A stretch of 64,000 nt of DNA from Nitrospirales bacterium (GTDB lineage: Bacteria; Nitrospirota; Nitrospiria; Nitrospirales; UBA8639): positions 320,001 to 384,000 of the forward strand of contig OY729426.1 in NCBI GenBank assembly GCA_963422365.1. The letters run 5' to 3'. The translations under genes and the position numbers were made by a program. Shown here one piece after another: positions 1 through 64,000 of this stretch; the stretch's first letter is position 1, and each line of letters opens with the position of its first letter. Under the pieces are notes generated by a model. That model was not told the origin of the DNA. It searched no databases and was given only the letters and a program-made list of their open reading frames with translations.

Positions 1-24
1 GGGGCGGACAAGCTCCCAAGCGCG

Positions 25-630
25 ATGAGCATATGGGAACGCTGCATCCACGAGGGCGCCCCGGACCAGCTGGTGCAACTGGCGGTTCTGCACGCCGAGT
101 TCGAGGCCCTGCACCCGTTCCTGGACGGCAACGGTCGCCTGGTACGCATGTTCGTGTCCTTGTTCCTGTGGCAAACCGGCCTCATCCGGGCGCCGGTATT
201 CTATATCAGCGCCTGGTTCGAGGCGCGGCGCGACGCCTATTATGACCGCTTGCTCGCCGTCTCCCGTGACGATGACTGGACCGGCTGGTGCCGCTTTTTC
301 CTCGAAGCGGTGCAGTCCCAGGCGAAGGACAATCTGACCAAGGCGCAGGGCATTATCAACCTGTACAACCGCATGAAAGGCGACGTGCCCAATCTGACCC
401 ATTCCCTGTACGCCATTCGCGCTCTGGACTGGATATTCGAACGCCCCATCTTCAGGAGCGCCGATTTCGTGGATGCCGAGGGCATCTCGCAGGCTACGGC
501 GCGGCGGATTCTGAAAATCCTGCGTGAGAGCGGCATACTCAGGGTCGTTGTCGAAGGACAGGGACGCCGGGCCGCGGTACTGGTTTTCCCCGAACTATTG
601 AACATCGTGGATGGAGAAAACGCATTTTGA
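25..630 (+). CDS. Fic family protein (C-terminal part; true start probably upstream of the window)
   Basis: Fic motif HPFLDGNGRLVR, followed by a C-terminal wHTH-like tail. Confidence 0.85.
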   Translation: MSIWERCIHEGAPDQLVQLAVLHAEFEALHPFLDGNGRLVRMFVSLFLWQTGLIRAPVFYISAWFEARRDAYYDRLLAVSRDDDWTGWCRFFLEAVQSQAKDNLTKAQGIINLYNRMKGDVPNLTHSLYAIRALDWIFERPIFRSADFVDAEGISQATARRILKILRESGILRVVVEGQGRRAAVLVFPELLNIVDGENAF

Positions 631-788
631 TGCTCACTTGTGAGACATAACCGGGTTTGTGAATCGGTTTATGAGAAAAAACGACACACAACCCGTCTTG
701 TCGCTCATTCATGAGCAGCAACACAGCGTCATCGGGGATCGACAGGAACGAGGAATAACAATCGACACGGACATGATCGAGGCGTCGA

Positions 789-3161
789 ATGATGACTGAC
801 CGGCTGCATCTTGAGCCGAGGCACCGCCACGTGCTGGAAGCGCTGTTGCTGGAGCACCTGCCCGGCGTTGATGCCTGGGCCTATGGCAGCCGCGTCAATG
901 GCCGAAGCCACGACGGCAGCGACCTCGACCTGGTATTACGCAGCCCCGGTCTCGTCAAAATTGACCCCTCGCAACTCGCCGAATTCAACGAAGCCGTACA
1001 GGAGTCCACCGTCCCCTTTCTCGTAGAAGCGCGGGATTGGGCGCGGCTGCCGGAGAGCTTTCAGCGTGAGATCGAGCGGAAGCATGTGGTGTTGGTGGGG
1101 AAGGATCAAGGTGCGGCAGACGACTGGCAATCGATGCCACTTGGCGACTGTATTACGATAAACGCTTCCACCTATGCGCCGAACGAAGCTTGGCCTTTCA
1201 TCAACTATCTTGACACCGGCAACATCACGCAGAATCGGATAGACGAAATTCAGTGTCTGCTTCCCGGACAGGACAAGATACCCAGCCGCGCGCGTCGGAA
1301 AGTGCAGCCGGGTGACATCGTATACTCGACGGTTCGCCCAAATCAGAAGCATTTCGGCCTGTTGAAGAATGTCCCGGAGAATTTTCTGGCTTCAACAGGT
1401 TTTACCGTCATCAGAGGAAAGAACGGCTTAGCAGACACGGATTTCGTCTACTGGTTTTTGGCGCAAGACCATGTTGTCAATCGTCTGCATACCATTGCCG
1501 AGCACAGCACGTCGGCATATCCGTCAATTAGACCGGCAGACATCGAACAATTAAGTGTAGATTTACCACCCCTCCCTGAGCAACGCGCCATCGCCCACAT
1601 CCTCGGTACGCTGGACGACAAGATCGAGCTGAACCGCCGCATGAACGAGACGCTGGAGGCGATGGCCCGCGCCCTGTTCAAGTCCTGGTTCGTCGATTTC
1701 GACCCCGTCCGCGCCAAAGCCGCCCTGCGCCGACACCGGGAGACGGCTCACGCGAACCCCCTCCCCTTGAGGGAGGGGGCAGGGGGAGGGGAGGCCCCCG
1801 CCCCGTCAACCGGCCGCTCCATGCGCGAGGGAGTCCCCCCACCCCAGCCCTCCCCCTCAAGGGGGGAGGGAGAGGAGGCGGACCAAGCCCTCCGATGGGA
1901 GGCTATCCGGCGCAGCTACAGCCCTCGGACCATCAAGCACGCCAAAATCCTCCGCCAGAACCAGACCGACGCAGAAGGGCTGCTGTGGCACTACCTCCGC
2001 AACAAGCAATTAGGCGGCCACAAGTTCCGCCGCCAGCAGCCCATCGGCCCCTACATCGCCGATTTCGCGTGCCTGTCCGAAAAGCTGCTGATCGAACTCG
2101 ATGGCAGCCAACACGCGGAACGGAAGACACACGACGAAGAACGGGATGCCTTTCTGCGTCAGGCCGGCTACCGAATCCTCCGCTTCTGGAACAATGAAGT
2201 GTTCGAGAACTGCTTCGGGGTGTTGGAGAGTATTTATGCCGCCCTGCATCCCCACCCGTCCTTCGCGGCGGAACCACAGCCACCACGATTCCCTCCCTTT
2301 GAGGAGCAGCTACCCCCGCAATCCTCTCCCTTTGAAGGGGAGCCGCCGCCACGATTCCCTCCCCCTTTGAGGGGGAGGGTCAGGGTGGGGGGAGACCCCT
2401 CCCCGAAAGACTCACGTCTTTCGACCCTCCCTCAAGGGGAGAGTGATTGGACCATCGAACGCGCCTGCGCCTATCTCGACAGGATGGACCCGGAGATTGC
2501 GGCCCTGTTCCCGGACCGCTTCGTCGATTCGGAATTGGGCGAGATACCGGAGGGGTGGGAGGTGAAAACGCTGCCTGAACTGATCGAGGTTAATCCGAAT
2601 AGATCTTTAACAAAAGGCAAGCTCGCTCCGTATCTCGACATGGCAAACATGCCAACCCAAGGCCATGTACCTGAAACGGTGACTGATCGACCCTTCGGAT
2701 CCGGTATGCGGTTCGCCAACGGAGATACGCTTATTGCCCGTATCACGCCATGTCTGGAAAACGGCAAGACTGCCTATGTTGATTTTTTGCACGATGGACA
2801 GATTGGGTGGGGATCAACCGAGTATATCGTCATGAAGCCAATACATCCACTCCCGAGCGAATTCGCCTACCTCCTGGCACGGAGTGCCAGATTCCGAGAA
2901 TTCGCCATCCAGAACATGAGCGGGACTAGCGGGCGTCAGCGCGTGCCAGCCACGGCTCTGGCAGGATTCTCAACGCCTTCGCCATCTCCGCGGGTCGGCA
3001 TTGAATTTGGGCGTTCTGTCCGGTCGCTGCTTGGACGAGCTAGATATGCGGGCGATGAATCCCGTACCCTCGCTGTCCTACGCGACACGCTGCTGCCGAA
3101 ATTCATCTCCGGCGAACTGCGGGTGGAGGATGTTGAAAAGTTCATCGGGAGGGCTGTGTGA
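789..3161 (+). CDS. hsdS: Type I R-M specificity subunit HsdS with an N-terminal minimal nucleotidyltransferase domain and an internal DUF559 endonuclease insertion
   Basis: N-terminal GS-x10-DxD ([16 protein letters not shown]); HsdS conserved segments [58 protein letters not shown] and [16 protein letters not shown]; internal [14 protein letters not shown]...IELDGSQH...GYRILRFWN. Confidence 0.9.
1757..2445 (+). mobile_element. Putative in-frame inserted element: DUF559 (Vsr-like) endonuclease domain flanked by palindromic repeat doublets
   Basis: Hairpins CCCCCTCCC-CTTGA-GGGAGGGGG (1757-1779), CCCTCCCCC-TCAAG-GGGGGAGGG (1848-1870), CCCTCCCCC-TTTGA-GGGGGAGGG (2357-2379) and a degenerate copy at 2425-2445 bracket the DUF559 coding segment. 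Confidence 0.65.
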
Positions 3162-5470
3162 ATCGTATTACTCGTATATCGCATCTACGCGGTTGCGGCG
3201 TCTTCCGGAATTTCAAGTGGCCGTCAGAACTGCCGGAATTCGGACGTTACAACCTGATCTACGGCTGGAATGGGACTGGCAAGACCACACTGAGCCGATT
3301 GCTTCGCGACCTTGAACTCAGGCGGTCGCCGACAATGGGAGATGCCGTGCTGCGAGATGCCGTGCTGCGTATTGACGGCAGTGATGTCAAAGGCGAGGGC
3401 TTCCCAGAATCGAACCTTCAGGTGCGCGTCTTCAACTCGGATTTCATCAACGAGAATGTGTTTCCTGTGGGCGGCGGCATGCCGCCCATCCTCGTGCTGG
3501 GCGCGGAGAATGTTGAGAAACAGAAGGAAGTTGAACGCCTGAAGAAGAAAAACGCGAAGGCCCAATCGAATCTGGAATCCGCACGCTCTGCGGAACAGGC
3601 GGACCTTGGAAATTTGGATCAGTTCTGTATCGACCGTGCGAAGGTTATTAAAGACACGCTCCGGTCAAGCGGCCCAAACTCGTACAATAACTACGACAAG
3701 ACCAATTTTCGGAATGATGCAGAGAAGATGATCAGTGCCGGTGACAGCGCTACTCACCGCCTGACCGACGCGGAACGCGAGGGGCTACTCGCCCAGCACA
3801 AGGCGACGCCGAAGCCGAAAGTGGCAGAGATCGCCTATGTCCTGCCGGACTTCATCGCGATCACGGACGGCCTTTCGAAACTGCTGAAGGCGACGGTTGT
3901 ATCGGCGGCGATCGAAGCCTTGACAGGTAACCCCAAGCTCGCTGACTGGACCCGACAAGGTCTGGCATTGCACCAGAGTCAAAATGCCGAACGATGCCTG
4001 TTCTGCGAACAACCGTTGCTGGAGGACCGCTTGGCTGCCCTGGAGGCACATTTCAGCGCCCAATATGAGCAGTTCATTCAGCGCCTGGACAAGGAGATCA
4101 ACGAGCTAAAGGCCGCGTCTAAGGCTGCGAAAGAACTACAGTTGCCGAACAAGGCAGAGCTTTACGACGACCTCGGTCCGAAATTTCAGTCTGAGGAGGA
4201 CGGGCTGATGGCAGCGCTGGAGTCGACGCGGGGCTTTCTTGACGCCGCAGTGCAAGCGTTGGAGGACAAGAAGAGTCGGGTTTTCGAGCACGTCAAGCTG
4301 GGACTTGAAGTGCCGCTTGTGGACGCGGGCGCGGTCGAGAAGCTGAACGCGGTGATTCGAAAGCACAATCAGGTGTGCGATGACTTCGAGACTCGGGTCG
4401 AAAAGGCTCAGAGGCTGCTGGCCGCCGATACGGTCGCAGCAGATTTGGAAGAGTTCATGCGCCGCGGGGATGCCGCAGACGGTGCGACGGCCGATGTGCA
4501 AACGAAGACGCAAGAGGTACAACGCTTGAATGATGAAATCGACAGATTGGAACGGGAAATCGTTGAGTATCGCCAGCCTGCCGAGGAACTGAACAAGGAT
4601 CTCCACAAGTATCTCGGCCATGACGAGCTATACCTGGAAATCAAGGAGACCGGCTACGCAATCACACGTGGCGGTGAGCAAGCACGGTCTTTGAGTGAGG
4701 GCGAAACCAAGGCGATCGCCCTTTTGTACTTCCTGAAGTCGCTGAAAGACACGAGATTTACGCTTGCCGATGGCGTCGTCGTGCTTGACGACCCAGTGTC
4801 GAGTCTCGATGCGAACGCCTTGTTCCTCGCCTTCGGCTTTATTCGGCAACGCACGGAGAACGCGGGTCAACTGTTCGTCTTGACTCACAATTTTTCCTTC
4901 TTCCGACAGATCCGCAATTGGTTTCACCATTTGAAGGGACAGCGAAGGAACGATATAAACCAACGGCCTGCTCGATTCTTCATGCTCGACTCTACTCTGG
5001 ACGAGAACACACGGAGCAGCGCTATTCGACATCTCGATCCTCTGCTTGAGCAGTACGATTCGGAGTACCAATACCTATTCGCTCGCGTCCATCGGGCGTC
5101 CACCGAATTGCCTTCGCAGGGTCTCGAGCAGAACTATGTCCTCCCGAATATGGCCAGACGCATGTTGGAAGCCTTTCTCGCGTTCCGTCAGCCGCAGGTC
5201 TCAGGGGAGCTGTGGAAGAAACTAAAAACGGTTCCGTTCGACGAGGTAAAGAAGATCCGAATTCTCCGGTTCCTGCACACACACTCGCACAGCATTGCAG
5301 TCGGAGAACCGGAGCATGACCTGACAGCGCTCGCCGAGGGTCCGGCTGTTCTCAAAGACCTGTTGGAGATGATCGAGTCGCTGGACGAAAAGCACTTCTC
5401 GGCAATGGTGCAACTTGTAGCCCCGACGGCAGATACCGATGAGGCGGAAGACGGGGCTGTAACGGCATGA
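3158..5470 (+). CDS. RloC-like AAA_13/SMC-type ATPase with zinc hook and C-terminal HEPN-like motif (putative anticodon nuclease)
   Basis: Walker A GWNGTGKT, coiled coil with CLFC hook, signature LSEGE, Walker [13 protein letters not shown]-loop LTHN, C-terminal RFLHTHSH; lies between hsdS and hsdR. Confidence 0.8.
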
Positions 5471-5518
5471 AATCCGCATTGACCAGGCTAAGAAGATAGT
5501 GGAGGTTGTGATATAACC

Positions 5519-6670
5519 ATGCCGCGTGTCTTCATCAAGCCCGAACTGCTCCGCTGGGCGCGGGAGCGGGCCGGTATGACGCTGGATGATCTCGCGAATA
5601 GATTTGCCAAGCTCCCGGAATGGGAGAGCGGTGAGACTCAGCCCACCCTGAAACAGTTGGAAGCATTTGCCCGCGTCGTCCATGTACCGTTCGGCTACCT
5701 GTTTCTCGCCGAGCCTCCGCAGGAATCGGCGCCCATTCCAGACTTCCGCACCCTCGCTGGGCAGGCCGTGACACGCCCGAGCCCCGATCTTCTGGACATG
5801 ATCTACGCCTGTCAGGAACGGCAAGCTTGGTATCGCGACTTCGCCCGGTCCACGTGGCAACCCGAGCTCGGTTTCGTCGGCAGCGCCACGATGGAGACTG
5901 AGCCGGAGACAGCAGCGGCCCGCATCAGCGAAACACTGGACTTCGCCTCGACGGCCCGACGGCAATGCCCGACCTGGAGCGATGCCTTGCGGCTGTTCAT
6001 CCGCAAGGCTGAAGATGTCGGCGTGCTGGTCATGGTCAGTGGCGTTGTGGGGAGCAACAACCATCGTCCTCTCGATCCAGGCGAGTTTCGCGGCTTTGCG
6101 TTGTCCGACCCGCTGGCGCCGTTGGTCTTCGTCAATGGCGCGGATACAAAGGCGGCGCAGATGTTTACCCTTGCCCACGAGCTTGCACATCTGTGGCTGG
6201 GTGCGTCGGCTCTATCGAACAGCGAGGCGCTACTGAGGCCGGGGTTCAGTCGGGAGGAGGTCTGGTGCAATGCGGTGGCGGCGGAGTTGCTGCTCCCGCT
6301 CGTCGACCTCAGGCCCGAATTGCGTGACGACGAGGACCTCCCCGAAGCGCTGTCCCGGTTGGCCCAGTCCTTCAAGGTCAGCACCCTGGTGATCCTGCGG
6401 CGTCTGCTCGATGCCGGCCGGCTCGACCGCAGGCTTTTCGATATCGCCTGGGAGCAGGAAATCGCGCGTTTCCGCAAGCCCACGCAACCCGGCGGAGGCG
6501 GCGATTTCTACCGCACCACCTTGGCCCGCGTGAGCCATCGATTCGCCCGTGCGGTCGTGGGCAGCGCAAAGGAAGGACACACCCTCTATCGGGACGCCTT
6601 CCGGATGCTTGGCGTATCGAAGACCGAGACGCTCAACAGGCTCGGTCGCGAGGCCGGACCGATGGCATGA
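5519..6670 (+). CDS. XRE-HTH + ImmA/IrrE family metallo-endopeptidase
   Basis: N-terminal HTH (LLRWARERAGMTLDDLA...WESGETQPT) and HExxH motif FTLAHELAH. Confidence 0.85.
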   Translation: MPRVFIKPELLRWARERAGMTLDDLANRFAKLPEWESGETQPTLKQLEAFARVVHVPFGYLFLAEPPQESAPIPDFRTLAGQAVTRPSPDLLDMIYACQERQAWYRDFARSTWQPELGFVGSATMETEPETAAARISETLDFASTARRQCPTWSDALRLFIRKAEDVGVLVMVSGVVGSNNHRPLDPGEFRGFALSDPLAPLVFVNGADTKAAQMFTLAHELAHLWLGASALSNSEALLRPGFSREEVWCNAVAAELLLPLVDLRPELRDDEDLPEALSRLAQSFKVSTLVILRRLLDAGRLDRRLFDIAWEQEIARFRKPTQPGGGGDFYRTTLARVSHRFARAVVGSAKEGHTLYRDAFRMLGVSKTETLNRLGREAGPMA

Positions 6671-7173
6671 CCTCATATCTCCTGGACACCAACGTTTTCA
6701 TCCAGGCCAAGAACCTGCACTACGGGTTCGATATTTGTCCCGGATTTTGGGACTGGCTGGTGGAACGGAATCTGGCAGGGCTGGTGGCGAGCATCGAGAA
6801 GGTCGCCGACGAACTGCGCACCGGCGACGACGATCTGATGGCTTGGTCCAGAGGGCGAGGAGATGGTTTCTTTCTGAAGCCCGACGATGCCGTTGCGGAA
6901 GCGCTCGGGATCGTAAGCGGCTGGGCCAACGGCGCCGGCTATGAACCCGGCGCAATCTCAACCTTTCTGCAGATGGCCGACTACTGGCTTGTCGCTCATG
7001 CACTGGCCCATGACTGCATCGTCGTTACGCACGAAGTTCCCGCAGATACCATCCGCAAAATCAAGATTCCGAACGCCTGCATCGGCCTCGACCTGCGCTG
7101 CATGAATCCCTACACGATGCTACGGCAGGAGCGCGCGAGGTTCGTTTTGGAGAAAACCGGAGCGACCACTTGA
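6667..7173 (+). CDS. DUF4411 family PIN-like protein
   Basis: YLLDTNVFI, ADYWLVAHA, VVTHE, KIPNAC motifs; ATGA overlap with the upstream peptidase gene. Confidence 0.8.
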   Translation: MTSYLLDTNVFIQAKNLHYGFDICPGFWDWLVERNLAGLVASIEKVADELRTGDDDLMAWSRGRGDGFFLKPDDAVAEALGIVSGWANGAGYEPGAISTFLQMADYWLVAHALAHDCIVVTHEVPADTIRKIKIPNACIGLDLRCMNPYTMLRQERARFVLEKTGATT

Positions 7174-7288
7174 TGCAGAACTTCACCGAGAACGAGGTTG
7201 AAGCCGCCGCCGCCACTGGCTGCTCGTGGATGACGTGACGGTGGACCGGAATATGTGTTTCGCTCCGAAACCCTATTGGATTTGACCT

Positions 7289-8383
7289 ATGCCCCAGCTA
7301 GAACGCCTTACCGTCCGCGGTTTCAAGTCCATCCGCGCGCTCGAAGATTTCGAGTTGCGGCCATTGAATGTGCTGCTCGGGGCCAACGGGGCCGGCAAGA
7401 GCAACTTCATCAATCTGTTCCGCATGCTGGCCGAGTTGAGCGAACAGCGCCTGCAACGATTCGTCGCCGAACAGGACGGCCCGGACGCGCTGCTGTTCGG
7501 CGGACGCAGGCAAACGGCCAGTCTGGATGCGGAATTCGTCTTCGGGAGAAACGGCTACGGCTTCTCGCTCGTACCGGCAGGCGACAGCCTGATTTTCGAT
7601 CGGGAGGAGACGATTTTTTTCGGTGATGTATGTCCACAGGTAGAACACGCGCTGGGGAGGGGCCATCGGGAAGCATTTCTGCCGGAAATGGTCGACGACG
7701 ACACCTTCGCCCCGTATGTCCTGCCTGCCATTCAAGGCTGGCGTCTCTACCACTTTCACGACACCAGCGCAACGGCGCCCGCGCGACAAGCATCGGCGGT
7801 GCGGGACAATCGTCGCTTGAAACCGGACGCAGGCAATCTGGCGCCGTTCCTGCGTTGCCTTCGGGAACGGCATGAGGCGGAATTCCAACGTATTGTCCGT
7901 ACGGTACGCATGGTGGCACCTTTCTTCGGAGACTTTTTCTACCGCAAGGAACCGGGGGAGCGCATCGAACTCGAGTGGTCGGAAGCGAACGACCCGGATA
8001 CCGTACGCGGCCCGCGCCAGCTCTCCGACGGCACCCTGCGCTTCATCTGCCTGACGACGCTGCTTCTGCAACCGGCCCGTCTACAACCGACTACCATCCT
8101 CATCGACGAACCCGAGATCGGGCTGCATCCTTACGCGCTGGCTGTGCTCGGCGCCCTGCTGCGGCAAGCCAGCGAAACAAAGCAGCTCATCGTCGCCACG
8201 CAATCGGTTGAACTGGTCCATGAGTTGGCACCGGAGGATGTGGTGGTGGTCGATCGCGAAAACGGCACGTCCGTGTTCGAACGGCTGGATTCGGAACGCT
8301 TGGGCGAATGGCTGAAGGACTACGCGCTGGGCGATCTGTGGAAGATGAATATCCTCGGCGGGAGGCCAAGGCGCGATGGTTGA
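7289..8383 (+). CDS. AAA_21/ABC-type ATPase
   Basis: GANGAGKS, LSDGTLR, ILIDEPEIGLHP, VATQS. Confidence 0.85.
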   Translation: MPQLERLTVRGFKSIRALEDFELRPLNVLLGANGAGKSNFINLFRMLAELSEQRLQRFVAEQDGPDALLFGGRRQTASLDAEFVFGRNGYGFSLVPAGDSLIFDREETIFFGDVCPQVEHALGRGHREAFLPEMVDDDTFAPYVLPAIQGWRLYHFHDTSATAPARQASAVRDNRRLKPDAGNLAPFLRCLRERHEAEFQRIVRTVRMVAPFFGDFFYRKEPGERIELEWSEANDPDTVRGPRQLSDGTLRFICLTTLLLQPARLQPTTILIDEPEIGLHPYALAVLGALLRQASETKQLIVATQSVELVHELAPEDVVVVDRENGTSVFERLDSERLGEWLKDYALGDLWKMNILGGRPRRDG

Positions 8384-9065
8384 GGTAATCGTCGTCTGCG
8401 AAGGCCGGACCGAGGAGACCTTTGTGCGTGAGGTGCTAGGCGCAGAGCTTGCGCACCGGAGTGTATTTCTCCAGCCGCGATTGATGACGACCTCCCCGGG
8501 GCATCGCGGCGGTGCGCTCAACCGCGACAGGGTCGTGCGCTATCTGTGTACTACGTTGCGAGAACGCCGGGATGTCTATGTCACCACGCTGTTCGATCTG
8601 TACGGCTTGCCTGGCGGTTTTCCTGGACAAGGCAGCTCCGACGGAAAGGCCGACCCCATCGAACGCGCGGTATCCATCGAGCAGGACTTGCATGAAATCG
8701 TGGTGCGGAGCGCCGAATGCCGACCGGACCGATTTTTACCCCACGTTCAACCCCACGAGTTCGAATCCCTTCTTTTTTCCGACGTCGCACAATTCGCGGA
8801 AGTAGAACCGGACTGGCAGCCCTTCTTGGGCGTATTGCGGAATATCCAACAAACGGTCCCAAGCCCGGAACACATCAACGACGGTCAGGATACGCACCCT
8901 TCGGCTCGCTTAAGGCAAGTTTTGGGCGCTTCATACCAAAAAGTATTGCACGGTGCCGCCGTATCGGCCCAAATCGGCCTCGAACGCATTCGCAACGAGT
9001 GCCGTCATTTCGGGGAATGGCTGGCCCGGTTGGAAGAACTTCCTCCGCTGCGTGAGGACAACTAG
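8376..9065 (+). CDS. DUF4276 family protein (TOPRIM-like partner of the ATPase)
   Basis: [47 protein letters not shown]; overlaps the ATPase stop. Confidence 0.8.
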
Positions 9066-9069
9066 CGCC

Positions 9070-12300
<3,231 letters not shown>

Positions 12301-12351
12301 GTTGCGTGTGAAAGTTATTGTAGCTCAGGACAGGGGGGAAGAAATTTTCTG

Positions 12352-12567
12352 CTATGACGTGTCCTGATATTCTTCGTGCCAAGCCATCTGAATGGCTTCG
12401 AGTTGGTTTTCGTTGGAACTCTTGGGATCATCCGTGAATTCAGGCCAGGCCACAATCCACGCATGCAGATCGGTAAAGCGAACCATCAGCGGATCAAGGT
12501 CCGGATGTTCTTCATGGAGTCGAATCGCTATGTCTTCGGCCATATCCCACGTTAACTCTTGAGACAT
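12352..12567 (-). CDS. iscX: Fe-S assembly protein IscX
   Basis: 71 aa, LTWDMAEDIAIRLHEEHPDLDPLMVRFTDLH...LEAIQMAW; last gene of the isc operon. Confidence 0.9.
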   Translation of the reverse strand: MSQELTWDMAEDIAIRLHEEHPDLDPLMVRFTDLHAWIVAWPEFTDDPKSSNENQLEAIQMAWHEEYQDTS

Positions 12568-12596
12568 GTGGTTCTCCTTGTCGCTGCGTCGCACAT

Positions 12597-14420
12597 TCAA
12601 TCCGTCACTTCGGACAGTTTTTTGCTTTCGAGTGCTTCTTTGAGCGTGGCATCCATTAAGACTTCGGCCAGGTGATGGGTCATTTTTTCCACGTCGGAAA
12701 TCTTGGCCCGAATCAGTCGATGATCTTCCTGATCTCTTGCGAGTCGTAGTTCTTCGATGGCGTTGCGAATGGATTGGATTTCTTCCGTCGCAATCAAATC
12801 CGTTCCCCGTTTCAGCGACTTCTCGGTGGCCATCATGATGGCGTCGGCCTCTGTCTTCGCCTCGATCACCTGACGAGCCTTCATATCCTCCGCCGCAAAT
12901 TGGCATGATTCCCGAATCATGGTTTCGACTTCGTCATCCGTCAGCCCATAGGATGGTTTGACTGCAACGGATTGCGATTCGCCGGTCCGAATATCGGACG
13001 CCGTGACGTTGAGAATGCCATTCGCATCGATCAGAAATGTCACGGCAATACGAGGCACGGCTGCCGGCAACGGCGGGACATTGAGCTGAAATCTGGCCAG
13101 GCTTCTATTGTCTTTCACTAGCTCGCGTTCGCCTTGCAAAATATGAATATCCACAGCGGTTTGGCCATCGACATAGGTGGTAAACATTTCCTTGGCACTC
13201 GTGGGGATGGTCGTATTCCGACGAATCAAGGTGCTCATGACATTGCCCATGGTTTCAATGCCCAAGGACAACGGGGTCACGTCGAGCAAGAGCATGTCTT
13301 TGTTCTCTCCGGCCAGAATGCCGGCTTGGACTGCAGCCCCCAGCGCGACGACTTCATCGGGATTCAGATCACAATGGGGCGTCTTCTCAAAAAGCTCTTG
13401 AACGCGGGATCGAATCAACGGCATCCTGGTGCTGCCGCCGACCAGGACCACTTCGTCGATTTGACCGGTCTCCAATCCCGCATCACTCAATGCGCGGCGA
13501 CAGGGGGTCATGGTTTGTTCGGCCAGGTCCAGGATCAAGGATTCGAATTCATCACGTGACCACGTGCGTTCATAAGTCCCTTTTCCATTGGGAAGGGAAA
13601 AGGCCATAGTAGCCTGCGGCTCATCCGACAATCGGATTTTGGTCTTCTCGGCTTCAAGACGAACGGTTTGCATCAGTTCCAGCGAATCTTCCACTTTGAC
13701 GCCATGCCGAGCATCGACACCCTGTATGACCGCATCGACCAACCGTCGATCGAAATCGTCTCCGCCGAGATGCGTGTTCCCGTTGGTCGCGAGCACCTCG
13801 AAGATGCCATCCTTGAGTTTCAGGATGGAGATATCAAAGGTTCCGCCTCCAAGATCATACACGGCCACGAACCCCTGCGTGTCCTTTTGCAGACCATAGG
13901 CCAACGACGCCGCAGTCGGTTCGTTGATGATGCGCAGCACGTCCAAGCCGGCAATGAGGCCGGCATCTTTCGTCGCTTGTCGCTGGCTGTCATTGAAATA
14001 CGCCGGGACCGTAATGACGGCTTTGGTAATGTCCTCACCCAGATGCGCTTCTGCCCGAAGCTTGAGTTCTTTTAAAATCATGGCGGAGACTTGCGGAGGA
14101 GAGTAGGTTTTCTCTCCGACTTGAATGCGAATCACTCCGCCTTTTTCCTGTAAGGTATACGGGAAATATTTCAATTCTTCCGCCACGTCCGCCACGACTT
14201 TCCCCATGAACCGTTTCACGGAATATATCGTGCGGGACGGATCGCGGACGAGATATTCCTTGGCAGGATCTCCGACCAAGAACCCATTATCCGTGAGGCC
14301 GACGATCGAAGGGACCTTGGCTTGGCCATGTTTTCCGAGTATGACCTGCGGACGGTCACCAGCCATATACGCGACTAATGAATTCGTCGTTCCAAGGTCA
14401 ATGCCGACTATCGGTGCCAT
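12597..14420 (-). CDS. hscA: Fe-S chaperone HscA (Hsp70 family)
   Basis: GIDLGTTNS, DLGGGTFD; isc context. Confidence 0.9.
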   Translation of the reverse strand: MAPIVGIDLGTTNSLVAYMAGDRPQVILGKHGQAKVPSIVGLTDNGFLVGDPAKEYLVRDPSRTIYSVKRFMGKVVADVAEELKYFPYTLQEKGGVIRIQVGEKTYSPPQVSAMILKELKLRAEAHLGEDITKAVITVPAYFNDSQRQATKDAGLIAGLDVLRIINEPTAASLAYGLQKDTQGFVAVYDLGGGTFDISILKLKDGIFEVLATNGNTHLGGDDFDRRLVDAVIQGVDARHGVKVEDSLELMQTVRLEAEKTKIRLSDEPQATMAFSLPNGKGTYERTWSRDEFESLILDLAEQTMTPCRRALSDAGLETGQIDEVVLVGGSTRMPLIRSRVQELFEKTPHCDLNPDEVVALGAAVQAGILAGENKDMLLLDVTPLSLGIETMGNVMSTLIRRNTTIPTSAKEMFTTYVDGQTAVDIHILQGERELVKDNRSLARFQLNVPPLPAAVPRIAVTFLIDANGILNVTASDIRTGESQSVAVKPSYGLTDDEVETMIRESCQFAAEDMKARQVIEAKTEADAIMMATEKSLKRGTDLIATEEIQSIRNAIEELRLARDQEDHRLIRAKISDVEKMTHHLAEVLMDATLKEALESKKLSEVTD

Positions 14421-14443
14421 ACGCTCCTTCCAGATTCGGCTGT

Positions 14444-15172
14444 TTAGCTTGTCGCCGCCGCCAAATCATTCACGATATTCTTCACATACGTGCGGTGCGA
14501 TAAAATTTCCTGCATACCCGTGAGCACCGCGTCCTGTTGCGCCTGAACGGTTGCATCGTCCGCGGCTTCGGTTTGCAGGGCATCCCATCGGCTGAACTGC
14601 TCCAACAGGCGACGTTCCATTTGCGCTTTTCTCGCTTCGAGCGTCCGGCGGTCGGCTTGCAATTTCTTCAGCAGTTCTTGCCGCCGTTCGGCGGACCCCT
14701 CGGAAGGCAGTGACCGAAATTCTTCTAACCCCTCTTGAAGCTCTAAAATTTCATCGAACAGGTCAGCCGGAGGGGAGGTCCGAATATCTTTTGCCGATCC
14801 TGCTTCGAGACGAATGAGGTACTCGGCTCGTTGGACGGGATCTTTCAACGTCCGATACGCCGAGTTCAACAATGCGGTGTTTCCGAGACTGATCGCCTGC
14901 TCACCGTCGTCTTTCGTCACGAAATAGTCAGGATGAAAGCTTCGGCTCAAGGCGTAGAAGGTTTCTTCAAGCGCCTGTTCGTCGAGGGTTAATTTGCGAG
15001 GCAGGTTCAGACAGGTAAAATAGTCGAGTTCCTTGGAAAGCGGTTGTACCTTGACGCACTGACCACAAAAATACTCGCCGGACACTTCAGATTGACAATG
15101 CCAACACATACTGCGGGCCATCGGCAGATCGCGGGTCCGTGCTGAAGCCGGTTGCGGTATGTCCTTGCTCAT
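14444..15172 (-). CDS. hscB: Co-chaperone HscB with N-terminal CxxC...CxxC
   Basis: J-domain HPD motif (SFHPDY), LNSAYRTLKDP. Confidence 0.9.
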   Translation of the reverse strand: MSKDIPQPASARTRDLPMARSMCWHCQSEVSGEYFCGQCVKVQPLSKELDYFTCLNLPRKLTLDEQALEETFYALSRSFHPDYFVTKDDGEQAISLGNTALLNSAYRTLKDPVQRAEYLIRLEAGSAKDIRTSPPADLFDEILELQEGLEEFRSLPSEGSAERRQELLKKLQADRRTLEARKAQMERRLLEQFSRWDALQTEAADDATVQAQQDAVLTGMQEILSHRTYVKNIVNDLAAATS

Positions 15173-15257
15173 TCCATCACTGACGAAGCGGCATGGGAAA
15201 CCTTCACCATGCCCGCAGGGTTCTCTCCCTAATGGTCAAACAACCCGGTTACCTGTC

Positions 15258-15611
15258 TTATGCTGAAAACGATTCTCCGCACCCACAGGTCTTAGACGCG
15301 TTGGGATTCAGAAATTTGAATCCTCCACTGACCATATCTTTTTGATAGTCAAGCTGCATACCATCAAGGTAAATGGCGCTCTTCGCATCGACAATCACTT
15401 TCACGCCGGCCTGCTCGCACACCGTATCGAACTCGCCGATTTTTTCATCAAAATTGACCGTATAACTTAACCCGGAACACCCGCCCCCTTTGACTCCCAA
15501 ACGAAGGGCCCCTTCGGCCAGATCTTGTATATCCATGAGTCGTTTTACTTCAGCAACCGCGGCCTCCGTCAACCTGACGAGGGGGGTCTGAGTGGTTTGT
15601 GTCGTCTCCAT
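15258..15611 (-). CDS. iscA: A-type Fe-S carrier IscA
   Basis: GGGCSGLSY, TCGCGESF. Confidence 0.93.
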   Translation of the reverse strand: METTQTTQTPLVRLTEAAVAEVKRLMDIQDLAEGALRLGVKGGGCSGLSYTVNFDEKIGEFDTVCEQAGVKVIVDAKSAIYLDGMQLDYQKDMVSGGFKFLNPNASKTCGCGESFSA

Positions 15612-15637
15612 TACTTCGCTCCTTGCAATTCCACGTG

Positions 15638-16057
15638 TTAGGCACCGGCCGAAGCGGCTGGTTCTTCGGTTTTCGCTTCGGTGTCCGCTTTCTGTTTGTA
15701 ATCATTCAAGGCGGCTTTAATCGCATCTTCCGCCAACACGGAACAGTGGATTTTGACCGGGGGGAGGTTTAGCTCCTGCACGATCTCGGTATTTTTAATT
15801 TGTCCCGCTTCATCGACGGTTTTACCTTTCAACCACTCCGTTGCCAAACTGGAACTGGCAATGGCCGACCCGCACCCGAAGGTTTTGAATTTCGCATCCA
15901 CGATGGTGTCGTTTTCAACTTTAATTTGCAATTTCATCACGTCACCGCATTCGGGGGCCCCGACAATTCCGGTCCCCACGCCATCTTCCTGTTTCTTGAA
16001 CGATCCCATGTTGCGTGGACTGTTATAATGATCAATCACTTTTTCACTGTATGCCAT
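15638..16057 (-). CDS. iscU: Fe-S scaffold IscU
   Basis: GAPECGDVM, FGCGSAIASSS, LPPVKIHCS. Confidence 0.95.
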   Translation of the reverse strand: MAYSEKVIDHYNSPRNMGSFKKQEDGVGTGIVGAPECGDVMKLQIKVENDTIVDAKFKTFGCGSAIASSSLATEWLKGKTVDEAGQIKNTEIVQELNLPPVKIHCSVLAEDAIKAALNDYKQKADTEAKTEEPAASAGA

Positions 16058-16122
16058 GATACGACCCTCCTTCTCCACAGAAATTTATAACAACGGTATC
16101 TTCGAATAATCTCATGCTCTGC

Positions 16123-17337
16123 CTAATGAGCCGCCCATTGGACTGACTTGAGGTCGACCCCTTCCTTCGCCATTTCATAGAGGGGCGACATTTCGCGAAG
16201 ATGATTGACTGCCTGAATCATCCGAGTAATCGTATATTCCACTTCTTCCGGTGTCGTAAACCGACCGATACCGAATCGAATGGAGGAATGCGCTAAATCG
16301 GACCCGACTCCCAAGGCCCGAAGGACATAGGATGGCTCAAGAGTGGCCGAGGTGCAAGCCGATCCTGACGACAACGCGATTTCTTTGACCCCCATCAATA
16401 AGGCTTCCCCTTCGACATACGCAAAACTGAGATTCAGATTCCCCGGGAGCCGTTCCGTAGGGTGTCCATTGAGATAAACTTCCTCCAAGACAGCCGTGAT
16501 GCCGTCGTGCAGACGATCACGAAGGGCCATCATGCGAATGGACTCCGTCGGCATCTCTTGCACACACAGTTCAATGGCTTTTCCAAACCCGATAATGAGC
16601 GGAACCGGGAGCGTGCCCGATCGCATCCCTCGCTCATGACCGCCGCCGTCGATCATCGGTGACAAGCGGACCCGAGGAGCTTTTCGTCGCACGTACAGTG
16701 CGCCGATGCCTTTGGGTCCGTAAATTTTATGGGCGGTAAAGGACATCAGATCAACTCCCAGTTTCTGAACGTCCACCGGGATTTTCCCGACGCCTTGCGT
16801 GGCGTCACAATGAAAGAGCACGCCCTGTTCCTTCGCAATCTTGCCGATCTCTTGGATGGGATGAATCGTGCCGATTTCATTATTCGCCAGCATGACCGAA
16901 ATCAAAATGGTTTTATCCGTGATGGCCTTCCGCACGTCATCCGGATCGACCCTGCCGGTTTTATCGACAGATAAGTACGTCACCTGTATGCCCTTTTTCT
17001 CCAATGACTTCGCCGGATCGATCACCGCGCGGTGTTCCGTCGAACTGGTGATGATATGATCACCTTTCTCCTTATACATTTCGACCACACCCTTCAGCGC
17101 CAGATTATCGGATTCGGTGGCGCCACTTGTGAACACGATTTCCTTGGCATCGGCATTAATGAGCTTGGCAATATTTTTGCGCACTTGATCCACCGCCTCT
17201 TCGGCTTCCCAGCCGAAGGTATGATTCCGACTCGCGGAATTGCCAAACTTTTCAGTGAAATATGGGAGCATCACATCCACCACACGAGGATCGCAAGGCG
17301 TGGTCGAATGGTTGTCCATATAAATGGGTAACTTCAT
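16123..17337 (-). CDS. iscS: Cysteine desulfurase IscS
   Basis: [26 protein letters not shown]. Confidence 0.95.
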
Positions 17338-17816
17338 GATGGGACTCCTTGTGGCTTTAAAGATTTGACGAGAAGCAGGGGTGTTTCCTCAACTAATAAA
17401 TCTTCAATGGACATGCTGTTCAGCAATTGGAAGATAGTTTCTTGAATTTTGAAAAGCGGAGTTCGAATATTACAGCGGTCCATTTGCTCACACTGGGATT
17501 GATCATTTTTTTCATGAGAACAATCCGTTAATCCCAAGGGACCTTCTATGACTTCCAGCACTTGTGCCATGGTAATGTCTCTGGGTTCACGCCCCAACAC
17601 ATATCCTCCTTTGGGTCCATTATGATGACTTTCGATCAGTTGATGCCTGGCAAGAGTCTGCAGCACTTTCGCCAATAATTCCAAAGGGATATGATGTTCT
17701 TCGGCAATTTCCTTGGTATTCACCACACGTGGGTGGGCATCGATTCCACTTTGAACCGTTGCTATATACTGAAGAGCCAGTAAGGCATAATCAGCTTTTT
17801 TCGAAAGCTTCAGCAC
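17334..17816 (-). CDS. iscR: Rrf2 family regulator (IscR-like)
   Basis: Rrf2 wHTH (GPKGGYVL), three C-terminal Cys; first gene of the isc operon. Confidence 0.8.
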
Positions 17817-17849
17817 GACTCCTCACAAAAAAACGTGGAGTAAATACAT

Positions 17850-17941
17850 CTCCGATCAAAACCATCGGAGTAAATCTTATCATTGACATTCATTTGTAGT
17901 CAAGAGTATTGTAATCGGAGATTGAAATAGTCGGAGATTGA
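17850..17941. promoter_or_regulatory. Candidate Rrf2/IscR operator sites in the divergent iscR-fdx intergenic region
   Basis: Dyad CTCCGAT-N7-ATCGGAG (17850-17870) and direct repeat TCGGAGATTGA at 17915 and 17931. Confidence 0.5.
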
Positions 17942-18021
17942 CTCATCTCATGAGTGAGAAATAGTTATCTTATTGAAAATACATCATAATTTTTTAATTT
18001 TTACGGAGAAAAGGAGATTAG

Positions 18022-18435
18022 ATGGGCGGCAGTAATCCATATATCGAACAAGTCGAAGTCAAAGCAGCCACAACCTCTTTCACGGTGACCTTTAATATGC
18101 CTGAGGCAACCCTTGAGGTGCAGGTTGATCCAAGTAAAGTCCCGTATGGACCAACCGGCCAGCCAGGCAGCGTTTTGGACATTGCGATGGGAGCAGGAAT
18201 CGATGTCGAACATGCATGCGGCGGAGTCTGCGCCTGTTCAACCTGTCATGTCATTGTGAAGGAGGGTTTGGATTCCTGCAGTGAAGCCACGGACGATGAA
18301 TTGGACCAGTTGGATGAAGCCCCTGCGATGACGCTGCAATCACGATTAGCCTGCCAATGCGTACCCGATGGATCAACCGAACTCGTAGTCGAAATCCCCG
18401 AATGGAATAAAAACCTGGTGAAGGAAGGGCACTAA
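18022..18435 (+). CDS. fdx: [2Fe-2S] ferredoxin (ISC/adrenodoxin type)
   Basis: HACGGVCACSTCH...SRLACQ. Confidence 0.92.
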   Translation: MGGSNPYIEQVEVKAATTSFTVTFNMPEATLEVQVDPSKVPYGPTGQPGSVLDIAMGAGIDVEHACGGVCACSTCHVIVKEGLDSCSEATDDELDQLDEAPAMTLQSRLACQCVPDGSTELVVEIPEWNKNLVKEGH

Positions 18436-18479
18436 GCGCCTAGCCGATCAGCGTCACCCTCCTCTTCCCCCATTGCCGC

Positions 18480-19093
18480 CCGCCGCACCTTCATAAAGGC
18501 CGCCTACTCCGTAATTTGGGCTATCAAAACAGGTTCATGTCCGTTGCCGAACAACGCCTGTTTCACCAGATTGACTTCGCCCATCCACGTGAACGTGTCG
18601 TGGGATTCTTCCTCCAAGCGTTGCATGCCTGGGAGAATCGACTCCGGTCGTGACAAATCAGGGAAGGTCATCGAGAGCGTCATGTGCATGCTAGGTGGAG
18701 CCTTCGTCACGTCGTTGGCGGCATTGGCGAATCGTTCTTCAGCGTGGGCGTCACCGACGTGCAGGAACGGTCCAAATCGTAAGTACAGGGCGACGACACC
18801 GGAAGCATCTGCCCAATGCCATACATGTTAACGAACAGCACTCCCGTCTTTTCGAGGTAAGAGCTAACTTCCTCGAACGGAAGCACGGGACCTCCAAACG
18901 GACGGAAGTGCAGGTGGGCATCTACGATCGAGGTTTGGGGTTGAAGCGAGCGGTCGTAACATGGAGCGCCATCGGTCCGGAACGTTTCCAACGTCGGCTT
19001 CGAAGCGCAACCGGCAATTCCTACGGCACTGAAGAAAATAAACAGGACAACCGATGTTTTTGGTACGGCATTTTTCATGAAGAGACTCCCCAT
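18480..19093 (-). pseudogene. Disrupted amidohydrolase-family lipoprotein
   Basis: Lipobox-like IAGC, VDAHLH metal motif; reading frame switches near 18715 and ends in a premature stop at 18504. Confidence 0.6.
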
Positions 19094-19303
19094 GTCTGAC
19101 TTTCTTGCCGATATCAGCAAGTTCACCTAAGTAACGAAAGAAATCTACCAAGGAATGCCAGGGTAAACCAGTCCAAAGGAGGCAAACTGGACAAAGATAC
19201 GTTGGGAAGAGACGAGAAGCGTGTTTGCGAACTGAGAGGTGACAGGTTGCACTCTATGAGTGTCGGCGGTGGCGTAGGAACGCTTAACTGAAAGGAAAAC
19301 CCT

Positions 19304-19598
19304 ATGCCTATGAAGAACCCGCTTCACCCAAGCAAAGTGGGACGTGTGTCCTGTCTGGAGCCGCTTGGCCTCAACATCACCGAAGGCGCAAAGGTCCTCG
19401 GCGTCAGTCGCCAGGCACTCTCGAATCTAGTGAACTGTTGCGTTCGCATGTCGACCGAGATGGCGGGTCAGGCTTGCGAAAGTCTTTGGCTCTACGCCGG
19501 AAATCTGGATACGCTTGCAGGCAGCCTACGACATCGCGCAGGCACAAGTGCGTGAGGATGAGATCGAGGTCGATCGCTACGAGCCGCAACCAGTTTGA
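19304..19598 (+). pseudogene. higA: Frameshifted HigA family antitoxin
   Basis: MPMKNPLHP...LGLNITEGAKVLGVSRQALSNLVN...STEMA, continued in another frame by RLAKVFGSTPEIWIRLQAAYD. Confidence 0.8.
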
Positions 19599-19669
19599 AG
19601 CCGTGAGCTAACGATATTGACGGAGAGAATAGATAAGCTGCCCGAAGCGCTCAGGGAAAGTGGATAAGC

Positions 19670-19738
19670 GAGCGAAGCCATCTCGCCAAGCCCCAGCCCC
19701 AACCAGCTCAGATTGTCACGGCCACCTCGCAATGACAA
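19670..19738. repeat. Degenerate palindromic repeat (GCGAAGCxATCT...AGATTG...CTCGCAATGAC type)
   Basis: gcgagcgaagccatctc ... agattgtcacggccacctcgcaatgaca. Confidence 0.5.
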
Positions 19739-20035
19739 TAAAACGACACAACCCCGTGGGGGCAACCCAACCGTTGGCCGGGACTAAACAGCGACGTGAG
19801 CGGAAGCGGCACCAATGCAAGGGGCCGCCGATGATTTGCATTTGAAAGTTTAACTTGCATCATGCAGTATCCCCTTTGGCATCTGACCGGACCACGTCAA
19901 TCTGGAAAGACCATGCCCTGACACGCAACTCGACAATCCCGACGAGACGGTGAGGTTGTGCCGTTGACTGACCTCGTTGTGGTGCTTGAGCGCTTCCAGG
20001 AGAAAATACCTGATGGACGTCTTCCTTTACGTATC

Positions 20036-21871
<1,836 letters not shown>

Positions 21872-21923
21872 ATAGCCCGTAGACCAGCAACTCTTCCAAA
21901 CGACCGCGCCATAGTAGACCGTC

Positions 21924-23330
21924 TTATGGCTGGAGCCTCTCTCGGAACGGCTCTGACTTACGGGCAGTCCTCCATAACTTGCGGGTGAACCTGCGGCCTA
22001 GGCCTCGCTCAATCTCACGCCATTTCCGCTCTTCGTCCGACGTGATGAACGTGACCGCTTCTCCTGAGCGGCCCATGCGGCCAGTCCGTCCGACCCTGTG
22101 CGTGAAAAGTTGTTCCGAGTCCGGCAGGTCATAGTTGATGACTTGGCCAATGCCTTCAACGTCCAAGCCTCGAGCCGCCACATTTGTCGCGACCAAAATC
22201 GGCGCGGCGCCAGAACGGAAGTCTAGCATCACACGCTCACGTGCGTTTTGGCTAAGATTTCCTTGGAGCGCCCCTACCGGATAGCCCAACGTGTCGAGCT
22301 GTCTTGCCAGCTTATTGACGCCGTGCTTGGTCTTACCAAAAACGATAATCGGAGCGCCGTCCCGCTGGTTTAAAAGCGTTTTGAGAGCCTCTATCTTGTC
22401 GCTCTTCTGGATGGTATAGACTAGGTGCTCCACAGTGGGCAGAGCTTGCAGGTCTGCGTCCACTTTCACCGTGACGGGGTTCCGCAGGTATTTCTTCGCG
22501 GTCTTCGCCACCCACTCAGGCATGGTTGCGGAGAGAAGCGCCGTCTGCCGACTGGATGGCGTCTCGCTCAGGATGGCTTCCACATCGTGGGCAAACCCTC
22601 TATCCAGCATTTCGTCCGCTTCATCCAGCACCAAGAATCGCACCGATCTCAGGTCGAGTGTGCCATGCCGTAGATGGTCCAGCGTACGTCCAGGAGTGCC
22701 GATGATGATCTGGGCTCCGTTCCTCAACGCCGTGTGCTCCGGCCTCAACGACCGGCCGCCGTACAGTAACGTCACACGCAGCCGCTGTGATGAAGCCAAG
22801 GCCTTCATGACTCCAGACACCTGAATGGCCAGCTCCCGGGTGGGCACCAGCACAAGCGCCTGGACCTGCAGGACCGACGGTTCACACTGTTCTGCCAGGG
22901 GCACAGCAAACGCCAGCGTCTTTCCGGACCCCGTGCGCGCCTGACCGATCAAGTCCCGTCCCGTTAGGAGATGGGGGATGGACTTTTCTTGAATGGGCGT
23001 AGGCTCTGAGATGTTCATCCGGGAAAGCGCCGCTCTGGTCAAACCCTTCAACGCCATTCCAGGAAACACGGCAGCACCGGCATGGGCGCTATCGGCAGAA
23101 GTATTATTTGCAACAAATGACTCACACACCGGTGTGTCGACCGCAGAGGAAAGACCGTTTCGACGGGCTTTAAAGCACGAGGGGCAGTACACCGCCCTGT
23201 CAGGACTGGGCCGGAAGGGGACGGTTGTCGACATATCGCAATCAGCGCAAACGGCCTGGTGGCGCTGTGTACGGTTAGATGGACGTAGACGGGTTGACGT
23301 TGATAGAGATTGAAAAGGCATAGGGAACAA
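21924..23330 (-). CDS. DEAD-box RNA helicase with N-terminal CxxC-x17-CxxC zinc ribbon
   Basis: PTPIQ, ARTGSGKT, PTRELA, TPGR, DEAD, SAT, ARGLD, HRVGRTGR; N-terminal CADC-17aa-CPSC. Confidence 0.93.
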   Translation of the reverse strand: MFPMPFQSLSTSTRLRPSNRTQRHQAVCADCDMSTTVPFRPSPDRAVYCPSCFKARRNGLSSAVDTPVCESFVANNTSADSAHAGAAVFPGMALKGLTRAALSRMNISEPTPIQEKSIPHLLTGRDLIGQARTGSGKTLAFAVPLAEQCEPSVLQVQALVLVPTRELAIQVSGVMKALASSQRLRVTLLYGGRSLRPEHTALRNGAQIIIGTPGRTLDHLRHGTLDLRSVRFLVLDEADEMLDRGFAHDVEAILSETPSSRQTALLSATMPEWVAKTAKKYLRNPVTVKVDADLQALPTVEHLVYTIQKSDKIEALKTLLNQRDGAPIIVFGKTKHGVNKLARQLDTLGYPVGALQGNLSQNARERVMLDFRSGAAPILVATNVAARGLDVEGIGQVINYDLPDSEQLFTHRVGRTGRMGRSGEAVTFITSDEERKWREIERGLGRRFTRKLWRTARKSEPFRERLQP

Positions 23331-23596
23331 ACTCCTTAGTTATTGGTTATTGAGCATCCATGAGAACCTACCTGGCATTCGCCTACAGGGCACCACAAGG
23401 GTTCACCTCATACCACTCTATGTATCCTGGTCCGCGATCAGCAGGCGGTGACAGCCGTACAGGATTGGCGAAACCTAGCTTTTCTCAAGGTATCGATATT
23501 ATACAGTACCCGCGCCATAGAGCAGGGCGTCGAGCAGGCGGCGGCGGATGTCGCCGGCGGCGAGGGTTACCCTTCGTGGTCTCGCGTTCACTAACA

Positions 23597-23616
23597 AGCC
23601 GCTGAGGTCAGCGGCT
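23597..23616 (-). terminator. Intrinsic terminator downstream of tRNA-Asn
   Basis: 8-bp hairpin AGCCGCTG/CAGCGGCT followed by a short T-rich tail on the minus strand. Confidence 0.55.
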
Positions 23617-23623
23617 ATAAATT

Positions 23624-23981
23624 TGGCTCCTCGGGCAGGACTCGAACCTGCGACCAATCGGTTACGAGTTTCCCAGTATTTCTACCGGACTCGGACTATC
23701 TCATCACCAGCCTGACGAATCAGGTGAGGGTGTCGGGCGCTTGTGAGGTCTTATTGGGTTGGGTTCCTCAACCTCTAGTCTCTGCACGTTCTTGCCTACC
23801 AAGACCCTTCGGCAAGCTTCGATCAGGATTCCCTTTCCGAGTTCGCCACGAACTCGGGGAAGGCTTCCCTGAATTCACCCGATTTTTCAACCACAGTTTC
23901 CTGTGGAAGCTGCAATACGACGTGAATCTTTCGCACGCCTCCCTTTACAGCCGACCGCTCTACCAACTGAGCTACCGAGGA
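23624..23981 (-). tRNA. tRNA-Asn(GTT), split by an intron; exons 23981-23947 and 23664-23624
   Basis: Joined exons give a 76-nt cloverleaf: TCCTCGG acceptor, GCTC D-stem, GTCGG-CTGTTAA-CCGAT anticodon arm, GCAGG-TTCGAGT-CCTGC T arm, discriminator G, CCA. Confidence 0.95.
23665..23946 (-). ncRNA. Group I self-splicing intron (282 nt, no ORF)
   Basis: Follows U and ends in G; IGS GCAGC pairs with exon GCTGT; P2 CCACAG-GAAA-CTGTGG; P3 TCGGGTG/CGCCCGA; P4 TCAGGG/TCCTGA; R element CAGAGACTA and S element AGATAGTCC form P7; P9 CCGGTA-GAAA-TACTGG; P9.0 GAGT/ACTC. Confidence 0.93.
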
Positions 23982-24082
23982 ACACGATCGTTGGCTTCTT
24001 TTCCACCATGGTGGAGTCGGAGCGTGATCATAACATAATTCTGAAATTGAGCAATAGCTCCTGCCGACAACAGTTTCATATA

Positions 24083-24346
24083 CTAAAACTGAAAATCGTC
24101 GGAATCCTCTTCGCCTTCTTCGGCCTCTGCCGCTCCACCTTCGGATAGCGCGACGTAATGCCGCGCCCAAGATAAATAAATGTTGGCGCTGTCTTTCATG
24201 GCATCGGCACCCATGGTCAATTTTTTGGCGACATCGGAATCTCCTCCCATGAGTTCCATTTCCTGGGCACGACTCTCTAATCGGTCATGGAATTGGCTCA
24301 TGTGCAGGGTAATCTCACCCATGAGTTCTCTGAGGTCATCGCTCAT
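24083..24346 (-). CDS. Small acidic hypothetical protein downstream of the oxidoreductase operon
   Basis: Plausible helical ORF with an RBS-like GAAGG upstream. Confidence 0.65.
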   Translation of the reverse strand: MSDDLRELMGEITLHMSQFHDRLESRAQEMELMGGDSDVAKKLTMGADAMKDSANIYLSWARHYVALSEGGAAEAEEGEEDSDDFQF

Positions 24347-24475
24347 GTCCACACCTTCTGTTTCATTCGACTCTTGTGGGAGCTCACTTGAGAAAAAATT
24401 GAGAAAAAATAAAGCCCCACGACAATCAAAAATGATTCTGTCGTAGGGCCCTTAGCTGATACCTGATGTGTAAAA

Positions 24476-24754
24476 CTACCCTTGATAGGCTTGTCCTAAG
24501 CCAGCGGCTTCTCCGGCCTTGTCCATCAAGGAACCATCAGCACTCACCGCCACCATGTCTATTGCCATATGTTTTGCAGCATCGCAAACCACTTTGCACA
24601 GCTCACAGCCCTTACATCGGTTGATGATTACTTCCGCCACCAGTTTTTCAACATTCAGGTCCAAACAATTGGCCTCGGGGCAGTACATGATGCACAACCG
24701 ACACCCTTTTTTGGCGACGCACTTTTCATCCGTCACTTGCGCTACGTTATACAT
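24476..24754 (-). CDS. porE: Five-subunit 2-oxoacid (probably pyruvate):ferredoxin oxidoreductase, epsilon (4Fe-4S) subunit
   Basis: CVAKKGCRLCIMYCP and CKGCELCKVVC. Confidence 0.75.
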   Translation of the reverse strand: MYNVAQVTDEKCVAKKGCRLCIMYCPEANCLDLNVEKLVAEVIINRCKGCELCKVVCDAAKHMAIDMVAVSADGSLMDKAGEAAGLGQAYQG

Positions 24755-24781
24755 GAATGCCTAGCCTTTCCCCTGTCTTCT

Positions 24782-25477
24782 TTATGCCGCCGCAACGGCT
24801 AGTTCGATATTATTCTTTTCCGCCCATTCACTCGCCATTTCGTATGCCCGGATGACCGTCTCCAAGTTTTTCTTTAACAGCATTTCTTTTTTGGCAAATT
24901 TTTTCTTAATGGCTTCATCCAAGGTGGCCGTTCCCCCAGAGGCCACAAACTTTTTCCCGAACCGCTCCTGCAGTGCCCCATCGAGTCCCTCCAGAGAAAC
25001 GCATTTGGTAATACCGGCAACAGAACCAATCATGGTCATGTTCGTGGAAAGTTCCGTACCAGCCACTTCCAACGCGACCTGGGTTCCTTTGATGTAAAAC
25101 ACCGCCACATCCAGATCCTTTAACCGCTTCACATCTTCATCTGATAAAAGCGGCACATCTGAATTAATGATGACAACTCCGTTTTCCTTAATACCCGAGT
25201 AAAATGGCATGGTATAACTTTTGCCCATCGTTATCACTTGCGGATGAAACACTTCAATCACGTCGGGAAAGACCAACTCTCCACGATCATAGATCCGACT
25301 GATACCAATCCGACAATAACTCTCAGCCGGCGCCATGCGCTTTTCCGCACCAAAAAATGGATTCGAGATCGCAAATTTTCCGTCACGTGACGCCGCCATC
25401 GCCAACACGTGTGCAGCCGTCACGGCACCCTGGCCACCAAGACCCGACATGCGAATATTTAATCTCCGCTTGATCAT
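24782..25477 (-). CDS. porC: 2-oxoacid:ferredoxin oxidoreductase gamma subunit
   Basis: GLGGQGAVTA, FGAEKRMAP. Confidence 0.8.
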   Translation of the reverse strand: MIKRRLNIRMSGLGGQGAVTAAHVLAMAASRDGKFAISNPFFGAEKRMAPAESYCRIGISRIYDRGELVFPDVIEVFHPQVITMGKSYTMPFYSGIKENGVVIINSDVPLLSDEDVKRLKDLDVAVFYIKGTQVALEVAGTELSTNMTMIGSVAGITKCVSLEGLDGALQERFGKKFVASGGTATLDEAIKKKFAKKEMLLKKNLETVIRAYEMASEWAEKNNIELAVAAA

Positions 25478-25511
25478 GATGCTTTCCCCTTTTTCATTCC
25501 GTAGGGAGGGC

Positions 25512-26417
25512 TCAGGCCTTTCCCGCCAATTGCTTTTTCGCAGCGGCTTTTCTTTCTTTTTCCTTCGCCGCCAGTTCGGTCAACAACTCTTTGGCTTGAT
25601 CACTGACATACTCCTTATACGCAAATCGTTCAGTCGGTTTTTCAGAGTCCCGCATTTCTTGCAAGCCTTCCATGCTGTTTTTCCCGATTTCCAGGATACA
25701 CGGGGTGTAGAGCTGCAAATAGGTAGGACCGATTTCGCGAGCCACATGAATCGCATTTTTGATGACTTTTTCAACAAGGTTTGGTTTGCTGACCGTACAA
25801 TTCACCACGTAGTGGCATCCGGACTCACGCGCGATTTCCGGCAGTTTGACCTTTTCAAACGTTTTTCCCACGGGAGCCATCTTAGCCACAAACCCTTTTT
25901 GCATTAATCCGCTTTCTTGGCCGCCTGTATTGGCGTAGAGCTCATTATCAAAACAAATGGTCGTGAATTTTTCTTGGCGGAACCAAGCTTGCAGCGTCAT
26001 ATCGAGGCCGATATCGACCGTTGCCCCATCACCGGCCAACACCACCACATCTTTGACCCGCCCGGGGAACCGCACGGTGAGGGCACGCTTGAGCCCCGAA
26101 GCAATGGCGTTCTGATTGCCAAAGAGGGAGTGAATATTGTGTACGCCCACATGTGGGAAAACCAAGCTGGTGCAGCCCGTCGAACCCACCATCACGGTAT
26201 CTTCCGGGGCAGGCAATGACGCTAAAATGTACCGAAAAGCCATGGACTCCGGGCACCCGGCACACAACGAATGCTCTTCTATCAATTCCTTTGAGGTCCC
26301 GATATCCTTCCACCCGCGGTTCTCATTCCCATACGTTGCTCGTCCAACCAAATCCTGATACTCCGATGGCATGATATCGAACATTTCCGGAGCTATTTTA
26401 ATTCGTTCTTTACTCAT
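25512..26417 (-). CDS. porB: 2-oxoacid:ferredoxin oxidoreductase beta subunit (TPP binding)
   Basis: LCAGCP, STGC, GDG...DNELYANTGGQ. Confidence 0.82.
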   Translation of the reverse strand: MSKERIKIAPEMFDIMPSEYQDLVGRATYGNENRGWKDIGTSKELIEEHSLCAGCPESMAFRYILASLPAPEDTVMVGSTGCTSLVFPHVGVHNIHSLFGNQNAIASGLKRALTVRFPGRVKDVVVLAGDGATVDIGLDMTLQAWFRQEKFTTICFDNELYANTGGQESGLMQKGFVAKMAPVGKTFEKVKLPEIARESGCHYVVNCTVSKPNLVEKVIKNAIHVAREIGPTYLQLYTPCILEIGKNSMEGLQEMRDSEKPTERFAYKEYVSDQAKELLTELAAKEKERKAAAKKQLAGKA

Positions 26418-26499
26418 GGGGCCTCCTCACACTTATCCAAAAATTTCACATTAATTCCGCATGCCATTTTGACAGACTCAGCAATCGACACATGCCGTG

Positions 26500-27708
26500 T
26501 CAGCTTCCACGTCCGGCCAAGCTTTCGGCTTTAATGCCCAATTGCTTCTTGATGTCGGCCGCAATAATTTCTGGCGGCATGGTCATGCCTCCGCAGACAT
26601 GCGGACCGGCATACACTCGCTCCGGATTCTGAATCGTGGCACGAATCTCTTTGGCAAGCCAACCCGTGACATTAAACTCCGGCACAATGATATGTTTGGC
26701 ATGCTTGGTAGCCTCTCGAATTTCTTCTTCCGGCCATGGCCGAAGTACTTTGATTTTTAGGATTCCCACATCGATGCCATCCTCTTCCAAGAGAATCTGG
26801 GCTTCACGACCTTGGGAAACCGCCGTACCGGACGAGACGATCAACACTTCGGCATTGGGCTTGTCCACTTCAATCAATCCGTCCAACCACCGAATGGTGT
26901 GCTTTCTGGACCGCTCTATCGCTGCCCACACCTCCTGTTGCCAGCTTGCATGGGTGGCATAACTAATATAATTGCTCTTCATGACAAACGGGTCGCGCAT
27001 CATTCTGACCGGCGGACATTCCATATCCATACAGGGCACGGGAGACCGATACGGATCATATGGCGGAAGACACATATCGGCGGGGGTCAGATTCACGACA
27101 TCTTTGGTATGGGTCACGAAAAACCCATCACAACAGAGCGCCAACGGCAAATGCACATCCGGCTCTTCCGACACCATGTACCCTTTTAAAATCCAGTCAT
27201 AAAAATCTTGAGCTGTCTCGGCATGCCAAACCAGCATCCCGGTATTCAAGAGATATGAGATTTCCAACGTATCCGGCTGAATCGAGAGAGGTGAGTTAAT
27301 GCCGCGACAGGTCACGATCATTTGAATGGGCAGACGCGCCCCGGCCCACATCGGAAAGTTCTCCATGGCGCGCATGGTGCCAGGGCCCGCGGTTGTGGTG
27401 AATACCCGTGCACCGCCGAAGGCCGCCCCGGCGCATTGGGACATCACCGCAAATTCACTTTCCCCGCGAAAGTAGTCTCCGATAAACCCTTCGGCAAACA
27501 ATTCTCCGATCAACGCCGCGGCTTCACTTTGCGGGGTAATCGGATACGCAATCATGACATCGCAATTCGAACGACGAACCGCCTCTTTAATGACTTCACT
27601 GCCCGTATAAAAGCAGGGAGTTCGCTCAGCTTCATGCAACAACTTCCAGGCATCCGTCACGACCTGACCGGCCCTATTTTTTGTCCCGATTAACGATTGA
27701 GTTGCCAT
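26500..27708 (-). CDS. porA: 2-oxoacid:ferredoxin oxidoreductase alpha subunit
   Basis: AYPITPQSE, ESEFAV, TTTAGPG; por versus for assignment is from memory of Nitrospira/Aquificae paralogs. Confidence 0.82.
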   Translation of the reverse strand: MATQSLIGTKNRAGQVVTDAWKLLHEAERTPCFYTGSEVIKEAVRRSNCDVMIAYPITPQSEAAALIGELFAEGFIGDYFRGESEFAVMSQCAGAAFGGARVFTTTAGPGTMRAMENFPMWAGARLPIQMIVTCRGINSPLSIQPDTLEISYLLNTGMLVWHAETAQDFYDWILKGYMVSEEPDVHLPLALCCDGFFVTHTKDVVNLTPADMCLPPYDPYRSPVPCMDMECPPVRMMRDPFVMKSNYISYATHASWQQEVWAAIERSRKHTIRWLDGLIEVDKPNAEVLIVSSGTAVSQGREAQILLEEDGIDVGILKIKVLRPWPEEEIREATKHAKHIIVPEFNVTGWLAKEIRATIQNPERVYAGPHVCGGMTMPPEIIAADIKKQLGIKAESLAGRGS

Positions 27709-27868
27709 GATTGTGCCTCCTTTTATCTTAGGCTAAATGGCTTTTTCCCATCAGGATGTTACAACTGTATGTCATGAATAAAGAATTTCATGTTTCTTGC
27801 ATTGTAACTTCTTAAAAATATTAAATAAATGAAAAATTTTCTTCACGAGACCGCCCCATCCTCGAGCC

Positions 27869-28483
27869 TTAGTCTTTAGGCAGCTCGACCGACCCTTTTA
27901 ATTTTTTCACCCAATCGGCTAATTTCATGATCTTTTCGGCTGTGGCATCACGGAAAGACAGCATGGCATCTTCATGGCCGGCCTGAGCGCACATGGCGAT
28001 GGTATAACAATAGGTGCCTCCACGAATAATCTTGAGAGACAGATTCGCCTGGTGACAGTGAACGCCGACAAACATGCAGGTATCGATTTTGTTATGCCAA
28101 ATAGTGAGATTGGGATGGTTGGGATTGATTTCGACTTCCGGGTTGATTTTCGGATATTTGGGCCGGTAATCAGGCATAGGAATGAGCATCGCCTGCTGGG
28201 ACGGGGTGACGCACGCCTTAAGCGTTTCATATAAATGCCTGATCGCCGTGGCTTTTCCAGCCGCTTTTTCATTCCAGGCCCACAGGACAAGTGGACCGGG
28301 GAAAATCGTTGGAACTTTGGCCGATAAGAACTGACGGGCCGCGACTTCCATGGCTTCCTCTTCATTGACAATTTTCCCATGAATATGCGCTTGTCCCGGG
28401 TCCGGCAGACGAATGCCCATGCTGGCTGCCGCAGGGGGGAGAAAATGCTCCGGACCTCGTAAAACTTGATACATTGTCGACAT
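27869..28483 (-). CDS. porD: 2-oxoacid:ferredoxin oxidoreductase delta subunit
   Basis: FLPPAAASMG, PDYRPKYPKINPEVEINPNHPNLTIWHNKI; first gene of the operon. Confidence 0.75.
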   Translation of the reverse strand: MSTMYQVLRGPEHFLPPAAASMGIRLPDPGQAHIHGKIVNEEEAMEVAARQFLSAKVPTIFPGPLVLWAWNEKAAGKATAIRHLYETLKACVTPSQQAMLIPMPDYRPKYPKINPEVEINPNHPNLTIWHNKIDTCMFVGVHCHQANLSLKIIRGGTYCYTIAMCAQAGHEDAMLSFRDATAEKIMKLADWVKKLKGSVELPKD

Positions 28484-28920
28484 AGGCTTATTTCCTCAAC
28501 TCCATGCAGAATATAGGAACCGCCGATTTATTGCACTATCGCGCACATGGCGGCTTGGTGTTCTTGCTCAACCTCGACTTGATATGTCTCGGGTTTCGCT
28601 GTGGACGCCTTGCCCTGCATCCCGCTACCACCATAAATCAGAGGTTCGCTAAATTTCTTCTTCTAAATTGACTGTCTAGTACTTTATGCCGGTCCACGGA
28701 ATTTCGCAACCTAGAAAAAGCCCCAACAAGCCTGATATTTAGGCCATTTTTTCGATCGGCTGCATGAGGCTTTTGACCCAGCATTCCGCTTGGCTATTCG
28801 AAAGAATCACTACAGGAAGTTCAAAGAAATTTTATCAATTCACAAACGGCTAGACTGGTCTGAGCCGGGGAGCAGTAAACGATTCACGGCTTCCGGACCC
28901 TCAACCGATCGCGACGACAG

Positions 28921-30302
28921 TCAGTACCTGTACGTTTCTGGCTTATACGGGCCTTCAACCGGAACCTTAATGTAGGCGGCTTGTTCCTTGGTGAGTTTGG
29001 TTAACATGCCACCGAACCCTCGCACCATATGGGCGGCCACTTCTTCATCAAGCTTCTTCGGCAGGACTTCGATGGTGACGGGAGCCCCGGGCGTGTCGGC
29101 AAATTTCTTCCCGAATAAATAAATTTGCGCGAGGACTTGGTTGGAAAAGGACCCGTCCATAATCCGGGAGGGATGACCAGTTGCGTTTCCTAAATTCACC
29201 AAACGCCCTTCGGACAAAATGATCAGATGATCGTTGGCGAGCGCGTCACGATAGACTTTATGAACTTGCGGTTTCACTTCTTCCCACTCCCAATGTTTCC
29301 GCATATAGGCTGTATCGATTTCATTGTCAAAGTGGCCAATATTACAGACCACGGCTCCTGATTTGAGGGTTTGTAACATGGCGTTGTCACAGACGTTATA
29401 ATTGCCGGTTGCCGTCACAATAAGATCCGTATTGGCTAAGAGCGCGTTGTTGATATCTTCGACTTCCCCCGTATTGATTCCCTGATTGTAGGACGAGACC
29501 ACTTCAAAGCCATCCATACAGGCCTGCATTGCACAAATAGGGTCGATTTCCGACACCTTCACAATCATGCCTTCCTGGCGCAGGGATTGTGCCGATCCTT
29601 TTCCCACGTCTCCATACCCAATCACCAAGGCCTTCTTCCCTGATAATAAATGGTCCGTGCCACGCTTAATGGCATCATTCAAACTGTGTCGACATCCATA
29701 TTTATTGTCGTTTTTCGACTTCGTGACCGAATCATTTACATTAATGACCGGAACTTTCAGGGCCCCTTTTTTAAACTGCTCTTGAAGACGATGCACCCCC
29801 GTTGTGGTCTCTTCCGTGATTCCGTGGATTTTATCCAACATCGTCGGGTACTTCTCGTGGAGCATCTGGGTCAAATCGCCCCCGTCATCCAAGACCATAT
29901 TGGCATTCCAGGGCCGGCCATCCTTTAAAATAGTTTGCTCAATGCACCAGTCATATTCTTCGAGCGTTTCGCCTTTCCAGGCGTACACCGGAATGCCTCG
30001 GCTCGCGATGGCGGCGGCGGCATGATCTTGTGTGGAGAAAATATTGCAAGAGGACCACCGCACTTCCGCCCCAACTCCATCAGGGTTTCAATCAAGACCG
30101 CCGTCTGGATCGTCATGTGAATACACCCGAGAATTCTTGCGCTCTTGAGAGGTTGCGCCACTCGATGTTTTTCCCTCAATGCCATCAGCCCCGGCATTTC
30201 CGTTTCGGCGATTCGCATTTCTTTTCGACCCCAGTCGGCCAGGTTGATATCCGCGACCTTATAATCACGCACAGATTTTTCCAGTTGCGTAGCTGTCCCC
30301 AT
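28921..30302 (-). CDS. ahcY: Adenosylhomocysteinase, split by a single-base frameshift at 30069-30072
   Basis: [16 protein letters not shown] in one frame; [29 protein letters not shown] and NLGNATGHP in the next. Confidence 0.92.
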
Positions 30303-30346
30303 AATCTGTCACTCCCTTTTGCTCGGGCTCGATCAACACCTCAGCC

Positions 30347-31504
30347 CTATAAGTGCACATCGACGGCCTGCTTCAAAATGGAGGCCTTGTCCGTTTTCTC
30401 CCAGGTGAATCCCTGGCCGCTTCGCCCAAAATGCCCATAGGCAGCCGTCTGCTTGTAAATGGGGCGTCGCAGTTTTAAATATTCGATAATCCCACGCGGG
30501 GTCATCGGAAAATGTTTTCTGACCAATTTATCGATGACTTCAAGCGCGACTTTCTCCGTCCCTTTCGCATCGACCAGCACGGAGACGGGTTCCGGCACCC
30601 CGATCGCATACGCTAATTGCACTTCACATTTCTCGGCCAATTTCGCGGCAACAATATTTTTCGCGATATACCTGGCCATGTACGAAGCAGATCGGTCCAC
30701 CTTACTAGGATCTTTTCCGGAAAAGGCCCCGCCACCATGGCTTCCCACTCCACCATAGGTATCGACAATGATCTTGCGACCGGTCAACCCGGTATCGCCC
30801 ATGGGCCCCCCCGTCACAAACCGCCCCGTCGGGTTAATGTGAAACGTCACCCTGTTTGGATCGAAGATCCCGTTCGGCATCACAGGCTTAATGACTTTTT
30901 CTTTAATCTCTTTCTCAATTCTCTTGGAAGTCACCTTGTCACTATGCTGAGTGGAGACCACAATCGTATCGATCCTGACCGGCTTACCCTTTTTATACTC
31001 GACGGTCACCTGAGCCTTCCCATCGGGGCGCACCCAGGGTAACAGGTCCGTTTTTCTGACTTCGGCCAATCGTTTCGTCAGGCGATGGGCCAAGACAATC
31101 GGCATAGGCATCAATTCGGTTGTCTCATTGGTGGCGTAGCCGAACATCAATCCTTGATCACCCGCTCCACCCGTATCCACGCCCATGGCAATATCGCCAG
31201 ACTGGGCATCAATCGCCGTCAACACCGAACAGGTTCGGTGGTCAAACCCCCAAGTGGCATCGGAATAGCCCACCTCACGGATGGTTTCTCGAATGATATC
31301 GGGAATTTCAACATACGCCTTCGTGGAAATTTCTCCTGCGACGAACGCCAATCCCGTGGTCAGAATCGTCTCGCACGCCACCCGGCAGTTCTTATCTTGG
31401 CCCATAATGGCATCCAGGATGCCATCGGATATCTGGTCGGCAATTTTATCCGGATGCCCTTCAGTCACGGACTCAGAAGTAAACAAGAAGTTTTGTTGGC
31501 TCAT
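30347..31504 (-). CDS. metK: S-adenosylmethionine synthetase
   Basis: [28 protein letters not shown]. Confidence 0.97.
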
Positions 31505-31789
31505 GACAGGTACCCTTCCGTTGCCACAAAAAGGCAGCCCCTCTTCACTAATTTTGCGGTGAGGAATGACTGCGTGAAGTGTGAAAGCTGTACAGCTTAG
31601 TTGGTATATTGGGACACGCACGCAATCCTCAAGCCAAGGCTGCGTACCTCTCTAATAAAAAGAAGTCAGTCCGGTTTGTCAAATACAAATTTCCATGATG
31701 GAAAAATTCCATTTCTTTTCAACTGGTTCGGACCCTCTTGTTTGTGAAGAAGAATGAGGACATTCTGGAGGGAAGCTAGGCGTCGATCT

Positions 31790-32050
31790 TGGGTAGAACC
31801 GTGGCGATTCGCAGTCGTCTGGAACCGATCAAGTGAGTGGCACGGCTGATCACGCGACATTGGGAAGGGGTGATCCATGCGGCGACACCCCACGTCACCA
31901 CTGTACTCTGGGAAGGGACCGACGCGAAGCTCGAGTGGAGCAAACGCATGGGCTGTGGCTCCCGACATCGCGAACACTTCCGGGATGCCATCTACTTCCA
32001 TTTGAAGGGACTGGCTCTTTACCCTACGTCCCTATCCGTCCACACGACCT
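31790..32050 (+). mobile_element. ISL3-family transposase C-terminal remnant
   Basis: Degenerate RSRLEPIK*VARLITRHWEGVIHA...EGTDAKLEWSKRMGCGSRHREHFRDAIYFHLKGLALYP. Confidence 0.7.
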
Positions 32051-32585
32051 TGTCTTTTCCGGTATTTCTCAACGAGGGGACTAAAGCCCCAGAGCAAAAC
32101 AGGCAATATAAATCAACTGCTTAGAGACATTGTAATTCTTTTTTACTACCCTCTCCAGGATCACGATCACCGGCAGGAATACGCGGGATTTGTAATGAGG
32201 GCTTGGGTTGTCGTTAAACACAACGGGCACCTCTGCATGAGCTTCTCTATCTTCATTGGATTCATCCAGTTTCGAAGCATCTCCATCAACTCTTTCCCGC
32301 TCTTATTGATCAAATCGTCTAACTCCTCTCTCTTTCCAAGAAATTGGTTTGCTTTGGTGCTTACGTTGCGCAGCATTGCCTCCGTGAGTGTGCCGTCTAT
32401 TTTCACTGTGAAAACAGCAGTGCTTGCATGATACGAGTCAAGTTTATTGAAGTTGTTCTAAAACGTCCCTGTCAGAAAATATTTTACCTTTCAACCACCT
32501 ACGGAATAGGGTTCTGAAAGTAATACCTCCAACAGGGGTGGTGTCACTAAAATAAAATGAAATCATAGCTCGTACTATAATTATT

Positions 32586-32625
32586 GGGGCTGTCCTAGAT
32601 AAACCTCGTTATCTAGAACAGCCCC
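32586..32625. repeat. 17-bp inverted repeat resembling IS1016/IS1595-type termini with no interior
   Basis: GGGGCTGTCCTAGATAA-ACCTCG-TTATCTAGAACAGCCCC. Confidence 0.55.
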
Positions 32626-32645
32626 TTCAGTTAAGTATGCTTGCC

Positions 32646-32771
32646 ATGAGCATTCTGGCAGAGAGAATTCGTACGTCACGCGAACAGGCGGGCTTCTCCC
32701 AAGCGGACATCGCCAAGTCATTGCGCATCTTGGCTTCCGCTATCCATCAGCGGGAGCAGGGGACAGCCTAA
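32646..32771 (+). pseudogene. Truncated XRE-family HTH regulator
   Basis: MSILAERIRTSREQAGFSQADIAKSLRILASAIHQREQG then stop. Confidence 0.6.
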
Positions 32772-33440
32772 ATCGGGGTTCGGGGGACCATTGAGGGGAG
32801 CCTCACCCTGAGACTCTTCCAAAGGGAGAAGGTAAAAAGGGGACGGCACTATTATTGACCAAGAAACTTATTGACCAAGAAACGATTACTGGATTCCTGT
32901 TGGCAGGGTCGAACGGTTCACCCGCCGGATCAACGACCTGCTGGCCCACAAGGAGACACTCACGGAGTGTGCTAGGCGGTACGGTTACTCACCGCAGAAC
33001 CAACGCGGCGACTTTATTCTGCATTTTGTCTCCAATGCTCACCGCACTCGCCGGTTGTGCCTGAAACATCAGTCCCCCTGTCAACTCATCCGCCAACATA
33101 CGAAATACTTCCGCAGGAACATTCTCAAAATTCACTCATTCGCTGACAGCATCAGGAATGACACACAAACCGGCACGGAATGCCCCCCGCCATTAGCAGG
33201 CGAAACATATCAAGTACTCAGTTGGTGACCTAAGCCCATCTCTTTCATAGTATTTCATATAAACGCGATGCTTTGAAAAGACCCTGAATGACCACACACC
33301 TTTCACATTCAGGAGTTTTTATAGAGCCTGAAACCGAGGGAATTCAGAAAACCAGGGAGGGAATGAAGCAGTTCTGTGACGGGCTTCCCGCTTGCGCCTG
33401 CCGGACGGGGCTTCTCCCCAACACACCCGTTCTTTTCTTT

Positions 33441-33800
33441 CTACAGCGTGAGCACTTTTGCCAGTAAGCCAATCAGCAACGCATACGTGGCACCAAACAT
33501 CCCGATTAACCATTTAATGATATCGAATTTGGCCTCGGCTATTTGCACGGCAATGTCCTTCTTGATCTCTTGCCGTAAGAGCTCAATGTCCTTCTTGGTC
33601 TCTTGCCGTAAGAGCTCAATCTTTTCATAGATAGCGGCAATATCCTGATGAATAGCGGCAATATCCTGTTTGTTTGCCAGATTGCCGTTCAGCAGATTGA
33701 CCTGTTCGTCGGCTAGGACCTCGGCTTGAGATTCGGTAAACCCGTGTGCCGTCAGCCGCTTGACAAATCTATGGGTATCAAAGGCAATTGCTTCGTTCAT
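33441..33800 (-). CDS. DUF1640/CCDC90-like coiled-coil membrane-anchored protein
   Basis: AFDTHRFVKRL...GFTESQAE, repeat-built coiled coil, hydrophobic C-terminus (IIKWLIGMF). Confidence 0.8.
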   Translation of the reverse strand: MNEAIAFDTHRFVKRLTAHGFTESQAEVLADEQVNLLNGNLANKQDIAAIHQDIAAIYEKIELLRQETKKDIELLRQEIKKDIAVQIAEAKFDIIKWLIGMFGATYALLIGLLAKVLTL

Positions 33801-34067
33801 GCGCTAAATATAGCTTTCTATGGGTATCGATGCAACAATAACTTCAGGTGTTTTTACACAGCCGGCCGCTCGGGAATGCCAAACAGAGCGGGCACGACGC
33901 CAGACAGAACCCATCTACGGATAAAACCCATCTCTCCGGTTGCATTGCCAAAATATCCGGTGCTAAGATTGTTACTCAGATTTTTGATGCTCTTCGTGTG
34001 ACCTCTGGCGTTCTGCTTCGGGAGGGTCCCCTTTGTATAAGGGTGAAGTTTCGTAGGGAGGCTTCTG

Positions 34068-36125
34068 ATGTATAAAACCATCTACATCCCTGTCGACAAT
34101 TCAGACCATTCGAACATGGCCGTCGATCTGGGTGTGCAGTTGGCCCAGGAATTCGGATCAAAAATCGTCGGTAGCCACGTCTATGCCGCCAAAATGCATG
34201 ATAAGCGGTTCAAGCAAATGGAAGCGGGGCTTCCTGAAGAATATCACGACGAAAAAGAGCTCGACCGGCAACGCAAGATTCATGATTCCCTCATCACACG
34301 AGGGCTCCAGATCATTACCGATTCCTACCTCGACTATGTGGATCAAAAGTGTGCTGAGTCCAATCTCCCCTTAGAACGACGATCCCTAGAAGGTCGGAAT
34401 TGGAAGGTTTTGGCCGAAGATATCAATACCAATGCGTACGATCTGACCATTATGGGATCGCTGGGAGTGGGAGCCGTGAAGGATTCCGTCATTGGCAGTA
34501 ATACCGAACGGATCCTGCGCCGAGTTCGCCATTCAGACATGTTTATCGTGAAAGACCTGAAGCCCATGAATGGGGGGAAAATCGTCGTGGCCGTGGATGG
34601 CAGTCCGTATAGTTTTGGCGGATTGAAAACCGGACTGGCCTTAGGCAAAGCGTTGAATAAGCCGGTTGAGGCCATTTCCGCCTTCGACCCTTATTTTCAC
34701 TATGCCGCCTTTCACAGCATTTCCGGGGTCTTGAACGAAGAAGCCGGCAAGGTCTTTCGCTTCAAAGAGCAAGAAAAACTTCATGAAGAAGTGATCGATA
34801 GCGGATTAGCCAAAATTTATCAATCGCATTTAGATATTTCTCGCGAAGTCGCTCAAGAAGAAGGATCAGATATTCGCACGACCCTCTTAGATGGGAAGGC
34901 GTTCGAAAAAGTCCTCCAATATGTTCGGAAAGAAAAACCCTGGTTGCTGATTGTCGGTCGAATTGGCGTGCATAGCGACGATGACATGGATATTGGAAGC
35001 AACACCGAGAATCTGCTTCGGGCGGTTTCCTGTAATGTCTTGATTTCCAATAAAAAATATGTGCCGCCTATCGACACCCAAGCGGAATATACCATTGCCT
35101 GGACGGAGGAAGCCTTGCTTCGGATGGAAAAGGTTCCGGTCTTTGCGCGTGGAGTCGCCAAGACCGCCATTCACCGTTATGCGATTGAAAAAGGTCATAC
35201 CATTATCAGCAATTCGGTGGTTGATGATGCAGTCGGCGATATTTTACCGAAAGGTGCGATGGAGGCGATGAAGGTCTTGGGCGGCCAACTCGATGAATCC
35301 GGCATCGATCGCAACCAGATGCAAGCCGATGACGCCGTGGCGACCGATCTTATGGGCTCGACCCTCAGCGGAATGGTCAACCAAGTCGTTGAAGAAAAAG
35401 ATCCCAGCACGAATCCCGCACTGAGTCCAGGCACCCAATCTTATCTGGATCGCATGGCCCAACCGTATTATGTCTGTGATGGGTGTGGCTACATCGGAAA
35501 GGGCCGTCAACCCGTCAAATGTCCGATTTGCGGAGGAGCAGGCGACGGCTTCAAAACCGTCGACAAAAGCGTTTTCGACGCGGCAGCCAAGCAAGAAGGG
35601 GTGCTGGAAACGCAACTGGCGTATGATGATGTCCCCATGCAATGGACCAAAGATGCTAAAGAAGCCATTCGAGCAGTACCGGCTGGATTCCAACGCCGCC
35701 GCGCGAAAGCCAAAATTGAAAAGTCTGCGAGAAAACTCGGCATGACCACGATCACATTGGAGTATGCCTCTCCTATGATTCAAGAAGCCGCCAACGAAGA
35801 CTATACCCCGATTTTCGCCAACAAAGAATCACAGGAAGAACAGCCCATACCCCAGACGAGCGAGATAGAACCTACTCAGGGCTCTCCCCATCGTTGGGAG
35901 CCCGAGGCGTTGATACGATTGGAACGTGCCCCGGAAGGGTTTATGCGGGATTGCACCAAGGCTCTCATCATTAAACATGCCGAAAAGCTAGGGACTACCC
36001 ATATTACCCTCGAAGTGGCAAACGAGGGGATCGAGCAAGCCAAACACACCATGGAAGAAGCCATGAAGTCCGGCAACGTCAAAGAAATTATTGCCAAACT
36101 GACTGGCGCAAGTGCTCAACAATAG
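34068..36125 (+). CDS. Multidomain universal stress protein (2x USP, PCP_red-like helical repeats, rubredoxin-like CxxC..CxxC)
   Basis: IYIPVDNS and IVVAVDGS, two IGSNTE motifs, WTEEA/WTKDA/WEPEA repeats, CDGCGY...CPICG. Confidence 0.85.
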   Translation: MYKTIYIPVDNSDHSNMAVDLGVQLAQEFGSKIVGSHVYAAKMHDKRFKQMEAGLPEEYHDEKELDRQRKIHDSLITRGLQIITDSYLDYVDQKCAESNLPLERRSLEGRNWKVLAEDINTNAYDLTIMGSLGVGAVKDSVIGSNTERILRRVRHSDMFIVKDLKPMNGGKIVVAVDGSPYSFGGLKTGLALGKALNKPVEAISAFDPYFHYAAFHSISGVLNEEAGKVFRFKEQEKLHEEVIDSGLAKIYQSHLDISREVAQEEGSDIRTTLLDGKAFEKVLQYVRKEKPWLLIVGRIGVHSDDDMDIGSNTENLLRAVSCNVLISNKKYVPPIDTQAEYTIAWTEEALLRMEKVPVFARGVAKTAIHRYAIEKGHTIISNSVVDDAVGDILPKGAMEAMKVLGGQLDESGIDRNQMQADDAVATDLMGSTLSGMVNQVVEEKDPSTNPALSPGTQSYLDRMAQPYYVCDGCGYIGKGRQPVKCPICGGAGDGFKTVDKSVFDAAAKQEGVLETQLAYDDVPMQWTKDAKEAIRAVPAGFQRRRAKAKIEKSARKLGMTTITLEYASPMIQEAANEDYTPIFANKESQEEQPIPQTSEIEPTQGSPHRWEPEALIRLERAPEGFMRDCTKALIIKHAEKLGTTHITLEVANEGIEQAKHTMEEAMKSGNVKEIIAKLTGASAQQ

Positions 36126-36140
36126 AGAGCGGGCCACATT

Positions 36141-37505
36141 ATGGGAAAATCACTCCCTGTTATTCATCTCCAGCAACGAGAAACACAGGGAAACCACGTC
36201 ACCGAGTGTTCTTCTCCCGCAGAAAATCCTTACGACGGCCGAACCGTCGATGATTTCAAGCCTTACCTCGTTGCCCTGAATCTCACCAAACGGTGTAACT
36301 TAAAATGTGCCCACTGTTATTTGGATGCCACCACAAAGGCCGGTGGGGGATCGGACGAACTCTCGACGGAAGAATGTTATCGGTTGATTGACCAAATCGC
36401 CGAGGTCAATAAAGGATGTTTACTGGTTATCACCGGAGGAGAACCCCTCGTCAGGCCGGACATCCTCGACCTTGCCCGCCATGCCGTCGGCCAAGGGTTC
36501 ATGGTCGTTTTCGGCACCAATGGCATGCTGATTAACGATCGCCTCGCCAATCAACTCGTTGAGATCGGCGTCATGGGCGTCGGCATCAGCATCGACTCCC
36601 TCGACCCTGACAAACATGACACGTTTCGCGGCATTCCGGGCGCATGGGAGGCAGCGGTCGCTGGAATCGAAGCCTGCAAACGGAACGGCCTGCAATTTCA
36701 GGTGCACTTCAGCGCCCAACCGATGAACTACAAAGAATTACCGAACGTGATCGAATGGGCCCATCAACTGGGGGCCCGCGTTCTGAACGTCTTCTTCATG
36801 GTGTGCACAGGACGTGGTGAGGAACTGACCGATATTACTCCTGAACAGTATGAAGAAGTTCTCGCCTTCTTGGTGGATACGCAAGAACAGTACTCAGATA
36901 TGCTGGTACGCGCACGGTGTGCCCCACACTTTAAACGTCTCGCCTATGAAAAAAATCCCAATTCCCCGATCACCAAAGCCCAAGGGTATATGGGAGGGGG
37001 CTGCTTGGCGGGAACGAATTATGCCAGAGTCACTCCCAATGGGGATCTGACTCCCTGTCCCTATATGCCCCTATCAGCGGGAAATATCCGAGACACCAGT
37101 TTCGTGGATTTGTGGGAAAAGTCAGAAATTTTTGACTCATTCCGTTATCCCAAGCTGAAGGGCAAATGCGGCGACTGTGAATATAGTGACATATGCGGCG
37201 GATGCAGGGCTCGCCCCTATGTCGATCATGGTGACTGGCTGGACGAAGATCAGTGGTGCTTGTATACCCCCAAAGGCGGGGAAAAAGTGCAGGTCGCGTT
37301 TAATGTTCCCGAGGACTCTCATGTGGAATGGGATGAATCCGCTCACACGCGTTTAAGTCGGGTCCCGTACTTCCTTCGCGCCATGGTGAAAAAAGGCGTG
37401 GAACGACATGCCCGCGAACACAAGATTTCTCTGATCACCGTTGAATTAATGGAAGAGCTTCGCCAAAAACGATTTGGCAACGAGAAGCCGGTTTTTAAAT
37501 TCTGA
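36141..37505 (+). CDS. Radical SAM/SPASM protein (NirJ/Ahb-like) with C-terminal PCP_red-like domain
   Basis: CNLKCAHC, TGGEP, CGDCEYSDICGGCRAR, tail WDESAHTRLSRVPYFLRAMVKKGVE. Confidence 0.88.
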   Translation: MGKSLPVIHLQQRETQGNHVTECSSPAENPYDGRTVDDFKPYLVALNLTKRCNLKCAHCYLDATTKAGGGSDELSTEECYRLIDQIAEVNKGCLLVITGGEPLVRPDILDLARHAVGQGFMVVFGTNGMLINDRLANQLVEIGVMGVGISIDSLDPDKHDTFRGIPGAWEAAVAGIEACKRNGLQFQVHFSAQPMNYKELPNVIEWAHQLGARVLNVFFMVCTGRGEELTDITPEQYEEVLAFLVDTQEQYSDMLVRARCAPHFKRLAYEKNPNSPITKAQGYMGGGCLAGTNYARVTPNGDLTPCPYMPLSAGNIRDTSFVDLWEKSEIFDSFRYPKLKGKCGDCEYSDICGGCRARPYVDHGDWLDEDQWCLYTPKGGEKVQVAFNVPEDSHVEWDESAHTRLSRVPYFLRAMVKKGVERHAREHKISLITVELMEELRQKRFGNEKPVFKF

Positions 37506-38032
37506 TGAGTGCTCTCCTCGCGACACTTTCCGACCTCAATAAAATCATTCCCATTCTCAGTCACTGGCTGCACGTACTCTCGGCCATTGTTTGGATTGGA
37601 GGACTTGCCTTTCTGGTCCTGGCAGTCACGCCGGGGCTCCACTCGTCCGTCCCTCGGGAATTCATCAAACCCATTTGTGACACCTTCTATAAGCAGTATC
37701 GCAAGGTCGTTGGCATCCTGCTTGTCGTGATCCTCTTCACGGGCGGTATCAATCTGCATTACGTGGGAGAACTCATGGAAATGCAGACCGGCAACGGCTT
37801 ATCCCATAATGCCAAATATTTGACGGTTTTTTTTATTAAACTTACCCTGGTTCTCGGAATTTTAACCTTGTTTTTGTATACCGTCATTTTTCGCATTGAA
37901 CCCACGGGCGAGGAAGATGAACAAGAAAAAGAAGAGCACATTATTGAGCCCATTCCTTTCCAAAAAGCAGGACTGTTTATGGGCGTCTTTATCATTCTTT
38001 GTGCCGCTGCCATGAAGCATCTCCATCTGTAA
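37505..38032 (+). CDS. Four-helix membrane protein (CopD/DUF4149-like)
   Basis: HWLHVLSAIVWIGG and further hydrophobic helices; overlaps the radical SAM stop. Confidence 0.75.
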   Translation: MSALLATLSDLNKIIPILSHWLHVLSAIVWIGGLAFLVLAVTPGLHSSVPREFIKPICDTFYKQYRKVVGILLVVILFTGGINLHYVGELMEMQTGNGLSHNAKYLTVFFIKLTLVLGILTLFLYTVIFRIEPTGEEDEQEKEEHIIEPIPFQKAGLFMGVFIILCAAAMKHLHL

Positions 38033-38148
38033 CACCTTGTCTTTTCGCCTTACCCGCCCGTAGACTAGTTTTTTATTTCCTCAGAAACATGCGAAGGCAG
38101 TCTTCTTCCCCCATTTCCTCTCCCTGATGGAGAAAATTCCTTTCAATC

Positions 38149-38206
38149 TGTAGCTGCAGCATCTTATGCTGCCTAGAAGAAAGCGCCATGAGATGGCGCC
38201 GCTACG
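38149..38206. repeat. GTAG-type REP doublet
   Basis: TGTAGCTGCAGCATCTTATGCTGCC...GCGCCATGAGATGGCGCCGCTACG. Confidence 0.75.
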
Positions 38207-38315
38207 AAATAGACAAAGTCATGCCATACAATACGTTACTGATACTCCGCGCAAGGGGCGAGGAGGGCCGACCCGAGCCTTCTCAAGTCGTCATCCCCGA
38301 GAAAACATCCTTGCC

Positions 38316-39686
38316 ATGAGACGCCCCCCCCCAACTCGATCAGGTCCCCAGACGTTCCTACCCGGCTTGAGATCATCAAGCATTCCCCTTGTCGCCGTGA
38401 TCGGACGTCCCAACGTCGGCAAATCGACCTTGTTTAACCGAATTCTGGGGACCAGAAACGCCATCGTCGACGATAGACCGGGAGTCACCCGTGATCGAAT
38501 TTATGCCGAGTGCACGTACCAGGGCCGACGCTTTCAGTTGGTCGATACCGGTGGGCTCGACCCCACTTCCACCGAAGGCATACTCGGACTCGTTCGCCGG
38601 CAATCACAAATCGCACTCGCCGAAGCAGATATTGTTCTTGTGATCATGGACGGCAGGACCGGGCTGACGCCATTGGATCGGGATATCGTCAACGAGTTAC
38701 ACGGTGTGGACAAGCCCACTTTTTGGGTGATCAATAAAATCGATTCCCCGACCCTGGAACCCTTGCTGGCGGACTTTTATCATCTTGGGAAACATACGCT
38801 GTTTCCCATTTCAGCAGAACACGGCACAGGGGTCGATGAATTACTTGAGGCGTTCCTGCATCTCTTGCCAGTGTTTGATGATGACCTAGCAGAAACCGCC
38901 ACCCGTGTGGCCGTGATCGGACGTCCCAACGTCGGCAAATCGACGCTGGTGAACACCATCCTGGGAGAAGAACGAGTCCTCGTCAGCAACGTTCCGGGCA
39001 CCACGCGAGACCCCGTTGACACGCACCTAAAACGCGATGGCCAGCAATTTTTGTTTACGGATACGGCGGGGTTACGACGTCGTGGACGAGTGGAGCCGGG
39101 GATCGAAGGCTATAGCGTTGCCAGAACCATGAAAGCGTTAGGACGGTCGGATATCGGAGTGTTATTGCTCGATGGGGTCGAGGGCGTCACGGAACAAGAT
39201 ACCAAGATTGCGGGGCTCATCCAAAAGCAAGGACGGGGCTGTATCATGCTCGTCAATAAATGGGATTTACGGCGGGATCAACCCGAAGCCAAAGGGAAAT
39301 TTTCTTCAGAGTTGCAACGGCGTTTCCCCTTTTTTACCTTTGTGCCCATTTTATTCGGATCAGCGCTTGCGCCTAAGACCATTGAGCATCTGTTCAAGGC
39401 CATCACCCAAGTCATGAAAACATTTTCGTACCGGGTACCAACCAGTCGCCTCAATCAATTCCTCCAAAAAGCTCTTGCGGACAACGTCATTCCCACTAAA
39501 AGAGGAAATCCGCTGAAATCTCTCTTTATTACCCAAGTCGCAGTCAAACCACCGACGTTTGCCCTTTTTGTGGGCAAATCAGTCCTGCTCACCCCTGGGT
39601 ACCTTCGCTACCTGGAAAACCAACTCCGGGCAACGTTTGGGTTCGAGGGCACGCCATTACGGATTTTAGTTCGAAAGAAAGCGTGA
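38316..39686 (+). CDS. der: Ribosome biogenesis GTPase Der
   Basis: Two GRPNVGKS P-loops, DTGG/DTAG, NKID/NKWD, KH-like C-terminus. Confidence 0.95.
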   Translation: MRRPPPTRSGPQTFLPGLRSSSIPLVAVIGRPNVGKSTLFNRILGTRNAIVDDRPGVTRDRIYAECTYQGRRFQLVDTGGLDPTSTEGILGLVRRQSQIALAEADIVLVIMDGRTGLTPLDRDIVNELHGVDKPTFWVINKIDSPTLEPLLADFYHLGKHTLFPISAEHGTGVDELLEAFLHLLPVFDDDLAETATRVAVIGRPNVGKSTLVNTILGEERVLVSNVPGTTRDPVDTHLKRDGQQFLFTDTAGLRRRGRVEPGIEGYSVARTMKALGRSDIGVLLLDGVEGVTEQDTKIAGLIQKQGRGCIMLVNKWDLRRDQPEAKGKFSSELQRRFPFFTFVPILFGSALAPKTIEHLFKAITQVMKTFSYRVPTSRLNQFLQKALADNVIPTKRGNPLKSLFITQVAVKPPTFALFVGKSVLLTPGYLRYLENQLRATFGFEGTPLRILVRKKA

Positions 39687-39745
39687 AGAGGAAGAACGCC
39701 GAGACCACCCGTTGGCATCTGAGCCTCGTCTTCTGGACAGCATAA

Positions 39746-39980
39746 GGCAGCATCCCGAGCCGTGCCCCGGGATGCTGCCCTACAAAACCTTCTCTCTGTA
39801 GGGCTGGATCTCATCATCACGCCACCCTCTGAGCGGCATAAGATGCGGCTCTACAAATACAGAGAGACATTGTCACTGCCAGGATGGCAGGAACATGCCT
39901 CCTGACGTCCTTCTTCTCCTTCTGTCGTAGCGGCGACATCTCATGGCGCCTTTCTTGGCCGCATCAGATGCAGCCCTACA
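39746..39980. repeat. Cluster of GTAG-type REP hairpins between convergent genes
   Basis: Units at 39746-39784, 39797-39855 and 39926-39980 with GTAG/CTAC feet. Confidence 0.75.
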
Positions 39981-41346
39981 AATGTAGGGTTGCCACGCGA
40001 GAGAAGTAGTCGACGAACGTGCGAATCCCGCCTGAAGCCTGCCCCCAATCAAAATTTTCATTCGGAGCATGGTACCCGTGCTCAGGAAGACTTAATCCGA
40101 AAAAGAGAATGGGCACATTCCACGTACGCTCCATCAAAGAAACGGCGCCGATTGAGCCCCCTTCTCTGACCAGTGAGAGGTTCTTTCCAAATCCTGTCCG
40201 CACTGCTTGGCAGAGCGCGTCAGCATGTGGTCCCCGTGTCACTCCACGAAACGGTTCGAGTTGCGCGTCAGCTTCAACCCGAATATCAGGATTCTGTTTC
40301 TTGAGATAGCGTTGTAATCGGAAGAATATTTTGGCGGGATGCTGATTCGGGACCAGCCGCATACTCACCTTTAATTCACCGAAGGGGGGAACGACCGTTT
40401 TGATGCCAGGCCCCATATGCCCTCCCACCAATCCATGCACCTCAAAGGTAGGGGAAGCCCAAATCCGTTGAATCAGGTCTGAACGGTTTTCCGTCCGAAT
40501 CGACCGGAACCCATACGCCTTTTTAAATCGGTCGACCTGAAAGCCCGAGGAAAGAAATTCCTTCATTTCTTCGGCAGTGGGAGGAACCACCTCATCGTAA
40601 AAACCCGGAATGGTCACACGGCCGGTTCGAGCATCTGCACACGACTGAACGGCTTCGCATAATTCGGTCAGTGGGTTTCTGGCCCCGCCACCGGTCAATC
40701 CGGAATGCACATCGGTTGTTCCCGTACGAAGAGTCAGCCGAACGGCCAATAACCCACGTAACCCCGTGGAAATCACCGGGCGTTGGCGTGAAATCCAAAT
40801 AGTATCCGAAACCAGAACGGAATCAGGGCGCGGGACCACATTCCGTTGATCCAAGGCATCCTGAAAATTCGGACTGCCTATTTCTTCTTCTAATTCCCAG
40901 AGAAACCGAATGTTCAACGGCACGCCTTGATCGACGGCATATTTGCCTGCGAAGAGCGCGGTTAGCGCAGGGCCTTTGTCATCCGTGGTGCCTCGGCCTC
41001 GATAACGATTGCCCTCTTTTCGAAACACGAAGGGGTCTTGCTTCCACTCCGGTTCTTGGGCAGGTTGCACATCTAAATGATTGTAAATCGTTAACGTGGG
41101 GTAGTGCTTCCCTACCTGCCATCCTCCCGATACCACGGGATAGCCTGTGGTCGGCACAATCTTCGCCTGCGCCCCGAGACTCCGTAAATACTGCGCCGCA
41201 ACGGTTGCCATTCGGGCAATATCTTTCCCTCGTGCAGGATTGGAACTCACCGATGGAATCTCCACCACATGTCCGAGCATGTCCTCAAACCGTGACCGAA
41301 CCGACCGAATATAGGCTTCTAAACAACCGGAACCCTTCATAGACAT
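39976..41346 (-). CDS. M20/M25/M40 family metallopeptidase (dipeptidase-like)
   Basis: YNHLDVQP, GRGTTDDKG, EEEIGS, HSG, HAPNE. Confidence 0.9.
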   Translation of the reverse strand: MSMKGSGCLEAYIRSVRSRFEDMLGHVVEIPSVSSNPARGKDIARMATVAAQYLRSLGAQAKIVPTTGYPVVSGGWQVGKHYPTLTIYNHLDVQPAQEPEWKQDPFVFRKEGNRYRGRGTTDDKGPALTALFAGKYAVDQGVPLNIRFLWELEEEIGSPNFQDALDQRNVVPRPDSVLVSDTIWISRQRPVISTGLRGLLAVRLTLRTGTTDVHSGLTGGGARNPLTELCEAVQSCADARTGRVTIPGFYDEVVPPTAEEMKEFLSSGFQVDRFKKAYGFRSIRTENRSDLIQRIWASPTFEVHGLVGGHMGPGIKTVVPPFGELKVSMRLVPNQHPAKIFFRLQRYLKKQNPDIRVEADAQLEPFRGVTRGPHADALCQAVRTGFGKNLSLVREGGSIGAVSLMERTWNVPILFFGLSLPEHGYHAPNENFDWGQASGGIRTFVDYFSRVATLHL

Positions 41347-41385
41347 TGCCTGTTTCTTTCTTGAACCATGCCTGCGTGTCAGCCC

Positions 41386-42372
41386 TCAGCCGAAATAAAA
41401 GGGGACAGGGGAGAAGCTGACGATAAAAATGGCAAAGGCACCCCATCCTACCCATATGCGACCGCGACCCAATTCTGCTCCCTGATCGATCACCGGCGGA
41501 TGGCTGATACCGACCAAGCCGGCCAGAACCGCCCACACAATCCAACCCGGCCAACCCCAAAGACCCAATACCAACAAGATGGGAATCATCGTGAACGCCA
41601 AGGCCCGTTGACGGGGTCCGAACAGCGCATAGGTCACATGCCCACCATCAAGTTGTCCGATCGGAATTAAATTCAACGCGGTAATGAAGAAGCCGAACCA
41701 CGCCGCAAAGGCAATGGGATGCAACACGATGTCATACGTGTCTGGAACCGGTCCGAACATGATCCACGCGAAAAATTGAAGCAACAACGGCTCCCCCAAT
41801 TGCAACCCATAGAGGCCCATCCCGGGTTCGACTCTTGAATACGACAACCCAACGATCAAGGCCGGCACCGCCACGATAAATCCCGCAATCGGGCCGGCGA
41901 CGCCGATGTCGAACAAGGCACGGCGATTCATAATGGGTGAGCGCATTCGAATGACGGCGCCGAAGGTCCCGATAAATTGAGGAGGACCCGGAATAAAAAG
42001 CGGAAGAGACGCCGGGACTCGATGAACACGCGACAAATAAAAATGTCCGAATTCGTGAGTGACGAGGATGCCCAACAATGTGGCGGCAAAGGGCCAACCC
42101 TTCAGCAAACTGCCGGGATAGCGAACAAGGAGATCCCATGCGCCCGACACGGGTTCGGTATTGACTTGATACGCTCCCGCCCAAAGCGTGGTGAAGACGG
42201 TCACCACAAACAAGCCGAGCGGGAGGTACAGGACCGACACCACACTTTCGGATGTGGACACGGAATATTCCCACTTCGGCGACCATTCATCAGGATCTTG
42301 AGGCCTCTCTTCTTTCGAGGGACCATCGGGAAACCCCTTGTTCTGTTCAGGCGGAAATGGTTGTTGATCCAT
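41386..42372 (-). CDS. Site-2 protease (M50 family)
   Basis: HEFGH and NLIPIGQLDGGH. Confidence 0.9.
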   Translation of the reverse strand: MDQQPFPPEQNKGFPDGPSKEERPQDPDEWSPKWEYSVSTSESVVSVLYLPLGLFVVTVFTTLWAGAYQVNTEPVSGAWDLLVRYPGSLLKGWPFAATLLGILVTHEFGHFYLSRVHRVPASLPLFIPGPPQFIGTFGAVIRMRSPIMNRRALFDIGVAGPIAGFIVAVPALIVGLSYSRVEPGMGLYGLQLGEPLLLQFFAWIMFGPVPDTYDIVLHPIAFAAWFGFFITALNLIPIGQLDGGHVTYALFGPRQRALAFTMIPILLVLGLWGWPGWIVWAVLAGLVGISHPPVIDQGAELGRGRIWVGWGAFAIFIVSFSPVPFYFG

Positions 42373-42410
42373 AAACGATGACGATTGGGGGGCGAAAAAT
42401 TATTGTGGCA

Positions 42411-43754
42411 TCATCCAAAGGGATTCATGACTCGTTCTTCTTTGACCGTCGTAGGGGGGCCGTGTCCTGGAAGCAACACCGTGTCAGGATCCAACTGCAA
42501 TACACGCTTTCGAACCGAAGCCAAATGATCCGCATACAGGGAAAGCGGATTGGAACGGCCCACAGACCCGGCAAACAGCGTATCGCCGACAAAACAGAGC
42601 CCCTGCCCCCGGGATTGAACCTTATAGCAGAATCCTCCGGGGGTATGACCGGGCGTGGCGATACACTCTACTCTCAGGCCTCCTACGGGAAGGACTTGGG
42701 AATCCCGGGGAACGACGACCAATTCTTGCGGAGGCTTCCAGGGCAACAGCGGGAAATCTCCCTGTCCAAGATACACCGGAACAGGCCACTCGAACACAAT
42801 ACGATCCAATCCACCGGCATGATCCATATGCCCATGCGTCAAGCACACGCCGACCAACGTCGAGTTTTTTTCTTCGAGCACCGACAACATGGCCTCCGCA
42901 TTGTACGCCGTATCGATCAAGACGGCCTGTTTGGTTTGAGGGTCGACTAAGACATACCCCTTCACCTCGTAGCCTCCAATGTCACCACGAACCGTCACCA
43001 CGAGAGCGGAGACCCACTCCGGAGAAGACTGTGGCATCCATCCCTGTACGGAAACTGCGGCAAGCGCCTCGCCTTTGAGAGCAAGGGCCTGGGCAATGGC
43101 ATGGATTTCGTTTTCCGAGGGTATTCGGGTCCCTTGTTCCAAGCGTTCCCACTCGTCTTTCTGAAGATAGGCGGTTTCTGCCACGCGAGCGATCGACTGT
43201 CCACCCCCCATTCGAGCCTTTTTCACGATGTCGCAAAATTCGTCTTCGAGTGCCATAGGGTGAGACAGAACAGCCTGCCACGCCTGGACCATCACAGGAT
43301 CAATATCAACTAAAATGACTGATTGCAGGGATTGAGGATAAAATTGGCGAATTTCTTCAATCATGCATTTCGCGGCTTCCTCCGGGACGACCCTGCCAAC
43401 CCCTGTGCCCATTCCGGGAATGGCGAGGGAGACAAAGCCTTTTTCATCGGCAAGACGGAGGGCAGCTCGTGTGGCCAATCTCACGTTCTGGGCAGGAATG
43501 CGCATAGCCGGTTCAGGCATGGTCGGCGCATGAATGATCCCCTCAAAGTGTGTACGCCCACCCGAAGTCAACACGGCATGTCCCACGGGTATCGGCGCTT
43601 GTCGACGCGCCTCATCTTCTACTTGTGACCCCGCAACGCGCCTGATGATTCCAGCCACCCCTCCTCCCATGAGGCCATGACTGTTAGCCGCATTCACGAT
43701 GGCCTGAGCCTCAACCTTGAGAAGGCTGCCTTGAAGAAGAACGATTTCTATCAT
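42411..43754 (-). CDS. Macro domain-HTH-metallo-beta-lactamase fusion protein
   Basis: IVNAANSHGLMGGGVAG and PGMGTGVG (macro); THGHMDH, TPGHT, GDTLF, PGHG (MBL). Confidence 0.85.
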   Translation of the reverse strand: MIEIVLLQGSLLKVEAQAIVNAANSHGLMGGGVAGIIRRVAGSQVEDEARRQAPIPVGHAVLTSGGRTHFEGIIHAPTMPEPAMRIPAQNVRLATRAALRLADEKGFVSLAIPGMGTGVGRVVPEEAAKCMIEEIRQFYPQSLQSVILVDIDPVMVQAWQAVLSHPMALEDEFCDIVKKARMGGGQSIARVAETAYLQKDEWERLEQGTRIPSENEIHAIAQALALKGEALAAVSVQGWMPQSSPEWVSALVVTVRGDIGGYEVKGYVLVDPQTKQAVLIDTAYNAEAMLSVLEEKNSTLVGVCLTHGHMDHAGGLDRIVFEWPVPVYLGQGDFPLLPWKPPQELVVVPRDSQVLPVGGLRVECIATPGHTPGGFCYKVQSRGQGLCFVGDTLFAGSVGRSNPLSLYADHLASVRKRVLQLDPDTVLLPGHGPPTTVKEERVMNPFG

Positions 43755-43975
43755 GTCAACTCGATAGCGAAAAAATGGCATCCCCGTGAGACATGGGGTC
43801 TCACGTTCCCGCGACTGATAGGTCCATCTCACCTGAATGATGGAATCCTACTACCCATGAAGCTCCGTCACAAGGGCTTCGAGACGCCGCACCCGTGACA
43901 GTATTGCCTCATCTCCTCTTGTCTAGTACTGTTAGGTGAAAATAGCGCCTATCATTTCACAAAAAGGATCCTTGC

Positions 43976-44863
43976 ATGCATATATCAGAAGTGTTTCGGC
44001 AACACCAGCCTGCGATCAGTTTTGAGTTTTTTCCCCCAAAAAGTGAGGCGGCATCGCAGGAATTGTTTCATACCATTCAAACGTTGATTCCCCTGAAACC
44101 TGCCTATGTCAGTGTCACCTATGGTGCGGGCGGGTCAACGCGTGAGTTGACCCATGACCTGGTCGTCAGGTTGCACCATGAGACAAACTTATCGATCGTG
44201 TCGCATCTCACCTGTGTGGGGTCAAGCCGGGAGGAAATTTTCCAGATTCTGCAACGATACGATGAACACAGCATCCAAAATATCATGGCCCTGCGAGGCG
44301 ACTCTCCCAAAGAGGAACCAGGGTATCGGTCCGAGCAGAACTTTCGCTATGCCGTGGAATTAGTCGCCTTTATCAAAAAATATTTTCCCCACATGGGGAT
44401 TGGAGTTGCCGGTTTTCCCGAAGGCCATCCTGATACGCCCAATCGGCTCAAAGAAATCGAGCATCTCAAAGCCAAAGTGGATGCCGGCGCTGATTACATC
44501 TGCACACAACTCTTTTTCGACAATCGCGATTTTCATGATTATTGTGAGCGGTGCGAACTGGCTGGGGTGCATATTCCCATCGTCGCAGGGATCATGCCCA
44601 TTTCCTCGCTCAAAAGCATGAAAAGGATGGGAGAACTCGCATTAGGAGCGCGCTTTCCCGGAAAGCTGCTGCGGGCATTAACGAACGCAACGGATGATTC
44701 CCAAGCGGAAAAAATCGGCATCAATTGGGCAACGGAACAAGTTCTAGACTTATTGGACCACAAGGTCCCCGGCGTGCATCTCTACACCTTGAACAAATCC
44801 AAAGCCTCGTTACAAATCTATGACGCGCTGGGCATCGAACGATTAGACATGCTGGTCCACTAA
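43976..44863 (+). CDS. metF: 5,10-methylenetetrahydrofolate reductase
   Basis: SFEFFPPK, SVTYGAGG, HLTC, ALRGD, TQLFFD. Confidence 0.95.
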   Translation: MHISEVFRQHQPAISFEFFPPKSEAASQELFHTIQTLIPLKPAYVSVTYGAGGSTRELTHDLVVRLHHETNLSIVSHLTCVGSSREEIFQILQRYDEHSIQNIMALRGDSPKEEPGYRSEQNFRYAVELVAFIKKYFPHMGIGVAGFPEGHPDTPNRLKEIEHLKAKVDAGADYICTQLFFDNRDFHDYCERCELAGVHIPIVAGIMPISSLKSMKRMGELALGARFPGKLLRALTNATDDSQAEKIGINWATEQVLDLLDHKVPGVHLYTLNKSKASLQIYDALGIERLDMLVH

Positions 44864-44942
44864 GGGATTTCGGGAAGCAAGCAGCATCTTTTTCTCCATC
44901 CAGACCACCCGCCTCATGCGCTCAGGGCGTGACGTCCAACCG

Positions 44943-45080
44943 TCGGGGGAGAACCTGCCACGAGTCGGCCGCCTGATCAAGTACCGAGGCATCGACCACC
45001 GCTAGCTACGCCCACTTAGCCAACGGGCACCGCATCGACGGAGCGGAGCGAGTTGGAAAGATCAGTGCGGCAGGGATAAA
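44943..45080 (+). pseudogene. Tyrosine recombinase/integrase C-terminal relic
   Basis: SGENLPRVGRLI then, frameshifted, TTASYAHLANGHRIDGAERVGKI (box II with catalytic Tyr). Confidence 0.65.
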
Positions 45081-45299
45081 GAATAACAGCCCGTCTATCC
45101 CCCGTCTGTATCATCACAGGCCAGCCAGATAAAGTTGTTTCAGAAACTTGGCATGTTGCATCAATCTTATTTCTCTTCTTCGACAACGGGGATAACTTGG
45201 TCGACAGGATCACCCGTCTTCACTCTTCTTTATCGAGAGCTACCCAAGTTTCCTCTTTCGTCTTTAATGTCTCATGTTCCGTTATGCCACTCAGGTGAC

Positions 45300-47080
45300 A
45301 TCAATACCTGGGCTTGAAGGCGTGGAAGTTAAGCTCCGGCCGTTGCGTCGGATAATAATTGTACATCCAGTTCCGCAGACACGGCATAGTGCGCCTTGAT
45401 GCTTTCCCTGTACTCCTTCCGCAACGCCCCGAAGACAACGATCCGGTCCGGGGTACTTTCCCCGAGATAGAATGGCACGTCACTTGCTATGAGTTTCTCT
45501 CAAGGTAAGTGGGAATCCTGATCGAGCACGCAGCAGAACCGCACACGATGACCGACGTAAAACGTGAGGACCTCACGGCAAGCAAAACCCGGGACATAGA
45601 CCAGTTCGTCCTGTTCGGCATGTTGCAACACATAATCAGACGTCTCCCGTATGGAGTCACGATAAGTCCGGTGAATCTCTCGCACAAACTGGGAAAAATA
45701 TACGCCCAGCGTTCGTTCGCCTGTGAATAACGTGGTGATAGTGAACGGTGCTGTGCCCACGCTGGTAAATAGCAGGACGGCGACTGCCGCTACTCCGACG
45801 ATCTTCGGTTTGCGCCAAGCCCATTCTACAGACAACCCCTTCACCGTCAGCAACAACGGCAGTGCCGCCACGTAATAGCGCAGGTCGGCGATCGAATGCG
45901 CCTAGACCGGCTGTGTCGAGAGCAAGCACGAACAACGCACCCATGAGCACGATTTTGCCAACAGCAGCTACCGGCAGGTCGTCATCCGGCACCTCCTTTA
46001 AAAGGACCGTTTCTGTTCCGAACTTCTGACTCGTCTAGACGGAAGTTCCAGTTTCGGTTTAGACTGTTTAGTCAGTCGGGTCTTGCGTTGATGCCAAACC
46101 AAATACAGAGCCGCGGCAAACCAGAGGAACACCGGCCACGAGATCCAATCCGCAGTGAACAGCTCACGCTGTGTAGATCCAGATTCTCAGCAACCACAAG
46201 GGCGTTGTTCCTCGATATTCGCCGATGCCCGTAACGCCCATGAGAGAAATCCGCTGCGCTCTCCACCGATAACCCCACAAAGACGAGGGATGCCAAACCA
46301 AGCGTCCCTACGGTCAACCTATAAAGGGCAAAGGCCGTCCATTCCCGCCTCGTTGTCTCGTGGGTGCGAAACAGCAGATGCCACGCAGCACGCGAGAACA
46401 TGGTCACCGCGCCGCCAGCGTAGTGATTAAAGAAAGAGAGGGCTGAAACCAGCGTCACCGCAGCGAGATAAAATGGGGTTCTGGTTTGCCAGTAGCGTTC
46501 ATAGAGATAGAAACAGGGGATCAAGCCGAATACCATGAAGGCGTAGTAGCGGGACTGACGAAAATACAGCAGCAGTTGTGGTGACCATGCGGCGAACAGA
46601 AAGAGAAAGAACATCAAGTGCAGGGTCTTCACCAAATGTTGACGGAGAAGAAGATAGAGAAACGCCAACGACAGTATTCCGAACAGGGCGTGCATGATAC
46701 ATGCGCCGATCTCGTTGACACCGAACAGAGAAAATCCCATCGCATTCAGGAAAGACACCAACGGTGGCAAGACATCACGCCATGCTTCGTTTAGCTGTCC
46801 ATCCATTGGTGCCACCTACCAAGTTTCGTCCGTCCCAGCCCACGATGTCCCCACGTTCCAGCAGATTCTTGCCGATATGACTGTAGGCGCCTCGTCGTGC
46901 CATAAGGCGGCGTAGTCCAGATTCACCGGACAAAGGTAAGCGGACGACAAAAAGACCCCCATGAAGAGGGTCATGTATGGTTTGGCTCGCACGCCGTTGA
47001 GCAGTCTTTTCAAAAGGCGGGTGGGCACTGTTGATCTCCTCGCCAACAAAGGATGGATGCGAGAACATCCCGTTTGCATT
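45300..47080 (-). pseudogene. Fragmented ArnT/PMT-like (GT-C) membrane glycosyltransferase
   Basis: LWHDEA, LPPL...FSLFGVNE, FRQSRYY and transmembrane helices spread over several frames. Confidence 0.6.
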
Positions 47081-47159
47081 CCGGTCGTTGCAAAAGCGAT
47101 TCACCGGCAGTCAGCAGTCCTGATTTGCCGGTCATTCTTCTCCAGAGAAGCGAATCCCT

Positions 47160-48190
47160 GCGTTAGCCGGAGGAGAGGAGTCCTACGGGTCTATCCGGCG
47201 CATGATTTGTTCCACGCAGCCGACGATGACCGGATTGTAGTCCTGCCATTGACGGATCACCGGTGCGTCCGCGGTGCAGCGACATATGCGGATGTCGCCG
47301 AATTCCTTCGCCATCGCGTAACCAGCAATGGAGAGGTTCGGGTCCGCGGACACGATGTGGCTGACCGAGGCCGCAACCGTCTCCATGTCCTTGGCTATGC
47401 CGCACCCGGTCAACGCATCATAAAACGGTTAGTGCGATGCAGATAGTAGTAACCGGGGAGATTAAAATAAGAACGATCGATCTGCCACACCGCGGCGACC
47501 CCAGGCACGCGGGCGAGATAGCGGTAGGCAGCGACGATCGGGGCCTGCTGACGAGCGCAAGCGGCGCGTATTGTAGCCGTATGGCCGCCACGAAGACCGA
47601 GAGGAAAACCGCCAACCAGAGCACTCGGGGAGTATCCGACGTTGGCCGTACTGAAAGCCGCAAGCAAGATGCTGAACAAAGCTTGTGGCCACGAACTCGG
47701 TCATCGGCTTGTGGGCGAACCCTGTCAGCTCGTACCAAAACGCGCCGGTCAGCACCGCCACGCTTGCTGCGGCTTCGCTGAAGTGCCGTCGTGCAAAGCA
47801 ATACATCTCTGCCGGAATCCCCAGGGAGATTAGGCACAGCACCAGCTTGACGGCAGCGACGTACCACAACAGCTGGCCGAGGCCAAAAACCTCGAGCAGC
47901 TTCAATACCCCAGCGATGCCCCGGGTACTAGCCAGGATCGCACGCCGTAGAAATACTCCCAGTAGATGACGCCGCTGCCGAAGACCAGAGGGTGTGCTGG
48001 CTCCAGGTATTGCATGATCTCGTCAGGATGCAGGACGAAGTCACCGGACAAGGCCACGGCGGGTCGCGCAGCGAAAGGACCAGCGGCAAGTATTTCCAGA
48101 GCCGATCGCCGACCGCCTGCGAATGCAGCAAGGCGACGATCTGCTCGTGCAGGCGTTGCCTGCGTGGACTGGATGCTCGGCGTTGTCATC
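47160..48190 (-). pseudogene. Fragmented Alg9/PIG-B-like (GT22) mannosyltransferase
   Basis: HPDEIMQYLEPAH.LVFG.G..YWEY..GVRSWL.PG, FAHKPMTEF, IRLQYAP across frameshifts. Confidence 0.65.
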
Positions 48191-48687
48191 CGCGCCCGCG
48201 CTGGTGCAAACACTGTCGCCCGGACGTACGCTCACGCGACAACGAAACCAACGTTGGGACCGTTGCCCCGCGACGCATCCTTCCTATGTTCTTTCTCTTC
48301 GCCACGTCCGTACAAGCACTATCGCCCTCGCTGGCGCAGGCTCTTGCGCACCTGTTGGAGGTTGGTTCGTGCCACTTCCAAGGTTGGCTCCAGGGACAGG
48401 GCATGCTCGATGCTCCGAATAGCTTTTCCATCACCGACGTCAGTTTCGTGTTCGTTCCGCTCATCCTTCGTGTTGTGGCCAAGCCATCCCCACCAGGCAA
48501 GCACCGCCCGCTTCGACGTCATCGCGGTCCCGCCAGTCGCGAGGTTCCTGTTCACGATCGTCGAATCGATGCATATCCTGTGACAGGGACTGAATCTCGG
48601 TGAATCATCGACCCGGACGTCACGCATCCTGCCATCATCGCCGTTCGAGTGGTACCATGTGCACAACAGATGGATTTCGCACCGCAC

Positions 48688-48803
48688 ACATGCTGTCTTT
48701 TGGGCGGACACTACACTTTTTCTATTTCTACCAAGAAATCTCGCAGCACCACGGTGCGATTCAACACGAGGCATTGGTTGGGGGAATCGGAATCAACGCA
48801 CAA
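48688..48803 (-). repeat. Diverged duplicate of the glnS 3' end and trailer (partner at 49501-49615)
   Basis: Translates LCVDSDSPNQCLVLNRTVVLRDFLVEIEKV* versus Gln[31 protein letters not shown]. Confidence 0.85.
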
Positions 48804-48869
48804 GGACGAGGCCCACGGAAAGTCGGCAGGGCGCCCTGCACATAGGGTGTCCAGCACGTGAAAAGAAAA

Positions 48870-49307
48870 CTACAACTTGATGATCGTGGCCAGAACGCCG
48901 ATCGCGACGACCACGATGGCCCCAAGCCGGATGGTAAGAGTCTTACCCATCAATTCGAGATCATCCTTGGTGGTGAACCGCTTGAGTTCCTCTTTGGTGG
49001 CAAGCAAGTTCATCTCGCTCTGCAGCTGCTTGAAGTCGCTCTGCAGCTGCTTGAAGTCGCTCTGCAACTGCTTGAAGTCGCTCTGCAACTGCTTGAAGTC
49101 GCTCTGCAACTGCTTGAAGTCGCTCTGCAACTGCTTGAAGTCGCTCTGCAACTGCTTGAAGTCATCCTTGGTGGACACCTCGGCCAGCAGGTGGTGAGTG
49201 AGAAAGTCGGCTTGCGCCTGAGCCTGCGCGTCCGCTTGGACCAGCGGAACGCCAACTTCCTGCAGGCGCTTGGAAAACGCCAGGGTATCGAATGCAACTA
49301 TGGACAT
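48870..49307 (-). CDS. DUF1640/CCDC90-like coiled-coil protein with heptad tandem repeat
   Basis: AFDTLAFSKRLQEVGVP..QADA, (DFKQLQS)x7, LTIRLG hydrophobic tail. Confidence 0.8.
   Translation of the reverse strand: MSIVAFDTLAFSKRLQEVGVPLVQADAQAQAQADFLTHHLLAEVSTKDDFKQLQSDFKQLQSDFKQLQSDFKQLQSDFKQLQSDFKQLQSDFKQLQSEMNLLATKEELKRFTTKDDLELMGKTLTIRLGAIVVVAIGVLATIIKL
49015..49161. repeat. 21-bp tandem repeat x7
   Basis: TCGCTCTGCA(G/A)CTGCTTGAAG repeated without spacers. Confidence 0.95.
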
Positions 49308-49524
49308 GGGCACAACCATAGCAGAGCGGAGGCGAATAGACAACCGTCGCGTTTGGAGAGGGAGCCCCCGCAATTCGATCTAACAGAGAGACGATGACAG
49401 AACTCAGAATTTTCTGGAAGCGAGCGGCCTCTGCTCTCCATCCAGACTTCACTCCCCCCTGCGTTTGATATTTGCCGTCCAACCGTTCACACCACACGCA
49501 ACATGCTGTCTTTTGTTGGGGAGA

Positions 49525-51207
49525 CTACCCTTTTTCTATTTTCGACCAGGAATCTCTTAGCGCCACGGTGCGATTCAACACGAGGCGTTGGCTGGTGGAA
49601 TCGGAATCAACACAAAAATAACCTTGCCGTTCAAACTGAAACCGCTGGCCCGTGACAGCTCCCTGTAAAGCCGGTTCAACCCTACAACCGTGTAACCTGA
49701 TAAACGAATGCGGATTCAGAAAGCTACGGTAATCGGCCTTTTCATTGCCGGGATCCGGAACAGAAAACAGATGATCAAAGAGACGCACGTCCGCCTCGAC
49801 CGCGTGGGCCGCCGACACCCAATGGATGGTGCCCTTCACCTTTCGGGTGGATAAACCCGACCCGCTTTTCGTCTTCGGATCATAGGTGCAGTGAAGTTCG
49901 ACGATCTCTCCCGTGTGCTCATCTTTGATCACAGCCACGCATTGAATGATATAGGCGTAGCGCAAACGCACTTCTTGCCCGGGCGCGAGACGAAAGTATT
50001 TTTTCGGAGGATCTTCACGGAAATCGTCTTGCTCAATATAGAGGACCCGTGAAAACGGAACTGTGCGCATTCCCATCGTGGGATCTTCGGGATTGTTCAC
50101 CGCGTGGAGTTCTTCGACCGGCCCTTCCGGATAATTGGTGATGACCACCCGAAGCGGCCGCAGCACGGCCATGACTCGTTGCGCCCGCGCGTTCAAATTT
50201 TCCCTGACAAAGTGCTCCAACAGCTTCACTTCGACCACGCTATCGCGTTTCGCCACGCCGATATGCTCGCAAAAACGCCGGATTGCTTCCGGGGGATACC
50301 CGCGACGGCGCAAGCCCATGAGCGTCGGGAGGCGCGGATCATCCCATCCCAACACATACCCCGCCTCAACGAGTCCTCCTAGCTTCCGTTTACTCAGCAC
50401 CATATGCGTCAGATTCAAACGGGCAAATTCAATTTGTTGCGAATGGCAGGCGACGGCACACTCGGTAAGCACCCAATCATACAAGGGACGATGATCTTCA
50501 AACTCCAAGGTGCAGAGGGAATGCGTAATCCCTTCAAGGGCGTCGGACAACGGATGCGCGAAATCATACGTGGGATAGATGTTCCACGCGGTTCCCGTCC
50601 GGTGATGAGGGGCCCGGCAAATGCGGTAGAGCGTGGGATCGCGCATATTGATATTGGGAGACGCCATGTCGATTTTGGCCCGAAGCACGTGCGACCCTTC
50701 TTCACGTTCACCCGCGCGCATGCTTGAGAACAGTTGAAGATTGTCCTCGACCGATCGCGTGCGATACGGGCTCTCTCTTCCGGGTTCCGTCAAGGTCCCT
50801 CTGTAGGCGCGAATGTCGTCCGCAGTTAAACTATCCACATAGGCTTTTTCGTTCTTAATCAACAGTACCGCGTACTCGTACAACCGCTCAAAATAATCCG
50901 ACGCAAAAAAACACCGATCCTCCCAGTCGAAGCCCAGCCAACGAACGTCCTCCTGAATGGACTCGACGTATTCCACGTTTTCTTTGGTGGGATTGGTGTC
51001 ATCGAACCGTAAATTGCACAAGCCCCCGGAAAATTCTTGGGCAATGCCGAAATTCAAACAAATGGATTTGGCGTGGCCGATATGGAGATACCCATTGGGT
51101 TCCGGCGGGAATCGCGTATGCACGACGCGTCCGGATTTTTGCGTTTCCAGATCATGCGCCACCATTGCTCGAATAAAATCTGAAGATCCCTGAGGAGGTT
51201 GGGACAT
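49525..51207 (-). CDS. glnS: Glutamine--tRNA ligase
   Basis: [37 protein letters not shown]. Confidence 0.96.
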
Positions 51208-51424
51208 GCGCGAAATCCTTTATGTTTGGACGGCATAACAATGATGCCGCTGCACCTTGTTGCACGATGAAAATTTCGGTCGTCTAACTCCGCTCCCATT
51301 GACTGGATTGTCTTATCTTGTCATTCTTTCCTGTTTGTCGAGAAAAGAAGCAGATCATCAAGTTCTACCATGATCTAAAGAAAGAGGTGGCACGATCACC
51401 TTTGAGTTTTTGGAGTAAACGGCT

Positions 51425-52177
51425 TCATTCTCTCCTTGCGGGTTTTAGGGCTGCAGAATTAAATCGAACCAATGCAGCCCAGTCAATTTTTCCATCATCC
51501 TTACAATATCTATCCGCAAATTCCTTGGTGAATTTGTTGAGCATTTGTGAATAGGATTCTATAAAGGCATCGTTCTTCTCCTTGGCTTTGTGTCCAAGCG
51601 GATCAATGATTTTTGTGAATAGTTCACTGTCACCAGATATGAACTCCCAAAAACATTGGCCACAATACTTGAAATAATCTCCCTTGTCCGGACTGCTGTC
51701 CCTTCCGTAACAACAGCCGTTTACGGCAACGAGGCTCAAGCTTGAATTGCCGGTTCTCAACGTTTTTGCAGCAGTTTTGAAATCTGCCGACATTTTGGCT
51801 ATTTGTGAGCTATTACCCCAATGTGGCCCCGATTTAATTGCCACAATGTATCTTGTTTTGTCGTAATCAAATTCAAGATCAATACCCGCAATGCCAGATT
51901 TACGTCCATGATAAACTTTACCGTTGATGAAAATGGCAAGTCCTTCTAACCAATCACCAAAAATGGTTTCTTCATTCGACGAAATATGCGCGTCAGTCAG
52001 ACCCTTTACAATCCGTTCTGCAGTCAACACGAATTTTGCCTGGAAAAGAGATGGATTTTTTCGTCTGAGTACTTTCGATAACTTTAGTCCCTCAAGGCTC
52101 TGAATGCGTTTGCGATGAAAAATTACGATATTTTCTTCAACGTACCGTAGCACATCTTGCAGGTTTATCTTTTCCAT
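51425..52177 (-). CDS. Type II restriction endonuclease (PmeII/EcoO109I-like)
   Basis: GIDLEF...IVAIKSGPHWGN PD-(D/E)xK-like core, GCCYG, GQCFWEFISG; overlaps the methyltransferase gene. Confidence 0.7.
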   Translation of the reverse strand: MEKINLQDVLRYVEENIVIFHRKRIQSLEGLKLSKVLRRKNPSLFQAKFVLTAERIVKGLTDAHISSNEETIFGDWLEGLAIFINGKVYHGRKSGIAGIDLEFDYDKTRYIVAIKSGPHWGNSSQIAKMSADFKTAAKTLRTGNSSLSLVAVNGCCYGRDSSPDKGDYFKYCGQCFWEFISGDSELFTKIIDPLGHKAKEKNDAFIESYSQMLNKFTKEFADRYCKDDGKIDWAALVRFNSAALKPARRE

Positions 52178-53011
52178 ATTCTGCCTTTGGTTCGAATAGA
52201 TATAATGCAGCAGGCTTCAATTTTTTTCCGACCACGCAGTATGCGGGGACCACGTCGATACCAATTGAGTTGCGTTTCATTCGATTCGCAACAATCAGTG
52301 TTGTTCCTGAACCCATGAGGGGATCAAGGACCGTGTCCCATTCTTTTGTGAACAGCTTGATAAACCATTCCGGCAATGATTCAGGAAACGCTGCGCTGTG
52401 GTTTTTGTTATTACATTCGGTAGCCAGATGTAACACGTTGGTTGGGTAGGTTCTCTCTCTGTCAAGCCAGTTGGAAACGTTTTTGCCAAATCCGCTTCCT
52501 ACCTTTGAGTGGTCACGAGCTTTATCCGTTTCGGAAAGATTTTTCAGCCTCGTATTTGCCCATGCTCCGCCCGGAACCATGACGGCTTCCTGATACATGT
52601 TGAATTGACGATGTTTATTGAATTGCAGCAGGCGTTCCCATGTGTCACGGAAACGATTGGGCCACTTTCCAGGATAACAATTTTTTTATGCCAGATAAAT
52701 TCTTCCGTCCATAACCACCCTTGTTTCCGCATTGCCAAAATCAGTTCAATCACATAAATACTCCGTTCCCTGTTCACGGCTTTTTCTTTGATATTCAGGA
52801 CGAATGTTCTCGTGGCCTTCAGCACGCGGAGCAGCTGTTCTGACATGGGCAAAAACCATGCGACGTATTCCTCAGGATGAATCCCGCCATACGTGTTTTT
52901 TCGCTGATCCGCGTACGGTGGAGACGTCACGATGAGATCGACGGAATTTGCCGGAAGCCGCTGTAGTTGTTCTTTGCTGTCCCCATTGTAGATGTCCGTG
53001 GTTAGTTCCAT
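52137..53011 (-). pseudogene. N4/N6 DNA methyltransferase (beta class), frameshifted at an A7 run (52681-52687)
   Basis: TSPPY in the 5' frame; HSAAFP and DPLMGSGTT in the 3' frame; one extra A restores WHKKNCYPGKWPNRFRD. Confidence 0.85.
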
Positions 53012-53188
53012 GCCACAGCCCGTTTCTCTTGATTTCAGTCTGTTGAGTTTCATCAGTGTCGCTTGATCGGCTCTGTTGGCATGCCACCTGCTTTTCTCAA
53101 TTCCACAAAAGTTAAACCTGCTGGCTGCCACTACTTTGAATGGGTGATTCCAGTCTGCATTCCTTGAAAAGAGAGGGAACACTACAGA

Positions 53189-53262
53189 TGGCTGGGGGAG
53201 AAGGATTCGAACCCTCACTCTCAGAGCCAGAATCTGATGTCCTACCCTTAGACGATCCCCCA
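53189..53262 (-). tRNA. tRNA-Gln(CTG)
   Basis: TGGGGGA...TCAGA-TTCTGGC-TCTGA...GGTTCGAATCC...CCCCCAGCCA, 74 nt. Confidence 0.93.
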
Positions 53263-53311
53263 ACTTCTAAAAAAGCTTAATCAAGCCCTGGCAGGCAGTC
53301 AAGGAACCAGA

Positions 53312-53342
53312 GAGATTCTTTCGCCTGCGGCTCGGAATGACA
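53312..53342. repeat. Half of a palindromic repeat (GAGATTCTTCG...GAATGAC type)
   Basis: gagattctttcgcctgcggctcggaatgaca. Confidence 0.45.
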
Positions 53343-53377
53343 AGCAGGAGGGGGCGATTCAGAGCTTGTCCCGTTCG

Positions 53378-54793
53378 TCATGACGAGGGAATTCTGTGGA
53401 GTGCCTGCTCTATGCGCTGAAGGGTCCGTTCCTTGCCCAGTAATTCCATGACTTCATAAATGCCGGGGCTGAAGGTTCTTCCGGTGAGGGCAATGCGAAG
53501 GGGTTGGGCGAATGTGCCCATCTTCAGACGGTCTTCTTCAAGGATGGTGTCCAACACAGGCTCGAGCGTCTCTTTGGAAAAGGGGGCCACGGTCTTCACT
53601 CGTTCGGCAAATTTGTTGAGGCTGGGGGCAATCGTGGGGGTGAGAAACTTTCCGGCCGCGGCTTCATCCATCGCAACGGGTTCGGTAATATAGGGCAAGG
53701 TCCATTCCACCATTTCGACCAACGTTTTCGCGCGTTCACACAGATAAGGGACCACCGCTTCGATGCCACCCGGGGGTTGAACGAGTCCATCTCGGTCGTA
53801 CCCTTGCTTTTCCAAAAATGGACGTAACAATTCCGCGAGATGCCGAGCCCCACTTTGTTTGATATATTCGGCATTGAGCCATTGCAGCTTTTCCTGGTTG
53901 AACACCGCTGCGGATGATTGCACGGTGTCAAAGGAAAATTTCTCGATCATTTCCTGAATTGAAAAAATCTCCTGGTCGCCATGCGACCACCCCAGCCTGA
54001 CCAGATAATTCACCAGTGCTTCCGGCAGATACCCTATTTCTTGATACGCCAGCACCGACGTGGCTCCATGTCGTTTGGACAGCCTGGATTTGTCCGAACC
54101 CAAAATCATCGGCACATGGGCAAACTTGGGCACCGGATACCCCAACGCTTCAAACAGAGGCACCTGACGAGGCGTGTTATTGACGTGATCGTCACCGCGA
54201 ATCACATGCGTGATCCCCATGAGCGCATCATCAATCACGACAGACAAATTATACGTGGGATAGCCGTTTGATCGAAGAATAATGAGATCGTCCAGCACGG
54301 CATTTTCGAACACGATGGTGCCTTTGATCAGATCCTCGACAACGGTTTGTCCCAGTTGAGGAGACTGAAACCGAAGCACCGCCGGTTCCGTGGGAGCGGT
54401 CAGGCCTCGGTCCCGACATCGTCCATCGTATTTGATGGATTCGCCTTTGGCCTGAGCCTCTTTCCTCCGAGTCTCGAGTGCTTCCGGCGTACACACACAC
54501 CAATACGCTTTACCCTGTTCGAGCAATTCCATGGCTTTTTGTCGGTGCAGATCCAGCCGGTCGCTTTGACGATGGGGCCCTTCATCCCAATCCAGCCCGG
54601 CCCAGCACATGCCCTTGACGATCGCCTCAATGGCTTCATCCGTCGATCGATCTCGATCCGTGTCTTCAATCCGCAAAATAAATTTTCCGCCATGATGTCT
54701 GGCGAACAACCAGTTGAACAAGGCCGTACGAAGACCTCCGATATGGAGAGACCCCGTGGGACTCGGTGCAAAACGAACTCGAACATCATTCAT
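53378..54793 (-). CDS. gltX: Glutamate--tRNA ligase
   Basis: RFAPSPTGSLHIGG, LRIEDTD, RGDDH, LSKRH. Confidence 0.96.
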   Translation of the reverse strand: MNDVRVRFAPSPTGSLHIGGLRTALFNWLFARHHGGKFILRIEDTDRDRSTDEAIEAIVKGMCWAGLDWDEGPHRQSDRLDLHRQKAMELLEQGKAYWCVCTPEALETRRKEAQAKGESIKYDGRCRDRGLTAPTEPAVLRFQSPQLGQTVVEDLIKGTIVFENAVLDDLIILRSNGYPTYNLSVVIDDALMGITHVIRGDDHVNNTPRQVPLFEALGYPVPKFAHVPMILGSDKSRLSKRHGATSVLAYQEIGYLPEALVNYLVRLGWSHGDQEIFSIQEMIEKFSFDTVQSSAAVFNQEKLQWLNAEYIKQSGARHLAELLRPFLEKQGYDRDGLVQPPGGIEAVVPYLCERAKTLVEMVEWTLPYITEPVAMDEAAAGKFLTPTIAPSLNKFAERVKTVAPFSKETLEPVLDTILEEDRLKMGTFAQPLRIALTGRTFSPGIYEVMELLGKERTLQRIEQALHRIPSS

Positions 54794-54909
54794 GCCTCTC
54801 TTCATATCAAAGTGAGCCCTCTCGTTGCCACCTTATTTTTGGCGCCTCTTTGGACAACAGAAGGCATGTTCCTGCCCCAAAACAGGGATGGCGACGCGAC
54901 CATAGCATT

Positions 54910-54965
54910 TGTAGGGCCGGTATCTTATGCCGCCGACAGCAGGCGCCATGAGATGGTGCCACTCC
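54910..54965. repeat. GTAG-type REP doublet
   Basis: TGTAGGGCCGGTATCTTATGCCGCC...GGCGCCATGAGATGGTGCC. Confidence 0.7.
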
Positions 54966-55154
54966 AAAAAAGGGAGACGTGGGTGTCATGAGGCATGTCT
55001 TTCAATGAAAAAACGTCGTTGTCGTTCCACTCGAGAAACGTTGTGAATGATTCAATAACCGATTTCAAACCGCAGCCTTGACCGATCCTACCCTGCATGG
55101 TAGATTCAGTTCTGTTTGGTTGTTGCCTGTCTTGTTTCGAAAACACCGCTGAGT

Positions 55155-55230
55155 GGGGCTGTGGCGCAGTTGGGAGCGCGCGTGAATGGCATTCACGAGG
55201 TCGCCGGTTCAATCCCGGCCAGCTCCACCA
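55155..55230 (+). tRNA. tRNA-Ala(GGC)
   Basis: GGGGCTG acceptor with G3:U70, CGTGA-ATGGCAT-TCACG arm, ends ACCA, 76 nt. Confidence 0.95.
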
Positions 55231-55348
55231 ACGACTCGTAGCGTTTGTCCTCTTCATCAGCCCCCCACCTCGATTTCTCTTATTTTTTCTCTGTCCATGG
55301 TTTTGAGAGCACAGAGCCCGAGCCACCTCTGTATTTCCGGATTGAACG

Positions 55349-57199
55349 ATGATCCATATTGAATCCTTAACCAAACAGTATCCAACGAAAACACTCTTTT
55401 CCGAGGCGTCGGCCCACCTCCGTCCGGAGACTCGGGTCGGCCTCGTCGGCCGAAACGGAACAGGAAAAACCACGTTGCTCCGGATGCTGATTGGTGAGGA
55501 TTCTCCTGATACGGGCTCGATTCGAAAACGGCCTTGGCTCCGCATCGGGTATCTCCCTCAAGAACTCGACGCACCCACGGACCTGACCGTGCTTCAGGCG
55601 GCCCATCGTGAGCAATACCCCGAACATGAAGCCAAACGGATTTTATCGGGGCTTGGGTTTGGAGACAAGGACTGGAATCGAACACTGCAAACCTACTCCG
55701 GAGGCTATCGCATGCGGGTAGCGCTGGGCCACCTTTTGCTTGCCAACCCCGACGTATTGTTACTCGACGAGCCGACGAACCACTTGGACAAACCCACACA
55801 GGCCTGGTTCGAATCCTTTCTGCTTGCCTCGAAAACGACCATGCTCATCATTAGCCACGATACGACATTCCTTGATCGGGTGACCACGCATATCTGGGAA
55901 ATCCGCAATCATGCCATTCAAGAATATCGCGGAAATTACAAGACCTTTCAATCTTTGCGCGCACGACTCGATGTCCAACAAACGACAGCCGCACAGCGCC
56001 AGGCCAAGGAAGTCGCGCGCGTTCAAAAATTTGTGGATCGGTTCCGCTCTAAGGCCACCAAAGCCAAACAAGTACAATCGCGCATCAAGCAGTTGGAAAA
56101 AATCAAACTCATCGAGACCAAGCGGGACCCCAAACGACTTCGCTTCCGGTTTCCGCAACCTGCCAAAAGTGGGATCCAAGTGTTGGAACTGAACAATATC
56201 AGAAAACAATATGGTGAAAACGTTGTCTATGAGAGGCTGCACTTTTTCATTGAATGTGGGCAACGGGTCGCCTTGGTCGGAGAAAACGGCGCGGGGAAAA
56301 GCACCTTATTGAAAATGTTAGCCGGTGTCTTACCCTTTGAGGCCGGCACGCGACGTGAGGGGCACGGAGTGACGCTGCATTATTTTGCCCAACACCAGGC
56401 CGAGATCCTGAAACCCGAACATTCGATTCTGGAATCATTGACCGAAGCCTCTCCTCAAGCCGAGACCAATTTTTTGCGTCGTACCGCCGGGGTCTTTCTT
56501 TTTTCCGGACAAGATCAGAAAAAGCCGCTCAAAGCCCTGAGCGGTGGGGAGCGAAACCGAGTCGCCCTAGCTCGCATGCTCGTGGAACCGGCAAACACTC
56601 TCCTGTTGGACGAGCCCACCAATCACTTGGACCCTGCCTCCGTGGACGTCCTCACCGATGCGCTCCTCGACTTTCAAGGCACGATCGCGTTCATCTCCCA
56701 TGATCCGATTTTTTTAAGTCGAGTCGCGACTCGGGTTGTGGAGATCGAAGAAGGCCGAGCCAAAGATTACCGGGGAGACTATGAATATTATTTATGGAAA
56801 CGCGCACAAGAACTCGAAGCCTTGAAAGCGCAAGCAGAAGCTCAAGCCCCTGCTGCCCCCAAGGAGAAAAAGCGAAAAACCCGCCAGAGCATCCCTCTCC
56901 CGACAGAGACACCACCGGCATCGAGCACACCCTCTCGCCGCGATATGACCAAAACGATTCATCGGGTAGAAAAACAGGTGGCACGGTCGGAAGAGGAAAT
57001 TGCAGCCCTAGAGGATCGGATCAAAGCCCGAGCCGAAGCACTCGCCGCTCCGGAGCTCTACCAGGATTTTCCTCAGTGGAACGAGTTGCATCACGAGCAT
57101 GAACGCTGGAAACAAGAACTGGAAATGCTGACGAGCCGTTGGTCAGCCCTTTCCACCGAACTCGCGGACCTCAAACACCAACTGACACGGGTCGGCTAA
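55349..57199 (+). CDS. ABC-F family ATPase
   Basis: Two NBDs (GRNGTGKT, GENGAGKS; LLDEPTNHLD x2), no TM segments, coiled-coil tail. Confidence 0.92.
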   Translation: MIHIESLTKQYPTKTLFSEASAHLRPETRVGLVGRNGTGKTTLLRMLIGEDSPDTGSIRKRPWLRIGYLPQELDAPTDLTVLQAAHREQYPEHEAKRILSGLGFGDKDWNRTLQTYSGGYRMRVALGHLLLANPDVLLLDEPTNHLDKPTQAWFESFLLASKTTMLIISHDTTFLDRVTTHIWEIRNHAIQEYRGNYKTFQSLRARLDVQQTTAAQRQAKEVARVQKFVDRFRSKATKAKQVQSRIKQLEKIKLIETKRDPKRLRFRFPQPAKSGIQVLELNNIRKQYGENVVYERLHFFIECGQRVALVGENGAGKSTLLKMLAGVLPFEAGTRREGHGVTLHYFAQHQAEILKPEHSILESLTEASPQAETNFLRRTAGVFLFSGQDQKKPLKALSGGERNRVALARMLVEPANTLLLDEPTNHLDPASVDVLTDALLDFQGTIAFISHDPIFLSRVATRVVEIEEGRAKDYRGDYEYYLWKRAQELEALKAQAEAQAPAAPKEKKRKTRQSIPLPTETPPASSTPSRRDMTKTIHRVEKQVARSEEEIAALEDRIKARAEALAAPELYQDFPQWNELHHEHERWKQELEMLTSRWSALSTELADLKHQLTRVG

Positions 57200-57215
57200 T
57201 GACTCGCCCTGCGAG

Positions 57216-58514
57216 TCACGGCCGATAATACTTTTTCTTGTCCAATGCCGGGGGCAAATGGGTTTGTTCGGTTTGGGCGCCTCGATCATGATGAACAGAG
57301 CAATACCCTTTTCCGTATCCCATGTCCTTCATCAGCGACGTCACGGCGTTCCGCAAATGCAAGGGAACAGACAGATTGCCAAATGCCTTGGCATCCTTCC
57401 GTGCTTCGATCAGTCCGACATAGGACGCGTTGCTCTTGGGACATGACGCGAGATACGTAGTCCCATGCGCCAAATTAATTTGTGCTTCGGGGAGCCCTAT
57501 CATTTCCACGGCATGGAAAATTGCCGTGGCCACGACGACCGCCATTGGCTCAGCATTGCCAATATCTTCCGAGGCAAAGATGACCATGCGTCGTGCAATA
57601 AATTTGGGGTCTTCACCACCTTCCAGCATCCGTGCCAACCAATACAGCCCGCCATCGGCGTCGGAATCCCGCATGCTCTTGATATAGGCCGAAATCAGGT
57701 TGTAGTGCTCTTCTCCGTCTTTGTCATATCTCACTCGTTGCTGAAGAATCCCCTCCAACTGGGAACGCGCAACGGTGATCGGCTCAGGAAGGGCGGAGCT
57801 TGCTTGCCGAATCACGTAGTCCAAAGCCGTCAGCATTGACCGGGCATCTCCGTTCCCGTACCGAATCAAATACTGTCGCGCCTCGTGGGTCAGCGTCGCC
57901 CCCAATTCCCCAACTCCGCACTCGACGTCATTCAGCGCTCGATCCAGGATCATGCCCATCGCGTCGTCATCCAACGCATGGAGGGTCACGACCATGGCAC
58001 GAGACAAGAGGGGGGCAATGACTTCAAAGGAAGGATTCTGCGTTGTCGCGCCGATGAGGATGATCTCCCCCTTCTCGACATGAGGCAGAAAGGCATCCTG
58101 CTGCGCTTTGTTAAACCGATGAATTTCATCGACGAACAAAATAGTGGCCTGACCATGGATTCGACGTCGCTGTATGGCTTCTTTGATGATCGCTCGAAGC
58201 TCCGGCACGCCACTGACCACGGCGGAAACCGCAACGAATGCCGATTTCGTTTTTTTGGCAATGATCTGCGCCAACGTGGTTTTTCCAGAGCCGGGTGGTC
58301 CCCACAGAATCAGCGAAGGGACCTGATCCGCTTCAATGGCCCGTCGGAGTGATTGATGCTCGGCGAGCACATGGTCCTGGCCGACAAACTCGTCAAACGT
58401 TTGGGGACGGAGCCGCTCGGCTAAGGGACCATGAGATGAGGGAGATGACTGGTGCGTTGGGACAGAAGACGTGACGAACAAATCAGGTTGTCGGCGATCA
58501 TCATCGGATGACAT
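57216..58514 (-). CDS. rarA: Replication-associated recombination protein A
   Basis: PLAERLRP, WGPPGSGKTT, DEIHRFNKAQQD, ASEDIG, VPLHLRNA. Confidence 0.95.
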   Translation of the reverse strand: MSSDDDRRQPDLFVTSSVPTHQSSPSSHGPLAERLRPQTFDEFVGQDHVLAEHQSLRRAIEADQVPSLILWGPPGSGKTTLAQIIAKKTKSAFVAVSAVVSGVPELRAIIKEAIQRRRIHGQATILFVDEIHRFNKAQQDAFLPHVEKGEIILIGATTQNPSFEVIAPLLSRAMVVTLHALDDDAMGMILDRALNDVECGVGELGATLTHEARQYLIRYGNGDARSMLTALDYVIRQASSALPEPITVARSQLEGILQQRVRYDKDGEEHYNLISAYIKSMRDSDADGGLYWLARMLEGGEDPKFIARRMVIFASEDIGNAEPMAVVVATAIFHAVEMIGLPEAQINLAHGTTYLASCPKSNASYVGLIEARKDAKAFGNLSVPLHLRNAVTSLMKDMGYGKGYCSVHHDRGAQTEQTHLPPALDKKKYYRP

Positions 58515-58614
58515 GAGTCCTCATGTCTGCGGTAGGATCCACACGTTCGCCTATGCTATCCTTCCACAGGAAGCCGGTGCAAATGAAATGACTAGCGCCC
58601 TGCCTTATATATCT

Positions 58615-58672
58615 TGTAGCGGCGCCATCTCATGGCGCCCTGCCTGGGCAGCATATGTGATGCTGCAACGAC
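58615..58672. repeat. GTAG-type REP doublet
   Basis: TGTAGCGGCGCCATCTCATGGCGCC...GCAGCATATGTGATGCTGC. Confidence 0.75.
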
Positions 58673-59417
58673 AGAGACACATCTCGCCACCGGTTTTGTG
58701 TTCAGGAATACAACAGCGTCAAAGTCAACACATGCACCCTGCTCCAAGAGGAAACATCAGAGTGGGGATGGTTGTCTAAAGTCTTTGAGGATATTGACCC
58801 CAATATCAATAGCAGTGGTCTTATGGGCTATGCCAGGCGGAGCCACCAACACGGTGTAGATGTTGGGAATCATTTGTATTGGTTGTCATCGAACCAGACA
58901 CTCCTCATTCCTGCGGGCGGATAGTCGTGTAAATCCTACCCAACGGTGGAATTCCGCCAGAGACTCCTGGCCCTTCGTGAATTCAAGGTAGTCTACCAAA
59001 CCAACCTTCACCTAAAAACATGGACAGTCGTTCTGACTGAATGATAGTGTCTGGGTCTACGAGCCATCGGGTGAAGGTGGCTTTGAAGATGTTGAGTCTC
59101 TGACAGATGATTGATTCTATCTTGGATTCTCGTTCTGCAGATAACTTTGGCCAGAGTTTCATCAGAGTCCGGAAGACATCCACCAGCTTGGCAAGGGCTG
59201 TTGTTGCCGTTAGATGCTTGAGGACTTCGACGACTTCCATTAAGACTGCTCCTTCATATCATCCCAGTTGTGCCCAACCTTGACAGAACCAAGGAAGTGG
59301 CCTGGGATACCAAAGATTGTTTCAGTTTGATCGAAGGCTTTTATGATTGGGTCCAAGTCACCCGACTCTTCTAGGTCAATCCCAACCATCAAGTGGAGGC
59401 AGAAAAGGCGGTAGAAA

Positions 59418-59834
59418 ATGGATATTGATTCCTTCGCCAAATATATGAACTTGGTGGTTTTGAAGAAAGGGGAAGTGAGCGTTGGTGCCCTGATCCACAC
59501 AAGCAAACTTTCACAAGGATGGTGGGGAGTATATGAATCACAAGTACAGAAAATGATGAAGGCGAAAGGTGAGGATTGGGGTGTGGTCTTCCTTCTTGGA
59601 AAGTCTAAGGACAGTGCCGGCTATTGGGTTACGAGTGAAAATTTAATACAGGCAGAGTCGACACTCTCCCATTCAAAAAAACACTCTCACATCCATCTTG
59701 GAGATTTAGAAGGAGAAGGCAATCGTCTTTCAGCTAAAAAGTTTTCTACGGTTCAGGACTTCCTTCGATTAAGCGGACTACATCCACCTGAAACAACCGA
59801 GCTGGTCAACATGCAGCGGGACATTAAAGATTGA
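59418..59834 (+). CDS. Hypothetical protein in an AT-rich islet
   Basis: 138-aa ORF with plausible composition; no recognised family. Confidence 0.5.
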   Translation: MDIDSFAKYMNLVVLKKGEVSVGALIHTSKLSQGWWGVYESQVQKMMKAKGEDWGVVFLLGKSKDSAGYWVTSENLIQAESTLSHSKKHSHIHLGDLEGEGNRLSAKKFSTVQDFLRLSGLHPPETTELVNMQRDIKD

Positions 59835-60140
59835 CAAGTCGATTATCAGCGGCCAGAAAGTCGTGATGACAAAATTCACGGTGATTTAGAGACGATGAAA
59901 GCCGGTCTCGCTGATAGAGTAAAAGATATTGCGGTTATGCGGTTATTAGGACTATCCTACAAAAGGGTAGAAGCCTCGCGCGTCGTAGCCGTAGGCTTGG
60001 TATTATGACCGTCGTTAGGGTTCGTCGTATTCGCAGTCTGGCTTGGGTTCTTCAGAGGAACTAAAGGGGAAACCCGCTTTGGACCAGATCCCTTGCCGCT
60101 AATTGAAGCACATCCAAATATTCCTGAGAATTCCCAATAA

Positions 60141-60247
60141 TGTCATTCCTGCGAAAGCAGGAATCCAGTCTCTTCGTCTGCCTTTCATCGTAAGGGTAAG
60201 CACAGAATGAGCCAAGTGGATTCCCGCTAACAACTGTGGGAATGACA
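60141..60247. repeat. GTCATTCC...GGAATGAC palindromic element (dRS3/RPE-like)
   Basis: TGTCATTCCTGCGAAAGCAGGAATCCA ... TGGATTCCCGCTAACAACTGTGGGAATGACA. Confidence 0.8.
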
Positions 60248-60276
60248 GAAGACTAAACAAAACCTGAGAGTTCTTG

Positions 60277-61071
60277 ATGAAAGCATACGTCAACGGCATC
60301 GATTTGGCCTATTCAGATGAAGGACACGGAGCCCCGATCGTTTTTCTCCACGCGTTTCCGCTGAATCGCACCATGTGGGAACCGCAAGTCACCGGACTCG
60401 CGGATCGCTATCGAGTCATCACCATCGACATACGCGGGAATGGAGAATCCGATGCGCCGATGTGGCGCTATACCCTGGACCAGTCCGTCGAAGACATCAA
60501 AGGCTTGCTGGATCAGCTTGCCATTTCTAAAGCGACATTCGTGGGGCTGTCCATGGGTGGGTATATCCTCTTTGCCCTCTATCGGAAGCACCCGGCGCTG
60601 ATTCAGGCGTTTGTGTTGGCCGATACCCGAGCAACCGCCGATATGCCCGAAGCCAAAGCCGCTCGATTCTCCATGGCCCAGATCGCGTATCACCGAGGCC
60701 TGTCGGCCATTGCCGATCTCATGTTGCCCAAATTGTTGAGCCCCGCTTCTTGTGAACACCGTGCAGACTTACAGGATCACCTACGCACGATCATCACCGA
60801 CAATCAGGTCTCCGGGATTGTAGGTGATCTCATGGCCATGGAAGAACGACCGGATTCCACTCCGCTCCTAGCAAGCCTCACCGTTCCGACTTTGGTGATC
60901 GTCGGTGAAGAAGATGTCGCCTCACCACCTGAGGAGGTGGAAGGCATGGCCAAGCAAATCCCCTGTTCAACCTTTGTGCGTATCCCTCACGCCGGACATC
61001 TCTCGAACATGGAAAATCCTGACGCCTTCAACTCGGCGATCCTGACTTTTTTGACATCGTTGAACAAGTGA
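60277..61071 (+). CDS. Alpha/beta fold hydrolase (PcaD-like)
   Basis: FLHAFP, GLSMGG, GEED, AGHLS. Confidence 0.9.
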   Translation: MKAYVNGIDLAYSDEGHGAPIVFLHAFPLNRTMWEPQVTGLADRYRVITIDIRGNGESDAPMWRYTLDQSVEDIKGLLDQLAISKATFVGLSMGGYILFALYRKHPALIQAFVLADTRATADMPEAKAARFSMAQIAYHRGLSAIADLMLPKLLSPASCEHRADLQDHLRTIITDNQVSGIVGDLMAMEERPDSTPLLASLTVPTLVIVGEEDVASPPEEVEGMAKQIPCSTFVRIPHAGHLSNMENPDAFNSAILTFLTSLNK

Positions 61072-61137
61072 GGAGAGGAGGCACTGCAGGACGGATGACA
61101 GGGGCCTTGCCAGAGACCGGTGGTCAGCAATCCAAGC

Positions 61138-61785
61138 TCAGGCGGATCGACCGATGAGCTTCAAGAATTCATCGCGGGTTTGTTGTTCCTTTCGAAACAC
61201 CCCAAGCATATGACTCGTGACGGCTATCGCGTTTTGCTTTTCAACGCCGCGCATCATCATGCACAAATGCTGCGCTTCGATGACGACCCCCACCCCCAAG
61301 GGGGTCAGCGCTGTCTTGAGCGTCTCGGCAATTTCAACCGTCAGGCGTTCTTGAACCTGAAGCCGTCGGCTCAGCACTTCGACGATCCTAGGCATTTTGC
61401 TGAGGCCGACGACCCGTTGATCCGGAATATACCCGATATGGCACTTTCCAAAAAACGGAAGCAGATGATGTTCGCATAAGCTATAAAAATCTATATCCCG
61501 GATAATGACCATCTCGTCATACTCAAGAGGGAACAATGCCCCATTGATGATATCCCGAATGTCTTGATCATACCCTTTCGTCAAAAACGTGAGGGCTTGG
61601 GCGACTCGCTCAGGCGTTTTCTCCAACCCACTGCGTGTCGGATCTTCTCCGAGCAATTTCAAGAGTTGAGCGATCAGCGGCTGTAATGATTCGCCGTCGC
61701 GAGAGGTGAGGGCGGAGGCTGGGACAGCCTTGGTTGTCCGCACACGTTGCGCCGTTGATTCCTTGGGAGAATGACGCTTGCTCAT
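61138..61785 (-). CDS. folE: GTP cyclohydrolase I
   Basis: [35 protein letters not shown]. Confidence 0.95.
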
Positions 61786-61843
61786 AGGGTATGGAGAACG
61801 AAAGGAAACTTTCTTAGGCAGATTGGTGTTCAGGAGAAACGGA

Positions 61844-62257
61844 CTAGCCGGCCTGATATTCGAAATAATTGTCACGTGTTTCAATCAACCCGATTTTTTC
61901 CAACCGTCCCACCGTGACGTGGTTCACCAATTCATCCCAAATAAACTTGACGAGATTTTCGCCGGTGGTCACGAGATGCTGAAATGCCGGATCGTGATTC
62001 AGATGACGGTGATCGAAGCGTTCCACGATTTTTTGGTTCACCAGTCGGTCCAAGGCCTGGACATTCGTCACTTCCCCGGTTTGCGGATCCAGTTCGCCGG
62101 TCACCGTCACGAACACGGTATAGTTATGGCCATGCCCATTGGGGTTGTTGCACTTGCCGAAGACTTTTTGATTGACGTCATCGGGCAAGGCATCCGTATG
62201 CAGCCGGTGGGCCGCGCAGAACTGATATTGACGGGTCACGCAGATTTTTTCCTTCAT
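61844..62257 (-). CDS. queD: 6-pyruvoyl/6-carboxy-tetrahydropterin synthase
   Basis: [29 protein letters not shown]. Confidence 0.82.
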
Positions 62258-62289
62258 CAGGATCGACTCTTTGCGAGCATTATCACGTG

Positions 62290-62637
62290 TCAACTCTTGG
62301 TGGCATTCGAGGAGTCTTGCTGATCGGCAGCCGAGGGCTCCCATTTTTCTGCAGGCACCTGGACCACAACGTCTCCCAGAACCGTGGCTTGGCAACTGAG
62401 ACGATGATAGGGTTCGGTCAGCGCTTCGCGATCGAGCAAGTCCTGCTCTTCAAAATCTATTTCGGATAAATGCTCTCCCCCCACGATCACTTCGACGCGG
62501 CAGGTCGAGCACGAGGCACTCCCGCCGCAGTCATGATTGAGCGGGAAGCCCAAATACTCGGCAGCCTCCAGGAGTGTGACGTTCTCCGGAACCTCACCGT
62601 TTGTGCCTTCCGGATGAAGAAAGGTGACGCGCGGCAT
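62290..62637 (-). CDS. [2Fe-2S] ferredoxin
   Basis: CGGSASCSTC...RLSCQ. Confidence 0.9.
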   Translation of the reverse strand: MPRVTFLHPEGTNGEVPENVTLLEAAEYLGFPLNHDCGGSASCSTCRVEVIVGGEHLSEIDFEEQDLLDREALTEPYHRLSCQATVLGDVVVQVPAEKWEPSAADQQDSSNATKS

Positions 62638-62643
62638 CAGATA

Positions 62644-63951
62644 TCACCCAACGGCAACCGCCGGTTTCTGGGCAGCAGGATTAAAAGGGCAGACCTGTTT
62701 CACGACGTGTTCCTCAAATTCGTGCCGGAACAGACGAAGACTGTTTTGGACTAAGACGGCCGCCCCCGTCACTAACGTGCAATATCCCGTGCCTTTGACA
62801 AACCCGCAAATTTGCAAAAGTTTGTTCAGATCTTCCGGTGTCCCGGTTCCATCCTCGATCTTCGCAACGAGCTCTTCAAGATGTTCCGTTCCAATCCGGC
62901 AGGGGGGACATTGCCCGCAACTTTCTTCTCGAAAAAACGTCGAGAGCTTGAGCGTTTGCGCCACCATGCAGGTCGCATCATCAACGACAATCACCCCTGC
63001 CGACCCCAGCCCGGTCCCGGCCTTTTTCAAGGAATCAAAATCCATCTGAAGATCAAGATCTTCTGGCCCCACCATTGAAAAGGATGGCCCCCCTGGAAAG
63101 ATCGCTTTGATCGTCCGGCCATGAGAAAGGCCTCCCCCACATTCTTCGATTAAATGACGAAGAGGCGTGCCCAAGGGAAGTTCATAGACTCCTGGATGAT
63201 TCACAGCCCCGCTCAACGAAAACAACATCGTTCCCGGGCTTTTTTCTACTCCCACTGCCGTAAACCATTGAGCCCCTTTGCGAATCAGGTGTGGGACGTG
63301 GGACAGAGTTTCGACGTTATTCACCAACGTCGGTTTTCCATGGAGTCCGAAATCAGTTGGGTAAAACGGTGGCTTTTCCTTTGGTTGAGCAGGGCGGCCT
63401 TGCATGGACTCCAACATCGCGGTCTCTTCTCCGGCAACATAACTTCCATGACCTTCGAAAATATCTAGTTCAAGGTCAACACCGGAACCCATCACGTGTT
63501 GACCCAGAAACCCGCTCGTACGGGCTTGTTCCAAGGCCTTCTCGAGACTCGCCCGTGCTTCCAGAAATTCGGCATTCAAGTAAATGTACGCTTCCCGAGC
63601 GCCTATGGTGAAAGCCGCGATCAAACACCCCTCAATCAATTGATGCGGATGGTGTTGGATCAGATAACGATCCTTAAAGGTGCCTGGCTCGTGCTCGCCA
63701 GCGTTGCAGACAAAATATCTCTCTTTCACCCAATGGTGCACTACTTTTTCCCACTTCAAGCCCGTCGGGAATCCGGCTCCGCCCCGACCCCGGAGCAACG
63801 CTCGCTTCAACTCCTCAATAACCTGGTCGGGATTGGAGTCTCGAACCACCTGCTGCCAAGCCTCATACCCGCCACCTTTGATGTAGCCGTCAATATCCCA
63901 AGGCTCACCATCGAGTGGAGTCAGTACCCGAAGTGGGAACTCTTCTTTCAT
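62644..63951 (-). CDS. NuoF-like NADH-binding flavoprotein (start could be at 63996)
   Basis: LRGRGGAGFPTGLKW, YVAGEETA, ESCGQCPPCRIG...C. Confidence 0.88.
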   Translation of the reverse strand: MKEEFPLRVLTPLDGEPWDIDGYIKGGGYEAWQQVVRDSNPDQVIEELKRALLRGRGGAGFPTGLKWEKVVHHWVKERYFVCNAGEHEPGTFKDRYLIQHHPHQLIEGCLIAAFTIGAREAYIYLNAEFLEARASLEKALEQARTSGFLGQHVMGSGVDLELDIFEGHGSYVAGEETAMLESMQGRPAQPKEKPPFYPTDFGLHGKPTLVNNVETLSHVPHLIRKGAQWFTAVGVEKSPGTMLFSLSGAVNHPGVYELPLGTPLRHLIEECGGGLSHGRTIKAIFPGGPSFSMVGPEDLDLQMDFDSLKKAGTGLGSAGVIVVDDATCMVAQTLKLSTFFREESCGQCPPCRIGTEHLEELVAKIEDGTGTPEDLNKLLQICGFVKGTGYCTLVTGAAVLVQNSLRLFRHEFEEHVVKQVCPFNPAAQKPAVAVG

Positions 63952-64000
63952 AAAAATGCCGCAATCCTGGATGAAATCCTCATTCGTCGTGCTCAAATTC

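Follow-up and report, generated by a model that had tools for sequence, protein, structure and literature searches.

How an essential gene tolerates an insert in the middle of its anticodon, where such an insert came from and how it is kept are the questions raised by a tRNA-Asn(GUU) locus of a Nitrospirales bacterium (GenBank assembly GCA_963422365.1), which we analysed in a window of 64,000 nt (positions 320,001 to 384,000 of contig OY729426.1). An initial annotation had described the insert as a group I intron and had proposed a new host lineage or a horizontal transfer. Results of our analysis indicate, with a probability of about 0.8, that the intron likely self-splices to yield an essential tRNA, and that it likely descends, by deletion, from a mobile intron encoding an HNH nuclease, for which tRNA-Asn genes without the intron are the predicted substrate.

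The split tRNA-Asn gene and the fold of its intron

The gene lies on the minus strand, which the initial annotation did not state, and the insert divides its anticodon as GU/U (Table 1). ARAGORN called it as i(36,282) when the intron search was switched on and recognised a 76-nt tRNA-Asn(GTT) in the exons joined by excising 23665-23946, as had been anticipated; the intron boundaries are set by the 19 same-genus genomes in which the exons are contiguous, and both the call and these genomes agree with the proposed insertion at 35/36. Default ARAGORN misses the gene and, according to a passage of its description, such genes are outside the design of tRNAscan-SE 2.0, in line with the expectation that standard callers overlook it. 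The 5' exon is identical in the 18 intron-bearing and in most of the 19 intron-less genomes of the genus. The host genome is one contig of 2.50 Mb that is 98.6% complete, and no second tRNA-Asn was found in it with 46 plain ARAGORN calls, exon BLAST and a loop-motif scan. The sole tRNA-Asn carries the insert, and therefore the cell must remove it, as the initial annotation had argued for the case of a single copy. The suspected Nitrospirota host agrees with the named homologues of the upstream gene, all of which are from Nitrospira, Nitrospirales or Nitrospirota.

Table 1. Features of the tRNA-Asn locus, in window coordinates
Feature	Position	Strand	Length, basis or remark
Conserved 87-89-aa Nitrospirales gene, putative upstream boundary of exchanged block	24083..24352	-	syntenic in 38/38 loci tested
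Candidate promoter and leader, "intron-type" haplotype	23982..24054	-	conservation only
-35-like box	24054-24049	-	conserved in both allele types
Extended -10-like box	24032-24027	-	conserved in both allele types
Leader hairpin	24014-24003	-	within intron-type leader
tRNA-Asn(GUU) 5' exon, positions 1-35, ending in U35	23947..23981	-	35 nt, ARAGORN
Group I intron at 35/36, terminal G at 23665	23665..23946	-	282 nt; RF00028, ARAGORN, covariation
Loop L1, remnant of HNH gene cassette	23914..23946	-	33 nt
Purine-rich, RBS-like 5' end of L1	23944-23938	-	sequence
6-bp L1 hairpin	23939-23934 with 23924-23919	-	fold
Last L1 codons of nuclease	23933-23914	-	comparison with G332
Leftover frame of nuclease C-terminus, through guide sequence, P2, P3, P4 and P5 to stop in P4'	23823..23933	-	translation
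Internal guide sequence	23908..23915	-	pairs with 23952-23945 (P1, U35.G23913), from folds
P2 hairpin, GAAA loop	23891..23906	-	5/6 pairs compensatory, 100% paired
P3 (23882-23876 with 23739-23733)	within 23693..23882	-	catalytic core, 100% paired
P4-P5-P6-P6a domain	23786..23872	-	alignment of 42 cores
P7 (23782-23776 with 23698-23693)	within 23693..23882	-	bulged A, G-binding site, invariant 42/42
P7.1 stem-loop between P7 and P3'	23745..23775	-	96.7% paired, 4/5 pairs compensatory
Predicted 4-bp P11-like pseudoknot, L6a (23807-23804) with L7.1 (23764-23761)	23761..23807	-	covariation
P8 and P8a extension	23705..23732	-	alignment
P9.0 and P9 (GAAA loop), adjoining terminal G	23666..23692	-	alignment
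tRNA-Asn 3' exon, U36 through encoded CCA	23624..23664	-	41 nt, ARAGORN

The Rfam group I intron model RF00028 matches 23672-23956 at 62.6 bits, above its curated gathering cut-off of 50 (E 2.1e-14); matches to the SAM-III and Flavivirus DB models fell below cut-off and were dismissed as chance. The region folds with z = -3.13 (0 of 100 shuffles as good), and the fold recovers P1, P2, P3, P4, P5, P6a, P7.1, P8, P9.0 and P9. For the analysis of covariation, 106 introns were extracted from 133 loci examined; L069, L160, L098 and L125, the last with a divergent P7.1 region, were set aside, as were five without anchors, and the 97 cores were dereplicated to 44, two of which were dropped for their long insertions, leaving 42 aligned. 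In these 42 homologues the named structure is paired in 95.4% of cells, and 41 of its 70 pairs are compensatory, with 0 of 500 shuffles as high and slid registers at 30-44%. The alignment supports the group I identity and the pairings listed in the initial annotation (P2, P3, P4, P5, P7, P8, P9 and P9.0); in P9.0 all three pairs are compensatory, and P9 is 98% paired. The described splice-site features are likewise seen in the ARAGORN junction and the folds: a U, U35 of the 5' exon, precedes the 5' splice site and forms the U.G pair of P1 with the guide sequence, and the insert ends in G. The junction GGCTGT/...G/TAAC is present in 105 of the 106 extracted introns, and GCAGC of the guide sequence is invariant in the 42 cores.

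The extra stem between P7 and P3', which had been proposed as a P7.1-type feature of subgroup IA, lies in an insertion of 36 nt and is substantiated by its compensatory pairs. The loop of this stem is predicted to form a pseudoknot with L6a, in a register that was picked after inspecting the sequences: 90.6% of positions are paired in 48 distinct loop combinations, among which related rows are not independent. Shuffling gives 77.8% (none of 5000 as high), and shifting the register gives 42-58%. All four positions pair in 36 of the 48 combinations and do not in the other 12, and the outer pairs swap among G-C, C-G, U-A and A-U. Together, P7.1 and this pseudoknot are predicted to brace the core.

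P7.1 and P7.2 stems mark class IA, and subgroup IA1, with its P11 pseudoknot, was reportedly defined by Jaeger, Westhof and Michel in 1991 on organellar introns. The present intron shares with IA1 introns, as these are said to be built, an extra P7-P3' stem whose loop pairs with the P6a region, but it has no clear counterpart of their P7.1a stem, as the 21-nt L7.1 loop is conserved in sequence and contains no covarying second stem. The two stems (P7.1 and P7.2) said to characterise IA2 are not seen, the gap from P7.1 to P3' being only ~5 nt, while IC3 introns, which reportedly have no stem between P7 and P3', differ by the absence of such an insertion. By its stems the intron appears to be of IA type, its covariance-model score being that against the general model RF00028. 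P7.1/P7.2 are also among the class features given in a passage of Hausner 2014 (PMC3984707).

Three changes are private to this copy. Position 23822 is U, whereas 41 of the 42 cores carry G there, in the first pair of P6 (G.U), so that the pair is U.U here; a G-to-U change at 23709 results in a P8 mismatch; and 1 nt is deleted near 23798. Sequencing error was considered and is ruled out by an identical contig of depth 293 from another sample (run X4), compared over 1001 nt with 0 differences; the private letters are therefore real. Folding can readily be tested on this intron, which combines the covarying pseudoknot with a naturally occurring P6 variant within an essential gene.

Guanosine attack followed by exon joining is the established chemistry of group I introns. 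The guide sequence of this intron would pair through U35.G with the 5' exon. The first attack, on the bond following U35, would come from a free guanosine bound in P7; the second would come from U35 itself, on the bond following the terminal G, and would rejoin GU and U. Structure, conservation and the sole gene copy argue that the intron is very likely functional; the broken, nearly invariant P6 pair at 23822 and the P8 mismatch count against this main reading. Spliced RNA was not seen in three RNA runs, which held only unspliced contigs of a relative that may be DNA or precursor, one of these runs being labelled as a sponge metagenome. Exon-exon joints were rejected as evidence of splicing, as they come from intron-less genes of other organisms, with 4-5 mismatches per 41 nt, and occur also in a DNA run.

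Outside the window, a second group I intron of 282 nt (G000:C1:779446-779804, that is L002:1423-1781, plus strand; RF00028 59.3 bits) splits an initiator-type tRNA-Met(CAU) at 33/34, and no intron-less initiator tRNA was called in the genome. When this fMet intron was used as a control, its junction was matched in 14 of 38 genus genomes, always in the intron form, and 24 were unmatched. Annotations of these nitrite-oxidiser genomes wrongly lack tRNA-Asn and, in the genome studied here, the initiator tRNA too. ARAGORN also calls a tRNA-SeC(TCA) at G000:C1 813319-813402.

The nuclease gene of loop L1 and its phage relatives

In three relatives (G209, G244 and G271) loop L1 contains an HNH ORF that runs on through the guide sequence, P2, P3 and P4. 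The G209 product matches PF01844 at 22.9 bits (cut-off 21.4), while those of G244 (20.5) and G271 (17.3) fall below. Among 37 sequenced introns of the phylum, the nuclease is motif-intact in three, full-length but damaged in three (G364, G332 and G226) and shorter in 31. The earlier description of the intron as ORF-less is correct for the present copy, with its 33-nt L1, but does not hold as a general trait, since relatives keep the HNH gene.

Several observations concern what is left of this gene. The 20 nt before the guide sequence agree with the end of the G332 nuclease gene at 16 of 20 positions, the best match elsewhere in that loop being 11 of 20. Three genomes of the genus (G023, G027 and G032) keep ~65 nt more in L1, including both ends of the ORF, and the surviving two nuclease ends fold as a hairpin. 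A conserved CGG before the guide sequence was considered as a P10 partner of the 3' exon; this reading was dropped because the CGG is not kept in G060 and because nuclease codons, located in the L1 hairpin, explain it better. The leftover frame, which is probably not translated, shares 58% identity with the intact protein of G271 (residues 100-125), a likeness that is in part forced by RNA structure. No intact nuclease was found in this genome or in L1 of any of the 18 genus introns. Thus, the nuclease gene likely once sat in L1 with its end overlapping the ribozyme, an arrangement seen in relatives, and was likely deleted in this genus with the hairpin left behind as the remnant seen in the sequence. 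ORFs that overlap the core are described in a passage of Hausner 2014 (PMC3984707), which also reports little evidence of horizontal movement among bacteria.

A search with the nuclease protein yielded 1226 relatives at E <= 1e-5. Among the 120 of them that were listed, identity is 67-94% and 100 carry the ribozyme-overlap tail; the named relatives, six among the 120 listed, include Nitrospira, Acidobacteriota, Aerophobetes, Deltaproteobacteria and Edwardsbacteria. Their occurrence in several phyla suggests that the nuclease may have spread between phyla. Of the best 80 of 332 metagenome loci, ARAGORN identifies 65 as tRNA-Asn 35/36 introns and the exon pattern 67; having been retrieved via the nuclease, these loci are uninformative on how often it is intact. 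A PDB sequence search with the nuclease gave only weak matches (E 0.02-0.04), to McrA and to the HNH domain of a group II maturase.

Viral relatives of the nuclease (43-65% identity in the best 80 of 577 viral loci) are mostly free-standing: 76 of these 80 have no intron call around the nuclease gene. They lie amid tRNA genes in 77 cases, and tRNA-Asn is present within 1.5 kb in 57, the next-commonest amino acid being represented in 34. In loci with at least two tRNAs, tRNA-Asn is the immediate neighbour of the nuclease gene in 49 of 72 (shuffle mean 19.3, 0/5000), and after dereplication it adjoins the gene in 30 of 47 (expected 12.2). This neighbourhood points to the tRNA-Asn gene as the target, and its anticodon is likely the site recognised, as judged from gene arrangement; the anticodon arms of the phage tRNA-Asn genes beside HNH differ from that of the host. 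On one viral contig (L170:613-876 / L068) only a few bases separate the end of the HNH gene from a tRNA-Asn with an ORF-less intron, a pair that is a candidate two-part homing unit. With intact nucleases available in relatives, and with phage cousins lying beside tRNA-Asn, a tRNA-anticodon-specific HNH enzyme is directly testable.

Distribution of the intron and its linkage to the promoter

The intron is present in 17 of 36 same-genus genomes (a count that leaves out G462) with 92-97% identity, the remaining 19 having contiguous exons. In the phylum, a pattern search gave matches in 31 of 401 genomes, and ARAGORN confirmed 27, in six families; G398 was a false match (not a tRNA), and G070 and G101 (contig ends) and G246 were unconfirmed. 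The pattern misses T-arm variants, so that at least 27 of 401 genomes carry the intron, and five further family carriers (G360, G424, G332, G446 and G226) lie beyond the pattern. The intron is therefore a regular but patchy resident of Nitrospirota. The suggestion of a rare new arrival is not supported, given this spread over nearly half of the genus and at least six families and the single clade formed by the genus copies; the intron is widespread in Nitrospirota, which the initial annotation itself had said would remove its novelty.

The clade of the 18 genus introns has support of 98/96, and the intron probably entered the genus once. Its presence follows the host phylogeny only loosely. 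On the upstream-operon tree of 37 genomes the intron state changes nine times, of which starred branches force seven, against means of 12.6-12.7 in shuffles; with 13-18 of 500 shuffles as low, the clustering on the host tree is mild. Three pairs of rpoB sisters (G031/G017, G009/G028 and G022/G004, at distances of 0.015-0.030) are unlike in intron state; the outgroup labels of the rpoB tree are provisional, G360 being intron-bearing.

A different pattern is seen directly upstream of the gene. A promoter/terminator consensus scan at the locus gave nothing above threshold, and the candidate promoter was recognised by its conservation. The haplotype of promoter spacer and leader separates the 18 intron-bearing from the 19 intron-less genomes, and the nearest neighbour of each leader shares its intron state in 37 of 37. 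The intron state changes once on the leader tree (support 100) versus eight times on the tree of the adjacent gene, which tracks the host tree and not the intron state. The sister pairs are alike in this adjacent gene (0.92-0.95) but not in the leader (0.30-0.39), and they mostly share the downstream 60 nt (0.60-1.0). An empty site behind an intron-type leader was found in 0 of the 19 intron-less genus genomes. That the intron jumps on the host tree, yet shows one change on the leader tree, points to block exchange and not to precise loss: through exchange between related species, the intron likely comes and goes along with the tRNA promoter. As suggested by this linkage, promoter, leader, 5' exon and intron would have moved as one block by ordinary homologous recombination since the intron entered the genus.

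Outside the genus the association fails, as G332 has the intron downstream of the other type of promoter and G423 and G305 are empty with an intron-type spacer, so that it looks like linkage and not need. Divergence is lower among the leaders linked to the intron (median 0.15) than among those of empty sites (0.45), and leaders of either type follow the host tree in part (rho 0.45-0.88). Because both alleles do so, close relatives may be the main partners in the exchange, or the alleles may represent an old polymorphism sorted among lineages; the host-tree tracking of the leaders counts against block exchange in that long-lived polymorphism with lineage sorting would also produce it. To the question of how nuclease-less bacterial introns are kept or lost, the 37 genus genomes contribute a case in which precise loss is not seen and the exchanged block is short.

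Alternative explanations and known introns

The same patterns can be read in other ways. If the genus ancestor had the intron and it was precisely lost many times, e.g., by recombination with reverse-transcribed spliced tRNA, its presence in the deepest-branching clade of the genus (G023, G027 and G032) and the tracking of rpoB distance by intron and leader distance (rho 0.88, n=14) would be accounted for; but precise loss would keep the intron-type leader, which none of the intron-less genomes has, and would not separate sisters in the leader while they share the upstream gene, which makes this history very improbable. An intron that is still homing, with a nuclease supplied in trans from a phage or elsewhere and the upstream promoter co-converted, is a doubtful but more serious candidate. 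It would fit the clustering of free-standing phage homologues at tRNA-Asn, the viral contig with HNH directly before an intron-bearing tRNA-Asn and the lower divergence of intron-linked leaders, but neither this genome nor L1 of the 18 genus introns offers an intact nuclease, and the phage anticodon arms are not those of the host.

That intron and leader type go together without exception in the genus (37 of 37 genomes) might also mean that the intron requires its own promoter or leader, for stronger transcription or for help in folding, and that selection rather than linkage keeps the pair together. We consider this improbable, given the exceptions outside the genus and the mere 35 nt between leader and intron, in which crossovers would be rare anyway. 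Finally, the private changes (23822, 23709 and the deletion near 23798) could be taken as signs that the copy is dead or mis-assembled and that a working tRNA-Asn is located elsewhere, an idea that is hardly credible in view of the identical contig from another sample, the nearly complete one-contig genome without another tRNA-Asn, and the intact P7, P3 and P1. We return to a probably self-splicing and probably nuclease-deleted descendant of a mobile intron as the best explanation. To its more far-reaching version we would give even odds: that the nuclease-less intron persists genus-wide as one of two old alleles of an essential tRNA gene present in a single copy, never precisely lost and swapped between sisters as a promoter-to-intron block; that it derives from an IA intron, braced by P11, which had taken up a phage HNH directed at the anticodon of tRNA-Asn; and that Nitrospirota and their metagenomes still contain all the stages from the free-standing nuclease to the bare intron.

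The site and the intron type appear to be already known. Williams (10.1101/2020.01.27.920355) raised the number of known tRNA intron settings from 4 to 21, listed the introns of Leu UAA, fMet, Ile CAU and Arg CCU tRNAs as IC3 and indicated that introns above ~400 bp may hold ORFs. The present intron resembles those settings in the U before the 5' splice site, the terminal G and the insertion in the anticodon loop, and by the naming rule of that study it would be Asn.4Ug, located after the 4th loop base, which its geometry fits. The main text of that study never names Asn, Nitrospira or an endonuclease, and for the Asn site neither subgroup nor nuclease nor allele history is given. Our literature search, which covered few subscription papers, did not bring up any publication on the occurrence of this intron in Nitrospirota, on its HNH or pseudoknot, or on the allele exchange. 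While the intron alone is unsurprising, further work would best be directed at its pseudoknot, at what is left of the nuclease and at the allele exchange linked to the promoter.

In Patescibacteria, introns at 35/36 of tRNA-Asn and tRNA-Asp are, according to what Nakagawa, Amikura, Omae and Suzuki reportedly described in 2025, mostly of IA type and self-splicing in vitro; the site is said to be rare outside that group, and its introns mostly to lack nucleases. The intron studied here differs from these by its Nitrospirales host, by a site that is common in Nitrospirota and by the existence of nuclease-bearing members. Bonocora and Shub are said to have described in 2001 a group I intron of Synechocystis tRNA-fMet with an anticodon-specific endonuclease encoded in the 5' loop. 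The likeness concerns a nuclease that targets the anticodon region of the intron-less gene, which here is the predicted target; in contrast to the Synechocystis intron, reportedly IC3 with a non-HNH nuclease and located in another tRNA and at another site, the present one has an IA-type core and an HNH gene that is deleted. Classical IC3 tRNA introns share with it a compact core, similar P, Q, R and S motifs and the anticodon-loop location, but not the 36-nt P7-P3' insertion with P7.1 and the pseudoknot. A precedent for locus-level exchange of a tRNA intron was reportedly provided by Rudi in 2002; here, the unit is a short promoter-to-exon block across 37 species. With regard to the free-standing relatives, a passage on phage T4 SegB (PMC13096335) describes a free-standing nuclease that cuts tRNA-containing DNA and is similarly aimed at tRNA genes, although SegB is a GIY-YIG enzyme and the nuclease here is HNH.

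A scan of named genomes with a narrow P/Q pattern gave one match, a group I intron at 35/36 of tRNA-Tyr(GUA) on an Omnitrophota contig (L033:392-759, minus strand), which has similar P/Q motifs and is without P7.1. Group I introns of ~190-230 nt are also present in the anticodon loops of tRNA-Asn and tRNA-Asp on viral contigs (L064-L075). These are mostly without P7.1, although L065 has a P7.1-like insert; the Tyr intron and most of the fetched viral Asn/Asp introns differ from the present one in having no insertion between P7 and P3'.

Two full intron-less tRNA-Asn genes 2.7 kb apart were observed in G013 (C1:266049-266124 and 268770-268845), possibly in an integrated element. In G209, a 520-aa ORF that appears serine-recombinase-like (L042:1424-2986, minus strand) enters the 3' end of the intron-bearing tRNA-Asn, which suggests that the gene also serves as an integration site. 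In the window, the encoded CCA is directly followed by an 8-bp GC-rich hairpin (23597-23616, minus strand) without a clear U run, in a sequence that varies widely within the genus. Just downstream of the tRNA lies an ORF that looks DEAD-box helicase-like, with an N-terminal CxxC domain (21924-23330, minus strand), and beside it one of TypA/BipA-like GTPase appearance (19958-21871, plus strand). The upstream genes on the same strand (24476-28483), syntenic across the family, are ferredoxin and 2-oxoacid:ferredoxin oxidoreductase-like genes.
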